Shown in pieces: positions 1-64,000 of a stretch of 64,000 nt of DNA (the stretch's first letter is position 1; the number at the start of each line of letters is the position of its first letter). The notes below the pieces were generated by a model. That model saw only the letters and a program-made list of their open reading frames with translations. It had not been told where the DNA came from and searched no databases. Location of the stretch: the NCBI GenBank assembly GCA_965240325.2, contig OZ251245.1, positions 1,116,001 through 1,180,000 on the forward strand, given 5' to 3'. A program made the position numbers and the translations under genes. This DNA comes from Rebecca billardiae RCC1528. Taxonomy: Eukaryota; Protista; Haptophyta.

Positions 1-3000
1 CGCGCCGCGGCGGCGGCGGCGGCGGCGGCGGGCGCGGCCGCGGCCGCCTCTGCCGGCGGCGGCGTGACACACGCCTCAGCTAGCCGGCGGCGCAGCTCGG
101 CAAACTCTGTGCCGGGCGCGTGCGCGAAGGCCTGCGCGCCGCCGGGCGCGCGTGGGTCGAGCGTGGGTCGCGCGGTCGCGCGCGTGAGTGAGCCCGCGGG
201 GTCACGCACGCACGGCGGCCGGCGCGCCTCGAAAGTCCGGAGGCCCTCGGCGCTCGGCGCTCGGCGAGCGCGGCGGCGCGGGCGCGGCGCGCCGTGCTCG
301 CGCGCGCGCTCACCTGCGCGAGCGCTCGCATCGCCGTCTCGGCATCGATGAGGCAGGGCGTGCCCTTGGCGCCGGTCCACTCTGAGACGCGCGGCGCGCG
401 GCCGAGCAGGCCCTGCAGCGCGCCCAGCGTCGCGAACGCCGCGTCCGCCGCCTCCTGTGAGAGCGGCGACCACAGCCCCAGGAGCCGGCCGCACAGATGC
501 GCTTTGGAGTTGTGCCCTCTGCACGCGCCCAGACTGCGCGAGAGGGCGAAGAGCGCCGCGCGCGCGCGGCGGTGCGTGCCGTGCTGCAGCACGAGGTGCT
601 GCTCGGCGAACGCGGCGAAGGGCTGCGGGCGGTGCGGGCGGCGCGGCGGCGCGGCGGGGTGTGTCAGTGGCGCGCCACCACGGCCGAGGCGCGCGGCGCG
701 GCGCAAGCGCGCGGCCGCGGCGCGGCGTGGGCGACGAGCGCGGTGGGGGCGACGAGCGCGGTGGGGTCGAAGGCCATGCGACGGGCGGCGGCGCGCGCGC
801 AGCACCTGCTCGACCGCGGCGAGCTTGGCGCGCGCGCGCGAGGCTGCTTCGATCCCGAGGTCGATGCCCGACGCCGCCGGCGGCGGCGGCGGCTGCTGCT
901 GCTGCGCGCCCCCGCCCCCGGCAGCGGCGTCCGCCGCCGCGCCCTCCGCGCCCGCCGCCTCCGCCTCCGCCTCCGCGCGCGCGTCGAGCCGCGCGGCGTA
1001 CAGCTGCGAGACGAGACGCGCCATCTCGCGCTCGGTGAGCGGCGCGTGCTCGGGCTCGGTGTCGCCCACGGTGGGCGGCAGCCCGACCGTGCCGTCCACG
1101 CGCTCCGCCTCCGCCTCCGCCGCGGCCGCGGCCAGGTCCGTCACGGCGATCGAGCCAACGCCATCGCCACCTCTCAGCAGCACATCGGCGGCGCCGACGA
1201 CCGCCGCGCCGCTCCCGCCGAATGCGGACTGGACGGCCATGTCCTTGCGCGAGGCGAAGCGCTCCTCCCACGGGGCGAGCCGGAGCGCCGCGTCCGCGAG
1301 GCTGTCGTCCAGCTCCGCCGCGCGGCCCGCCGCCTCCGCCGCCGCCTTCTCCGCGGCCGCGCGCGCGGCCGCGTCGACCGCGGCCGAGCGCTGAGCTCGC
1401 TCGGCCGTGGCGGCGGCGGCATCCAGGCTGCTGTCCGCGTCGGCGAGCGTGTCGCCGAGCGCGCGCTCGGTGGCGTGCGCGGCGGCGAGCTCGAGCCGGA
1501 GCGCCTCGGCGCGCGCCGCCTCCGCCGCCACCGCGCCGTGCGCCGCCCGCTCCTTCTCCGCCGCCACCGCCGCCTGCGCCTTGTGCTCCTGCAGCGCGCC
1601 GCGTGAGGCGGCAAGCTCGGCGCGCGCCGCGTCCGCCGCGCGCCTCGCGTCCTCCGCCGCCTCGCGCTCGGCGGACGCGCGCGCCTCGGCCTTCTCGACC
1701 TCGACGGCGGCGCGCGCGTCCGCCTCCGCCTGCGCGTTGAGCATCGCCGCGCGCGCCGCCTCCGCGCGCGCGATCGCCGCGCCCATCTCATCGCGCGCGC
1801 CGGCCGCGTCCGCGGCCGCGCCCGCCGCGCGCGACTCCGCCTCGGCCACCGCCGCGCGCGCCGCCGCCTCCTGCTCGACGAGCACCTTGCGCGCGGCGTC
1901 GTGCTCGGCGGCCTGCTCGGCGGCGGCGCGCTTGGCCTCCTGCAGCGCCGCCTGCGACTCGAGCGCGTCCTGCACCGCGCGCGCCGCGCGCTCCAGCGCC
2001 TTGCCCTCCGCCTCGCGCGCCGCAGACGCCAGGATGGCGGCGCGCGCCTCCGCTGTCTCCTCCGCAGCAGCGAGCGCCTGCTCGGCCATCAGCCGGTGTG
2101 AGTTGGCGTCGGCGGCGGCGGCGTCGGTCGCGGCGCGCGCCTCGACGAGCTGCCGGCTCACGTCCGCGAGCTCCGCGCTCTCCGCCGAGCGCGCGTGCTC
2201 CAGCGCCTCCGCCGTGCGCGCCGCCTGCGCAAAGGCCTCGTCGGCGCGGCCGGCCGCGTCGCGCGCGGACGTGTGCGCTGCTGACACGTCGGCGTCCGCG
2301 TCGGCGAGCGCGCGCGCGGCGGCGTGCGCGGTGGCGCCGAGCTCGGCGCGCGCGGCGCGCGCGTCTGCGCGCTCCGCCGCGCGCGCCGCCTCCATCGCCG
2401 CCACCGCCGCGCCATCCGGCCGCGTCTCGAGCTCGCGAACCTCGGCGGCGAGCGTCGCTGCCTCGGCCGCGCCGCGCCTGCGCTGCTCCTCCGCGCCGCC
2501 CTGGAGGCCGTCCGCGCGCGAGACGGCTGCGGCGAGTGAGTCGGCGGCGGCGGTGCGCTGCGTGTCCGCGGTGTCGCGCTCGTGCTGCAGCGCGAACTCC
2601 GCCGCCTTCAGCCGCGACTCCGCCTCGCCCAGCGCCTTGGACAGCCGCTCGATCTCCGCCTCCGTGCGCGCGCGCTCCGCAGAGCCGCCCTCGCGCAAGT
2701 CCTTTGCCTCCGCCTCCGCCGCATCGAGATCGACGCGGAGGCGGCTGAGCTGCTCGGCGTGGGAGGCGGCGGCGAACTGCGCGGAGCGCTTCGCCGCGGC
2801 GAGGTCCGCGCCGCGCCGCACCAGCGCGGCGGAGAGGGACGAGTCCGCGTGCCCGACGGCGATCGTGAGCGAGCGCGTCTCGGCGGCCGCGCGCGCCGCG
2901 CCGCCCGCGGCCGCCTCGGCCGCCGCCTTTGCCGCCGCGATCGTCCGCACGGCGTCGTCGCGGGCGAGCTCGCTGAGCGCGCCGTCGAGCGCGCGGCACT

Positions 3001-5947
3001 CGGCGAGCGCCGAGTCGCGCTCGCGGATCGCGCGCTCCAGCCGGTACCGCAGCCCGTCGATGATCCGCGCGCCGTGCATCGACACCTCGGAGAGCGCGGC
3101 CGCCTCCGAGTCGCCGTGCTCAAGCGCCGCGCGCAGTGAGGCGAGGTCGACGCGCGCAACGTCCCGCTGCGCGCTCAGCGAGGCGACGGTGGCGGTCTGC
3201 GCCTTGCGGTACGCGCGGTTGTGCGCGAGCATGTCGTGCGCGATGCCGGCGAGCTCGCTCAGCTGCGCGTCCGCGTCGGCGAGCGCGGTGGTCAGCGCGA
3301 CGCGGTCGGCGGCGCCGCCGGTCCGCAGCCGGCGCGCCTCGACGGCCGCCACTTTGGTCGCGGCCGCGAGCGCGCGCTGGGCTGTCTCCTCCATGTGGTG
3401 CAGCTCGGCGGGCATGCGCTCGGCGAGGAGCTCGGCGCGGGCGGAGGTGGCGCGGAGCAGCTGCGTCGACGCGTGCCACCCCGTCTCGTGCCGGCTCAGC
3501 TCCGCGCTCAGCACCGCCACCTCGTCCAGCGCCCTCACCTTCTCGATGCGCGCCGCGTGCGCCTCGTCCGCGAGGCCGCGCTGCCGATCGGCCGCCTCGG
3601 CGCGCGCCTTGGCGAAGCGCTCGTCGGCGAACTGCGCGGCCTCCTTGAGCCGGCGCGCGGACTCGGCCGCCTCCGCCTCCGCCTCCGCCACGCGCCGCGC
3701 CCGCTCCTTGTCCTGCGCGCGCGCCGCCTCGAGGTCCGCCGCCACCTGCGAGCGCACGAGCTGCTCACGGGACACCTCCGCGCGGGCGGCGCGCAGCGAG
3801 TCGGCTGTCTCGCGCGCGGCCGAGCGCGCCGCCTCGGCCTCGGCGCGCGCGGCGTCGGCGTCGGCGCGCGCGGCGGCGGCGTCGGCGCGCGCCGACGCCG
3901 CCTGCGCGCGCGCCTCGCCCACCTCGCCGCCCGTCTGCCCGAGCTGCGCGCGCGCGTCCGCCGCCGCCGCCGCCTCCGCCTCGAACCGACGCACCGCCGC
4001 GGCCGTCTGCGCGCGCAGCCTCTCACGCTCGGCCGCCCACGCGTCGCGCTCGGCGGCGCGCTCCGAGTCGAGCTTGGCGAGCTCGGACTCGGCGAGCCGC
4101 GCCGCGCCGATCAGCTCCGAGCCGTACGACGCGCGCAGCTGCCCCTCCACCACGAACAGGTACGCCTTCCACAGGCGGACGAGCGCCTCGGCGCGCGCCA
4201 CGCCGGGCGTGCCCGCCAGCGCCTCGGCGAGCGTGTTGGCCAGCCCGGCGGAGTGCACGTACAGCGCCTGGTACAGGCGGGGCGCGACGCCGGGCGGCAC
4301 GCCGAGCGCGCGCAGCGCCGCGCGGGAGAGCCCCGCCGACTCGAGACCCGCGCCGCCGCCGCCCGACCCGCCGCCGAGCGCGCCACCCGACGCGATGGCT
4401 GTGCTCGCTCTCGAGCTGCGTGCCGCCGCGGCTGCCTCAAGCCACTCGGCAGCGGCCGCCTCGTCCTCCGCGACGTCGAAGGCGCCGGGCGGCACGGCGG
4501 CGGCGGCGGCGTCGGCGGCGTGCGTGTGCGCCGACGAGCCGTCCGACCACGCGCTCGGCTGCGCAGCGCCGACGTCCACCACAGCGCCGCCCCTGGCCCT
4601 GGGCGCACCGCCAGCGCCGCCGCCGCGCAGCTCAGCGTCGGCGCCGCCGCCGCCGTCGGCGCCGCCGTCGGCGGCGCTGAGCGGCGCGGGCGAGCTCGCG
4701 CTCTCCGCCACCTCGGCGGCGCCGAAGCGCGAGCTCGTGCGCTTCCCCTTCCGCGGCGCGGGCGAGAGCGACGAGAGCGACGACCCATGCGGAGAGGGCG
4801 CCAGCTGCGGGCTGCCAGCATGGCTGCCGCCGCCGCTGCTGCCCTCGCCGCCCGCATCGCCGCCGCCGCCGCCGCCGCCGCCGGCGGAGGGCTCGGCGGG
4901 CGCGCCCGCGTCGGCGTCCAGGCTGATCGCGACGGGCGCGGCGCGCGTGGACTGGCTGCTGCTCGGCTCGCGGCTCGCGCGGCCCGAGCCGCCGCCGCCG
5001 CCGCCCCCCGCGCTGGCCACGCTGCGGTCGCCGCGCGCGCTGCCGCTGCCATCGCCGACGCCTTCGCACACGCCGCCGCCGCCGTCGGCGCCGCCGCCGC
5101 TGCCCAGCGCCGGGCGTGAGCCCCACGCGCCGCTGGGCGCGGGCGGCGCGGGCGCGGCGCCGAGTAGCACCTCCGCCTCCACGCCGTACGCGCCGGGCGG
5201 CGCGGCCCACGTCGCGCGCGCCCCGCCGTACCCACCCGCGCCGCGCACAAAGTTGGCGCGCTTGGGCGGCGTCGAGCTAGGCAGCTGCCGCAGCAGCAGC
5301 TCGTCGAGCCACTGCTCGGGGCCGCCGACGCGCTTGATCGTGCCGCCGCCCGCGAGGCCCATCGGCAGGGAGAGCGAGAGGTCCACGGGGCGCGGCGGGC
5401 CGAAGCTCTCGCCCTCGCCCATCAGCATGGCCGCCATCGCGCCGACGCCGGCGCTCGGCTCACCCGCCGTGGCGCTGCGCGCCGCCGCGACGCCCGCGCC
5501 CGCCGGGTGCGAGCGGCTGCGGCCGAGGGCGCCGGCGGTGCGCGGCGGCCGCTTGGGCGCGGAGAGGTCGCGCCCGATGGGCGGCAGGAGCTTGGGCGCC
5601 GCCACGCCCACGTCGCTCAGCGAGGCGTGCACGCGCGCGGCGGTCGCGTCGGCGCGCGAGCGCGCCGCGGGCTCGTGTGAGTGCGCGGACGCGTCGCGGC
5701 GCAGCAGCAGCGAGGAGGCCGGGACGGTGCGGCGCGTGTGGTCGTCCACCTCGTCCAGCAGCGACGACATCTCGTTCAGCAGCGACGCGCGCACCGAGCG
5801 GCGCGGCTGCTCGGCGGCGCCGCCGCCAACGCCGCCGCCGTGCAGCACGCCGATGGCATCGTCGTCGTCCTCGTCGTCGCCCTGCGCGGCAGCGCCCCAC
5901 TGCAGCGGCTTGTGCGGATCCCACGAGTGGAACTTGGCGGCCGCCAT
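1..5947 (-). CDS. Very large Ala/Glu/Arg-rich coiled-coil protein, 3'-partial (continues past window start)
   Basis: ORF 80..6562; likely start MAAAKFHSWDPHK at 5947. Gly/Ser-rich N-terminus, a conserved-looking block RLYQALYVHSAGL...LVRLWKAYL, then about 1000 aa of heptad-like repeats. Predicted GT-AG introns 623-805 and 132-313; splicing gives ...AVEQ|PFAAFAEQHL... and ...ALAQ|AFAHAPGTEFAELRRRL. Confidence 0.75.
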
Positions 5948-6192
5948 GCTCGCGCACGCCGCGCCACGCACTCGCGCGCCCGCACTCGCGGCCGAGGTGT
6001 GCAGCAGCCACGGCTTGTCGCTCGCTGCCCACTGCCACCCTTGCTTGCTGTCCGAGCTTGCGTCGAAAAACGACCAGCGGCGGCCACGATGGCCGTTTCC
6101 GCTCGCGGGCGCGGGATTCATGAGAGCTGCCGGGCGGACACAGCCCGGGCGCGCGTGTAACGACATCGTGCGCGCGAGATCCGCCTTTCGCC

Positions 6193-8340
6193 ATGGCCTT
6201 CCGCTGGGTGCCCTCGCCCGAGGTGGCGAGCGGCGACCCGCAGGTGCAGATCCTGCAGTCGATGGTGCGCGCGCGCGTGCCCGATGACGCGGTGCGCCTC
6301 GCCGAGCTCGAGGAGCTCGCGCGCGCCAACATGGCCAACTCCTCCGCCGACGAGAGCGCGGCGGAGGGCGTGTCGCCTGAGCTGCTGTTGATCGTCGGGC
6401 GCGAGTACGGCGCGCCTCTCGCGCTGACGGCGGACGTGGCCGCGCACGCCGTGAGCATGCACCGCACGCGCATCGTGATGCCGCACGACACCAGCCAGCG
6501 CACCGAGCCCGGCAGCTCGGAGCTGGGCTCGCTCCTCGCCGCCGCGTTTGCGTCGGCGACACCGCGCACCGTCGAGCGGCGCGCGCGCGACACGCGCGCG
6601 GCGGCGCTGGAGACGCAGCTCGGGAGCACCGTGCAGAGCTCGGCGAGCGCGCCGACGCTCCCAGTGCCGGCGGGGCAAAGCGCTCGCCGCTCGTCCACCC
6701 TCGCGGCCACGCCCGGACACAGGCGACGCTCCCAGCGCGCTTCGGTGAGTCAGCTCGGTGCGGGCGCTGCCGCCGGGGCGGCCGCCGGCTCGAGCCCGAT
6801 GCGCTCGCGCCGCATGACGTCGCGGCGGCTCACCGCGCAGCGCGCTGAGCTGCAGGCCGCGGGCCTCGGCGCCGCGCACGACGAGCCGCCCGCGCAGCCT
6901 GAGCCGCCCGCGCACGCGCCCGCGCCTGACGCGCCGCCGCCGCCGCCGCTGGCCGGGGCATCGCCCACCGCCGGGCTCGCGCGCCGCTCGCCGCCCGTCT
7001 CGGACTATCACCGCCATCTCGCGGACCAGATCGCGCAGGCGAGCGCGCGGATGCGCCGCTCGCGCTCGGAGCTCGCGCACCCCGCGTTCGGCGGGAAGGA
7101 CGGGTACTACCGCCAGATGCTTGTGCAGAGGCTGAGCGGCCGCAGCGGCGGTGCGCTCTCGGCCGGCGCGGGCGCGGACGGCGGCGCGGCGGGCGGCGCG
7201 GTGCAGGCGGCGGCGGCGCACCTCGCGGCGATGCGGCTCAACCCGGTGGAGGGCTGGCTCGACACCGCCGACGTGGCGGCGCAGAAGGAGCGCATCCTGG
7301 GCAAGTCGCAGACGCTGCTCGCGCGCAAGGAGGAGGAGCGCGTCACGGCGGCGATCGCGCGCGCCGCGAGGGGCGCCGCGCCGAGCGGCGCTGGCCCAGG
7401 CCTGCTGAGTGCGGCCGAGGCGGCGGCGGTGGGCGGCGGCGCGGACGGCGGCGCGGACGGTGGCGGCGGCGGCGGCGGCGCTCGGAGTACCAGCATGGGC
7501 AGCGTGCTCCCGGCCGGCGGCGCGGCCGGCGGCGCGCGCGGCGGCGCGGGTGCGCAGCCGCCGCCTGCTGTCACGTCGCCACAGCGGGCGGCCGGCGGCG
7601 GCAGCCGCAACTCGCCTCAGATGCCCTCGCGATTCGGCGGCGGGCGGCGGTCCTCCGCCACGCTGCCGCCGCTCGCGCCGGACACGGTGCCTGCGACGCT
7701 GATGGCCGCGCTGCAGGCGGCCGAGGCCGCCGCCAACGCCTCGCTGCCCGCGCTCGCGCCGGGCGGCGGCGCGGCACCGCTCCTGCCGGGCGCGCGCGGC
7801 GCGCACAAGCCGCCGTCGCGCGAGCGTGCGGGGCTGCACTCGCGCGGCAGCAGCGACGGGCTGGCGCTTGAGCCGGCGCGGCCGAGCACGGGTACCAGCG
7901 CCGGTGGCGGCAGCGGCGCCGCCTCCTCCGTCGTCACGAGGGTGATGCTCGAGAGGGTCACCTCCTCCACCGCGCGACAGCCCAGCAGCGCGCTCCTGCA
8001 GCCGACCGCCGCGGCGGCGGGCGGCGGCGGCGCGCCCGCGCCGCCTGTGGGCAGTGTGGCTGCGGCCCTCGTGGCGTTCGGCGCGGAGCGGGCCGCCGGC
8101 GGCGGGCCCGCGTCGCCGGGCGACGTCGTGGCGCTGCCTGCGCCGCCCCTCGCGCCCCGCGCCGCCATCCCTGTCGCCATCGTGCCGCCGCCGCCCGAAG
8201 GGGAAGACGAGGGCGAGGGCGCTCACGGCTCGCGCTCGCCGCCCGGACACACTGGGCCGCCCGGCGGAGGCGCGCCCGCGTTCATCGGCTCGGTGCCCGC
8301 AGCCCTCGTCGCGGAGGGCGGCTCTGGAGCGGCGGGCTGA
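6193..8340 (+). CDS. Hypothetical low-complexity (Ala/Gly/Pro-rich) protein
   Basis: 715-aa ATG-started ORF in a gccATGG context with GC3-biased codons, divergent from the upstream gene; no recognisable domain. Confidence 0.65.
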   Translation: MAFRWVPSPEVASGDPQVQILQSMVRARVPDDAVRLAELEELARANMANSSADESAAEGVSPELLLIVGREYGAPLALTADVAAHAVSMHRTRIVMPHDTSQRTEPGSSELGSLLAAAFASATPRTVERRARDTRAAALETQLGSTVQSSASAPTLPVPAGQSARRSSTLAATPGHRRRSQRASVSQLGAGAAAGAAAGSSPMRSRRMTSRRLTAQRAELQAAGLGAAHDEPPAQPEPPAHAPAPDAPPPPPLAGASPTAGLARRSPPVSDYHRHLADQIAQASARMRRSRSELAHPAFGGKDGYYRQMLVQRLSGRSGGALSAGAGADGGAAGGAVQAAAAHLAAMRLNPVEGWLDTADVAAQKERILGKSQTLLARKEEERVTAAIARAARGAAPSGAGPGLLSAAEAAAVGGGADGGADGGGGGGGARSTSMGSVLPAGGAAGGARGGAGAQPPPAVTSPQRAAGGGSRNSPQMPSRFGGGRRSSATLPPLAPDTVPATLMAALQAAEAAANASLPALAPGGGAAPLLPGARGAHKPPSRERAGLHSRGSSDGLALEPARPSTGTSAGGGSGAASSVVTRVMLERVTSSTARQPSSALLQPTAAAAGGGGAPAPPVGSVAAALVAFGAERAAGGGPASPGDVVALPAPPLAPRAAIPVAIVPPPPEGEDEGEGAHGSRSPPGHTGPPGGGAPAFIGSVPAALVAEGGSGAAG

Positions 8341-9216
8341 GTGACCCGCTGTGTGCGTAGCGGTCGTTCAGCCCGCGAGCCGTGGCCGCTGATGCCCGGA
8401 TGCCGCGAGCCTTCAATGATGCTCAGCTCCGACGCGGCCCGCGGATCCGCGAGCGACTAGACGACGTTATATACGAGTGCCATGTGATGCGGCTTCGGCC
8501 AGCCGCCGAGCACTCTGTCACTGTGCGCGGCTTGTCGCCCTGCGCTGTATACTCTCTCTCTACGCGACTCCGTACTCCGTCATCGTATAGTCTCTTTGAT
8601 GATCGACGACGAACGTCGTCGATCGTCGTCGTGACTGTGATGTCTGTGGCATCGCTTACTTCGAGTTATTATCGGCTAGTATGCCGCGCTGATGCATGCC
8701 GTGAACGGGCAGCAGGCGTCAGAGACAGAGTCAGCACTGCGCTGTTAGTAGCTATAGCCGACGACGATACAATATGCGCTGACGACTGATTGACTCGCCG
8801 CCGAATGCACTGATGCCATCATCGTCAGATGTCAGATTGATGCCGCCTGCCCGTCGCCAGCGATGCCGCGTTGCGCAGCGGCCGGTGTGGCGCCGGCCCG
8901 CCGCGGGCGCGCGGCCCACGGCGCCACAGCGTTGCCAGCGAGTGCGCCGCCGGGCCGCGACGACGACGGCTTCGCTCGCTCGCGCTAGGCGAGATGTTGC
9001 TGCTGCCGAGTGCCTGATGCGCGCGCGGCCAGTAGCGCCTGGCATTCTGCCGCGTGGGCACGGCGTGTGGCGCTGCGGCGCGCGGCGCTGAGGCGGTACA
9101 CGCCCACCGCGGCGGCGCGCGGTGGCGGCGCTGCAGTGCCAGCTCGTCTCACGCCCCGCCAGCTGTCCACCTGTCATCAGCCTGCTTCAGTCTGGCTGCC
9201 AGTGCCAGTGCCAGTG

Positions 9217-10848
9217 TCAGTCAGCCGCGGCCTGGGTCTCCGCGTGCTGTGCGCGGCTGAGCTCCTCCAGGAGCAGCTGCTTGGCGCGCGTGCGGAAGTC
9301 GAGGGCGAGGCGCGTGCGCGGCGGCAGGGGCTGCGCGCCCGGGCCCGCCGCGCCGAGCCGCTCCAGGTCCGCCTCCACCGTCGTCGAGTACTCGCCCAGC
9401 TCGGCGCGCACCAGCTCCGCATACGAGAGCCGCGCGCCGCCTGCCGCCTCGCCGAGGGCGCGGAGCGCGCCGAGCGCTCGCTCGAGTGCTGCGCCGCAGA
9501 GCTGCCAGGCGCGCACGCGGCCGCGGGCGTCTGCGGCGAGCTCCCGCGCGGCGACGAGCTCGTCCAGCGCCGCGCGCGCCGCGGGCGTGAGCGCGTCCGT
9601 CCACCACGCCTCCCCGACCGCGCCCGCGTCGGCTGCGCCCGCGCCTTCGTCGCCGAAGCCAATGGGCGCGCCGCCGTCCGCGCCGGCGGAGGCGCCGCCG
9701 ACGCCGAACGCGAGCGGGAGGCGCGCGAGCGCGCGGTCGAGCGCGGGCTCGGGCGGCAGCATGAAGCCGAACTGCTGCACCAGCTTGCGCGCCGGCATCG
9801 GCCCGTACGTCACCAGCACCTCCTCGCCCGGCTCGATGGGCCGCGCGGCGAGCACGACAAACGCGCCCCAGGGGGCGAGTGCCTTCACTGTGTTCACGCG
9901 GTCGGGCTGGTGGTGGTTGCACAGGTCGGCGGCTGGGATGAGCATGGAGGAGCGGCCGCTGCCGGGCTCGCCCTCGCCGTACGCGCGCGAGGTGACCGTC
10001 GCGACCGCCCACTGCAGCTGCTCGAGCGAGGGCACGCCCAGCCCCGCCAGCGGGCCGCCCGGCGCGGCCGCGGCCTCCCAGCCGGGCCGCACCGTCGACT
10101 CGTACAGCGCGCGGAGCGAGGCGCGGCGCGCGCGCACCTCGGCGATGAGCTGCGGGCACTCGCACGCGGCGAGCTCGTCGTCGGCCCAGAGCTCCATCGG
10201 CCCGCCCTCCTCCGCGAACTCCTCCGCGGAGGGCAGCATCTCCAGCACCGGGCGCCACTCCTCCGCCTCGGTCGGCGCGGCCGCGCGGAAGAGAAGCAGC
10301 AGCGCGGTTCGCACGCACGCGGGCACGGCGTCGGTGCCGACGGAGTCGGCGTACACGGCGCCGACGGGCGAGGCGTCCGCGTGCGCCTCGTCCAGGATGC
10401 ACTCGTCCCGCGGGATCTTGATGATCTCCTCGCCGCGCGCGAACGCGCGCGCGGCGCGCACGCCGCGCAGGCCGATGCTCGGGTCGACGATCCCGACATC
10501 GACGCCGTCGAGGGCGGCGCCGCGCTCCTCGAGCCAGGCGCGGAGGCGGAGCCAGGCGGCGGACGCGTCGTCCGATCCCACCGCCGCGGCTGGGGGTGGC
10601 GTGGCAGACGCCGCGCCCTTCTTGGCCGGCGCCGGCGCCGCGCCGCCACCAAACCCCTTGGCCGCACCGCCGCCGCCGCGCTTCTTCTTGGCGCCCTTCG
10701 CGGCGAGCATGGTCGGCGTGCACGCGGCGCGTAGCCCCCGCGCTGGGCGCACGGCGTGCGCGTGCGGCCAGAGGGTGGCCGCGCCCGCCGTGCTGACGAG
10801 CACCGCCGCGGCGATGGCCGCGGCCGAGGCGCGGCACCGAGCCACCAT
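9217..10848 (-). CDS. SET-domain lysine methyltransferase, Rubisco-LSMT/SETD3-like, probably plastid-targeted
   Basis: Motifs GLRGVRA, IIKIPRDECI, WAVATVTSRAY, LIPAADLCNHH and IEPGEEVLVTYG...LVQQFGF. Hydrophobic signal-like N-terminus followed by an Arg/Ala/Thr-rich transit-like segment. Confidence 0.85.
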   Translation of the reverse strand: MVARCRASAAAIAAAVLVSTAGAATLWPHAHAVRPARGLRAACTPTMLAAKGAKKKRGGGGAAKGFGGGAAPAPAKKGAASATPPPAAAVGSDDASAAWLRLRAWLEERGAALDGVDVGIVDPSIGLRGVRAARAFARGEEIIKIPRDECILDEAHADASPVGAVYADSVGTDAVPACVRTALLLLFRAAAPTEAEEWRPVLEMLPSAEEFAEEGGPMELWADDELAACECPQLIAEVRARRASLRALYESTVRPGWEAAAAPGGPLAGLGVPSLEQLQWAVATVTSRAYGEGEPGSGRSSMLIPAADLCNHHQPDRVNTVKALAPWGAFVVLAARPIEPGEEVLVTYGPMPARKLVQQFGFMLPPEPALDRALARLPLAFGVGGASAGADGGAPIGFGDEGAGAADAGAVGEAWWTDALTPAARAALDELVAARELAADARGRVRAWQLCGAALERALGALRALGEAAGGARLSYAELVRAELGEYSTTVEADLERLGAAGPGAQPLPPRTRLALDFRTRAKQLLLEELSRAQHAETQAAAD

Positions 10849-10960
10849 CCTGGGCCGGCCGCGTGCGTGGACGGAGATTCGGAGCAGCTCATCGAATTCG
10901 TTTTTCCTCCGCCCGGAATTCGGGCGGAGAATCCCGGCCGCCGCGTCGCCACCGCTAATC

Positions 10961-12032
10961 ATGGCGCTTGACAGCTCGCCCACGCGCTACGCCCTGCCCG
11001 CGGACCACGAGAGGCGGCACCTCAAGTATGCGCGGCGGGTCGTGATCAAGGTGGGCACCCCCGTCGTCACGCACATGGACGGCGGCATCGCCATCGGCCG
11101 CATCAGCGGCATCGTCGAGCAGATCGTGCAGCTGGTGCAGCGCGGCCGGCAGGTCGTGATCGTGACGAGCGGCGCGATCGGCCACGGCCTGCTGCGCATG
11201 CAGGGGCAGACGATGATGGAGACGTCGCTGCGGCAGCACATGGCCGGCATGCACGAGTCCGTCGACCTCAAGGCCGCCGCCGCCGTCGGCCAATCCGGCC
11301 TGATGTCGATGTACGACATGCTCTTCCGCGAGTACAACATGACGTGCGCGCAGATCCTGCTCACGCAGGCGGACTGGACGGACCCGGCGGGGCTCTCGCA
11401 GCTGCGCGACACGACGGCCGAGCTGCTCTCCATCGGCGCGATCCCCATCGTCAACGAGAACGACGCCATCTCGATGCGCACGCTGCCGGTGATCGGCTCG
11501 CGCAATCGGATCCTGTGGGACAACGACGAGGTCGCGAGTCTGCTCGCGTCAGCGCTGCACGCGGACGCGCTGATCGTGCTCACGGACTTTGAGCAGATGT
11601 ACCGGCTCGCGGCGGACGGCGCGCCGCAGCCCATGCCCATCTTCGACCCCACCGCCACCCTCTGCCACCCGGACGGCGCGGACGCGGACGAGTGCGCGGG
11701 CAAGCCGTATGATTCACGCATCGCGCGCGACGGCTACTCGGCGCTGGTCGAGTCCGTGCGGCAGGCGATCGTGCATGTGCGCGCGCGCGGCGCCGGGCGC
11801 GCGCGTGACCTCCGCGCGCGCGCGGCGTGTGGCGTGTGCCGCGCGCCCGACCGCTCCATCTGAGCCGCGCGGCCGTGCACGCGCCTCCGGCTGTGCGGCG
11901 CGCGCGCGCGCGCGTGTGGCGCAGGGCGTGCGCGCGGGCGTGGTGACGAGCGGACTGGCGCCGACCAACGTCGGCCGAGTGCTGAACGGCGAGGAGGTAG
12001 GCACGCTCTTTGTGCGAGAGGAGGGCGTGTGA
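10961..12032 (+). CDS. Glutamate 5-kinase (amino-acid kinase family), P5CS-type kinase domain only
   Basis: Motifs RVVIKVGT, VTSGAIG, AAAVGQSGLM, AQILLT, IPIVNENDAIS, WDND and LIVLTD. Intron 11777-11924 (GTGCGC...GCAG) restores the C-terminus GVRAGVVTSG...VLNGEEVGTLF. Confidence 0.88.
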
Positions 12033-12246
12033 CGGCGGGGCGTTGCGGGGCCGCGCGTCGTCTAGCGCAGCACGGTGGGCGTGGGCGTGGGTCCGGCGCC
12101 TGGCGGGTCGGGGTCCGGATTTCGGCGAATAAACTCGCCGCACGAAGAACGAAATCGTCTGCTCATGAAAAGGCGCTGCGCCGCTGCGAAGTCCGCAGGC
12201 CGGAGCCGCGACCGCGAGAAGGCGGACGTGTGCCGGTTCACGCGAG

Positions 12247-13945
12247 ATGTGGCGATTGTTCGCGCTCACCGCGGCGGTGCTGTCCGTGGTGTGTGCGCTG
12301 CGACTGCGGGTGGCTCGCGCCAATCCCCGCACCCGCGCGTCTCGCGCGCGCGGTGCGGCGCGTGGCCTCGATGTCGGGCCCTGCGCGCGCGTGCGGCTCG
12401 CGAGCGGGCGCGCGCGGCGCCTGGCTGATGCGCGAGCGTGCGACGGCCCCGCCCCGACGCGCGGCCGGCGCGCAGGCGCACGCCGTGCCGGTTGACATCC
12501 CGATCGCGCCCGCAGGCCTCGACGTGCCCGCCACCTTGGCCCCGGCCTCGGCCGCGCCCGGCGCGTCGGCCGCCACCGCCAAGTCTGCGGACGAGGTGAA
12601 GGCGGCGTTCGAGGCGTACAAGGCGGCGTTCGGCAAGGCGTACGCGAGCGCGGAGGCGGAGGCGGAGGCGCTGGGCCACTTCGCCGAGAACGACGCGATC
12701 ATCGACGCGCACAACGCCAAGCGCCTCAGCTACAGCCTCGGGCACAACGCGTACTCGGACCTGTCCTGGGAAGGCTTTCAGCAGAAGCACCTCACCGGAC
12801 TGGCGCCGCGCGAGGGGCCGCGCACCGAGCGCGTGCGCGTGCGGCTGGGCGCCGCGCCCGCCGCCGAGGCGGACGACGGGCTGCCCGACGCCGTCGACTG
12901 GGAGCAGAAGGGCTGCGTCACGCCCGTCAAGAACCAGGGCGCGTGCGGCTCGTGCTGGGCGTTCTCTGCGATCGGCTCGGTCGAGGGCGCGTACTGCGTG
13001 GCGACGGGCAAGCTGGTGTCGCTGTCGGAGCAGGAGCTCGTGTCGTGCGACAACGCGGAGTACGGGTGCGGCGGCGGGCTGATGGACAAGGCCTTCGAGT
13101 TCATCGCCGCCAACGGCATCTGCACCGAGGCGGACGACCCGTACGCGTCGGGCGGCGGCCACTCACCCACGTGCCACCAGGACGACCCGACCGGCGCGTG
13201 CGCGCCAGCCGTCGTGATCCAGGCGTACAAGGACGTGCCGCCGCGCGACGAGGACGCGCTCAAGGCGGCAGTGGCGAAGCAGCCCGTCTCGGTCGCCATC
13301 GAGGCCGACCGCTCCGCCTTCCAGCTGTACAAGTCGGGCGTGTTCACCTCGCTCTCGTGCGGCACCCAGCTCGACCACGGCGTGCTCGTGGTCGGGTACG
13401 GCACAGACGGGGACGCGCCGCCGACGGGCGAGGGGTCGGGGCTGCCGTACTGGCGCGTGAAGAACTCGTGGGGGCCGACGTGGGGCGAGGCGGGGTACAT
13501 CCGGATCCAGCGCGGCGACGACGAGTGCGGCATCGCGCTGCAGGCCAGCTACCCGGTCGGCGCGGCCGACGCGCCGCCGTCGCCCGGACCGGGGCCGACG
13601 CCGCCGCCGCCTCCGCCGCCGCCCGCGCCAAAGACGCACTATGGCGACCCGAAGACCGGCTGCCTCGCGTCGGAGCTGGCGGTGGAGGTGCAGGGCGCGC
13701 CGGGCGACTTCTGCTCGTCCAAGTGCGTCCCGCTCTTCAAGCCGTGCCCGCGCGACAAGCCGAAGGGCGTGATGGCCATGCCGATGTGCGCGCTCAAGGA
13801 CCAGGCACACGGCGTCTCCTACTGCGCGCTCGTGTGCGCAAAGCTCGGCGAGCCGATCGACGACGACGCCAACTCGATGTGCGGGCCCAAGATGTCGTGC
13901 CAGCCGCTGCAGGCGGGGATTGGCATCTGCACGTACCCCGAGTGA
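12247..13945 (+). CDS. Papain-family (C1A) cysteine protease: signal peptide, I29 propeptide and Cys-rich C-terminal extension
   Basis: Exon 1 12247-12288 plus intron 12289-12475 gives the signal peptide MWRLFALTAAVLSV|AHA. Catalytic motifs QGACGSCWAFS, LDHGVLVVGYG and YWRVKNSWG are intact. Confidence 0.93.
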
Positions 13946-14343
13946 GCGCGCGCGCACGTGCCAAGCGCACCGCGCCCGCGTCGGGCCGCGGCTCGTCGGG
14001 GATGTGTAAATCACAGTGGCTGAGTGGGCGGCTGGCGACCGTCACTGGCCGCGGCATGACCGGCAGTGGCTTGGGCCCCGGCACCGGTCGAAAATGTATG
14101 TTGCGTTCAATGACGGTGCGGTGGTGCACTTGCCATCGCCCTCCGGTCTCAGTTTGAGAGGTCGCGGCGGTCTCCTGTATCTCTGACTGCCGACGATCAT
14201 CGAGGTCGTCGGTGGGCAGTGCGAGCGGCCCCGATCGTCGGGCGGATCGTCATCGTGATCGTGCATTCGGCCTGTTGCAAATTGAATAAATACCAACAAA
14301 TATGTGACGGCGACATCCCAGTGGGAATCCGTGTGACGCCCGG

Positions 14344-14484
14344 TTGGATGCAGAGTGTTCTCGACGAGGATGGCGTCTGGACCGCGGGGAACGCGATCGC
14401 TGCACCCCTGAGGTTGTCGTGAGTGCAGCAATCCACTTGCGCCAGGCTGGGGCGTGACCTACGTCGAGAACACTCTGCATCCAA
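14344..14484. repeat. Perfect 23-bp inverted repeat with 95-bp spacer
   Basis: TTGGATGCAGAGTGTTCTCGACG at 14344-14366 and its exact reverse complement at 14462-14484. Confidence 0.85.
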
Positions 14485-14666
14485 GTGGGCACCCCCTCAT
14501 GTCCAAGCAGAAGCAGAAGCTCTCCGCGCGCGGTCGACGCGGCAAGAAAGCTCAGAAGGGCTGGAGCTCAAGATTCAGCGCATGCTGCAGCCCGCAAGAC
14601 GCGTGAGGAGGCGGGCACGAGGCGCTACGCAAGTCCCGGTCGACCTCGATCTCATCGTCCGAGTCC

Positions 14667-15328
14667 TCAGCTCCAGCGCCGGCCTTCCGCTGGAGCTGCG
14701 CCGTCACGTCGTGCGACGTGCCAGTCGTTGAGCTCGCTGAAGATGGGGCGGAGCGCGCAGGGACCGGATGTCGGGCGCATGTTGCGCGGGAGCGCGGCAC
14801 GGCACGGTGCGCACGAGCACGGCCAGCGACACACCCACACGCGACCCGCCTGGTCGATGCGCAGGTTGTGGAAGCTCTTCCGGCTTGAGTGCGGGCGCGC
14901 TTCTCGTCGCGCGTCGCCGGGTCGATTGTGTCGTACCCCGGAAAGTCGCGGTGATCTCGGCGTAGGGTACCACCACACGATCGCGCGTCCTCGCGAGCTG
15001 CGCGCGCGTGCGGTTCATAATCAGCTCCGAGCCGCCCAGCTCCGTGTTCATCTGCTTGGCCGTCCCCAGCCAGCCCGCGATCTCCTCGGTGAAGCTGATA
15101 ATGCGGGGCGCCCTCCTCGAGCGCCGCCGAGGCCCGAGCGCATCAGCTCCGGGTTGACACTGGCTCGCAGAGCGCTTCCTGGACGACCAGCAGCGACGCG
15201 TGGCACTCATTGAGCCCGGTCACAACGGGGCCATCCCAGCCGTGGATGACGCCGGCGGCAACTAGTCTGATGACAGTGAATCCTACGAGTACTATCTCAT
15301 TCTCTTGCAGTACTGTCCTGTTGAGCAC
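14667..15328 (-). pseudogene. Fragmented coding relic, possibly a decayed transposase
   Basis: Protein-like pieces in three successive minus frames (EIVLVGFTVIRL; RIISFTEEIAGWL...EITATFRGT; FHNLRIDQAGRVWVCRWPCSCAPC) in lower-GC sequence. Confidence 0.3.
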
Positions 15329-16390
15329 CGTTCGGACACTGCGCCGTAAGCTTCTACTGATCCTCGACGCTTACCTCTAGACCCCGACACTGCTTTGGGG
15401 GCGTCTGGGGACTGATCGTGGCTGGCACCGAGGTGGTCGACTTCATCTACTTGGCTGGCGCACCTTCGACTCCTCCAATACCCAGTAGAAGTACCGCGAG
15501 CTCTCGTGGTGGCACTCCGAGGAGCGCTGCACCGCAAGGCGAGCGCAGATTGCAGATGGTGATTGCGAGCGCGCCCGCGGGCGAGACTACGCACAACTCG
15601 AGCACGATGGGGAAGGCGTTGAGGAAGATCCCGGTCGTTCTCTCGGCCGCAGACCACAGCATGATTCTCGACCAGATGGCTGAGCGCGCCGACGCGCTCG
15701 ATCACAACTCGTGTCGGCACTGCACGCGGACGGCGTCGACGAGTGTCGACCTGACTGCCGAGCGTGCCGTGACTGTATAGCATGCAGCGTGGCGCACACT
15801 CTGTCTAGAACCGTAGGCAAGCGTCGACGCGCGTCGTCTGGTGCGACGCGCGCCTCCTGAGCGCCTCCCGTGGCCGCCGCCGCAGCGCGGCAGCGGCCAT
15901 CATGAAAAAAATTCGCTCGCCGAAATTCCCTCCGATGTCGCGTTTGGTCTCACTTCAAAATGCAACAAGCCCGCGAGAAGGCACGCGCGAGCAGTGTTGC
16001 ACGAGCGAGAGAGCGCGACGCGCGTTGGTTGATCGCCACGGTATGAATGACAGTTGATGGCAGGCAGTGAGGGGGACACGCGTCGCATTGACCAAGCTCC
16101 TCGAGACCGTTGAAGAGCACAGTAGCACACGCCTATCGTGCACGTTCGACTCCAGCGAATCGGGGCGCGGCAACTCACGCTCACCCTGCTTCACGCATGC
16201 ACCTGCATGCGCTGCCGTCGCAATGTCTCTGGGTCGACTGCGCGTCAGGCTTCGCCTATGATCTCTACATTCACTGCGTCTGCACGTGCATGCCGCACGA
16301 GGCGCATCGTCGACCGTCCGACGCTGCAGAGCGGGACTCTGCCTCTGGAGTCCGTGGAGCCAATTCACGGGCAATTGGTGGCATCACGAT

Positions 16391-17014
16391 TCACGAGGTG
16401 GCGCGCGCCGGTGGCGGCGCTCTTGGCCGACCTGCTGCCGGGAGGAGTTCGGCCGTGAGGCGCTGCATGCGCTCCACGGCCATCCAAAAGAGCCCCGGTA
16501 GCCCGAACGCGCCAAAGACCACCGCCTCCACGTCGTCACGCACGACCGCCCAGCGGCTCCCGAACGTGTGCAGCCGGTTGGTGTGTGCGCCGCGCGCGGG
16601 CTCCACGAGCTCGCCGCCATCCAGGGACCACAGCACCGCGCCCTCTCCGTTGCGCACGTCGAGCGCGTCCCCGAAGCGCCGGCGGAGGGCCTGCGCGTAC
16701 TGGCCCGAGCGATACCCGATGGTGCAGAACGGCACCACCACCTTGCCCTCGCGCAGCGCTTCGGCAGGTCCGCGCGTCGCCTCAAAGTGTGCGGCGGTCA
16801 CCGCGCCAGGAAGCGTCGACACGGCGCGCTCGGGCGCGGTACGGACATCCACGAGGACGGCTCGTGCGCCCAGGGCCTCAATGGCGTGCCTGTCCGCCAC
16901 AGGCACCTCCGCCGGCGCAAGCCGCTTGAACATGGCGCTTGCGCGCTCACGGCGCGCAGTGTCTTCCGCCGCCATCCTCGCCGCCCGCGGGCTCTGGCTG
17001 GTACTCTCCGCCAT
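16391..17014 (-). CDS. Rhodanese-like domain protein
   Basis: VLVDVRTAPERAVSTLPGA, active-site loop FCTIGYRSG, and C-terminal LHTFGSRW. Confidence 0.85.
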   Translation of the reverse strand: MAESTSQSPRAARMAAEDTARRERASAMFKRLAPAEVPVADRHAIEALGARAVLVDVRTAPERAVSTLPGAVTAAHFEATRGPAEALREGKVVVPFCTIGYRSGQYAQALRRRFGDALDVRNGEGAVLWSLDGGELVEPARGAHTNRLHTFGSRWAVVRDDVEAVVFGAFGLPGLFWMAVERMQRLTAELLPAAGRPRAPPPARATS

Positions 17015-18695
17015 CGCACTCGCTTCCCGCGAGTGCCACAGGTACCAGTCCGGAGGCCGAGCGGTAAGACAGCCGCGGGCTTGGCGTTGGGAGTTGGGAC
17101 TTGGGACTTTCAACTTGGGAGTTGCCGCCTTGTTGGGCGCAAACCTTGGGCTCGCCGGCCCAAACACGATGGCGCGCCTCTGCGCCTACGAGAGGCGCGC
17201 TTGCGCCGCCACCGGCGCTGCAGGCCGGCGCGGCTGATCGGCGCGGTGCACAGGATACGTGGGCACCGCGCGCGCCTCTTTTCCCGCCCGCTCGCGCTCC
17301 TCGCCGCGCGCAGTAGCCCGCTGCCAAGCCATCAACGCCTGCCAAGCGAGCCGGCGCGCGCACCAAGCGCGCGCGCTCGGCGCAGATAGGGCCAATTAAG
17401 ATCGGGGCACGGCATGGGCGAGTGGGCACGCATGTCATACACCGCTCGGGCGCACGCTCCCGGCGTTCATCGCGCGGCCTCGCCGCTGGCAAGTGCTTGC
17501 GCACTGCGCGTGCAACTCGCGAATGGTGCACCTCGCGGCAGCCCGCAGGGTACAGTCTGCTCTGCACGCAGGCATCCTTCGCTTCGCAGCGGGCAAATCG
17601 GTGGCAGCCGCAGCCTGGAGGCCGCCTGTGAGTACCCCGATCCAATATGCATCGCCCCGTAGGCACACTGATACGGGCCGCCATGTCGTCGATGCTGCCG
17701 AGGCTCCGTGATGCCCTGGCACGTAGGCCTTGTCGACTCTCGACCTTGCGCTCGTGATCACGCCAGACGCAGGCGATGCCGCTGTGCACGCTCACTTTGG
17801 ACCACCTCGTGCCCACCAGACCGGCCCTTCTGTCTCTGTTGGCGGCGGTGGCGCGCGCGCGCGCGTGTGCCGCCTGCCGTGCTGTGGCTGAGTACAGTAG
17901 TGAGTGCGCGACGACTCGGATTACACTGCGATTTGATGCATCAGAGCGCTCAGAGTCAACGGTAGTTGCTCGATAAGGTACGTTGCAGTCGCAGCCTCGG
18001 ACCACGATGGACGCTTAAACGAGACGCGCGTTCACCCGGCCGAGGGCCACCTTGCCGCACTGCTCGTAATTCTGCTGGAAGCGGATCGGCGCCGCGTGCG
18101 CGCGCGGCGTGTACAGTCAGTGTTACACACCCACTGGCCACTGCCAACGGTACGAGCGGATGCAGCAGATGCTCACGCCCACCGACGATGACGATGACGA
18201 GGCTCGATCCAGGTCAGCGTGCAAGGAGCGACCGCCCGAGCGTTGCCCTCGCGTCCGATCGCCTGCATCGCCGTCGTGGCTGTCTGACGAACCCTGACTC
18301 ACCGCCTGACAGCTGGCTACCTGACTCAGCCTCAGGCCCTGAGCAATGAGTAGCATATCTGACATCCGCCTGCTGCATGAGCTGCCATCATCCTGGCAAA
18401 CGGGCGCGGCCCTCCCCGGACCTAACACAGCACTACCTCGTCCGCCCCCATAGGGGGAGGCTGGACCGGCCGCCGGCAATCGGCGCCGGCAAGCGCGCCT
18501 GCAAGCGCGCCTGCAACTGCAAGCGCGCCGTGCCCGTGGCTGGACCGGCCGCCGGCGGCAACGGGCAGGCGCGCCGGCAAGCTGCGCGCTGCCGGACACG
18601 GCCCTGCTACTGCTAGACAGCTAGTGCTAGGCCTAATAGGGCTGCCACCGCTTAGCAGAGCATTTGGCTCAGCTAGCACTAGCAGCTTATTATAT

Positions 18696-18747
18696 ATTAT
18701 TATTATTATTATTATTATCATCATCATCATTATTATTATTATTATTA
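18696..18747. repeat. Compound (TAT)n(CAT)n(TAT)n microsatellite
   Basis: Directly visible in the sequence. Confidence 0.95.
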
Positions 18748-18826
18748 CGTGAACTATTTTTTTGCGCGCCCAGTTCGATCGGACTCACTGACTCGTGGCG
18801 AATCACGGGCTGCCCCCAGCACGCGC

Positions 18827-19498
18827 TCATGAGCAAAGTCGCTGCATCGTGTGCACCTGCTCTGTGAAGAAGCGCTCTTGCATGCCCCTGATGAACGGGA
18901 ACACGAGCGCACCCAGCGGCCCAGAGCCGCGTGAGACAGACAGCAGGCTGAACGTCACCCTCCCAGTGTGCGGCTCGAGCTCAACTACCATGCGCTCCTC
19001 GCCTGCGAGCCAGTGTCCGCGGAGCGTGCCGTACGCGACAGCCAGACTGTGCCGCGCTCGGTCCGTGTACAGCACCCTGCACGCGTTCACGCACCAAGCG
19101 CCCAGACCGCTTCGCGCGTAGGTCGCGATGACGTCACCTGGATGGGCGCAGGCGTGGCTGAGCGCGATGCCGTTGGTGCGACTGCCGTCGTGCATCCGGA
19201 AGGCAAGCAGCGCCGCAGAGGCCTCGCTCAGGCCGCGCTGCCCCCGAGTGCCCAGCTCGACCTCCTTGTGGATCACGCGCACGCGTCCTTGGCCCCGCGC
19301 GTCAAGTCGAGGTTTGCCACTGCGCGTCATGCCGACGAGCTCATAGTTGTGCCGCGCATCCGCGTTGGTCGTGAGCACGTGTGCAACGTCGTCTGCAGTG
19401 GGACGGCGTGCGAGCACGCGCGTGGCTTCCGCTGCGCGCATGCACGCGGCCGTCAGCAGCAACCGTCTCGTCAAGCTTGCGGTCCGTCGTGCCGCCAT
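18827..19498 (-). CDS. DUF1990 (UPF0548) family protein
   Basis: NYELVGMT, NACRVLY, AYGTLRGHWLAGEERMVV and Q.RF motifs match the DUF1990 pattern; the N-terminus looks like a targeting peptide. Confidence 0.82.
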   Translation of the reverse strand: MAARRTASLTRRLLLTAACMRAAEATRVLARRPTADDVAHVLTTNADARHNYELVGMTRSGKPRLDARGQGRVRVIHKEVELGTRGQRGLSEASAALLAFRMHDGSRTNGIALSHACAHPGDVIATYARSGLGAWCVNACRVLYTDRARHSLAVAYGTLRGHWLAGEERMVVELEPHTGRVTFSLLSVSRGSGPLGALVFPFIRGMQERFFTEQVHTMQRLCS

Positions 19499-19701
19499 CG
19501 TCAAAATACTCGCGTCTATTTTTTTGTAAAATAAACCGTACGGTATTGGTTCAGCACCAGCACGATGGCTGCCGGCGGCGGAGGCATCACAGGCCCCAAC
19601 AACACTCTCAGCCGAGAGGTGGCAATGATGCCACCTCTCTCGGCTGAACTCGGCTTGATGAACAGGTTGACCCGAGACCAAGGCACCTGACACACACCTC
19701 C

Positions 19702-22644
19702 TCAGTGGCCCAGGTCCACCTCGACAGACGAGGCGCTCGTTGCGGAGCCCGTGACCACCGCCATCGCGCCGGTGAGCGTCATGAGCATCCCCGCAGCCTC
19801 AGCCCACGAGGGCAGCGCCTCGCCCATCAGCAGCACGTCGTACGCCGCGGCGAAGAGCGGCTGCAGCAGCACGATCACCGAGATCGTGAGCGGCGGCAGG
19901 TACTTGAGCGAGACGACGAAGCCGAGGTTGCCCAGCGTGTCCACGAGCGCGCATGCAAACAGCATGGCCCACGCGTGCTCCGCGCGCGCCCAGCCAAACA
20001 CGCCGGTGGGCGAGCGATCGAGCGGCGCACCGCCGGCACCGACGCTCACCGCGGGAAGCGCGATCAGCCACGCGATCCCGTTGAGCAGCGGGAAGAGCAC
20101 CGGCGGGTCGACCACCGGCCTGAGCTCCTTGCACAGTAGCATGTAGGCAGCGCCGCCCGCCGAGCCGACAAAAGCGATCACGTTGGCGACCGGTTCACGC
20201 ACCGAGTCCGAACGCGGCCAGAGGTCAATCCCGCCGGCGGCGCCGGCCGCCTCGGCAGCGCCCCCGCCGGCGATATCTGCCCCACCCCCACCGAGCGTGA
20301 GCGCGAGCGGCGCGTTGCCCAGCACGGCTGGCGCCTGCCCCTGCGGCGCCGCGCCCGGCGCGCCGATCGCGAGCAACGCGGTGCCTAGCACGGCGATGAG
20401 CGCGCCGCCGATCTCGAGGGCGCTCGCGCCGAGCCCGCGCGCCAGCCGCACGCCGAGCAGGATGATGGGCGCGAGCGAGGAGAAGAGGAGGGCGTTGGCG
20501 ACCGAGGTGTGCTGCAGCGCGACCGCGTACGGGTAGCAGTGCAGCCACCATGCCGCGCCCGCGCCGAGCAGGCAGGCGAGCGTACGCCGGCTGCGCAGCG
20601 CGGTGCGCAGCCGCGCCGACGTGCCCGCGCGCAGCGCCGCGTATGGAGCGAGCACGAGCGCGGTGCCGCAGAAGCGCCAGCACATCTTCAGCGCGGGGGA
20701 GGCGCGCGTGCCCAGCGCGTCGAACGCGAGGCCTGTCGCCGACGACGTGAGCAGCGAGAAAAGCAGCACCGCGTACCCGACCAGCGGCACGCGCCGCTCC
20801 ATCGTCAGCGTCACGTGCAACCCGTCCGGCGGCGTGCCATCCGGCAGCGCGGCCGTCTTCAGCTGCACGTCGGCGGCGACGCCGGGCGAGTGGCCGGCCG
20901 CGTCGGCGGCGGCGGCGTCGTGCACGTCCACGTCGATCGTCGCGCCCGCCGGCTGCCCCTCGCCCGCCAGCTCGCGCCCGAGTGCGGGCTGCCACTCGAA
21001 GGTGAGCGTGCCTGGCGTGGGCTCAGGCGAGGGGGGCGTGTCATGCAGCCGAGCATACGCGCTGCTGGCGGTGGCTGCGCTCAGCCGGAGCGGAGACGCG
21101 GGCGAGGGCGCGCTCGGCGTGGCGTGGATGGGGGCGCGGGCGAGCGCGACGGGCAGCAGGTGCAGCGGCGTGCCCTCCGCGCCGACGCCCGTGCTGCTGC
21201 TGATCGTCACCGTCTCGATGCCCGATGGTAGCGAGGGCAGCGCCCAGTGCGAGCGCACAGCCGGGATCAGCGGCTCGCGCGGCGCGGCGCTGTTCAGCGC
21301 CTCCGCGGCCGCCTCCGCGCCATCCGCGGTGTCACCGTATGGCCTCCAGCCCTCCTGCGCCGCCTCACCCGCCCAGCCTGAGACGTCCGTCAGCTGCCCT
21401 CGCGGCGTGCTCACGAGCGACTCAGACGCGACGCGGCGGAGAAGCGGCTCGCCCGTCGCCACGCCGTTCGTCTGACCGGCCATACCGACAGGCCCGGCCA
21501 CCGCTGCGAGCGCGTGCTCGGTCGCACGGCGCGGCAGCGCTGCGTACCTCTGCGGCGAGAGGCCGGCTTCGGCGTCGACGGCGGCGAGCTCCTGCGTGCT
21601 CAGCGCGATGCGACGGGCGGCAACCAGCTGCTCCGCCGTCTCCACAGAGCACCAGCGCATTCCGCTCGTCGGCACGGCGACGAGCCCACCCTTGCGCGCG
21701 AGCTCGCTGAGCGCGTCACAGAGCGCAAGCGCAAATGGGGGCGACTCTGCATGGCGCCGCAGCAGGGCGTCGAAGAGGGCCTTGGTCTGCAGCACGAAGA
21801 GGCCGGCCTCGAGTGGGTGTGACGCGTCGACCGCGCGGCCGATCTCCAGCACGCGCCGCGGCTGCGGCTCCGACGCCCTGCCGCCGCGCCAACCCTCCTC
21901 GCCTTCGCACGCGACTCGGACGCACGTGGGCGCGAGTGCGCCGAGCGCGCGGCGCGCGTCCGGCTCGACGAGCACGCGGCCGACGCAGCCCGCGGGCAGG
22001 GCGGTGGCGATGAGGCGGTGCACGAGCGCGCTTTCAAAGATGTGGTCGGACGTGCTCAGCAGCACCTGCGATTCTGCCTCGCCGTGCGTGCCCTCGCCGT
22101 CGCCCTCGCCGAGCAGCGCGCTGTGCGCGTGCAGCAGCGACTGCGCGTGGCACCCGGTATAATTCGGGCCGAGGTCGACGACGTCGAGCTGCACGTAGCG
22201 CGCAACGGCGGACTTCTCAAGCGTCCGCTTGATCAGCATGCCCACGGGCCCACCGACTACGACGACGACGCGCGTGATGCCCGCGTCCGCCAGTTGGCGC
22301 AGGCTCTGCACGAGCAGCGGGTAGAAGCCGATCCGGAGGAGCTGGCGGGGGAGGCCGTCCTTGCCGAGGGCGGCAGAGCGCGAGACCGTGGATATGAGCG
22401 CCGTCGTCACGCGCGCGCGCACGGGGCGCGGCATGTATGCCATGGTCGAGTGCCACCGCGCGGAGTTCACGGGCATTGCCGAGCTCGCGAGCGCGTTCGC
22501 GCGCTCCGCAAAAAGCGTGCGCGGACCGGAGAGCTGGAGGAAGAGCTCGTTGCGGGTGCAGCCGAGTCGTCGCGCGACATCGTTCGCGTCGACTGTCCAC
22601 GCGCGCCGCGCGTCGCCAGCGGGGCTCTCCATGTTCACGTCCAT
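19702..22644 (-). CDS. Fusion protein: N-terminal nucleotidyltransferase-like (GT-A fold) domain plus C-terminal EamA/DMT transporter
   Basis: Single uninterrupted 980-aa ORF. N-part: PRQLLRIGFYPLLVQSLRQLADAGITRVVVVVG, STSDHIF, EAGLF, LCDAL, WCSVET. C-part: about 10 hydrophobic helices with SVANALLFSSLAP and LKYLPPLTISVIVLLQPLFA...GEALP. Confidence 0.85.
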   Translation of the reverse strand: MDVNMESPAGDARRAWTVDANDVARRLGCTRNELFLQLSGPRTLFAERANALASSAMPVNSARWHSTMAYMPRPVRARVTTALISTVSRSAALGKDGLPRQLLRIGFYPLLVQSLRQLADAGITRVVVVVGGPVGMLIKRTLEKSAVARYVQLDVVDLGPNYTGCHAQSLLHAHSALLGEGDGEGTHGEAESQVLLSTSDHIFESALVHRLIATALPAGCVGRVLVEPDARRALGALAPTCVRVACEGEEGWRGGRASEPQPRRVLEIGRAVDASHPLEAGLFVLQTKALFDALLRRHAESPPFALALCDALSELARKGGLVAVPTSGMRWCSVETAEQLVAARRIALSTQELAAVDAEAGLSPQRYAALPRRATEHALAAVAGPVGMAGQTNGVATGEPLLRRVASESLVSTPRGQLTDVSGWAGEAAQEGWRPYGDTADGAEAAAEALNSAAPREPLIPAVRSHWALPSLPSGIETVTISSSTGVGAEGTPLHLLPVALARAPIHATPSAPSPASPLRLSAATASSAYARLHDTPPSPEPTPGTLTFEWQPALGRELAGEGQPAGATIDVDVHDAAAADAAGHSPGVAADVQLKTAALPDGTPPDGLHVTLTMERRVPLVGYAVLLFSLLTSSATGLAFDALGTRASPALKMCWRFCGTALVLAPYAALRAGTSARLRTALRSRRTLACLLGAGAAWWLHCYPYAVALQHTSVANALLFSSLAPIILLGVRLARGLGASALEIGGALIAVLGTALLAIGAPGAAPQGQAPAVLGNAPLALTLGGGGADIAGGGAAEAAGAAGGIDLWPRSDSVREPVANVIAFVGSAGGAAYMLLCKELRPVVDPPVLFPLLNGIAWLIALPAVSVGAGGAPLDRSPTGVFGWARAEHAWAMLFACALVDTLGNLGFVVSLKYLPPLTISVIVLLQPLFAAAYDVLLMGEALPSWAEAAGMLMTLTGAMAVVTGSATSASSVEVDLGH

Positions 22645-22868
22645 CGCGGCGAGGTTCCAGACGTTCTCGTTGGGCGGACGCGGGCGTGGTCGGGTTGCGC
22701 TGACGCGGTGATTCCAAAATCGCGACGCTGTCGAGAGTCGAGACTCGAGCGACGGTTGGTCCTAGCAGTTGGTCGATGACGTTTCAGGAGCTTCGCGACG
22801 CGCGTCGCAGTGTCACAGTCTGAAATCTCGTCATCAAGCGGCAGTGGAGCTTTGAATGTTGATCAAGC

Positions 22869-24905
22869 ATGGCCGATGCTCCCGACGAGTCGTGGGGGGA
22901 TGGCTCCCTCGACTCGGCCGAGCTCGATCGTCTCGCGTCGGCGGCGGAAGCGGCCGACGAGCTCGATGACAGCTCGTCGCCGCTCAAGTCGTCCGTCCGT
23001 TCCGCGGAGACGTACACCGAGGGCTCGCCCTCACCGGCGCTGCGCCGCATCGGCTCCCAGCCCGTGGAGGAATCGGGCGACGACGATCTGAACGACCGGG
23101 ACCGACCGTCGACGGCTGAGTCGTACGGGGCGAGCGACGCTCGGGACGACGAGCTGGATGAGGACAACGAGGTCACCCATGGCGGCCGCGCGCGCAGCGG
23201 CGGGCTGAGCAGGGGCGTGAGCTCCGCGAGCGAGCTTGGCAGCCCCTCGCGCTGGGCGTCCGCGCGCGGCGAGGACGACGGCGAGGACGACTACAGAGGG
23301 GACGAGAACGCGGAGGCGGCTGACGAAGACGAGCGCGAGGGCCGTGGTGAGGATGGCGTGCTGGAGGCTGACGGTGTGGACGGCGCAGACGAGGCCGAGC
23401 GGGTTGATCTTGCCGAGCGCGCGCGTGATGACGCGGATGAGGAGGCAGAGGAGGCGGAGGAGGTGGCGGCGGAGGAGGACGAGGAGGACGAGGAGGAGAG
23501 GATGGACGACTACGCCGATGGTTCGAGAGGGCGCGGTGGGGACGCCGCCGCCGCGGGGCTCGAGTCACAGCTCTCCGAGATGCGCGCGCTCCTCACAGCG
23601 ATGCAGGCGCAGCAGCGCAAGCTGGCGGCACAGATGCGCCAGGCGCAAAGGGAGGCTCGCGACGCGCAGCAGGAGGCCGCCGGGGCGCGCGCCCTCGCGA
23701 GCAGGCTCGAGCGCGAGCGCGGCGCGGCAGCCGACGACGAGCGTCGCGCGTGCGAGAGCGCGTCGTTGCCCGAACGGGGAAGCCCGCCTGGCGCACGCGA
23801 GCCCTCAGTGCCGCGCACGCCCGACGGACAGCTGCGGGCCTCGGGCGCGCGCAGCGATGGCTCTGCCAGCCCGCCGCCGCCACCGGCCGTGGGAGGCGCA
23901 GCGGAGGGTGAGCCGCCGAGCGCGGCGGCGGATGCCCTGCCGGGCGCAGCGGACGGCGGCATGCGCGAGACGGACGCTGCCCCAGCGGACGCCGCCTCGG
24001 AGCAACCTCGATCTCAGCAGCCCACCCTGAGCCCGCGAGCTCGCGCACCGGCGCCGGCCGCGACAACGGACGCCCTAGAGGGGGCCGAAGGCGCGAGGCA
24101 GGGCGCGGCGGCAGGCAGCCCGCCAAGGGCGACGCGCCCGCCCTGGCGCGCCTCCATCCTCGACGAATGGCGCTCTTACATCGACGCCGACACCCCCTCT
24201 CACGCGCGCGCCGCGCCGCCGAGGCCGCCGCTTGTCGCCCTCGCTGTCCTCGAGGCGGGCGGCCAATCGAGCGAGGCGCGCGGGCGCGCTGACGAGCAGT
24301 GGGGGGCACGGGGCGGCGTGGACCGCGCGTCGTGGGCCGAGCTCGAGGGCACGCCGCTCGGTGGTGTCGGGGCGCAGAGGCCGTTGCCTTCGGCGCACGT
24401 TTTCGGCGGCCATGCCACGCCAACGGCCCCTCCGCCGGCCTGGCAGCACACGCGCCCCGCCGCCGCGTGGGGTGCGGCCGCGGGCCCTGCGGGGCCGCGC
24501 TCCGCCCGGCTGCTGGACGAGTGGGTGGCATATCTCGAGACGGACGACTGCGCGCAGGCGAGTAAGCTGGCGCCGGTGATGCCGACGCTCGTGCAACGGG
24601 CCGTGCGCAGCGCGTCCGCTGCGCATCGCCCACACGGCATCCACGTGCCTTACGCCTGCCCGTCCACCGGATTATTGCCTACCCACGACTCCGGACGGTA
24701 CGCCACACCCGCGGGCGCGGCACCCGGTGGGTTTGACTTTGGCTGCACTGGGGCGCAGCATATGCCGGTCAGCGTCGGGCAGTGGAGCTACCCGTGCAGC
24801 TGGACGCAGCCCTGCGGCGGCGGCTCAACATCGGCGAGCGCCGTGAGGCCTGCGGCGCCGCCAGGCCCAGGGCCAGGCTGCACGCAGGCCGACTTCGTTA
24901 GTTAG
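22869..24905 (+). CDS. Hypothetical acidic, disordered protein with a short coiled coil
   Basis: 678-aa ORF with an Asp/Glu-rich N-terminus and LESQLSEMRALL...QREARD coiled coil; the 3' end is uncertain. Confidence 0.65.
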   Translation: MADAPDESWGDGSLDSAELDRLASAAEAADELDDSSSPLKSSVRSAETYTEGSPSPALRRIGSQPVEESGDDDLNDRDRPSTAESYGASDARDDELDEDNEVTHGGRARSGGLSRGVSSASELGSPSRWASARGEDDGEDDYRGDENAEAADEDEREGRGEDGVLEADGVDGADEAERVDLAERARDDADEEAEEAEEVAAEEDEEDEEERMDDYADGSRGRGGDAAAAGLESQLSEMRALLTAMQAQQRKLAAQMRQAQREARDAQQEAAGARALASRLERERGAAADDERRACESASLPERGSPPGAREPSVPRTPDGQLRASGARSDGSASPPPPPAVGGAAEGEPPSAAADALPGAADGGMRETDAAPADAASEQPRSQQPTLSPRARAPAPAATTDALEGAEGARQGAAAGSPPRATRPPWRASILDEWRSYIDADTPSHARAAPPRPPLVALAVLEAGGQSSEARGRADEQWGARGGVDRASWAELEGTPLGGVGAQRPLPSAHVFGGHATPTAPPPAWQHTRPAAAWGAAAGPAGPRSARLLDEWVAYLETDDCAQASKLAPVMPTLVQRAVRSASAAHRPHGIHVPYACPSTGLLPTHDSGRYATPAGAAPGGFDFGCTGAQHMPVSVGQWSYPCSWTQPCGGGSTSASAVRPAAPPGPGPGCTQADFVS

Positions 24906-26376
24906 TTTGCAGCTCCGAGCCTGGAGCTGACGCCGCGGTAGCAGTGACGGGGCAGCAGATGTGTTCCCGGGATGGGCGGCAGCGCCGCCGGCATCGAATT
25001 ATTCGGATGTCGCCATCACGGACTCGATGACTCTGCGCCAGACTTCTGCCCGGCCCGATTACTCATGTCTCACTCATCACTACTCTGTACTCAGTGACTC
25101 AGTTACTCACTACGTCTACTGACTACTACTAGACAGCTGGTAAGCCTGGTAACAGGACCGCCCGTACGGCCGTACGTTCAGTGAGTATACTGTATAGGCA
25201 GTACTAGTCGTGACTGCTAAGTTAGTGGCCAGGTCTGAGACTGTCAATGTAGACCTACTCCAGGACTCAGCACAGATGACGGTCACACTCGGCCAGTGCC
25301 ACCGGGACGAGTGGATGGACGAGGCTCGGCCCGCGGCCCGGATCCTCGACAATCTGCTGTCGCCTGTCGGTCTTCTGGGCCGCGCGGAGTGCGTGCGACC
25401 GCGAAACAAGCGCCCGCTACTGGTGCGCAACGGACGCAACGAGCACAGCCCTCGGTCCGGGCGGTTAACCGAGGCTCATTCCAAGCCCTCCGCGTCAGCA
25501 CGCCCCCGTATTGCTGCCTCTCCGGGGCGCACGCGCCACACGTGCGCACTGTGACTGACCGCCGCCCGCGTGTGCGAGACGTATTTGCAATGCGCCGAGC
25601 GGCACGTACGTGGTCAAACGATTGGCAGGGGGCGTGACCGCATCATCTCGCGTGCACGTCGCGCTCAGGCGTCTGCTAACACCCCACGCGCTGTGTCCAG
25701 CGTCGCAGCTCGCGCATTGCGTTGCGATCGGCCGACAGGCCGCCGACAACGGCGCGGGCTTGGCAGATTCAGCTCACAGCGGCGAGCTGCGGGCGAGAGA
25801 AGCAATCAGAGCGTGGCGCGAGGCCACAAGCGCGTGGCGTTCATACCCTGCGCCAGACGCGCCTCCCACCGACGGGCATGGAGGCCACAGCCCGCCGGGT
25901 GCAAGCCCCTTTCACGGGCTGCCAGCGTGGCGAGGTCCGATCGAGGAGCCGCCGCGCCGTCCAGACGCGCACGACTCGCGAGCTACACAGCTCACGTGAG
26001 AGCGCATATGAGTGGAGCATGGCGATGGGTCCACCCGAGTGCGCACGCCGATGTCCCCGGCGTGCGCAGCCTCTGCGATGGCAGCAGTCGGCAGGCGGGT
26101 CCGTCATTCTATTCGGGGGCCGCGGGCGTCAGTGGCGGCTGGGGCGGCGCGTCCTGGCGCACGAATGGATTATGGAGGCGCAGCGCGCTGAGTAAGCTGA
26201 TGACCGCTACAGTACGCATAGTCACTGCAATGAGTACAGCATCCCAAGATGGCAAGCCGTCCACCGGGGCTCCTCTGGGCGGGGAGGCGCACGCCCGTCG
26301 GTGGGGTTAGCGAATCAGTGGTGCCAGCAGGTGAGCAGCCATCGCCCTGAACCCCGCCTCAAGCTTGCAAGCGGTA

Positions 26377-26970
26377 CAGGTGGATACGGGCTAACTGGAC
26401 ACAGGGGCTATCTGGACACTCAGCGGGCGGCGGGCCTCGTGGCGAGGGCTCGTGGGCGAACGAGCACGAGCGCCCACTGGCGGGTCGCCACGACGGCGCA
26501 CGATGTTCGCTGAACTCACCTGGTCGTGAGACGTCGTCTGCGCACGCGCCAGGTCGCGCTTCTCGCCGCCTTCGCCTTGTTTCGTGAGTCCCGCGCACAA
26601 GGGCGAACGCCAGCGTTTCAAGCCGCAAGGCGCGTGCGCGGACTCAGGAAGGGCGGACTCCGAGGCAAGGCGCGGTTGCGCTGGCGTGGGTAGGTCCCAG
26701 AGCAACCGTCCGAGCCGCTGCACACGCTTTTCCTCCGCGCGCGCGTCTCTGAGCTCGATTCCCATGCCTCAGCCAGTGCCAGGGGCTAATTGGACAGTGC
26801 CATTGCGGCCGCCACGCGCGGAGACGGGCCCGCAGCGCAGAAAGCGCGCTGCGGCGGAACTCCAGGGACCCCCTGAAGTCCGTCCCTGGCGCCCCTTCGA
26901 CCCCAATGCTCCCAGGGAGGCCTCCGCGTGAGTTGGGTCGGCCACTGTCCAGATCACCCGTATCCACCTG
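26377..26970. mobile_element. Non-autonomous Tc1/mariner(pogo)-type MITE, 594 bp
   Basis: 25-bp TIRs CAGGTGGATACGGGCTAACTGGACA (26377-26401) and TGTCCAGATCACCCGTATCCACCTG (26946-26970), 22/25 match, flanked by TA on both sides. Internal copies of the GGGCTAxxTGGACA motif near 26404 and 26782. Confidence 0.85.
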
Positions 26971-27187
26971 TAACGGTAAACAAGCGGGCGGATTTTGATT
27001 ACCCCTTGCCCGCGCGCGGGGCGCTCAAGCCGCTCACTCATCTCAGTCATCTTATCATAGTAGTAAACGAAGCGAAATGAGCCCGGGTCGCACAGCACTA
27101 CAATTATTATCAGCGTATCGCGCGCGGCAAGCGAGATTGATTGCTTGGGAGTTGGGTGCCGCTTGGGACACGGACGCGGGCGGAGCC

Positions 27188-28312
27188 ATGCTCTCCGACA
27201 TGCTCGCCGGCATGGGCGGCGGGGACGACGAGGACGGCGGTGGCGAGACAACGCCATTCTCGGGGACCGAGTCGGCGATGGACGAGGTGATGCAGTCGGC
27301 CACCGCCGACTACGTTATCTTCTGGCAATGGAGCCACGACGACAGTGTGCTCAGGTTCGAGCACTACATGGCTATCGACGGCAGCCTGATGGAGGGCTCC
27401 AAGGCGTTCAAGTTCAAGGCCGAGGAGGGCGCGGTGGGGAACGTGTGGGCGTCGGGAAAGCCCTTCTTCGTCGCCGACGCCATCAAGCTCGACACCAAAG
27501 TCTTCTGGCGCCAGAAGCTCGCGTCGTACTACCAGGTCAGATCAGTCGCGATGGTCAAATATCCGAACGGCGTGCTCGAGTTCGGCTCGCGCAAGCAGTG
27601 GGACGAGGCCCCGCCGCACGCGGGGGGCAAGGCGAAGCGTGACGCTGAGGCGGCGAAGTTCCCGGAATTCCAGGCGAACCAGATGAAGCTCAATCGCGTG
27701 ATGGACCAGACGCGGGCAGAGTACGGTGCGACCGCTTGCTTGCGCCGCGCCGCGCGCCGCCGCCGCGGACTCGTGGGGTGCGCGCAGCTCATCTCCGCGC
27801 GCACTGGCTCCCCGCGCGACGTGCCTGCCACAGCGATGTTCTGGCGGCACTTCAGTGCGGTCGACGAGCTCAAGTGCCTGGTGTACCACTCGGTCGACGG
27901 CAAGCTGATGCACAAGTCGATCACGTTCACGTACACGCCGGGCGTGGGCGTGATCGGCCGGGCGTGGGTGAGCAAGAAGCGCTCGTTTGTGATGGACGCG
28001 CAGGCGCTCGACGGCAGGAAGTTCCCGCGCAAGCACCTGGCCAAGCTTTACGGCATCCGCTCCATCGCCTTCGTGCCGTTCGCGAATGGCATCCTCGAGC
28101 TAGGCACGCGCGAGACGTGGCAGACGGCCCCCGACTACAGTGCCAAGTCGGAGATGCCGGGCGGCAACAAGCCGCGCCGCGGTGGCGGCGGCGGTGGCGG
28201 CCGCAGGCCTCCGCCACAAGCGCATCATCCCGGCGGCCCTGGGACACAGATGGGCGGCGGATTCAACGGCATCGTTGACGCATCATCCGACTCGAGCTCT
28301 GACGAGAGCTGA
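27188..28312 (+). CDS. Tandem GAF-like domain protein (bHLH-MYC_N / NLP-GAF-like repeats), no output domain
   Basis: Two ~105-aa repeats: DYVIFW...GAVGNVWASGKPFF...RSVAMVKYPNGVLEFGS and EYAMFW...GVIGRAWVSKKRSF...RSIAFVPFANGILELGT. Removing intron 27726-27833 aligns repeat 2 with repeat 1. Confidence 0.8.
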   Translation: MLSDMLAGMGGGDDEDGGGETTPFSGTESAMDEVMQSATADYVIFWQWSHDDSVLRFEHYMAIDGSLMEGSKAFKFKAEEGAVGNVWASGKPFFVADAIKLDTKVFWRQKLASYYQVRSVAMVKYPNGVLEFGSRKQWDEAPPHAGGKAKRDAEAAKFPEFQANQMKLNRVMDQTRAEYGATACLRRAARRRRGLVGCAQLISARTGSPRDVPATAMFWRHFSAVDELKCLVYHSVDGKLMHKSITFTYTPGVGVIGRAWVSKKRSFVMDAQALDGRKFPRKHLAKLYGIRSIAFVPFANGILELGTRETWQTAPDYSAKSEMPGGNKPRRGGGGGGGRRPPPQAHHPGGPGTQMGGGFNGIVDASSDSSSDES

Positions 28313-29241
28313 TTGGCGGGCGCCGCTAATGACCCGTGTCGAGACAGACATTAATGGTGAGCCCGGCCTGGACCCGAGTCAGCTGCCACGGTGACGGGGA
28401 GTGCCGCACCTGAATGAAACAGATACTACTCACTCGGCGGAATAAAGATCGAATACTGATGCTGATGCTGATGTTAGGGGGGCCAAAGGACAAAGTGGCA
28501 CTGTAGCGACTAGCGTTACTGACGGCCACCGGAGCGCGGGTCCTAGCGTAAGCGAGTGTACAAGTGCAACTACAGTGCGCGCCGCGCGGCAAGTGGATGC
28601 AGGCTGTACTGCGGCACTGCGTCCGCGGTCATCGCCTCTTCACTTGTCGACTGCTGCTGCGGCGGGCCGGGGGCACCCGGCACGCGCGGTGTAGCGCGCT
28701 AAACGGAAGGTGATGGTAGACGCGCTGTCACTCAGTCTCACGCTCCCGCCGCCGCCGCCGCCGCCGGCAGGGGCCATCGTCATCACTCTAGGCCGCCGAA
28801 AGTGTAGTCGTTTTTTCGTCGGCGCTCACACGGCTTGCTGAAAGCCGGTCGACGGCTATAAGTATAACTCGCGGTCTGCGCATTGCGCTGACGGCTGAGT
28901 GAATGGCAAGTGTGCTCGGTGTCGCGGTCATTGGCCCGGTAGGCCACGGAGTGGCCCATTCCTTTTCGAGGCACAGTACGGTTCCGCCCGGGCCGCCCGG
29001 GACCGCCTGGGTCGGGCCGCGCGTACCCGCCACCGTCCGGCGCCCGGTCAGGCGAGTGGCTCAGCAGCTGGCTAGGCCGTCTAGGCCTAGGGCTGGCCGT
29101 CAGGCGACGCGCGGCCCGGGCGCCCCGGTCACTCACTGGCCACCCGGTAGTTATGACACTGCGCGGATTACCTCAAAGATGTGCGGGTGCCGTTTCTGGA
29201 CGCTTCTAGCCTTGATCTCCTGAACATTTGTAGGGGAGATG

Positions 29242-29267
29242 AGTTTAGTCAGTCGACTGACTAAACT
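29242..29267. repeat. Perfect 26-bp palindrome
   Basis: AGTTTAGTCAGTC-GACTGACTAAACT, followed by a T-tract. Confidence 0.85.
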
Positions 29268-30349
29268 TTTTCTTTAATCAAGGCTCCTCACGACTAGGCG
29301 CCGTCTTGCACGAAATCCCTATCCTCTCGTCTGGCGGTCTTGCATCAAATCCTGGACTCGCGAGGGCAAGGGGTGGGCCCTCTACCTACGGCCGCCAAAC
29401 CGGTAATACGCGTTCTGAGCCCGGTCTGGTTGCGGGCGGCCCGGGGCCGCCGCGCCCCGGCTGCCGGGGCGGCGACTCGGGGAGGCGAGCGTTGGCGCGC
29501 GCCCGCCGTGGCCGCGGCGGCAGCGGGGTCGTTGGGCCATCCCAGGGGTATCCGAGCCTCTCGACAAGGGGCCGTGGCTGCGCCTCGCGTGGGCTGTACT
29601 GCACGCGGGCAGCCGACACGAATGCGATGCGCCATCCAAGCGCGAGCCCGAGAGCTTTCGCGACACGGGTGCTGCGCGAGCACGTCTGAAGGAGCGGGCA
29701 AGGTCTCGAGAGGAAGCAGGGAGACCACAGAAGTGCTAGCTCGCAACGACAGTCAGGGAGCGCGAGCCGCCCCGCTGCGCTGCCTGAGCCGGTCGCCCCA
29801 CGGGCACGGCCACGGGCCACGCGTGGCGGGCAAACGTGACTGCCGCGCGGCAAGGCTTGGTGAGTGTGTACATGCTTCAAGTGGCTGGTCGCTGGTAGAG
29901 CTGCTGCATCCCAATCGCGAGCAGCCAGTAACAGCGACTCGGCCGCGCCGCCGCGGCCGTGCTCCGCAGTTCTGGTGCCCGCTCGGAACTGACGGTCACG
30001 GTTGCGCACCCGCGGGCGGCGAGACCAGTCAGTGGGCCGGCTCTGCCGCCGTCCCTGAGCGTGACCCGCAGTGGCGTCGCCGGGCTTGCAGGGGGGTCTA
30101 AGCCGGCCGCCCGCCCGAACCGGAGCCTGGCACGACCGTATCCGGCCCGCGCCGCCGCGCGCTGCCACAGTGGCCGGTGGCGGTGGCACGCGTCGGGCCC
30201 GCGCAGCCCGCGCGGCCCGCGCCGCCGCGCGGCCCGCGAGCACGGGCCTCATCCGACGAATAATAAGACTGACGAGTATCACGAACGAATATGGCGCCAA
30301 TGCGGGATAGTGCGACTGGAGTGCTGAGCCGTGACTGACTACGTCATGC

Positions 30350-33300
30350 CTACCAGCCGTACGTACATCCCCGCCCACTATTCGGATGGTAGCCCGCGGT
30401 CGGCGGCGGCGGGCCGCCGATGATTGTCCCGCCGGTCGCTGTGACATCCTTCCACTTACGCCAGGTGAAGCGCAGGCCGATGACCGACTGGAAGTCGGTG
30501 AACAGGACGAGCTGGTGCGGGCTCTCGGCGAGCGTCGTGGCGGGAGAGAAGATCTCGGCGTAGTTGTCCGACGCGTTGCCGTTCAGCGGAGCGATCGAGA
30601 AGAAGGGCCAGCCGGGGGCGAGCGGCAAGCTCGCGTGAGATGCGAGCTCGAGCTCGTACCGGCCGCGCAGCCAGCGGCCCAGGCGGTCCTCGGCGAAGAG
30701 GTCGATGACGGCAGCATCGTACGCGGTGGCATCGACCTGGACCGATGCGCGCTCGGCTGCGTGCAAGCCTCGGCAGTGCGCGACGACGCGCGTGAGCAGC
30801 CGATCGAAGATCGCCGCCTGCTGCTGCTGGCGGACGCGAATGTGCATCGGCTCCCGCCACAGGAACTCACGGTACCGCGCGACGAGGTTGTGCACAGCCT
30901 CCGCCGGCGGGCGGTACAGCTTCGCGCCGTGCTCGATGGCGACGATGGTGACGTGGCGATACACCTTACTGCCGGCGAGGCAGCCCGCGACACGGCGCTC
31001 GGACTCGACGCACGCCGCATTGCCGCAACCAGATCGGCGTCCGCGGCGATGCCAATCTCATCGCGCCCTGCGCGGCGCGCGCGGGCACGCGCGCAGGACG
31101 CGCGTCAACACGGGCGGCGGGGGGGAGCGGGCACGGCGCGCGCGCAGCGGGATCCGATCGTACCGAGATCGAGCACGTGCTCGTCCGCCTCCCCGAGCAA
31201 GCACGGCCGCAGCGGGTAGCCGCGCTGCTGCCCGTCCTCCGCAGCCCCTGTCGTCGTCGGCAGCACGATGCCGCCGTCCGGCTGCTTCCAGGCCTTCAGG
31301 CCGACACCGAACTCGAATGGCATGCGGGCGGTCGGGAGCTGCGCGATGACCTCCTCGGGTGGCTCGGTCAGATTCATGTTCGCCACATGCAGCACGTTGC
31401 GCTTGGCCTTGAACGGCTGCGGCTCGGACTCGCCCTGCCTGGCATCACAGACGACGGGGCGGACGACGACACGCGGTGTTGGCGCGCCGCGGGTATGCGC
31501 GCGCAGGGAGGGATCGCGGGCGGGGCGGCGCACCTCGGGCGCTTGAACGCGGTCCATGCATTCACGAAGAAGTCCAGTGCGCCCCCGCGCGCGAGGAACT
31601 CCGCAAGGTTCTTCCACACCATCACCTTGCCATGCACCGTCTCGACCTCGATCTCCTCCTCCTTCCAGTTGCCGACGTGCTCGTAGACCTCCGCAGGGTG
31701 GTAGTCTGCGGTGCGCGTCTTGCCAGGCAAGTCCTCCACGAAGTAGAACCACTTTACCATGAGGGTCACTGACCCCGCGACGACTTCTTGACGACGCGGC
31801 GCACCTGCGCGAGCCCGGCGCGCTCCGAAGGCCTGCCGTTCTTCTGCAGCCACTGCACGACGACATGGTCTCCGATTCCGATATTGATGCCGCGCCAGAT
31901 GACGCCGACATTCCGCAATCGTCCTCCCCGCGTGGCGGCGGTGACGAGCTCCGGCGCGGTGGCCGGCGGGAGCTCCCCGCTCCGTCCATGACTTCGACAA
32001 ACCGCGAGGGGCCGTTCGACCGGCGCTCAGCCGGAACGGAGCGACTCAACCAGGCTCGGCGGTTGCTCAAAAACCTATTCATGCCCTCCACCGCCCCTGG
32101 TGCAGGCCGGGCGTTGATTGGCTGTCGGTTGCTATTGCAGTTTTAAGAAAATCTCGTGGAACGTGGCCGGAAAAGGCACCCGCACATCTTTGAGGTGGGT
32201 GCGCTCCGCTGCCAGCGCCTTGCGTACCTTACGGCGCCGAAAACGGATCCGGCGCTCAGCGTTGCGCAGCGCGCGTGTGTCCTGGTCGCACGCCTCGCAC
32301 ACGAGCAGCAGCGCCAGCGCCATCTGCGCGTCCTCGTCGACCTCGGCCGAGTGCAGCGTCACGGGCGCGCCGCCCGCGCGTGCCGCCATCTCCTCGCGCT
32401 GCAGCTGCTCTGCGATGGCGCGGTCGCTGCGCAGCTGCTCGGCCAGCGGGTCGGGCGCGGCGGAGCGCTGCTCGCGCAGGCGGAGCGCGGCGGCGGACGT
32501 ACTCCTCCAGCGCGGCCTACTCGTCGTTCAGCGGCGCGCCGGGCCGGCAGCGCGCCCGTGATCGCCGACCGTCCGACCGAGAGCCGCGCGCGGCCATGTG
32601 TGCGCGCAGCTCCGCCGTCTCCTCCTACGAGAGCATGCCTGCGCGGCGGCGGCGGCGGCGCGGCCGGGGTAGTGCATGCGCGAGGTGCGTCAACAGTCAG
32701 CGCCGTACGGCTGGTCGGCGCGCCACGTGCCCGTCGCGCGCGCACGCGCGCGCGCGCGCCGCGCACAGAGCTGAGAGCAGCGACGCCGGCAGCTGCAGGT
32801 TGTGAGGGGCCGCCACGCTCATCGTCGCGACGCGGAAGACGATCTTGAGCACGTGGGAGAACGGGCCCGACGCGTCCTTGCGCTGCACGAAGATCAGCTT
32901 CATCGGTGGCACCACCGCCGCCATCAGCTGGCCCCTCACGTGCACCAGCTTGGCCAGGCGCGGCGAGCGACCACCTCCAGCGGCCAGGCGGAGTTGACCG
33001 GCCTTGGCGACAGGGTCCACGCGCCACACCGTCTTGGTGCGCGAGTCCCACGCGCCCGGAAGCGACGCCTGCGTGGTCTGCGCGTCGGGCAGGTCGAGAA
33101 GATGCGCCTCACCATGATCAGGCTCAGCGCCTCGATCACCACCTGCTTCGCCGTGTCGATCATCTTGGCACGCCTTGCTCGCACACGGTCGCGTGTCTCA
33201 TGCCCACCACCTTGGTTAGCACGTGGCAGCGGCGGTCCTGGATGCGCTGATGCACCTGGCCCGAGAGCAGCGGGTTGTTGCAGCTCGGGCAGAACGCCCG

Positions 33301-33602
33301 CACCGCCATCTGCGGCGCCAGCACCTGCTCCTTCGCGTCGCGCAGTGTCGAAGTCGTCACGCGGCCTGCGGTCCGCGCGTGCACGCGGTAGAGTTTCGCC
33401 CGGTGTCGTTTCAGAACGGCCCGATGTCGTGCGTCCCCAAGCGCATCAACGCGTTCCGCATGCCGAGCCGGTTCGCGTGCGCGTCCGCGCGCGCCCGCGC
33501 CGCGTCGCCGGCGTTTGACTGCGGGTCGAGAGGTCCACTGGTCATCGACTCATCGCGGGGAGCGATCGCCGGAGCCACCGCCCAGTCCGGAGTCCGGATC
33601 AC
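30350..33602 (-). pseudogene. Frameshifted multi-exon gene containing a BAH domain, possibly transposon-borne
   Basis: BAH-like sequence IWRGINIGIGDHVVVQ...AQVRRVVKK /frameshift ~31775/ VTLMVKWFYFVEDLP...EVYEH...EEEIEVETVHGKVMVW...DFF. Spliceable intron 31438-31533. Further frame switches near 33410, 33165 and 33100; a CPSC motif near 33285. Confidence 0.6.
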
Positions 33603-34020
33603 TGTTGTCTGTCTGGTGCGACTGGGCGGAGTCCGGCCCCGGGCATTACCACAATGGCGCAGATTCGTTTACTGACAATGTGACGGCCGTCCAACGACAT
33701 ACGCGGAATGACCCGGGCGCGGCCTTTTAAGCTTGGGATGGACAGCATTGTACCGTACCCCTCAAACAATCGAAAACTCACCCTCCAACAACCCTAAAAA
33801 TCGTCCCCCGTCCCCTTTTCTTTGCTGATCAAAAGATCTTTTTGACAACGTAGTGAGGGCCCCCGGTGGGGCTCCACGCTACGCGCTCCGCCCTGCACCG
33901 CGGGCCATGATGACTCTGACGCCCGTGCCCGTTGCATACCACGTCGTTAATATATCAGATGGTACTAAATAATCAATAATATATCGTCGCGGCGACAGCG
34001 CGCGAGTTCTCGTCGTCACG

Positions 34021-36431
34021 TCAATCGATGATGCTCTCCAGCATGGAGAGGACAACTGTCTCGTCGTCTGCCGCTGCTTCGAGCCCGTCGAAGGCGCGCT
34101 GCTGGTGAGGCGCCGCTGCAGATGTCGCGGATGGCATGGGTAGTTGCATGGCGGACGAGATCGGCGAGCCGGTGTGGGCGCGCGCGGCGGCGCTGCCACC
34201 AACGAGACCCCTCGACGCGTGCGAGAGCATGCCAGGTGGCAGCGGCGCAGCGGCAGTCGTAGAGCCGACGTACCCAGGGATGAGGTGCGCCCCGCTTGCA
34301 GGGGGCATGCGCGTTGGTGGTGGACCCGACGGCGCCATGCCTGGCGACAGTGTGGCGCCCCGGCCCAGGTGGGCGCTGCTCTCCACGGCCTCTCTCGGCA
34401 CGTGCATGCCCGGCGGCATGTGCGCGTGCTGCTGCGCGGCGGACGGCGGCGTCTGGTGCTGCATGGGGGGAGGCTGCTGATATGGGCCGGGTGGAGGCGG
34501 CATGCTGTAGATGGCCGCGTGCGACTTCGGCACAGGTGTGCCGACGGCGAGATTGCTCGGCGGGGCTGCAGGCGGCGGCGATGGCGTGGATGCATGGGTG
34601 TGATGCCTCACAGACATCGTTGCCACGGCCGCAGCCGCAGCATCCGCGTTGAGCAGCCACCGCTGGGCCGGCAAGATGGTGTGCCCCGCGTGTGGTGTCC
34701 CCGGAGCCGCCAAGCCGCCCATCACCGATGCGGATGCGTGCGAGGCAACGAACGGCAGTCCCGCCGCCGCTGGCTCGAGCAGCACTCTGCTCGGTGAGGG
34801 TCTGGCGCCACCGACCACTCTGTCCGCGGCTGCGCTCGGGGGCGCCTGCGCAGCCGCCAGGCCGAGGAGCTCTGCCCGCGGCTGCGGCAGCGCAAGCTCC
34901 GCGTGCGCTGCTCGCACCTCGCCACGGCCCGCGCACGCACTCGAAGGGTCACCGGTGCCCATCCTCGCCCCTGCAAGCGCCTCTGAAGACACGCCGTGGT
35001 GCGTGGCCGGAGTGCCCGCGGGTATGGCTGCAGAGCGGATGATGGCGCCGGCGTCACTCGCCTGATCGTGCGTGACGCCTGCACGCGCCGCATCCGCTCC
35101 AGCGCGCTCCACGGGCGAGGACGGCGAGTGCGGCGCGTGCAGCCGCTGAGGCGGCAGCCGAGTGCCGGCGGCATGCGCAGCCGGCGGGGCCACCTCGCTC
35201 GCTTCGCTGCGGTGACAGCCTGACAAGGACTGCCGAGGCAATGGCCGGGCGTGGCCACCCGCAGCTCCGGCAGCGCATGCCGCGCTCGCACCAGCTCGCA
35301 GTGCCACGCGCTGCTGCGGCGCCGCCTCGCGCGCTCTGCCCAGCCTCCTGGTCTCGAGCTCGTGCGAGGCTTGCACCACCGTCACGTCTGCCGCCGCCGG
35401 CGTGCTCGCCGTGCGCGCGATGCGCGCAGCGGCGGAGTCGGTGGCGCAGGGCTGCTGTTGCTCCGGAGCATCACGATCGTCCGCGCCTGCCGCCTCGTCC
35501 TCGCACCCAAAGCACTCCTCGGTGCCACTGTCGGAGGAGGTGTCCCCCGCCATGCCTGGTCGCCGATGGATGAACCGGCACCGGTCGCCACAGGGGCAGT
35601 GCCCTGTCCGGCTGAACGTGCGGCACTTGACGGTCTTGTAGCGCGGGTGCCGGTTGCGCGAGCGAAGCTCAGGGTCGCCGTGCGCAAACTGGCAGCGGCT
35701 GCCGTACCTGCGCGGCGCGACGGGCAGCGACGCGAAAGTGATGCGCGCGCGCGATGGCGAGTCGTGGTGGGTGGCGCGTGTGAGCACTGGCAGCGAGTAG
35801 AGCAATGCGTGTGGGCGTGACACGGCGCTCGCGCAAGAGACGGGGCGACGCACGGGCAGGCTCCCTTGTCACGGAACGTCTTGCAGAGCTCCGTCTTGTA
35901 CAGCGGATTGTCCGTTTTGCTATTGCTCGCAGCGCTCGGCTTGGGCCCACCGCCGCCGTCCGTGGCGGGCGGGCCACTCGATCGCGTGGGGGCGTCTGGT
36001 CCGTCGTGCGTCGAAGCGCCGGCCTGCTTGATGGCCACCCTGCGGTGCTCGCTGCTGCTCGACGCTGTCGTCGCACTGCCGCGGCCCGCCCGACTCCCGG
36101 CGGTGCCGTCACTCATCTGATGCGGGCCGCCGGGCTGAGGTGCAGGCGAGTGTGCGCGCTCCTCCGCCGCTCGCGACGGACGGTGCGACCGTGACTGGGG
36201 CGTGTCCGTGGTGCCCCGACCCCGCAGCGATGCGCGCAGGGGCTGATACGGGGTCGCAGACTCGGCAGGCGGCTTGAGCCGATGGCCGCCGCCGCTCGGC
36301 GGCCGGTGCCGGTTGCTAGCATCACCCACGCGACGGCCCGGAGCCGAGGCGGCAGCGTGCGTGAAGCGCTGCGTCGGTGCCGCGGAGCCCGGCGCCGGCG
36401 CGCTGCTCGTCGCTGCCGGCGCGACGAGCAT
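34021..36431 (-). CDS. TIS11/ZFP36 (tristetraprolin)-family tandem CCCH zinc-finger RNA-binding protein
   Basis: YKTELCKTFRDKGACP|YGSRCQFAHG and RHPRYKTVKCRTFSRTGHCPCGDRCRFIH, joined by intron 35708-35853. Start uncertain (36431 or about 36116). Confidence 0.9.
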
Positions 36432-36483
36432 GGGCGCGGGCACCCAACGCCCGCGCGATGGGTCGCCGCCTCGCGCGTGCGGT

Positions 36484-36548
36484 GGGCCCACACTCTGACG
36501 AACCGCGAGCCCACCACCCGGCCTCGCGGTTCGTCAGAGTGTGGGCCC
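36484..36548. repeat. Perfect 26-bp stem hairpin with 13-nt loop
   Basis: GGGCCCACACTCTGACGAACCGCGAG at 36484-36509 and its reverse complement at 36523-36548. Confidence 0.9.
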
Positions 36549-36914
36549 TGCTCAAGTTACTTACACGAGGAGACTTTTTGCGACTGGATGCACCTGCAGG
36601 AGCACGACGCTCTACCGAAGGGCCAATAAGCAAGGGCCCTTGGCTCTACTACAGTTTACTAATACGAATATATGGGGGTAAGAGACGCACACAGCTCAGG
36701 CAGGCGAGATTACGGCTGCAGACGACTGAGGCCACTCGAGCGACTTCGTGTCTGGCGAGGCAGATCGCCAGTGCGTGGCGAGGCAGACGCTCGCCTGCCT
36801 CGCCCAGCGCTAAGTTAGTAAAGTAGCCGCGGCCGAACTTTACGAAAGCCAAATGTCTGCCGGGGCGCCGCCCGTCTTTTGCGCACGGTGACAAGGGCGC
36901 GCGAGGGCGCTTCC

Positions 36915-37595
36915 TCACGATCCCGAAGAGCGCTGGGCGCGGCGTCGCGTTGGCGGCGGCAGTAGCGGCGCTGGGGTGTATCTTGCCCATTCTGCGTGGC
37001 GGCGCGCTCTCCTGACGCCTCGGCCGCCGCCACGCCATGCGCGACCGGGCATATTGCCTTCTTGACGGGCAGTGCACACGCCCTTGCAAGCGCACAGCCG
37101 TGAAGAGCCGAGAGCGTCCGTCGCGAGCACGCCGCCCACGCGGGATGCGTTGCCATCAGGACTATATTCGTATGACACTGATGGGTGCTCGCGCTCTGGC
37201 AGGTGCGAGCCAGGATGACCATGGGTAGCAGCTACGATGAGCACTGCTGACTTGCATTTCAGCCGATGACATCCTCTCGTTCAGCGATCTTGACTGCGCT
37301 CTGAACGCATGGCGAACTCGGCAAAGCGCATGCGCAAGGTGGTTTCGGTGACAACACAACGCATATCATCCCGCGTGGGCACGTGCTCGCGACGGACGCT
37401 TTCGGCTCTTCACGGCTGTGCGCTTGCAAGGGCGTGTGCACTGCCCGTCAAGAAGGCGACACGCCCGGTCGCGCATGGCGTGGCGGCGGCCGAGGCGTCA
37501 TGAGAGCGCGCCGCCACGCAGAATGGGCAAGATACACCCCAGCGCCGCTGCCGCCGCCAACGCGACGCCGCGCGCAGCGCTCTTCGGGATCGTGA
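36915..37595. repeat. Long inverted repeat, about 230-bp arms with about 220-bp spacer
   Basis: Arms 36915-37147 and 37367-37595; near-identical translations appear on opposite strands (LATDA[L/F]GSSRLCACKGVCTARQEG...AQRSSGS). Confidence 0.92.
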
Positions 37596-37853
37596 CGGGC
37601 CGTCTGGGCTCTCCGCCGCCGTGCGCTGGCAAGGGGTGCTCACAGTGCGGAAAGACTGTGGCGTGAACGGTCGCGTTCGGCGTGGCGACGAACGGGACCG
37701 CGCGCGATCGCACACAGCCGCGCGGGTGGCAAACAGTATGCCGCAGCGCCGCTGCCGCCGCCCAAGCGAGGTCGCGAGCGACTGCCCTTCGGATCGCGAG
37801 CCAGCGCCCCCGCGCCCCTTGCGCCGCCGTGAAAGAAGACCGGGGCCGCCTTG

Positions 37854-39577
37854 GCGCGGCTCCGGATTCGGTTGACCCCTGCCAGTGGCGGGCATTCTGA
37901 GAACCGAGTCGAAGTCACTCGAGCGGACCATATAGCCGGGTCCCTCCCGACCAGCGATCCCGGTTCGTGTAATCTGGCCTCGCGAACGAACTCACGAACC
38001 TTGGTTCGCGAACCACGGCAGTTCGCGAACTCACGGCCTCCCCGGCGGCCCTCTCGCGAACGAACTCGCGAACTTTCGCGAACCGTACGCGAACCGATTA
38101 TTTATTCGATTTAATAGGAAAACTTGATTAAATATTGAATATTCTCCCGGCTTGGCGGAAATCATATTGGAATATCGACCCAAGATTACCTTGAGATTGG
38201 CCGCTTACATATGGGAGATTGATGGTGGTGGGGTTCACGAACAGTTCGCTTAGTTCGCGAACCGGTTCGCGAGTTCGCGAACTTCGCTCGGAGGCCAGCC
38301 GATGAGGCGAACGAACGCGAACCTAGGCGAACAAACACCGTTCGCGAACCCGTTCGCGAACTTTTTCAACGAACCGGGATCGCTGCTCCCGACCCCGGAT
38401 TGATGACTTCAAAGCGACATTGAGCATACACCCACCTCCCAATATGTTTCAGGCTCAATTTTTATAAGTGACACATACAGAAATCTGACCGAAATCCGAA
38501 ACATGGGTAAATGCATATTGACGCGGGTATTTCTGACGGAACTTGTATTCCATTCATGCATCGACGTGATACGCACGCCATGACCATGTCACGCCTCACG
38601 GCAGCTCACCGCCCCGCACTCGCGAGCGCGCTCTGGTTGGTCAGCTGCGCGCGCATAGCATTGTGCCGCGCTCTTCTCTCAGCTGGTACACCGCCAGACG
38701 CGGCCGCTCCGCCGCCGCTGCCGCGTGCCTCCGCCTCGTGCCGCGTGCTGGGGCGCCGCTGAAAGTCAGGCGTGATCGGTTGCACGGGCGTGAGCACGAC
38801 AACGCCGCGGACGATCGTGTCGCTCTCGATCTCGCCGGTGCCCAGCTCGCGCGAGCGCCGGTCAAGATCCATGCGCGCGTATCGCTTGAAATCAGACTCG
38901 CCCCCCCATCGTCCACCACTGCCCGTCCGCCTCCTTCTGCCGCTTGCTGCTTGTCTCGGGCTCGTGAGTCGCCCTCGTCGCGACTTGCAGTGTCGAGCGC
39001 GTAAGGATCACAAAGTACTCGTCCAGACAGAGAGGCCTGAGCATATCGACGACGAGATGGAAAAGCATCCGCTCCATCGTGTTGTGCGTCCTCGACATGT
39101 TCACCTTGATCTGATTGCAGAGGTCCGGAGACGGCGCAACGTGCAGAGAGGCTTGCACCGACCGTGGTGCACTGACGAGGTCGTGTCAGACACCGTGTGC
39201 ACGATCTCCAGGTCACGCGCGACCGCAAAGAGGTGCTCGGCATCGCGGTCGCCAAGATTACCTCCCAGCTGTTCGTCCGAGACGTCGGTGTCGAACACGA
39301 TGGGCACGTCCAACGCGACCCGCGCCCGCACCACCATAGTGGGCAAAAGGCCAATAAAAGTACCCGGACTCCCAGTAGAAATGGTGAAAATCGGGCTCTG
39401 GCGCCGTGTAAAAACAAGCGATCGCGGCAAACGGTGCGGATTCGCGCTCAGCTCGCCAACCCGAGTCCAGCAAGCCTTCGACCGCCTCCGTGCGACCTCG
39501 CGAAGGTCGTTTTCATTTTCGGTACGCCCGGTTTCTATGACCGGACTGGCAGGGGTCAACCGAAGCCGGAGCCGCGC
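37854..39577. mobile_element. Putative decayed DNA element bounded by 33-bp inverted repeats, hosting the hAT MITE
   Basis: GCGCGGCTCCGGATTCGGTTGACCCCTGCCAGT (37854-37886) versus 39545-39577, 32/33 match. Broken minus-strand ORF pieces at 38606-39350. No target-site duplication found. Confidence 0.5.
37952..38385. mobile_element. Non-autonomous hAT-type MITE, 434 bp
   Basis: Perfect 17-bp TIRs CAGCGATCCCGGTTCGT / ACGAACCGGGATCGCTG and perfect 8-bp target-site duplication CTCCCGAC (37944-37951 and 38386-38393). Many subterminal (GTT)CGCGAAC motifs and an AT-rich core. Confidence 0.93.
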
Positions 39578-41098
39578 AACTTTCGTTTATTCCGATATGA
39601 AAGTAATCTGACGACGCGAGGGTACGGGCGAGCTCCTAGCCTGGCAGGCTAGGTGTGCGGGCGCACACCTAGCCCGCCCAGTGCCGGCGACACCTGGCCT
39701 GGGACGATTTCGCTCGAGTGCACTCCGCGACTGCAGTCATGTTGAAGCCCGCCCCCCGCCCCCGATGTCCTTCGTCATAATCTGTATATAGAGTGTAGGG
39801 CGTATAGGTGATGCACCGCGTGCTGGCGACTGATAAGGGCGCTCGGCTGCTGATGATCGATGGGCTGCAGGGGGGGTGCAACCTGCTCAAGCTCTAGGCT
39901 GGCAGGCTGCAGCCGCAGGGTGTGTGTGTGTGTGTGCAGGCACCCTGACTTCAGCAGGCCCATGGTTGATGGGTGCTTTAGCGCAGGCGCGCGCCGCGGG
40001 CCCTGAGCCCCGGGGCTCGGAGTCCGCGAGCGACTACAGCGTGTAGCAAGTGGTACCAGAACTCTGGAGAGCGCGCCTGCGGCGCAGTGGCTGACCTTCA
40101 TATCGTCATAGTAGTCTTCATCACGTATCCACCACCTCACGAATTGCGCCTGTCTTAGCGCCTCGCTTTCAGCGGAGCGGCTCTCCGTACTCGCGGCGCT
40201 TACCGACACCGTGCGGTAGTAGGCTTGCAGCCAGCAGCGTTGATGTGATTGACGACGAGAGCTGCTACTTGGCGCGGTGCAGAAATATTGGCGGCATGCG
40301 ACATGAGCACACGTGCGCAGAAGCAATTGCCGGCGTGAGCGTGGTCGGCGCCGGCGGCTGCCCTGCCCCCTGGGTCACGGCTCATTCAGACGCTGCATCG
40401 GCCGACCTTGCGCCAGCATCAACCTGCACCGCTCCCGGCGCGCGCTCCGGGGTGCACGCGACGCCGCACGTGACACCTGGCGCAGCGGCTGACTCGACGC
40501 ATGGGTCAAGTCAGCCGCTGCACGTGTGGGTCGAATCAACTGCACGTCTTGGAGGTGAATGAAGTGCGGCGATAGTGCTCGCCGCCATCGTTGACGCAAG
40601 GGCTTGGTTCAGTTTCAAAGTTGGTTGACGAGACCCAGTGGGATCATGGGATGCAAGTACAATACAGTTTACTAAGAATAAGAGACGCACACAGCTCAGG
40701 CAGGCGAGATAACAGAACGAGCTTCGCCGGCATCGTTTCCACTTTCCATGCGCAGCGCGCCGCGCGCTGCCTGAGTCTTGCGGCCGCCAACCCTCGGCCG
40801 CGGTGCGCGAACGACGCCCGCCGCGGCGCCATGGACCCATTCGACGTGCGCACGGCCTCCTCGCGCGCGCACAGCGCCCTCGGCCTCTCCCCGAGCTGGA
40901 GCCCGATCCAGCGGCTGCCCTCGCGCTCGTGGTACCGCGGGATGGAGGCAGGGGGCACGCGCCCGCCCCCGCACGCGCCCATCGCGATGAGCGCGCTCGT
41001 CGCGCCGCCGGGCGCGCTCTCGCCGCTCTACGGCCGCATCGTTGACGCGCGCGGCGTGCCCGGCCGCGTGCCCGCCAAGCCCGACGCCTCGGCCAGCG

Positions 41099-41198
41099 NN
41101 NNNNNNNNNNNNNNNNNNNNNNNNNNNNNNNNNNNNNNNNNNNNNNNNNNNNNNNNNNNNNNNNNNNNNNNNNNNNNNNNNNNNNNNNNNNNNNNNNN
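41099..41198. other. Assembly gap (100 N)
   Basis: Run of 100 N. Confidence 1.
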
Positions 41199-41397
41199 AA
41201 CAAGCCATTCGTGCGCTGCTCACCAATTCGTCGACCCCAAGGCCAGCAAAGGCGCAAAGCAGGCAAAAGTCCGCGCCAATAATAACTTATTCGAGCGGCC
41301 ATCGCCGTCGTCGCCGGCCAGAGTGCTGCGCGCACTCAGCAGTCAGCACGTCCGGCAGCCTGCCGGCAACCGCCGCGGCCGCCACACCTCGGCGCGG

Positions 41398-41925
41398 ATG
41401 GGGGCGAAGGAGGAGATCGCGCAGCGCCTCGCCGGGGTCGACATCGCGTCGCTGACGCCAGCCGAGGTCAACGAGATCGCCCAGCTCGTCGCGCGCGCCA
41501 CGGGCCAGCCCAAGCCAGCGCAGTTTGGCGCGTCGCGGCACATGGTGCAGAACTTTGTCTCCGACCACGCCGAGCTCATGGGGCAGGCGCGGCCGTCGGC
41601 GGCGGGCGCGCGAGCGGCAGGCGCGCACGGAGGCCCCGCTCAACCGGGCGCTGGTGGCCACGCCGACGCCGACTTGCTGCCCGACGCGTCCGAGCTCACC
41701 AGCCCCGACGCCATCGTGGGCGCGATCGCTCAGTTTGACGGCGCGCTGCCGCCGGCCGCGGTGAGCACGCTCTCGCAGGCCATCGCGAGGCTCGCGGGCA
41801 CGCGCCCGCCGGGGCCGCTCGCACAGAGGCGCGTGTACGTGGACGACTTCTACCACGCGCGCGGCGGCGCCGACAGCCCCGCCGCCAGGGCGGGGCGCGC
41901 GAGGCACGCCGACATGCGGGCGCGC

Positions 41926-41956
<31 letters not shown>

Positions 41957-42900
41957 ACCTGCCGGCCGACGACGTCGGCAGCAATGCGGGCGGCGGCCAG
42001 CTGGTGCCCTACACGCCCGATGCCGCGCACGGCGCGCCGCCGCCCCACGTGGACGGCCTCGCGCCGCGCACGCAGGACGACCTCTTCGCCGCGTGCCACC
42101 GCGCGGTGACGGCGGGTCGCGGCAGGCTGCCGTCGCCGTCCGAGGCTCGACAGCTGGCGAGTGCGGTCTTCGAGCTGACGGGCATGCCCATCGGCAGCGA
42201 CCCCGCGCAGTACGTCGCGGACTGGTACAACTGGATGCGCTGGCAGACCGCCACGCCGCTCGAGCCGAGGTGCCAGACGGCGCGCACGCGGCTGGGCGCG
42301 CGCCGCAGCACGCCGGCCGCGCAGCGCGCGGACGGGCTCGCCGCTCAGCAGGCGCTGATGGCGGCGCAGCTGCAGCAGACGGTGCAGCAGCAGGCGCTGA
42401 TGCAGCAGGCGGCGTCGGCGGCGGCGCAGCAGGCCGTGCTGCACATGCAGCAGCAGCAGCAGCAGGCGCAGCAGCAGCACGACGCCGCGCGGCTGTGGGC
42501 GGCGCACACGCTCGGCTTGGGCGCGCCCAGCGCGTACGCAGCCGCACCGGACGCGTCGCAGCAGCAAGCGGCGATGATGCAGCAGCTGGGCGAGGCGCAG
42601 CACGCGCAGCAGCTGCGCATGGCAGCGCTCGTCTCGGCGGGGTACGCGCCCGGCGGCGCCGCGCAGCACGCGCCCGGCGCGTACCTGCCGCCCGGCGCCG
42701 GGTACGCGCCCAGCTCGGCCGCTCCGCCCGAGGGCGCCGCACCGGACTACTACCTGCGGTACGGCCACGCCGCGGGCGCCGCCCCCGCCGGCCCCGGATA
42801 CCCCACGACGGCCGGCGGCCACGCTGGCGCCGCACACGCCACGCCACCGCAGGTGCCCGCGGACATGGCCTCGGCAGGGCTCGCCACGCGCTTCAGATGA
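41398..42900 (+). CDS. Hypothetical Ala/Gln-rich protein
   Basis: ATG at 41398 (MGAKEEIAQRL), GC3-biased codons, a helical-looking block QYVADWYNWMRW and a poly-Q tract. Confidence 0.65.
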
Positions 42901-43354
42901 GGCAGACTGTGCCGATCGGGCCCGTTGGTCCCGAGCCGAGTTGGCCATTGGCCCACCGGAGCTGGCCGCCGCGGCGCCGCCGACTGCGCTGCCACCGTTG
43001 CGGCCGTCGGGCCGTGCGGCCGCATGCGGGTGCCGGGTCACGCAGCACAGCGTGCTCGCGTCCACGACAGGCTGCTGCGCCGGAGACAAAGTTGTAGAGT
43101 GGCAGTGCCAGCACTCCCGTGGCAGTGGGCCTGGGTCGCGGCCGCGCGCCGCCCTGGCCAGGCTTTGTGAGTGGCTGTGACGAATCTCTAATCAGTTATC
43201 AGGCGCAGTCCACTTGCAAGCACCAATCAGAACCGAGCTCGGCATCGATCCAGTATTGCCGCCTCGTCGGCCGGCCGCAACCCAGTACAACCCTTTGCCC
43301 ACCTTCCCGCTGCCCACCTCGGCCACGCACTCCCCCCGCGGGGCCGCTCGCACC

Positions 43355-44500
43355 ATGTCGGCGCCCCAGAGCGAGGGCCAGATCAGCACGCAGAGCGCGA
43401 TGGCCAGCATCGGCCTGACCGGGCGGCTCCAGAGGCAAGGCTCGCAGAAGCGGCGCAAGTCGTCGATCCGCAAGAAGATCAAGCACTCGGCGCTGCTGCT
43501 GGACGACGCACTCGCGTTCGGCGCGCGGCCCGCGCAGGAGAAGGAGGAGCCGGCGCAGTCGAGCCCCCTGCCTGGGATTGCACGTGCGGACGACCCGTCC
43601 GTGCTCGCCGACAAGATCGTCGCCGATGACACCACTGACAACAACGCCGACGACGGCAGCCAGGGGGACGAGCACACGCCGGCCAAGGCGGCGGACGGCG
43701 GACAGCAGGTGGCCTCCCTGGACGCCTCGATTGGGCGTTCGGTGCGCATCGTCGACGAGGACCCGCCCGCCGCCGACACGGGCGCGCCCCAGCCGCGCCG
43801 TCGCGCGGGCTCGCTCGCCGTCGCGGGCACGTCGCACCGCGCGCCGATCAAGCGATCCTCCTCCGTTCCTCGCGACATCATCTCGGCCACGATGAGCACG
43901 GGCGCGCAGTGGCGCGCGGACTTCCTCGCGCTGCGCCGCACGGAGCCGCCCAAGCCCACCGTGCCGCGCGAGCGCCGCCCGATCGACCGCAACGCGCCCG
44001 TGCCGCGCGTCTCCAGCCGCCGGCTCTCGTCGGCGTCCGAGGCGGGAGCGGCCGCGTCTGACGCCGCGCCGCCTCCGACCGAGCAGCCGCGGCGGGTGTC
44101 GGTCAAGCCACCCGACGCGGCGCCGCGCCCGCCTGCCGTCGGCGGCGCGGCTGGCTCGACGGACGCCTCCTTCAAGAGCGGCGCACCAACCACGCTCGCG
44201 CCGCTAGGCAGCGAGCGGCCCGCGCTGCCGCCGTGGCGGCCGGGCGGCCGGCGGCTCTCAGACCCCGTCGGGGCGCAGCTGCCGGCGCCGGCGCGGCGCG
44301 CGTCGCTGCAGCCGCTGCAGCACAGGCGGCGCAGTGGCTCCGTGCCCAAGGACCGCGCGCCGGCGGCGCGCGAGGGCGCGCGGCCCAAGGGCCAGCTCCG
44401 TCCGCTCGAGCAGGGCGACGCGGCCGGCGCCCGCGCCGAGGGTGACTCGGCCAGCGCGCAGCCTGCGTTTGCCTCGGTGGCCCCGCGCGCCGGCGCGTGA
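43355..44500 (+). CDS. Hypothetical disordered Pro/Arg/Ser-rich protein
   Basis: caccATG at 43355 and basic NLS-like KRRKSSIRKKIK. The 3' end may be spliced (GTGAG at 44497). Confidence 0.55.
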   Translation: MSAPQSEGQISTQSAMASIGLTGRLQRQGSQKRRKSSIRKKIKHSALLLDDALAFGARPAQEKEEPAQSSPLPGIARADDPSVLADKIVADDTTDNNADDGSQGDEHTPAKAADGGQQVASLDASIGRSVRIVDEDPPAADTGAPQPRRRAGSLAVAGTSHRAPIKRSSSVPRDIISATMSTGAQWRADFLALRRTEPPKPTVPRERRPIDRNAPVPRVSSRRLSSASEAGAAASDAAPPPTEQPRRVSVKPPDAAPRPPAVGGAAGSTDASFKSGAPTTLAPLGSERPALPPWRPGGRRLSDPVGAQLPAPARRASLQPLQHRRRSGSVPKDRAPAAREGARPKGQLRPLEQGDAAGARAEGDSASAQPAFASVAPRAGA

Positions 44501-45227
44501 GCACGCGCCGAGAGCGCTCGCAAGCTCGAACGGCCTGGCCCGGGCAGCCGCACCTGGGCAGGGTCGCGAGATCGTACCTCGAGATTCGGCCGAGATCGAC
44601 ACTCGGTGCCTCGTGAGGCGTGGGGCGCACAGCGCGCGCTCCAACCGGTATATGTGCCCATCCTGCACGCATGTTCGTGTCGCGCACGCCCACGCGCTAC
44701 GTGCAGCCGTCTGCCACGGACCAGGGGCTGCTGCAGCGCGATGGCGCACACGAGGTGTCGCCTTCGCTCGCACCCGCGCTGCTTCCCCGCGCGGCCTCCC
44801 TCAAGTCGCTGAGCCCCCCGCTGAGCGGTGATGTCTGCTGACCACAAGCAAAGCGTCGCGGTCACCGGCAGCAAGTGACTGACAAGTCACTCTTCGCAGT
44901 CGGACCAGCGCCGAGGCCTTCATCAACGTCGCGATCACGCGGAGTGCTGGCGCGCTGCCCCTGAGGCCGCGAGGTGCCGGTCGGCGGCTCACGAGTCGCG
45001 GGACTGGCGGCGAGTCAGTCACTGCTGAGCATGCAACTTGAAATCCGATCAACGGGTCTGACTAGATCACTATAGATCCGCGATATCAACTAGGCTTCAG
45101 ACTCAGACTGTCAGACTCAGAGTAGTCTCGGTAGTCAGACTGATGAGTGATGGTCCTAACTTTACTACTGCACGCTCAGATGCCGTATTGGCAGCCGTCT
45201 AGTGAGTAGTGCCGTGGCCCGTAATCC

Positions 45228-48200
45228 TCAGCAGTCCGCTTGGGGCGCATCAGCCGCTGGCCACGCCTTCGGAGTGGCCGCCACCGCAGGCGGCGCCGCC
45301 GGGTGGCGCGCCGAGGCCGCCTGCGCAGCCGCGGCTGCGACTGCGGGCGGCAACGTGTGCCCTGACGCGGCCTGTGCCTTCAGCGCCAGTCCGGTCTGCA
45401 GCGTCTTGATCTGCTCGATGATCTCGAGCGTGCCCTGCGAGTCCTTGCCCAGGCACATGTTGAGGCCCGCCGCCTCGAACTCGCGCACCTCGGGCGCGCC
45501 AGGCGGGTCGCCCGTCAGCCCGATGATCAGGCCGCGGTACCCGCTGCGCCGCAGCTCGCGAGTCGCGGCCGTGCCGTTGACACCGGGCATCTGTGCACGC
45601 GGCCCAGGGCGCGGCGCGGCGCGGCGGCGGTGAGCGGCGGCGCGGCCGGCGCGGCGCGGCCGAGCGCGGCGGGCGCGCGCGCACCTGGTTGTCCATCAGG
45701 ATGAGGTCGAAGGAGCCGCTCTCGCGCACCGCGTCGAGCGCCTGCTGCCCGTTCGCCACCTGCGTCACCTCCACGCCCATCTTCTTGAAGATGCGCAGGG
45801 CGATGCCTGGTGCAGACAGTGATGCGTCACACGTGCGCGCGCGCGCGGCGCGGGCGGCGCGGTCGCGGGCGAGCGCGCGCGGTGTGGCACGGGGGTGACG
45901 ACGGCGCGTGAGTGCGGCGGTCGCCCGCGCCTGCGCTGCGCCCCCGGGCGCCGCAGGGCTGGCCGGCCTCGCGCGGACGCGCGGCGACGGCGCGGCACGC
46001 ACTCTTGCGCAGGATGACGTCGTCTTCAGCGTGCAGCACGCGCACGGGGCGCGCCGCCACGCCCGCGCCGCCGGTGCCAGCATCGGCGGGCTCGTGCGCG
46101 GCCGTGGAGGCGGCGGCGTGCTCCGCGGCCCTCGGCGAGTCCAGCGTCATCGGCGAGTCCACGCCCATCCGCGTGTGCGCGCTGAGTATCGGCAGAGCCA
46201 TCCGCCCCGCCTTCGGCTCGTCCGCGCCGGGCGAGCCGAGGCTGATCGGATCGTGCGTGCGCGAGCGATACTTGCGTGTGGGCGAGGCCGCGGCCAGCTG
46301 GCGCAGCTGGGCAAGGCCCACCTTGGCGTGCTGCTCCGGCGGGCTCTCCGGGTCTCGGTGCGCGTGCTCGGGGTGCGCGCGGCACTTGAGCTGGATCTCG
46401 AAGAGCGTGCCCTGCGAGCGACGCCCGAGAGGCAAGCGGCACGAGCGCGTGCGCGGCCGAGCGGCGCGCGCGCGGTGGGGCGAGGGGGGCAGGGGCACAG
46501 GGGGCGCGCGTGAGAGGCTGCCAGAGCGGGCGCGCCTGCCTGCCGCCTCGCCTGCCGTGCGCGCGTCGCGGCGCACGGAGGCGCCCGCCGCCCGCCGGGC
46601 TGGACGGCGCGCGGCGCGCGTGCGCGCGGGGCGGGGGCGCACCTGCGAGGGCCCAGCGCTGCTGATGTGCAGCTTGGAGCCGTCGTGCTGCGCGAGGACC
46701 TGCCGCACGATGCTCAGCCCCAGCCCGGTGCCGCCGCTGCCCTGCAGCTGGCCCCTCCCCACCTGGCTGAACACGTCGCCTCGCTGCAGCGCGTGCTGCA
46801 GGCTGCTCAGCTCGGCGGGGGCGAGGCCGATGCCCGAGTCCTTCACGGAGAAGGTGACGTGCACCCACTGAGCGCCTTCGAACGAGCCGCGGCTCTTCTT
46901 GGAGCTGCCCCGTGAGGTCGAGCCCGCGCCGATCGCGCCGAACCTCGACGCCGACGAGCCCGAGTGCATGTCGACGCGGACGGTCTCGTCGTCGTCCGCG
47001 TCGGCAGCGGGTGCGGCGGCCACGCCGGCGAGCGCGGCGCGGAGCGAGACGACGCCGCCCGTGTCGGTGAACTTGATCGCGTTCGAGATCCCGTTGTTCA
47101 GGCACTGCTGCAGCCGGCGCACGTCGCCCACCAGCCGGAGGGCGCGGAGGTCCTCGGGCAGCTCCTCTGCGATCAGCCGGACGCCCTTCTTCTCCGCGAG
47201 CGAGCTGAACGTGGCGAGCCCGCCGCGCAGGAGCTGCGCGGGGGCGAAGGGCGCGCGGACGAGGACGAGGCGGCCCGCCTCGATCCGCTCGAAGTCGAGC
47301 ATGTCCGACACGATCCCCTCCATCAGGCTCGAGCAGCTGTCGAGCGAGCCGAGCGACTCGCGCACGGTCGCGTCCCCGAGGGGCGTGCCGGTGGGCATGT
47401 CTAGCAGCACGTGCGCGATGTGGTTGACGGACAGCAGCGGCGAGCGCAGGTCGTGCATCACCATGCGGATGAGGCGCGAGCGCGCGCTCTTCGCCACGCT
47501 CGTCGTGATCCGGCGCAGCTGCCGCTGCGCCGCCGCGCGCTCGGCCACCGCCGCGTCGATCATCCGGCGCAGGTCGAAGCGCAGCCGCTCCGAGCGCGCG
47601 CAGCGCACCTGGCCCATCTGCAGTGCGAGGACGAGCACGGCGAGCGCGAGCTTGTCGAAGAGCACGGGCAGGAGGTCCGCCTCGGCCGAGCCCGGCGGGA
47701 GCGCGCCGAGCACCGCCCCCGCGAGCGTCGCCGCCGCGCAGCACGCGAAGTGCGCCGGGTCGAGCGGCACGAACAGTGCGACCGCGCTGAGCAGCACGAT
47801 CGCCGTGAGGCGGCCCGGCACCGCGCCGAGCTCGTCGGCGGGGACGCCGAGCGTGGCGGCGAGGTAGGTCTTGGAGAGCACGGTGGGCAGCGCGATCGCA
47901 AGCACGCTCAGCATCGCCGTCGACGCGAGCTCGAGCGCGCGGAGCGGCACGCGGGCGCAGCGGTGCGCGCCGTAGAGGGCGAGGGCCCAAGCCGCCTGGT
48001 ACGCGCAGCCGGCCGAGCAGAGCCGGCCGTAGAGCGGGGAGCCGTCGGGGAGGAGCCACTCGGCGAGGCTCGCGGCTCCGAGCTCGACGCACGCCGCGAG
48101 CGCCAGCAGCGCCATGCGCGCGCCCAGCACCGGCCGCACCTCCTGCTGCCGGAAGCACAGCTCGAGCGCGGGCTCAGCAAACGTGTACCCCAGCCGCATC

Positions 48201-48508
48201 GGCGTGGGCGCAAATGCAAACTCGGGCTCGTCGGTCGCGCCCGTCTCGTCGTCGGTTGGTTGATCCTCCGCCGCGGGCGCCGCCGCGGCTGTTGCCGATT
48301 CCGTCGGCGGGCGGCGCCCCGCGTCCGCTGCGGGTGGCGGTCCGCGAGGCTCGGCATGCGCGTCGTCGCCATCGGGCGCGCTCGGCTGCGCGCCGCGCGC
48401 GCCAGGCTGCACGGCCGTGCGACCGGGGCCGGCCTCTAAGTCTGCGCACCCGTCGCCAAAGCTGCCGTGCTCCACTGCTCGCGGCATCGCCGGCGTGACG
48501 CGTTTCAT
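45228..48508 (-). CDS. Membrane-bound hybrid sensor histidine kinase (TM region, HisKA, HATPase_c, receiver)
   Basis: H-box VMHDLRSPL, N-box LNNGISNAIKFT, G1 VKDSGIG, G2 GGTGLGLSIV. Receiver VLHAEDD...DLILMDNQ|MPGVNG...GLTG...CLGK. Introns 46412-46642, 45807-46002 and 45591-45684 splice in frame. Confidence 0.93.
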
Positions 48509-49815
48509 CGGCGCCCTCTGGCTCCTGCGCGCGTCGATCGGCGAGAGAGGGGGTACTGTTCCAACGGGGGGGGTACACTGCGTTCGCGGCACTGACGACG
48601 ACGACGTGTCGTGTGAAAGTTGCGCGGGTGCAGCTGACGGACAGCGCGCCCGTTGGTCGCGCGGCTTTGCGGGCCAATAGATGATGATGAAAAGTGACCG
48701 GTGAACCGCCAAGTGTTCATTTTTCCATATGTTGTTCGATGGACCTACCGCCAACTACCCGCGCGGAGGACTGCTGCGTGGCCGGCTTTGGCCCAATCGC
48801 CGCCGCGGCGCGCTTTCGCGGACACCCTTGTTCGCACCATCTGTCGCCAAGGCGCGAACTCCCAAGCTGGAATGTGGATTAATACTGCGCAGGTCGTGGG
48901 CATCCATATCAAGGAATCAGTGATGATTGAGTACCACCCGTACCTGTGCCACCTCATCATATTGTGCAATAATTGGTGGATCTGCATTCATGAAAGCTCG
49001 CGGGTCATCAAGTCACCAAACGTCGTTATCAATATGATACACGCGTGATTTTGCTGGCTGTTTTCACTTTTCAGGGTTTGGAATCGCATCTTCGAGTATC
49101 CACCGCTCATCACCCAAGACAGTGTGCTCACAGGGGCGTTGCGCAGCAAACGCTCTCCAGTCTTTTCAGATCTGCGCTTTTCAAAAAGATATGTTCCGCG
49201 CTCTGTCCCACGGCAAAGCGCGGCGGATCGCGGATGGCGCCCTTGGCCGCGGCATGGGCAGGCGAGCCGCCGCTGCCCGCAGAAAACGTGCGTCAGAGGC
49301 AAGGAAGCGGGCAGATGGCGCGTCGCACGCGTCGTGGAACTTGGTTGCGACGCTCGCCAGCCTCAGCGCGCGCGGCAAAGCCACGTCCATGGGCGCCCAG
49401 CGTGCAGGCGGCACGGCCACGCCGCTCGGCCGCGGCGACCGATCTCGCACGCGTCCTTGCGGCGCGAAAGGGCATCCCAGCTGCGGTCATTCGCCTTGTG
49501 CGTCGGGAGACGTGTGCCAGCTAGCCAATGCGCACGCGCCGCGAGCTGCACGGCGTGCACACACGTCGCCCGCCGCGCGGCCGGGCGTGCGCCGAAAGCG
49601 GCACAGCGAGAGAGGGCCCCGATCCGAGTGCAGGTCTCGCCGGGGCCCTCCACAAGTCCAAGGATCCTGGGTCTTGGGTCCTTCGCGTTTGTCCAGCTGG
49701 CGCAACGCTCCGCAGCGCGCCACCGTGCTGCAGCGGGCGGCAAGCAGCCGGCCTCACCGTCAAGGGCCGCGGGGCCGAGCGGCGGCAGCCGCGTAGTTGC
49801 TGCTCGGCCACCCGA

Positions 49816-52799
49816 TCAGTCGTCGCGCGAGCGGCCGACGCCGTGCGACTCGGCGGACTCGACCTCGAAGCCGTCCGCGTCGCCCAGGCCCGCCGCCACG
49901 CGCTCCTCCTCCGTGCCCTGCAGCTCGAGGTGCTCGTCCTTGACGAACCAGACGAGCGCCGCGCCGCCCGCGCCCGCGCAGAGCAGCGCGGCGCAGAGCA
50001 GCACGCCGTCGAAGGCGTGCGTCGGCACCCCGCCGCCCTGCGCCCACATCGGGCGCAGGTCGATGCGCCCCGCGGCGAACAGCGTGAAGAAGACGCCGCA
50101 GGTCATCAGCGCGCCCGCGGCGCCGAGCTCCTGCACGCCGGGCGGGCGCTCGAGCAGCTGGAGCAGCTCGCTCGCCTCGCTGCGGCCGCGGCGCGCCGAG
50201 CTGCCGCGCCTGTAGCGCCAGGTGCGCACGCGCAGCGCGCGCCTGTCCACCTCTCGCAGCGTGTCCATCCGGCTGTTGGGCGGCCAGAAGTACGCGCAGA
50301 AGGGCGCGGCGCAGCAGAGCGTGGCGCAGCAGCCAAGCCAGAGCAGAGCGACCAGCGCGCCGCCCAGCCCCTGCGCGGCGCCAGAGCCGCCGGCGCCGCA
50401 GCCGCCGGGCGCGCGCGCGCGCGAGGGTCGGTGGGCTGCGGGGCGGCGCGGGCGCGTGGGGTAGGGCGGCGGCGCGGCGCGCGAGCGCGGCGCGCACGGT
50501 TGCGCTCGACGAGGCGAGCACGGCCACGATGCCGCACAACGCCGCGGCGAGCATCAGCCTTAGCACCACGACGGTGCGCGCTAGCCGCAGCACGCGCGCC
50601 CGGCCGCCCCAGCCACCCCTGGCCACGGCCATGGAATGGCGCACGCCGAGGCCGCAGAGCGCGCCGCCGCACAGCAGGGCGCCGCAGAACCACACGCTCG
50701 CGCCGAGGCCGTAGAAGCCGAGCTGCGCGCCCGACGGCAGCTCCGCCAGCGTGAGCAGCACGTACACCGGGTCGCACCACTCGCCGAGCGGCTGGTACTC
50801 CGCGCCGCTGCCGTCGACGCGCGCCGCGTGCACGCGCACGCGCAGAGGGAACGCCGACGGCGCGCGCGGGAGCGAGAGCGGCGCGTCGCGGAGCTGGTGG
50901 CTGCGCGCGGCGAGGGCGCGCGGCGGGCGCGGCGCGGCGCGGGGCGGGGCCAGCGGCGTGGGCGGTGGCGCAGGCGGGGCCGCCGCCGCGCGCGCCGCCG
51001 CGGCGGAGGTGCGCGCAGCCGCGCGCGTGCATGCGCACACGCGCGCATGCGCACACGCGCGCATGCGCACACGCGCGCGCTCGAGAGCGCGCGCACCGCT
51101 CGAGCGCCTGCGCCAGCAGCACGTCCTGCTCCCAGCCGTCGCGCTCGCGCGCCGCGGCGAGGTGCTGCCGGCGGAAGACGCGGCCGAGCGGCGCGAGCGG
51201 CGCGAGCGTGAGCGTCTCCGCGTCGTAGTGCGCCGGGTTTGCGAATCGGCCGAGCGTGCGCGTTGGCGAGTGGCCGCCGCGCGCGAGCACCGCCTCGCGC
51301 GGCGGCGTGTCCCGCCCGCGGAAGGCCGGGGCGATGTCGGCGAGGGCCTGCTTGGTGTACTGGCCGACGCACGCGGTCTCGGCCACCAGGCTCTCCGCGC
51401 TCCGGCCGCGCGTGCTGCCACCCCGCGTGCGGCTCCCCCCGTAGCCGTAGCCGTAGTGGCCGTAGTAACTGTGCCGGCTGCCGTAGTAGTAGCCGCCGCC
51501 CGCACCAAAGAAGGCGGCGGGCGCGGCGCCGCGGGGGCCGCCGGGCTGCGTGGGGCCGACGAGGCCGGGCGTCCGGCCGTACGTGCCGCCGGAGGGCCGG
51601 CCCCGTCCACCACCGAAGCTGCCCGACCCGACGCCGCGCGTGCCGCCTCCCGACCAGCTACCCGCCTTCAGCAGGGCGCGCGCGGTCGGGGCAGCGCCCA
51701 CGCCGGCGCGCGCCGCGCCCGCGGCCGCGCGCGTCGAATCCGCGCCGGCGGCGGGCGTGAGGATGCGGCGGGCCGTGCCGGGGCTCACCACCGAGCGCGG
51801 CGGCGGGCTCGGGCTCCTGACCGGGTCCGGGCGCGCCGAGTCCGGGGCGCGCCGTCCGGGCGGCGGGCTGGGCGGCGGGCTGGGCGGCGCGCGCGGCTCC
51901 AGCAGGCCGAGCTCCGACGCCTCCTGGCGCGCAAAGTTGCGGACCGCCTCGGCGTCGACGGCGGGCACGGGCGCGGTGCCGACGCTCAGCTCGGTCTGCC
52001 CGAGCAGCTCCTCCCCGCTCGCCGCGCGCACGCTCACGCTCAGCACCAGCTGCACCCCGAGCGGTGCGTACACCACGGGCGCCCACAGCCGCGCCGCGCC
52101 CGGCCGCAGGTCGGACGCGTCGACGGCGAAGTCCTGGGCGGAGCCGGTGGCGTTGCCCGCGGGGCACAGCGTGCTCGCGCCGTCGTCCCGCCCGACGTAC
52201 GCCGCGCAGCGCTTGTCGCCCAGCGCGCCCGCCGTCCAGCGCGCGCAGCACAGCCCCAGCTGCCACAGCGGCGGCGCCTCGTAAGGCCACGCCAGCAGCT
52301 CGGTGCCGCGGCCCGCGAGGACGAAGAGCGCGCCGAGGGCGAGGGTGAGCAGGGTGCACGGCGCGGCGCGCGCGACGCCGCGCGCCGAGCGCTCGCACCG
52401 CGCCGGCACGCGCTCTGCCTCGGCGCGCTCCTCGTCCGACGGCTTGTACTCGTCGCGCGCGCCGCCGGCGGCAGGCGTGGGCGCCGCTTCGGCGTCGCGG
52501 CTGGGCCCGGCGGCGGAGACGGGCGGCGCGGACGGGGGCGGGGCGGACGAGCTCGGCACGGGTGCGTACACCTGCACCTGCCCGCCGGGCTGCACGCCCG
52601 CCGGCACCGTCACCGCCATCTGCGTGCCGCCCACGTTCACGTAGAAGACCTGCCCCTCGCGCACGCCGGGCGGCACGGTGACGACCCACGGCGCGAGCAT
52701 GGGCGTGGCTTCGGCGGAGGCGTAGGCGAGGGGCGTGGCGGCTGAGTCATTCGCCGCGCGCGCCTGCTGCAGCGGCAGCCTGTCGGCCTTGGCGGACAT
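49816..52799 (-). CDS. Hypothetical multi-pass membrane protein
   Basis: Three exons (introns 50901-51096 and 50371-50497) splice in frame. N-terminal VTVPPGV..GQ / VTVPAGV..GG duplicated motif, one TM, a Gly/Tyr-rich segment and about 5 C-terminal TMs. Confidence 0.7.
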
Positions 52800-53074
52800 C
52801 GTCGGGAGCAAGCAATTATCTTGGGGCGCGAGCGGCCGAGGGGCGAGGGTTATTATAATAATCGTTGGTACCGCTCGCTAAAAGGTTTATCTATCCCATA
52901 CCCGCACTTGACAATGTAATGCACAGCATTGATGATTTCGTCGGCTGCTCACCAAACTGCATGCAAGCATCGTCGTCGGTCCGGTGCCGCCCGGAGAAGA
53001 CGACGAGTCTGTTTCATCGCGCACAAGGCTGCGCCACCCGGCGCAGGCGCCGAGCGACACCCACCGAGCGCGCG

Positions 53075-55237
53075 ATGCCGAAGCGCCTCTCCTTCGCCGC
53101 GGGTGACCACCCCGACCTGCGGCAGCTGTCGCCGGACGTGGAGGACGAGGATGCCGCCCTGGAGCGCGCGCTCGACATGACCTACTCCGCCTTCGAGCCG
53201 GTCGAGGAAGACTCTGCGCCCGCCGCTGGCGCCGGCGGCGCCGCCGCGGCGAGCGGCCGCCTCAGCGTCGCCAGCGCGGCGCCTCCGGACGGGGTGGAGG
53301 GCGAGGACGAGGCGGTGCTCACGGTGACGGTGACGGGTCTCGAGCTGCTCTCCAACGTCACCTTCCCGCCCGCGCAGCCGCTCGTCGTCCTCGCCGTCGA
53401 CATGCTCGGCGGCGCGCGCGCGCAGACTGAGCCGAGCGCGCGCACGGTCGGGGCCACGCCGCTGTCGCACGAGTTCGCGTTCGGGCTGGCGGAGGGCACG
53501 CGCGCGCGCACGGCGCTCACGCGGCTGATCGCCGAGCCCAACGAGCCGCTCGACCCCGTGCTCACCCTCTCCGTCCTCTCCACGGACGCAGTCAACATCC
53601 CGACCGCACTCGCAGTCGTCGAGCTGGGCGCGCGCGCGCTGCTCGAGCCGGGCGCGGAGGGGCGGGAGCTGGAGCTGGCGCTGCTGCGCGGGCCGCCGCA
53701 GAGCGGCGAGGAGGAGGCGGACGAGCTGCGCGCCGCGCCGCCGCTGCCCGACGAGCTCGGCGCCTCGCCGCCGCGCCTCGCCGCGGGCGTGTCGGCTGCG
53801 TCTGCAACGCGCGCACCGCCGCAGCCGGCGCCGCCGCTGCCCGGTGCGCTGCCGAGCGCGGTGCGGGGCGAGCACCGCACCGACCGCTCGGGCGACGCCG
53901 TGGTTGTCGGGCTCGTGCGCTTCCGCGTCACCGGGCTGCCGCTGCTCACGCAGATCGCCGCCGACCTCGACTCCGCGGGCGCCGAGGGCGAGGCCGCGCC
54001 GGCGGCGCCCGCGTGGCGGCGCGGCATTCAGCGTCCGCTGCCGACGATTGCCGCCGCGCTCGCGACCGCGGCCGAGGCGGCGGCGGCGGACGGCGCGGGG
54101 CCTCCGTCGCGCTACCCGGCCGGGTACGACCTGGTCAAGGAGTTCCCCTTCACCTTCGCCCACGCCTTCGCCGAGTGCGCCGCCGTCTCCGCGCGCAAGC
54201 GCGACATTGAGCGCGCCGCGCGCTTGCTCGAGGCACACACGGGCCGGGCCGCCGGCCGCGCGCCCGTGACTCATCAGCGCGCGGTGATGGCGGCGGTGAA
54301 CGGGGACGCGCTGCGCCGCGGGCGCACGGCGTGGTACCTGGAGGAGGGCGTGCGCATCGCCATCGCCGTCGCGCCCGCCGCGCAGCCCAGCGCCCTCGGC
54401 GTCGACGCGGACGAGGCGGCGCTCGAGGCGTGTGCGCTCGAGTCAGTGCCGACCGCGCGCGCCACCGAGGCGCTCGCGGCGTGCGCGGGCGCGGCGCGCG
54501 CGCGCGCGCGCGGCGGCGTTGGCGAGTGGCTCGCGCCGGAGGACACGCACGCGCACCCGGTGACGGGCGAGCTGACGCGCACGCTGCACACGCGCGAGCG
54601 CGCGTGCCAGCTCCTCTTCGGCACGCGCGCCGCGCTGCGCTCCGTGGCGGACCACCAGCTGATGCTCGCCGACCGCGTGGGCCGCGTGCGCGCCACCGCG
54701 TCATTTTCGCTGCCGCCGCACCGGCCGCCCGCCGCGCCGGAGGCGGAGTACGTGGAGCTGCTCGCGTCGGGCGTGCTGCAGGCGGAGGCGGAGGCGGAGG
54801 CGCGGCTGCCCGGCGGCGCCGAGATCGTGCGCCGCTTCCGCGCCGCCTCCGCGCTCGACGACGCCGAGCTCGGCGCCGCGGCCGCGCGGCACGGGGGCGC
54901 GTGCGCACTGCTCCACTCGCTCGCGTGCTCGGAGGCGGATGCGGCGCTGGCGGAGGCGGTGCTGGCGCGCGTGGTGGAGCTGGCGGACGAGGCGTCGCTG
55001 CCGACGGTGCTCGTCGCCTCGAGCGCGCTCGAGCTCGAGATCGCGCTGCGCAACGGCTTCGCCCCCGTCGACCCGCCCACCCGCCTCGCCGCCGAGCCCT
55101 CGTGTGAGGTGAGCTGGTCGACACTCGAGCGGCCGGCGGGCGGCGAGCGCGGCGCGATCGCGATGAGCCGCGAGCGCGCGGCGCGCGAGGAGCGCGCGGC
55201 GCGGATGACGCGCGAGTCGTTTGGGGAGGACGACTAG
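53075..55237 (+). CDS. Hypothetical protein with a C2-like beta-rich N-terminal region and a GNAT-like C-terminal region
   Basis: ATG at 53075 (MPKRLSF). LTVTVTGLELL...VVLAVDML...LTLSVLS strands; C-terminal LLHSLACS...VLARVVELADEASLPTVLVASS...RNGF resembles GNAT motifs A/B. Confidence 0.6.
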   Translation: MPKRLSFAAGDHPDLRQLSPDVEDEDAALERALDMTYSAFEPVEEDSAPAAGAGGAAAASGRLSVASAAPPDGVEGEDEAVLTVTVTGLELLSNVTFPPAQPLVVLAVDMLGGARAQTEPSARTVGATPLSHEFAFGLAEGTRARTALTRLIAEPNEPLDPVLTLSVLSTDAVNIPTALAVVELGARALLEPGAEGRELELALLRGPPQSGEEEADELRAAPPLPDELGASPPRLAAGVSAASATRAPPQPAPPLPGALPSAVRGEHRTDRSGDAVVVGLVRFRVTGLPLLTQIAADLDSAGAEGEAAPAAPAWRRGIQRPLPTIAAALATAAEAAAADGAGPPSRYPAGYDLVKEFPFTFAHAFAECAAVSARKRDIERAARLLEAHTGRAAGRAPVTHQRAVMAAVNGDALRRGRTAWYLEEGVRIAIAVAPAAQPSALGVDADEAALEACALESVPTARATEALAACAGAARARARGGVGEWLAPEDTHAHPVTGELTRTLHTRERACQLLFGTRAALRSVADHQLMLADRVGRVRATASFSLPPHRPPAAPEAEYVELLASGVLQAEAEAEARLPGGAEIVRRFRAASALDDAELGAAAARHGGACALLHSLACSEADAALAEAVLARVVELADEASLPTVLVASSALELEIALRNGFAPVDPPTRLAAEPSCEVSWSTLERPAGGERGAIAMSRERAAREERAARMTRESFGEDD

Positions 55238-56340
55238 GAGCGCGCGCCGCGCGGCGATCGTGGGTCGGCGGGCCGCGCGGGCCGCACCGCCGCACGGCGG
55301 GCGGCGCGGGCTGGCCGCTCATCGTCAGCGCGCTGCACGGCTGCACGGCTCGGATGAGTTGATGGCCTGCCGTGCTGTTGCATGTCGCAGCAGCAGTGGC
55401 GCGCACGCATATAGTAGTATAGTGATATTCATCACATGCGCGCTGGCGCTGCGCAGCCGCCGCCTTGAAGCTGGCGCGCAGCGCTGTAGAAGTCGTCGTG
55501 GGATGAGGCGATCCGCCTTGGGCGGCTTTGGCGCATGCGACTGCTGTGTCTGAAATCGTTCGCGATCGAAGTGCCCTGCAAGTCTGCCGGCACCACCCGT
55601 CCCAGAAAGCTCCTGAGCCCGTCTTCGGCTCAGCGGGCTCATGACCGTCCATGGACGGTCATGAGCTCCCGGACACAGTGCGCGCAGGTGCGCCTCGAGG
55701 CGAGATGAGCACCAAGGCCCGTCACAGCGCCCGTCGCACGCGCTTGACTGCGGCGGCCGAGATGGCTGGAGCGGCGGCGCGTTGCGCTCATCCTCAGTGC
55801 ACACTTGTAAGCGACCTTCGGCGCAGCAAACATGTGCCGCCTTGGGCCCTCCTCCGCCTGCTAGCGCGGCTCGACTGCAACGGTCGCCAAAGCCAAGCAT
55901 TGCCTACTGAGTCCGCTTCTGCCCGCGACACGCGCTTGAATGGCGCCTTGAGCGCGCGCGCATTGGAAACATATACACTGGCCCTCTCTCCAGACAGCGC
56001 GCGCCTGGCTCTTGCAGCGTACTCTGTGCGATGAAGCGGTGGCGTAGGCGCCTGCCGGCCTGTTGTTGAAACGCACCCGCTCGGCTAGTGAGCATGGGCG
56101 CAGAAGACGCCGGGAGGCCGAGACATGAGCGCCGGAAGGGGTTCCGAGGTACTACCAGACCAGCCCACCTGGCGCGCCGTCGCACAGCCCTCGCCTACGC
56201 GCACGCGCACGACCAGAGCGAAGCTGCCCGCGCGGCGGACGGCCATTTCTTCTACTCTACTTAATCGTGTAAAGTGAATCTGCGCGGCAGGTTGCGTGAG
56301 CAATAAGAAAATGCCCACAATTCGGAGTTTTCTCTATGAA

Positions 56341-56460
56341 AAACCATCGGTTCGGCTGTTTTTACTCGTCAAACCAACGGTTCGACGGTGTTTACTCCGA
56401 AAAATCATCGGTTCGGCGGGTTTTACTCGCCAAACCATCGTTTCGGCAATTTTTACCCAA
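56341..56460. repeat. Four degenerate ~30-bp tandem repeats
   Basis: Consensus AAACCATCGGTTCGGCxxTTTTACTCGxC at 56341, 56371, 56402 and 56432, in an AT-rich island. Confidence 0.85.
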
Positions 56461-57030
56461 GGTGCTTGCGGTTGGGACAGTCCTCGCACGTATTGGTCTC
56501 GACAAACAAGAATCGGAGTACGCGTTTCGAGTGATGGCTTCGCGATGATTGTAACATGTTTTTCACTCGAGTAGTTGATCGTTCGAGGGAAAAATCTTCT
56601 CGACGAAACATGGAAAGCCAATCAGGGTCCGTCGATCGATTACAGCCGACGCGACTCAAGTTAATATAGGCGGCTCATCATTTGAACAGCACCGCGACGA
56701 TGATACTCGCTCGTCAAGAGGGGCCCGCTCGGGCCATGCTGACCGCCGTGACGGGAGGTCGAGATGCCACCGCGGGCGCCGCGGGGCTGCGACCGAGGGT
56801 GTGGACCGTCGGGGTGATGTGTGAGCAAGATGTTCACGCCCTGTCACCTGCAACTGTCGACGGCCGTCCTCCACCTGCACCTCGCCTGCACCTCACGACC
56901 GGGTTCCCGGATGACCGATCTGTAACACTCGACGAGTGATCCCGACGGCTCGACGAGTGATCGAGTGATCCTCACGACGGGCGTCGCTTGCAACTGATCA
57001 CGGCCGCTCTCCTGCCCGGCGCTCAGGAGG

Positions 57031-57572
57031 CGCACGCTTGATGCGTGTCCTGCGCGGTTGTCACCTAACGACCTGCCCCGGCGGTTGCAACTCTCTACAT
57101 CTCTCGACGGAGTGGCGCGCCGCCGTCCGCGTTGCTCGACTGGATCTGCGCACCGGGCCTCGCCTGCAACTGTTTTGATGCGTGCCGTGCCCTGCGCGGT
57201 TGGCACCTGGCTGCCTGCCCCTGCTGCTGCAACTCTCGACGGCGGCGCGCCGATCAGTGTTGCTCGACTGGATGTGCGCACCGGGCCTCGCCTGCAAGTG
57301 TTTACGGCCGTCCACCAGCCCTACGGTCCGAGGCTCAGTCGGCGCGCGCGCTTGATGCGTGCCGTGCCCTGCGCGGTTGGCACCTGGCTGCCTGCCCCTG
57401 CTGCTGCCGAACTCTCGACGGCGGTGCGCCGAATCAGTGTTGCTCGACTGGATTACTGCGCACCGGGCGTCGCCTGCAAGTGTTCAGTACGGCCGTCCAC
57501 CAGCCCTACATACACGGTGTCAGGCTCAGTAGACAGTAGGGGCGCGCGCTTGATGCGTGCCCTGCGCAGTTG
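57031..57572. repeat. Degenerate tandem repeat, unit about 140-200 bp, roughly 3 copies plus a partial
   Basis: TTGATGCGTG...CTGCGCGGTTG recurs near 57038, 57175, 57352 and 57550; GTTGCTCGACTGGAT...GCACCGGGC.TCGCCTGCAA recurs three times. Confidence 0.88.
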
Positions 57573-58153
57573 TCAACGCAGGCTGCACCCGCCACCCGCC
57601 CCAGCGTCCGCAGCACTCGGGACCGTGGCGGCAGCAGCTCGGCACCTTGACGATGATATGACGACCGTCAGCTGTCTCAAGTATGACGCTGCGGCTGCCA
57701 GCTAACCATCAATCTGAGCAGTTCATTTAAGACGAAGTCCTCAGGGCTGGCACGTGCGCACGGCGGCGTCGTCTGCATCAGCGAGTGCCGAGTCTGCAGC
57801 GCGCTGTCTGCACCCGGCTATCAACGTCTGAAGGTGGTCGTGATTCGTGAAGCTGCCGCCCCGCCGGCGTGCAGCGGCGGCTGCAACTCACTCTCTAGTT
57901 TCAAATGTTTTCGCTGAGTCAGCGGGCCGGCCCCCACGGAGCTTGACGTACTGGGCTGGGACGGGTGGCGACTTCCAAGCACGCGTGACTGTTGACTCTG
58001 TTAGTTGAGGGGGGAGTTCGCGTTCGGTTACTGCGGCGATCGGGCTCGTTTGAGTCGTTTCTCCTCGTCCCTGTGCTTCGGACGGTCGCCATTGTCAGTC
58101 GGGACTCACAGCGGCTCCCCACCGAATCAGCGCGGCGGCCGTGCTCGCTCGTC

Positions 58154-60341
58154 ATGCTGCCGCCCATCGCGGGCGCCGAGCCGCGGCCCAAGCCGACGGC
58201 GCCGCCGGGCGGCGGCCTTCGGCGCGCGTCGACGGGTGGCGTGGGCGCGCCCTCCCGCCCGCCGCCCGGCCGCTCGCTGCTCCGCTCGACGACGGAGCGG
58301 CTGCAGCTGCTGCCGCGCGGCGCGCCGAGCGCCGCGTCGGCCGACGCGGACGCGGCGGCGGTGCTGTTCCGCGAGGCGGAGGAGGAGGGCCACGCGTCGG
58401 TGCAGTACATGCTCGGGCGGTGCTACGCAGAGGGCCGCTTCGTCGCGCGGCGCGACCCGCGCGCCGCCGTGCTCTGGTTCGGCAAGGCGGCCGAGCAGGG
58501 GCTCGCGGCCGCCCAGTGCGAGCTCGGGCAGCTGCTGCTGCGCGGCGAGGGCGTGGACGCGCGCGACGAGGCGGGCGCGGTGCGCTGGTTCAGCGCGGCG
58601 GCCGAGCAGGGCGAGCCCGCCGGGCTCACCCTCCTCGCCGAGTGCCACCTCGCCGGCACGTCCGTGCGCAAGGACGCATGCCACGCGGTCACCCTGCTCG
58701 CGCGCGCGGCCGAGCGCGCGCACGCGCCGGCGATGCGGCTGCTCGGGCTGTGCCACCGGGACGGCGTGGGCGGGCTCGAGCCGGACGCGCGGCGCGCGCT
58801 CGAGTGGCTCGGCCAGGCCGCGGCGAAGGACGACGCGCCCGCGCAGTACGAGCTCGCGCGCATCCACGCGCGCGGCGCGGGCGTGGTCGCCGACGCCGCG
58901 CGCTCGGCTGAGTGGCTGCGGCGCGCGGCGGAGGCGGGCGAGGTGGAGGCGCAGGCGGAGCTGGGCGCGCGGCTGCTGGGCGAGGGCCCGGCCGCGTCGC
59001 GCGCCGACACGCCCGGCGGCGACGGCGGCGCCAAGGCCGACGACGCCGCGTGGCGCGCGGTGCTCCCGCCGGACCTGGCGGGCGGCGTGCACTGGACTCG
59101 GCGCGCGGCCGGCGCGGGCCACGCGCGCGCGCAGTGCGTGCTCGCGGCGTGCCTCTCGGCGGGGCGCGGCGTGGCGCGGGACGAGGCGGCGGCGGTGCAG
59201 TGGCTCCTCAAGTCCGCCGCGCAGGGCCACGCCCACGCGCACCTCGCCCTCGCCCTCGCCGCGCGCGACGGCCGCGGCATGCGCGCAGACGCGGCGATGG
59301 CGGAGCGACACCTGCGCGCCGCGGCGGCCGCCGGGCCGGGCGGCGGGGGCGAGGGCGAGGGCGGCGGCGGCGGCGGTGCGCGGCAGGGGCTGGCGGAGGC
59401 GCAGCTCGAGCTCGGCGCGATGCTCATCGCGCGCGCCGCCGCCGACGCCGCGCACGACGACGACCCGCGCGCGGCGGAGGGCGCGCGCTGGCTGCGCGCC
59501 GCGGCCGAGTGCGGGCTGGCGCGCGCGCAATGTGAGTTCGGCTCCTGCCTGCTGTATGGCGTGGGGACGGGGCCGGCCGACGCGGCGGGCGGCGTGCGCT
59601 GGCTCGCGCGCGCGGCCGCGCAGCGCCACGCGCGCGCCGAGTACCTCCTCGCCACCTGCGCCCTCGACGGCCGCGGGCGCGCGGCGGACGCGGCCGAGGC
59701 TGTCGCGCTGCTGCGGCGCGCCGCGGGCCGCGGCGACGCGGACGCGCAATGCGAGCTGGGCAGGTGCTGCGCGCAGGGCCGGGGGTGCGCGCGCGACGAG
59801 GGCGAGGCGGCGGCGTGGTGGGCCCGCGCCGCCGAGGCGGGCCACGCCGACGCGCAGCGCGAGCTGGGCAAGTGCCACCGCCTCGGCCGCGGCGTGGCGC
59901 GCGACGACGGCGCGGCCGCGCGCTGGCTCAGCCTGGCGGCGCACGCCGGCCACGCGCGCGCGCAGTGCGACCTCGGGCTCTGCTTCAAGGAGGGGGCGGG
60001 CGTGGAGGCGGACGAGGCGTGCGCGGCGCGCTGGTTCGCGCGCGCCGCCGCGCACGGCCTCGCCGCCGCGCAGTACGAGCTCGGCATCCTCACGCTCGAG
60101 GGGCGCGGCGGGCTGGCCGCGGACGCGGCGGCCGCCCGCCGTCTGTTCGAGGCCGCGGCCGCGCAGGGCGACGCGGACGCGGCGTGCTGCGCGGGCGCGT
60201 GCTACGCGAAGGGGCGCGGCGCGGAGGTGGACGAGGCGGCGGCGGCGCGGTGGTACGGCCGCGCCGCCGAGCTCGGCGACGCCAACGGCCAGTGCCTCCT
60301 CGGCCTGTGGCACTTGCACGGCGCCGCCGCCGACGGCCAGC

Positions 60342-60403
<62 letters not shown>

Positions 60404-61519
60404 CGCGGCGGCGGCGCTGCGGCCGATGGCCGTGTGGACGGCGCCGCGGACGCCGAGCACGGCGCGCGCCGGGACCCGGCCGCGGGGGCGGCCTGGCTCG
60501 AGCGCGCGGCCGCGCAGGGCCACGCGCGCGCGCAGCTGGCGCTGGCCAACGCCTACTTGGAGGGCCGCGGCGCCGTGCGGCACGTGCCCACAGGCCTGCG
60601 CTGGCTGCGCGCGGCCGCGGACGAGGGCGGCAGCGCAGAGGCGCAGTACAAGCTCTCGCAGCGCTGCGCGCGCGGCGACGGGCTGCCCAAGGACGAGGGC
60701 GCGGCCGGTGAGTATCTGCGCCGCGCCGCGGCGGGCGGGCTCGCGGATGCGCAGGCGCGGCTCGGCGCGCAGCTGCTGGCGGCCGCGGGCGGCGGCGCGG
60801 CGGAGGCGGAGGCGGCGGTGGGCTGGCTCGAGCGCGCGGCCGCGCAAGGCCACGCGCGCGCGCAGTGCGACCTGGGGCTGTGCCACAAGCTCGGCGCGGG
60901 CGTGCGCGCGCGCGACGCGGCCGCGTCGGCGCGCGCCGCCGCCGAGCTCTTTGAGGCCTCGGCGGCGCAGGGCCTCGCAGCCGCGCAGTACGAGCTCGGC
61001 CTGTGCAAGCTCGAGGGGCGCGGCGTGCCGGCCAACCCGGCAGAGGCAGTGCGGCTGTTCACGCTCGCGGCCGAGCAGGGCGACGCGGGCGCGCAGTGCT
61101 GCCTCGGGTACTGCGCGGCGGCGGGCGTCGCCGGCGCGGACGGCGGCGCGGCCGACGCCGAGGGGGCGGCGCGCTGGTACACACGCGCCGCCGAGCAGGG
61201 CGACGCACACGGCCGCTGCCTGCTCGGCCGCGCGCTGCTCGACGGGGCGGGCGTGCCGCAAGACGCGGGCGCCGGGCTCGCGCTGCTCGCCAAGGCTGCC
61301 GCGCAGGGCTTTGACGAGGCGGACGCCGCGCTCGACGAGGCAATCGGCCGGCCGGACGTCGCGCGCACGTGCTGCGTGCACTGCGGCGGCGGCCGCGGGC
61401 TGCAGCGCTGCGCGCAGTGCGGCGTCGCGCGCTTCTGCTCGCAGCGCTGCGCCGCGCTTGGCTGGGCGCGGCACGAGCGCGCGTGCAAACGCTGGGTGCG
61501 CTCGCCGCCGCCCGAGTGA
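58154..61519 (+). CDS. Sel1-like repeat protein (about 24 repeats) with C-terminal MYND zinc finger
   Basis: Repeats AQxxLGxCxxxGxGVxxDxxxAxxWxxxAAxQG; C-terminal CVHC...RCAQCGVARFCSQRC...W.RHERAC; (GA)n insert near 60343-60402. Confidence 0.93.
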
Positions 61520-63116
61520 GTGCGCGCGGCGGGCGGGCCGCGCGGTGGCCGTGATGGAGTCGCCGGATGGCGCCATTGTCGCATCTCCGCGGCCGGGGTC
61601 CGCACGGCGCATACGTAGCCGCCATCCGTCGCGCGTGAGATGCGACGAGAGGGGCCGTGGCGACACAGCAGACGAGCCATCTATTCATCGGCATCGTCTA
61701 GACCATGCATGGCGTGACGTGAGTACGGTAGCCACCGCCACACAAAAAACCATATGCCTATGGATGGTGATCGTTCCATCGTCCACGAATCACGATAGGC
61801 TGCGGCCGTCGTCGTCCGGCGGAAACTCTGGTTTCGGCCTTTCGGGAGGCAGACCCCTTATAACGGGGGTGAACCCCAATTTTATTGCTCCGGCGGCCGC
61901 AGAGGGAGGAGGAGGGAAGGAGGAGGAGAGGAGAGGAGAAGAGAGACGAAGGAAGGAAGGAGGCCAGGAGAGACGAAGGGAGCTTGATGCTGTCGCCATT
62001 GGCATGTGCCATTCGTCGCGACTCTTTTGGCGCAAGGCGCGGCGGCACTCGTTCGCGGCACCCGCCGGCGCCACACGCGGCGGCGCGCTCTCCACCGTGC
62101 GCACCGCCGTGGCGTGCGCCATCGGCTCGCGGCGCGCCTCTGCACCGGCGGCGCTGCGTTGTGCGCCGCAGCTGCTGCACCCAAGCAGGGCTGCGGTGCA
62201 GCCGGCGCACGCGTACCACCCGCGCCAAACCGGGCCGTGCACACGCTGCCCGCACACCGGCTTGAGCCGCGGCGCAGCTCGGACGTGGGCGTGGGCGTGA
62301 AGACGCCCGAGCCAGTGCGCCCGCCTGGCCGTCAACGCTCAGCCGCGCGCGCCGTCGCCACCGTGAGCGTCGGCGTCGGCGACTCGCCACCGACGCTGAG
62401 CGCCGCGGGCGTGGGCGCGGGCTCAGGCGCGCTGCCGCCCGCCGCTGTTGGCACGGCGCTCGACGTGTCGAGCGGGCGCAGGCACACCCCCTAGACGCGC
62501 GCCAACTTGCTCGAATGCATCACGACGTCCCCAATGATGCCCGCCGCGCCGCCCGCGCGCGGCTCAATCCTCTTCTGTCTGGGCGGCCTCGCGCCCACGC
62601 CACCGCGCAAGCGCGCGGTCGCGGCGTCAGCGCGGTACGCGGGCGCGCTCGTGCGCGCGAGCGGAGGCGAGCGGCGCAGGCCGGGCAGCGTGAGTGCCGC
62701 ACGCCTGTGCGTCGACAGCGCCGCGGTCGTCCTCGGGCGCGGCATCGCCTCCAGCCTCAGCCTTGGCGGGGCTGCGCGCGCCTGCTCCTCCTCTGTCAAT
62801 GCCAAGTATGGCACACGCCTTTGCCATCGTGCGCACGCGTGACGGCAGCAGCGCCCTGGCGCCATTCGCCCCCACTGGCTGCCCGCGCAAACACGGACGA
62901 CCGCAGGCCGCTTCTCTGCCCACGCCCCACACGCGGCCTCCTCGTCGGGCGCATGAGACTGCCCGTGCAACAATGCGAATATTTGTCACCAAAGGCGCGG
63001 CAGCACGGCCCCACCCATCGGCTTTCTCCTCTTCGACCTTGTCGTCCGCCGTCTGTGTTTGATGTCGGCGAGACCCGGTCCGCTCATCATCAACACGCCC
63101 GGCCACGTATCAGTGC

Positions 63117-63182
63117 GGCGCTGGCCGCCGGCAGAGCCTACGACGCGCAGGCGCTGGCCGCCGGCAGAGCCTACGACGCGCA
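63117..63182. repeat. Perfect 33-bp tandem duplication
   Basis: GGCGCTGGCCGCCGGCAGAGCCTACGACGCGCA twice. Confidence 0.9.
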
Positions 63183-63469
63183 CAGACTCGCGCTCTTGGA
63201 ACTCGACCATGTGAGCATGGCTCCGCCCATCAAGCCTTCGACTGGCCGTTCGAGCCGTGATGGCATGGTCGCGCTTGCCCGTTGCCGCCATCGGTGCGCG
63301 GCCGCCGGTGCAGCGGCAAAGTCGGGAGTAGATAACGCGTCTACTATTATTATGATTCATGGGCGGCTCAGCTTTTATTACAGATCGGGCTCGGTTTTGA
63401 TTACGAAAGATGGTTCTTTTGATCTTTTCCATATGTGGATGCACACATCAGCTACTGGCCGATATGCAA

Positions 63470-63714
63470 TTTTGGTGTTGCGACCCTACGCCAGCAAGTA
63501 CTTTAGTTATGCTTTTGGCGTTGCGACCCTGCGTCAGCGGGTATTTTGAATACGCTTTTGGCGTTGCGACCCTGCGTCAGCGGGTATTTTGAATACGTTT
63601 TGGCGTTGCGACCCTGCGTCACTTCTTGTAGCACCCAATATGCTGACCTTGCGTCAGGGGGTGTCGCCATAGGAGCCTTTTTCATAGTTTTTGATTAGAC
63701 GGGACCTTGCGTCA
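63470..63714. repeat. 42-43-bp tandem array plus two dispersed core motifs
   Basis: TTTTGG(C/T)GTTGCGACCCT(G/A)CG(T/C)CA at 63470, 63513, 63556 and 63598; GACCTTGCGTCA at 63645 and 63703. Confidence 0.9.
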
Positions 63715-63805
63715 CTCGCCCCCGGTACTTAAGGGTCTGCCTTTCGGGAGGATCGGCCCCGACTCCCGAGAACGCGAACCCGACGAAGACGTCAAAAGAC
63801 GATCG

Positions 63806-64000
63806 ATGGCGGACAGCCACCCGGCCGAGCTCTTCGTGCGATACGTGCAGCCGTGGCTCCCCGACCTGCTGCTCCGGCTGCTGGTGCGCGCGGCGTGCTA
63901 CTTCGCCTCGGCGCTCACCTTCTTCGAGCGCTGGCCGCAGCAGGAGTTCGAGCTCGTCGAGCGGCTGAAGGCGCAGAGCGCGGAGCACGCGGCCGCGCAA
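63806..64000 (+). CDS. 5' part of a gene running off the window; N-terminus weakly like CMAS/coclaurine-type methyltransferases
   Basis: ATG at 63806, open to the window end: MADSHPAELFVRYVQPWLPDLLLRLLVRAAC...; strong GC3 bias. The family guess rests only on LPDxLxR. Confidence 0.55.
   Translation, partial: MADSHPAELFVRYVQPWLPDLLLRLLVRAACYFASALTFFERWPQQEFELVERLKAQSAEHAAAQ

What the first reader, a model, noticed from the sequence alone, without database searches (positions are those of the whole stretch)
19702..22644. Degenerate nucleotidyltransferase fused to an EamA/DMT transporter: candidate metabolite-gated transporter
Seen: one intron-free ORF joins a GT-A nucleotidyltransferase-like domain, a ~270-aa disordered linker and a ~10-TM EamA transporter. 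The canonical (L)AAGxGxR...PK signature reads ISTVSRSAAL...PR, and W.DVDT reads WCSVET, while SDH(I/L)F is kept. Known: SDH-type motifs occur in inositol-1-phosphate cytidylyltransferase-like enzymes, and bacterial lic operons pair LicC (cytidylyltransferase) with LicB (EamA choline permease) as separate genes. Inference: this is either a channelled import-and-activate module for a lipid head group or osmolyte, or a transporter regulated by a catalytically dead nucleotide-sensing domain.
Basis: partly seen in the sequence, partly recalled or inferred. Interest (0 to 1): 0.75.

Follow-up and report, generated by a model that had tools for sequence, protein, structure and literature searches.

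The report
Cytidylyltransferase-like domain fused to DMT transporter
This is a real single gene that joins an enzyme-like domain (the kind that attaches a nucleotide to small phosphorylated head groups) to a membrane transporter. The same design is kept in haptophyte and pelagophyte algae and in oomycetes, and I found no study of it, so it is a good but still untested lead to a "transport-and-activate" or self-sensing transporter.

Summary
Window 19702-22644 (-) is one 980-aa ORF with three parts:
- an N-terminal domain (residues ~76-355) with the fold of the sugar/phospho-alcohol nucleotidyltransferases (NTases): AF2 pLDDT 82, VIA-align Z 23-25, and best sequence match to inositol-1-phosphate cytidylyltransferase (IPCT)
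- a linker of about 245 aa rich in Ala, Pro and Gly
- a 10-TM EamA/DMT transporter of the DME type.

The fusion is not an artefact. GC3 stays at 0.78-0.98 along the whole ORF. Sixty of 158 fetched relatives carry both domains, including one transcript-derived ORF. Named members come from oomycetes, a pelagophyte and a haptophyte.

"Degenerate" is only partly right. The canonical GxGxR...PK loop is missing in the whole family and is replaced by a conserved A-A-x-R-P...P-K. The query keeps every family-conserved functional position, with Lys100 changed to Arg. Some sister proteins have truly eroded motifs.

Function is untested. I favour cargo-coupled nucleotidyl activation (about 0.4) over a GMPPA-like sensor domain (about 0.3). 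I found no paper on this fusion.

First readers of this scan noted four similar NTase-EamA genes elsewhere in this genome. None of those notes shows a follow-up.

The parts
19702..22644 (-). Complete single-exon coding sequence, 980 aa plus stop
   Evidence: ORF list. GC3 is 0.78-0.98 throughout. Both ends match the ends of homologues. tblastn hits of relatives are collinear in one frame.
22519..22605 (-). Conserved N-terminal helical motif (residues 14-42, RAWTVDANDVARRLGCTRNELFLQLSGPR)
   Evidence: Family consensus is VDLxxLAxLxGCSxxEL. AF2 predicts helices at 20-27 and 31-39, with pLDDT 69-86 over residues 11-30. The same motif is the only part shared with NTase-less paralogues (hhalign).
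21580..22419 (-). Nucleotidyltransferase-fold (IPCT/LicC/PntC-like) domain, residues 76-355
   Evidence: AF2 pLDDT 82.4. VIA-align Z 24.9 to PntC 6pd2, 24.1 to IPCT 4jd0 and 23.1 to IPCT-DIPPS 4mnd. Foldseek E about 1e-12. Profile against PDB: IPCT at E 1.5e-15. Pfam NTP_transf_3 matches 36 of 38 relatives, but the query itself is below threshold.
22339..22401 (-). Nucleotide-binding signature loop in its family-specific form (residues 82-102; R89, P99, R100)
   Evidence: Translation. Column counts over 61 domains: R89 in 50, P99 in 59, position 100 is K in 49 and R in 8. The canonical GxG is absent in the whole family.
22033..22050 (-). SDHIFE motif (D200, H201), at the position of IPCT's GDHVY
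   Evidence: Translation. D200 in 55 of 61 and H201 in 51 of 61. It aligns with IPCT 'GDHVY'.
21637..21654 (-). WCSVET motif (W331, E335, T336), at the position of the canonical W.DVDT
   Evidence: Translation. W in 58, E in 54 and T in 53 of 61. It aligns with IPCT 'WMDVDT'.
20839..21579 (-). Low-complexity linker, residues 356-602, ending in a conserved pre-TM1 strand-like motif (...HVTLTMERRVP)
   Evidence: Composition: A 21%, P 11%, G 9%. No Pfam hit. Not alignable among relatives except for the last ~30 residues. GC3 is 0.84-0.98.
19714..20838 (-). 10-TM DMT/EamA transporter domain, residues 603-977
   Evidence: Pfam EamA, two stretches, E 2e-9 for the whole protein and 9.4e-11 for the domain alone. 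Family alignment A2 has invariant P620, W656 and R657. NCBIfam TIGR00950 matches 15 of 30 relatives.
20194..20361 (-). Gly/Ala-rich central loop between the two EamA halves (residues 762-817), longer than in most relatives
   Evidence: Alignment A2, columns 301-360. Composition: A 27%, G 23%. GC3 is lowest here (0.78-0.86). An unspliced in-frame intron cannot be excluded without RNA.

Best explanation
What it is (shown): a genuine single-exon gene for a member of a conserved, uncharacterised protist protein family. The cytosolic N-terminus carries a short helical motif and then a nucleotidyltransferase-fold domain. That domain belongs to the small phospho-alcohol/phosphonate cytidylyltransferase group (IPCT, LicC, PntC; 'COG1213-like'). 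A flexible linker tethers it to a 10-TM DME-type DMT (EamA) transporter.

How it most likely works (inferred):
1. The N-domain still binds a nucleotide and a small phosphorylated or phosphonate head group.
2. It acts on the compound that the transporter carries.
3. The cargo is therefore converted to its CDP/CMP- (or other NDP-) activated form at the cytosolic mouth of the carrier.
This would be a one-chain version of the bacterial LicB + LicC logic, or of vectorial activation.
For: Real gene and real fusion:
- Searches support a single coding frame.
- The exhaustive search gave 430 relatives at E<1e-3 and 24 at E<1e-30.
- 60 of 158 fetched proteins carry both domains.
- One of them, P0156, is an MMETSP transcript ORF with the N-domain at 146-450 and the transporter at 722-1079.
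- Named members come from Plasmopara, Albugo, Achlya, Aphanomyces, Chrysophaeum and Prymnesium.

Fold and nearest enzymes.

A working ligand site is likely:
- The positions that in canonical enzymes hold the NTP phosphates, the metal and the phospho-substrate are kept in 80-100% of 61 family domains (R270 in 77%, counting Lys). These are R89, K100, D200, R270, E/D279-A-G281 and E335.
- All of them are present in the query, with K100 changed to R.
- The N-domain is as conserved as the transporter: 24-38% against 23-36% identity to the query.

Topology: the ERRVP motif just before TM1 and the lack of a signal peptide place the N-domain in the cytosol. This rests on the positive-inside rule and is an inference.

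Possible anionic cargo: an invariant Trp-Arg in TM2 and a conserved Asp in TM8 would suit a charged or zwitterionic cargo. This too is an inference.
Against: - No activity, ligand or cargo is known for any member.
- The glycine-rich GxG loop that wraps the NTP phosphates is absent in the whole family.
- The query misses the Pfam cut-off for NTP_transf_3 (19.9 bits against 27).
- Sister proteins P0001, P0002 and P0004 have lost R89, D200/H201, R270 and E279, yet keep the fold and an intact transporter.
- A paralogous group has the same transporter and the same N-terminal motif with no NTase domain at all. The transporter therefore does not need NTase catalysis.
- Cytidylyltransferases need a phosphorylated substrate. 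DME carriers are not known for such cargo, and no kinase is part of the chain.
- No RNA evidence exists for this organism.
Confidence: 0.4

Rival explanations
1. Sensor or regulatory pseudoenzyme. The N-domain binds a nucleotide-activated metabolite or an NTP but does not turn it over. It gates or tunes the transporter, possibly through dimerisation. Catalytically weak NTase paralogues regulate partners in this way: GMPPA for GMPPB, GalF for GalU, and eIF2B gamma/epsilon.
For: - The family-wide loss of the GxG loop parallels the altered loop of GMPPA (my own knowledge).
- GMPPB, eIF2B epsilon and eIF2B gamma are among the profile's PDB matches, at E 2e-12 to 4e-6.
- Sister proteins have eroded catalytic positions but still keep the domain fused to an intact transporter.
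- NTase-less paralogues share the N-terminal motif, the long cytosolic arm and the same transporter type. This suggests the arm is an accessory, regulatory region.
Against: Most family members, including the query, keep the Arg, Lys, Asp, Arg/Lys and Glu positions used for catalysis in canonical enzymes. A pure sensor would be expected to relax some of these. The closest sequence relatives are true enzymes (IPCT).
Confidence: 0.3
2. Synthesise-and-export. The N-domain makes an activated head group (CDP-X or NDP-X) in the cytosol. The DMT domain then moves that product across an endomembrane or the plasma membrane for lumenal or extracellular lipid or glycan decoration, as nucleotide-sugar transporters (also DMT) do for cytosolic NDP-sugars.
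For: - The DMT superfamily includes nucleotide-sugar and triose-phosphate carriers (established knowledge).
- The invariant TM2 Arg could bind phosphate.
- The best-matching enzyme, IPCT, is naturally fused to the membrane enzyme that consumes its product (4mnd).
Against: The transporter matches EamA/DME models (TIGR00950, YddG, YedA), not the nucleotide-sugar or TPT families. No Pfam TPT or Nuc_sug_transp hit appeared.
Confidence: 0.15
3. Annotation artefact. Two neighbouring genes, or two exons with an unspliced in-frame intron, read as one ORF because stop codons are rare at 75% GC.
For: The linker alone stays open in 4.4% of composition-matched shuffles. No RNA run was listed. The exact 980-aa product is not on record in the gene collection.
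Against: - GC3 is far above GC2 in the linker, just as in the two domains.
- The same N-domain-linker-transporter order occurs in 60 fetched relatives from several lineages, one of them transcript-derived.
- The same order is found as uninterrupted ORFs on genomic contigs of the nearest relatives.
Confidence: 0.03

Closest known systems
IPCT and the bifunctional IPCT/DIPPS of hyperthermophiles (PDB 2xme, 4jd0, 4mnd; NCBIfam NF041135)
   Same: It is the best sequence match of the N-domain family: E 1.5e-15 over nearly the whole domain, and 33 of 38 members hit NF041135. The fold is shared, with Z 23-24. The DH(I/V)(F/Y), IG(R/K) and W...(D/E)T motifs are shared. In IPCT/DIPPS the soluble cytidylyltransferase is likewise fused N-terminally to a membrane domain.
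   Different: The membrane partner here is a 10-TM DMT transporter, not a CDP-alcohol phosphotransferase. The GxGTR loop is replaced by A-A-x-R-P. The query scores 25.8 bits against an equivalog cut-off of 580. The organisms are eukaryotic protists, in which CDP-inositol is not a known metabolite (my own knowledge).
LicB (DMT choline permease) with LicA and LicC (CTP:phosphocholine cytidylyltransferase, PDB 1jyk) of Streptococcus/Haemophilus lic operons
   Same: The same two protein superfamilies cooperate: a DMT carrier brings in a head group that a small GT-A cytidylyltransferase activates. ESM Atlas shape neighbours include 'phosphocholine cytidylyltransferase' and 'choline kinase (COG1213)' clusters. 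JGI names relative P0121 'DMT-like permease/choline kinase'.
   Different: In bacteria these are separate genes, and a kinase (LicA) is needed between them. LicC is only a weak partial match (E 4.3e-4, 38 residues). LicB was not matched by the transporter profile at E up to 10.
PntC-AEPT (phosphonate-specific cytidylyltransferase fused to AEP transaminase, PDB 6pd1/6pd2)
   Same: It has the top structural score (Z 24.9, rmsd 2.7 over 235 residues), within about 1 Z of the UGPase, GlmU and IPCT rows and so tied with them. It is another case of this NTase type fused to a pathway partner. It acts directly on a phosphonate, so no kinase step would be needed after import.
   Different: The sequence match is weak (E 5.7e-4, partial). 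The fusion partner is a soluble aminotransferase.
Non-catalytic NTase-fold regulators: GMPPA, GalF, eIF2B gamma/epsilon
   Same: They have the same fold and altered signature loops. They act by binding ligand or partner rather than by catalysis. eIF2B subunits match the family profile at E 2e-6 to 4e-6, and GMPPA's catalytic partner GMPPB at E 2e-12; GMPPA itself was not among the 60 rows shown.
   Different: None of them is fused to a transporter. The family here keeps more of the catalytic-type residues.
10-TMS drug/metabolite exporter (DME) family of the DMT superfamily (TIGR00950 '2A78'; YddG, YedA)
   Same: Two EamA repeats and 10 TM helices. 15 of 30 family transporter domains match TIGR00950 (best E 2.6e-15), and two match YddG.
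   Different: The query's own domain matches no NCBIfam model. No solved DMT matches by sequence. The family has its own pre-TM1 ERRVP motif, an invariant TM2 Trp-Arg and a long cytosolic N-terminal arm.

Membership tests
EamA / DMT superfamily (Pfam PF00892) | Score above the Pfam gathering threshold, two EamA repeats | tested here: met
   38.3 bits against 28.2, two stretches. The domain alone scores 42.6 bits.
EamA / DMT superfamily (Pfam PF00892) | Ten transmembrane helices arranged 5+5 | tested here: met
   Hydropathy peaks and alignment A2 give five helices on each side of the central loop. No 3D model of this domain was made.
NTP_transferase / NTP_transf_3 (Pfam PF00483, PF12804) | Score above the Pfam gathering threshold | tested here: not met
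   The query scores 19.9 bits against a cut-off of 27. 36 of 38 relatives match at E<0.01. Only P0019 is shown above the cut-off (30.9 bits); P0003 falls just below at 26.6.
NTP_transferase / NTP_transf_3 (Pfam PF00483, PF12804) | GT-A-like Rossmann fold of sugar/phospho-alcohol nucleotidyltransferases | tested here: met
   AF2 pLDDT 82.4. Foldseek probability 1.0, TM up to 0.80 by target. VIA-align Z 23-25 over residues 76-355.
NTP_transferase / NTP_transf_3 (Pfam PF00483, PF12804) | Signature G-x-G-(T/S)-R-x(4-10)-P-K | tested here: not met
   The query reads S-T-V-S-R-x9-P-R. The family consensus is A-A-x-R-P-x8-9-P-K, so Arg and Pro-Lys are kept but the two Gly are absent.
NTP_transferase / NTP_transf_3 (Pfam PF00483, PF12804) | Nucleotidyl transfer activity | not testable with these tools
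   This needs an enzyme assay.
IPCT (CTP:inositol-1-phosphate cytidylyltransferase; NCBIfam NF041135) | Equivalog score cut-off of 580 bits and a fused DIPP synthase domain | tested here: not met
   25.8 bits over 87 residues for the query. No CDP-OH_P_transf domain is present.
LicB-type choline permease | Sequence similarity to LicB | tested here: inconclusive
   The family profile found no solved DMT at all at E up to 10.
The protist NTase-EamA fusion family defined here (alignments A1, A2, A4) | N-terminal VDL..LA..GC motif, A-A-x-R-P...PK, DH(I/L)F(D/E), IGR, EAGL, W..ET, ERRVP before TM1, and WR in TM2, in this order on one chain | tested here: met
   The query matches the N-domain HMM at E 7e-96 and the transporter HMM at E 4e-96. 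All key residues are present except K100, which is R. It sits in a clade with 99% SH-aLRT support together with P0001-P0004.

The most novel reading that the evidence does not exclude
The family performs vectorial nucleotidylation, a eukaryotic form of group translocation. A small phosphorylated or phosphonate head group (for example 2-aminoethylphosphonate or phosphocholine) enters through the DMT pore and is converted to its CMP/CDP-activated form by the tethered domain. Motif-eroded paralogues in the same cell would act as non-catalytic partners, as GMPPA does for GMPPB.
Probability: 0.2. Interest if true: 0.8.

Novelty: new variant of a known kind. Interest (0 to 1): 0.55.

Why it matters
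Both halves belong to well-known superfamilies. Their union on one chain is the kind of 'Rosetta-stone' link that assigns function.

- It predicts that a DME-type carrier and an IPCT/LicC/PntC-type cytidylyltransferase work on the same small molecule.
- The family occurs in ecologically important algae (haptophytes, pelagophytes) and in oomycetes, which include major plant pathogens. In all of these it is annotated only as 'DMT superfamily' or 'MobA-like NTP transferase'.
- If the domain is active, it would show a glycine-free variant of the NTase signature loop and a direct coupling of transport to head-group activation.
- If it is inactive, it would be a new ligand-sensing appendage on a DMT carrier.

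Either result is directly testable with a simple enzyme assay and an uptake assay.

Tried and rejected
- Word-index protein searches found no family member. This held for the whole protein, the N-domain and the family alignment. The alignment search returned only three IPCT/DIPPS proteins. The exhaustive HMMER search was needed.
- A single-sequence AF2 model of the N-domain was useless (pLDDT 38).
- phmmer of the N-domain alone against PDB gave nothing.
- The transporter profile against PDB gave nothing, so closeness to LicB, YddG or TPT could not be ranked.
I could not ask whether prokaryotes pair the nearest NTase with an EamA gene.
- ESM Atlas feature search with the full protein gave no usable hit.
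- The exact protein is not on record in the gene collection.
- No RNA run was listed.
- Tandem repeats in the ORF are trivial.
- There is no second copy in the window.
- I considered and rejected an artefactual read-through of two genes (see the rivals).
- I rejected membership of the IPCT equivalog and of the nucleotide-sugar/TPT transporter families.
Full report
**1. The observation**

The ORF listing gives one ORF at 19702..22644 on the minus strand, 980 aa, ATG to TGA.

The window is very GC-rich, 0.60-0.81, so long open frames are cheap here. I tested this in four ways:
- None of 2000 base shuffles of the ORF stays open for 980 codons. The 247-codon linker alone stays open in 4.4% of shuffles.
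- GC at codon position 3 is 0.78-0.98 in every 50-codon window. This includes the linker (0.84-0.98). GC2 is 0.38-0.72. That is the pattern of coding sequence in one continuous frame.
- Relatives hit the ORF collinearly in that single frame.
- The N- and C-termini coincide with those of homologues.

The upstream neighbour is a divergently oriented ORF that starts at 22869. This leaves a 224-bp gap of lower GC in front of the ATG.

**2. The two domains**

Pfam finds EamA above threshold, with two repeats. Hydropathy and the family alignment give 5+5 helices.

The N-terminal part is only sub-threshold on its own:
- NTP_transf_3 at 19.9 bits against a cut-off of 27
- IPCT/DIPPS at E 1e-4 over 88 residues
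- nothing against PDB
- a useless single-sequence AF2 model.

An ESM Atlas feature search already pointed to NTP-transferase clusters (score 0.96).

With an alignment of 38 family N-domains (A1) the picture becomes clear:
- AF2 gives pLDDT 82.4 and pTM 0.78.
- Foldseek gives E about 1e-12 to 1e-13 and probability 1.0 to UGPases, IPCT, MurU, GMPPB and RmlA.
- VIA-align gives Z 24.9 (PntC), 24.1 (IPCT 4jd0) and 23.1 (IPCT-DIPPS 4mnd) over residues 76-355.
- The A1 profile's best solved matches are IPCT 2xme (E 1.5e-15, nearly full length) and IPCT-DIPPS 4mnd (E 2.9e-15). GMPPB, GlmU, UGPases and eIF2B epsilon/gamma follow. LicC and PntC match only weakly.
- NCBIfam agrees: IPCT/DIPPS matches 33 of 38 members, best E 2.4e-24.
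- Atlas shape neighbours are bacterial NTP_transf_3 domains fused to aminotransferases (PntC-AEPT-like) or to CDP-alcohol phosphotransferase (IPCT-DIPPS). 'Choline kinase (COG1213)' and 'phosphocholine cytidylyltransferase' clusters also appear.

The N-domain therefore has the GT-A-like nucleotidyltransferase fold. It sits nearest to the small phospho-alcohol/phosphonate cytidylyltransferases.

**3. The fusion is a conserved family**

The word-index searches found no family member. The exhaustive HMMER search found 430 proteins at E<1e-3 and 24 at E<1e-30.
- With HMMs built from A1 and A2, 60 of the 158 fetched proteins carry both domains in the same order.
- Named members are from the oomycetes Plasmopara halstedii, Albugo laibachii, Achlya hypogyna and Aphanomyces stellatus, the pelagophyte Chrysophaeum taylorii and the haptophyte Prymnesium parvum. 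Their names are only 'DMT superfamily', 'MobA-like NTP transferase domain-containing' or 'hypothetical'.
- One member, P0156, is an MMETSP transcript ORF with both domains. In at least one relative the fusion is therefore one message.
- The nearest relatives, P0001-P0004 (36-40% identity over matched stretches), are uninterrupted ORFs on genomic contigs of about 66% GC. Two of them come from one sample.
- A quick ML tree has four starred groups besides the query's: a group holding the Prymnesium cluster, one holding the four oomycetes, one holding Chrysophaeum, and P0015/20/24/27/49. The query sits in a clade with 99% SH-aLRT support together with P0001-P0004 (quick search only, several long branches).

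I found no paper on this architecture. The library lacks most subscription journals.

**4. Is the N-domain 'degenerate'?**

Measured against the textbook signature, yes: the GxG of GxG(T/S)R is gone. But this holds for the whole family, which has its own conserved version.

| Query position | Count among 61 N-domains |
|---|---|
| R89 | 50 |
| P99 | 59 |
| 100 | K in 49, R in 8 (query has R) |
| S169 | 56 |
| D200 | 55 |
| H201 | 51 |
| G269 | 52 |
| R270 | R in 40, K in 7 |
| 279 | E or D in 54 |
| G281 | 61 |
| W331 | 58 |
| E335 | 54 |
| T336 | 53 |

In the HMMER alignment to IPCT these columns fall on PK, GDHVY, IGK, D-T-G and WMDVDT. From my own knowledge of RmlA/GlmU-type enzymes, these are the positions that contact the NTP phosphates, the metal and the phospho-substrate.

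The query keeps every one of them, with Lys100 changed to Arg. It is a regular family member, not a decayed one.

True erosion exists next door:
- P0002 and P0004 read -/E/R/A-or-S/L at positions 89/200/201/270/279.
- P0001 has lost R89, K100, R270, E279 and E335.
- All three still match the domain HMM at E 1e-74 to 1e-80 and keep the transporter's invariant residues.

**5. The transporter and the arm**
- Fifteen of 30 family transporter domains match TIGR00950 (carboxylate/amino acid/amine transporter, DME family). Two match YddG. None matches nucleotide-sugar or TPT models.
- No solved DMT, LicB included, is matched by sequence.
- Family-specific features are a strand-like stretch ending in (V/M)ERRVP just before TM1, an invariant Trp-Arg in TM2 and a conserved Asp in TM8.
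- The basic ERRVP motif and the absence of a signal peptide place the N-terminal arm in the cytosol. This is an inference.
- A separate group of 22 representative proteins has the same transporter type and the same ~26-residue N-terminal motif (VDLxxLSxLVGxxExE) but no NTase domain in between. hhalign matches only that motif.

**6. Mechanism**

Shown: one gene; a cytosolic NTase-fold domain with a conserved ligand-site pattern; a DME-type carrier; and conservation of the union across distant protists.

Inferred: the two parts act on the same small molecule.
- I favour cargo-coupled activation (0.4), because the catalytic-type residues are conserved as strongly as the transporter.
- The sensor or pseudoenzyme reading (0.3) is supported by the missing glycine loop, the eroded sister proteins and the NTase-less paralogues.
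- Synthesise-and-export (0.15) fits the IPCT-DIPPS precedent but not the transporter subtype.
- An artefact is unlikely (0.03).

**7. Earlier notes of this scan**

First readers noted four other NTase-EamA fusion ORFs on other pieces of this genome. One of them was described as having eroded motifs. None of these notes shows a follow-up, and I could not read those pieces. They fit the multi-paralogue picture seen in the relatives' samples. Another note calls the organism a GC-rich haptophyte-type alga. I did not test that.

**8. Limits**
- No RNA run was listed, so the single transcript is inferred for this organism.
- No model of the transporter or of the full chain was made.
- The taxonomy of most relatives is unknown, because they come from Logan or ENA contigs.
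- The tree is a quick search.

Noticed in passing
P0060, P0032, P0034 and others (alignment A3, 22 proteins): A paralogous protein group has the same EamA subtype and shares only the ~26-residue N-terminal motif (VDLxxLSxLVGxxExE) with the fusion family. No NTase domain lies between motif and transporter. The motif itself has no known family.
   Followed up: partly
P0001, P0002, P0004 (loci L001:166-2823, L003:1501-5139, L004:450-4058): The query's nearest relatives keep the NTase fold and an intact transporter, but have lost several catalytic-type residues (R89, D200/H201, R270, E279). P0001 and P0004 come from the same sample, so intact-looking and eroded paralogues may coexist in one organism.
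   Followed up: partly
window 20194-20361 (-): A Gly/Ala-rich insertion in the central loop between the two EamA halves is about 30 residues longer than in most relatives. It has the lowest GC3 of the ORF (0.78-0.86). It is either a lineage-specific loop expansion or an unspliced in-frame intron.
   Followed up: no
window 18827-19693 (-): The downstream neighbour on the same strand encodes a DUF1990 protein (Pfam E 9e-25). Its likely true start is an internal Met followed by an Arg/Ala-rich stretch that looks like a transit peptide.
   Followed up: no
window 22869-24905 (+): A divergently transcribed 678-aa ORF starts 224 bp upstream of the fusion gene. It is very acidic and low in complexity at its N-terminus, Ala/Pro-rich later, and has no Pfam hit.
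   Followed up: no
other pieces of this genome (scan notes s1-367914, s1-372082, s1-341276, s1-336859): First readers listed four further NTase-EamA fusion ORFs (2.9-3.7 kb) elsewhere in the same genome. This suggests a gene family of at least five members. One of them, at 2946 letters, is almost the same length as this gene.
   Followed up: no
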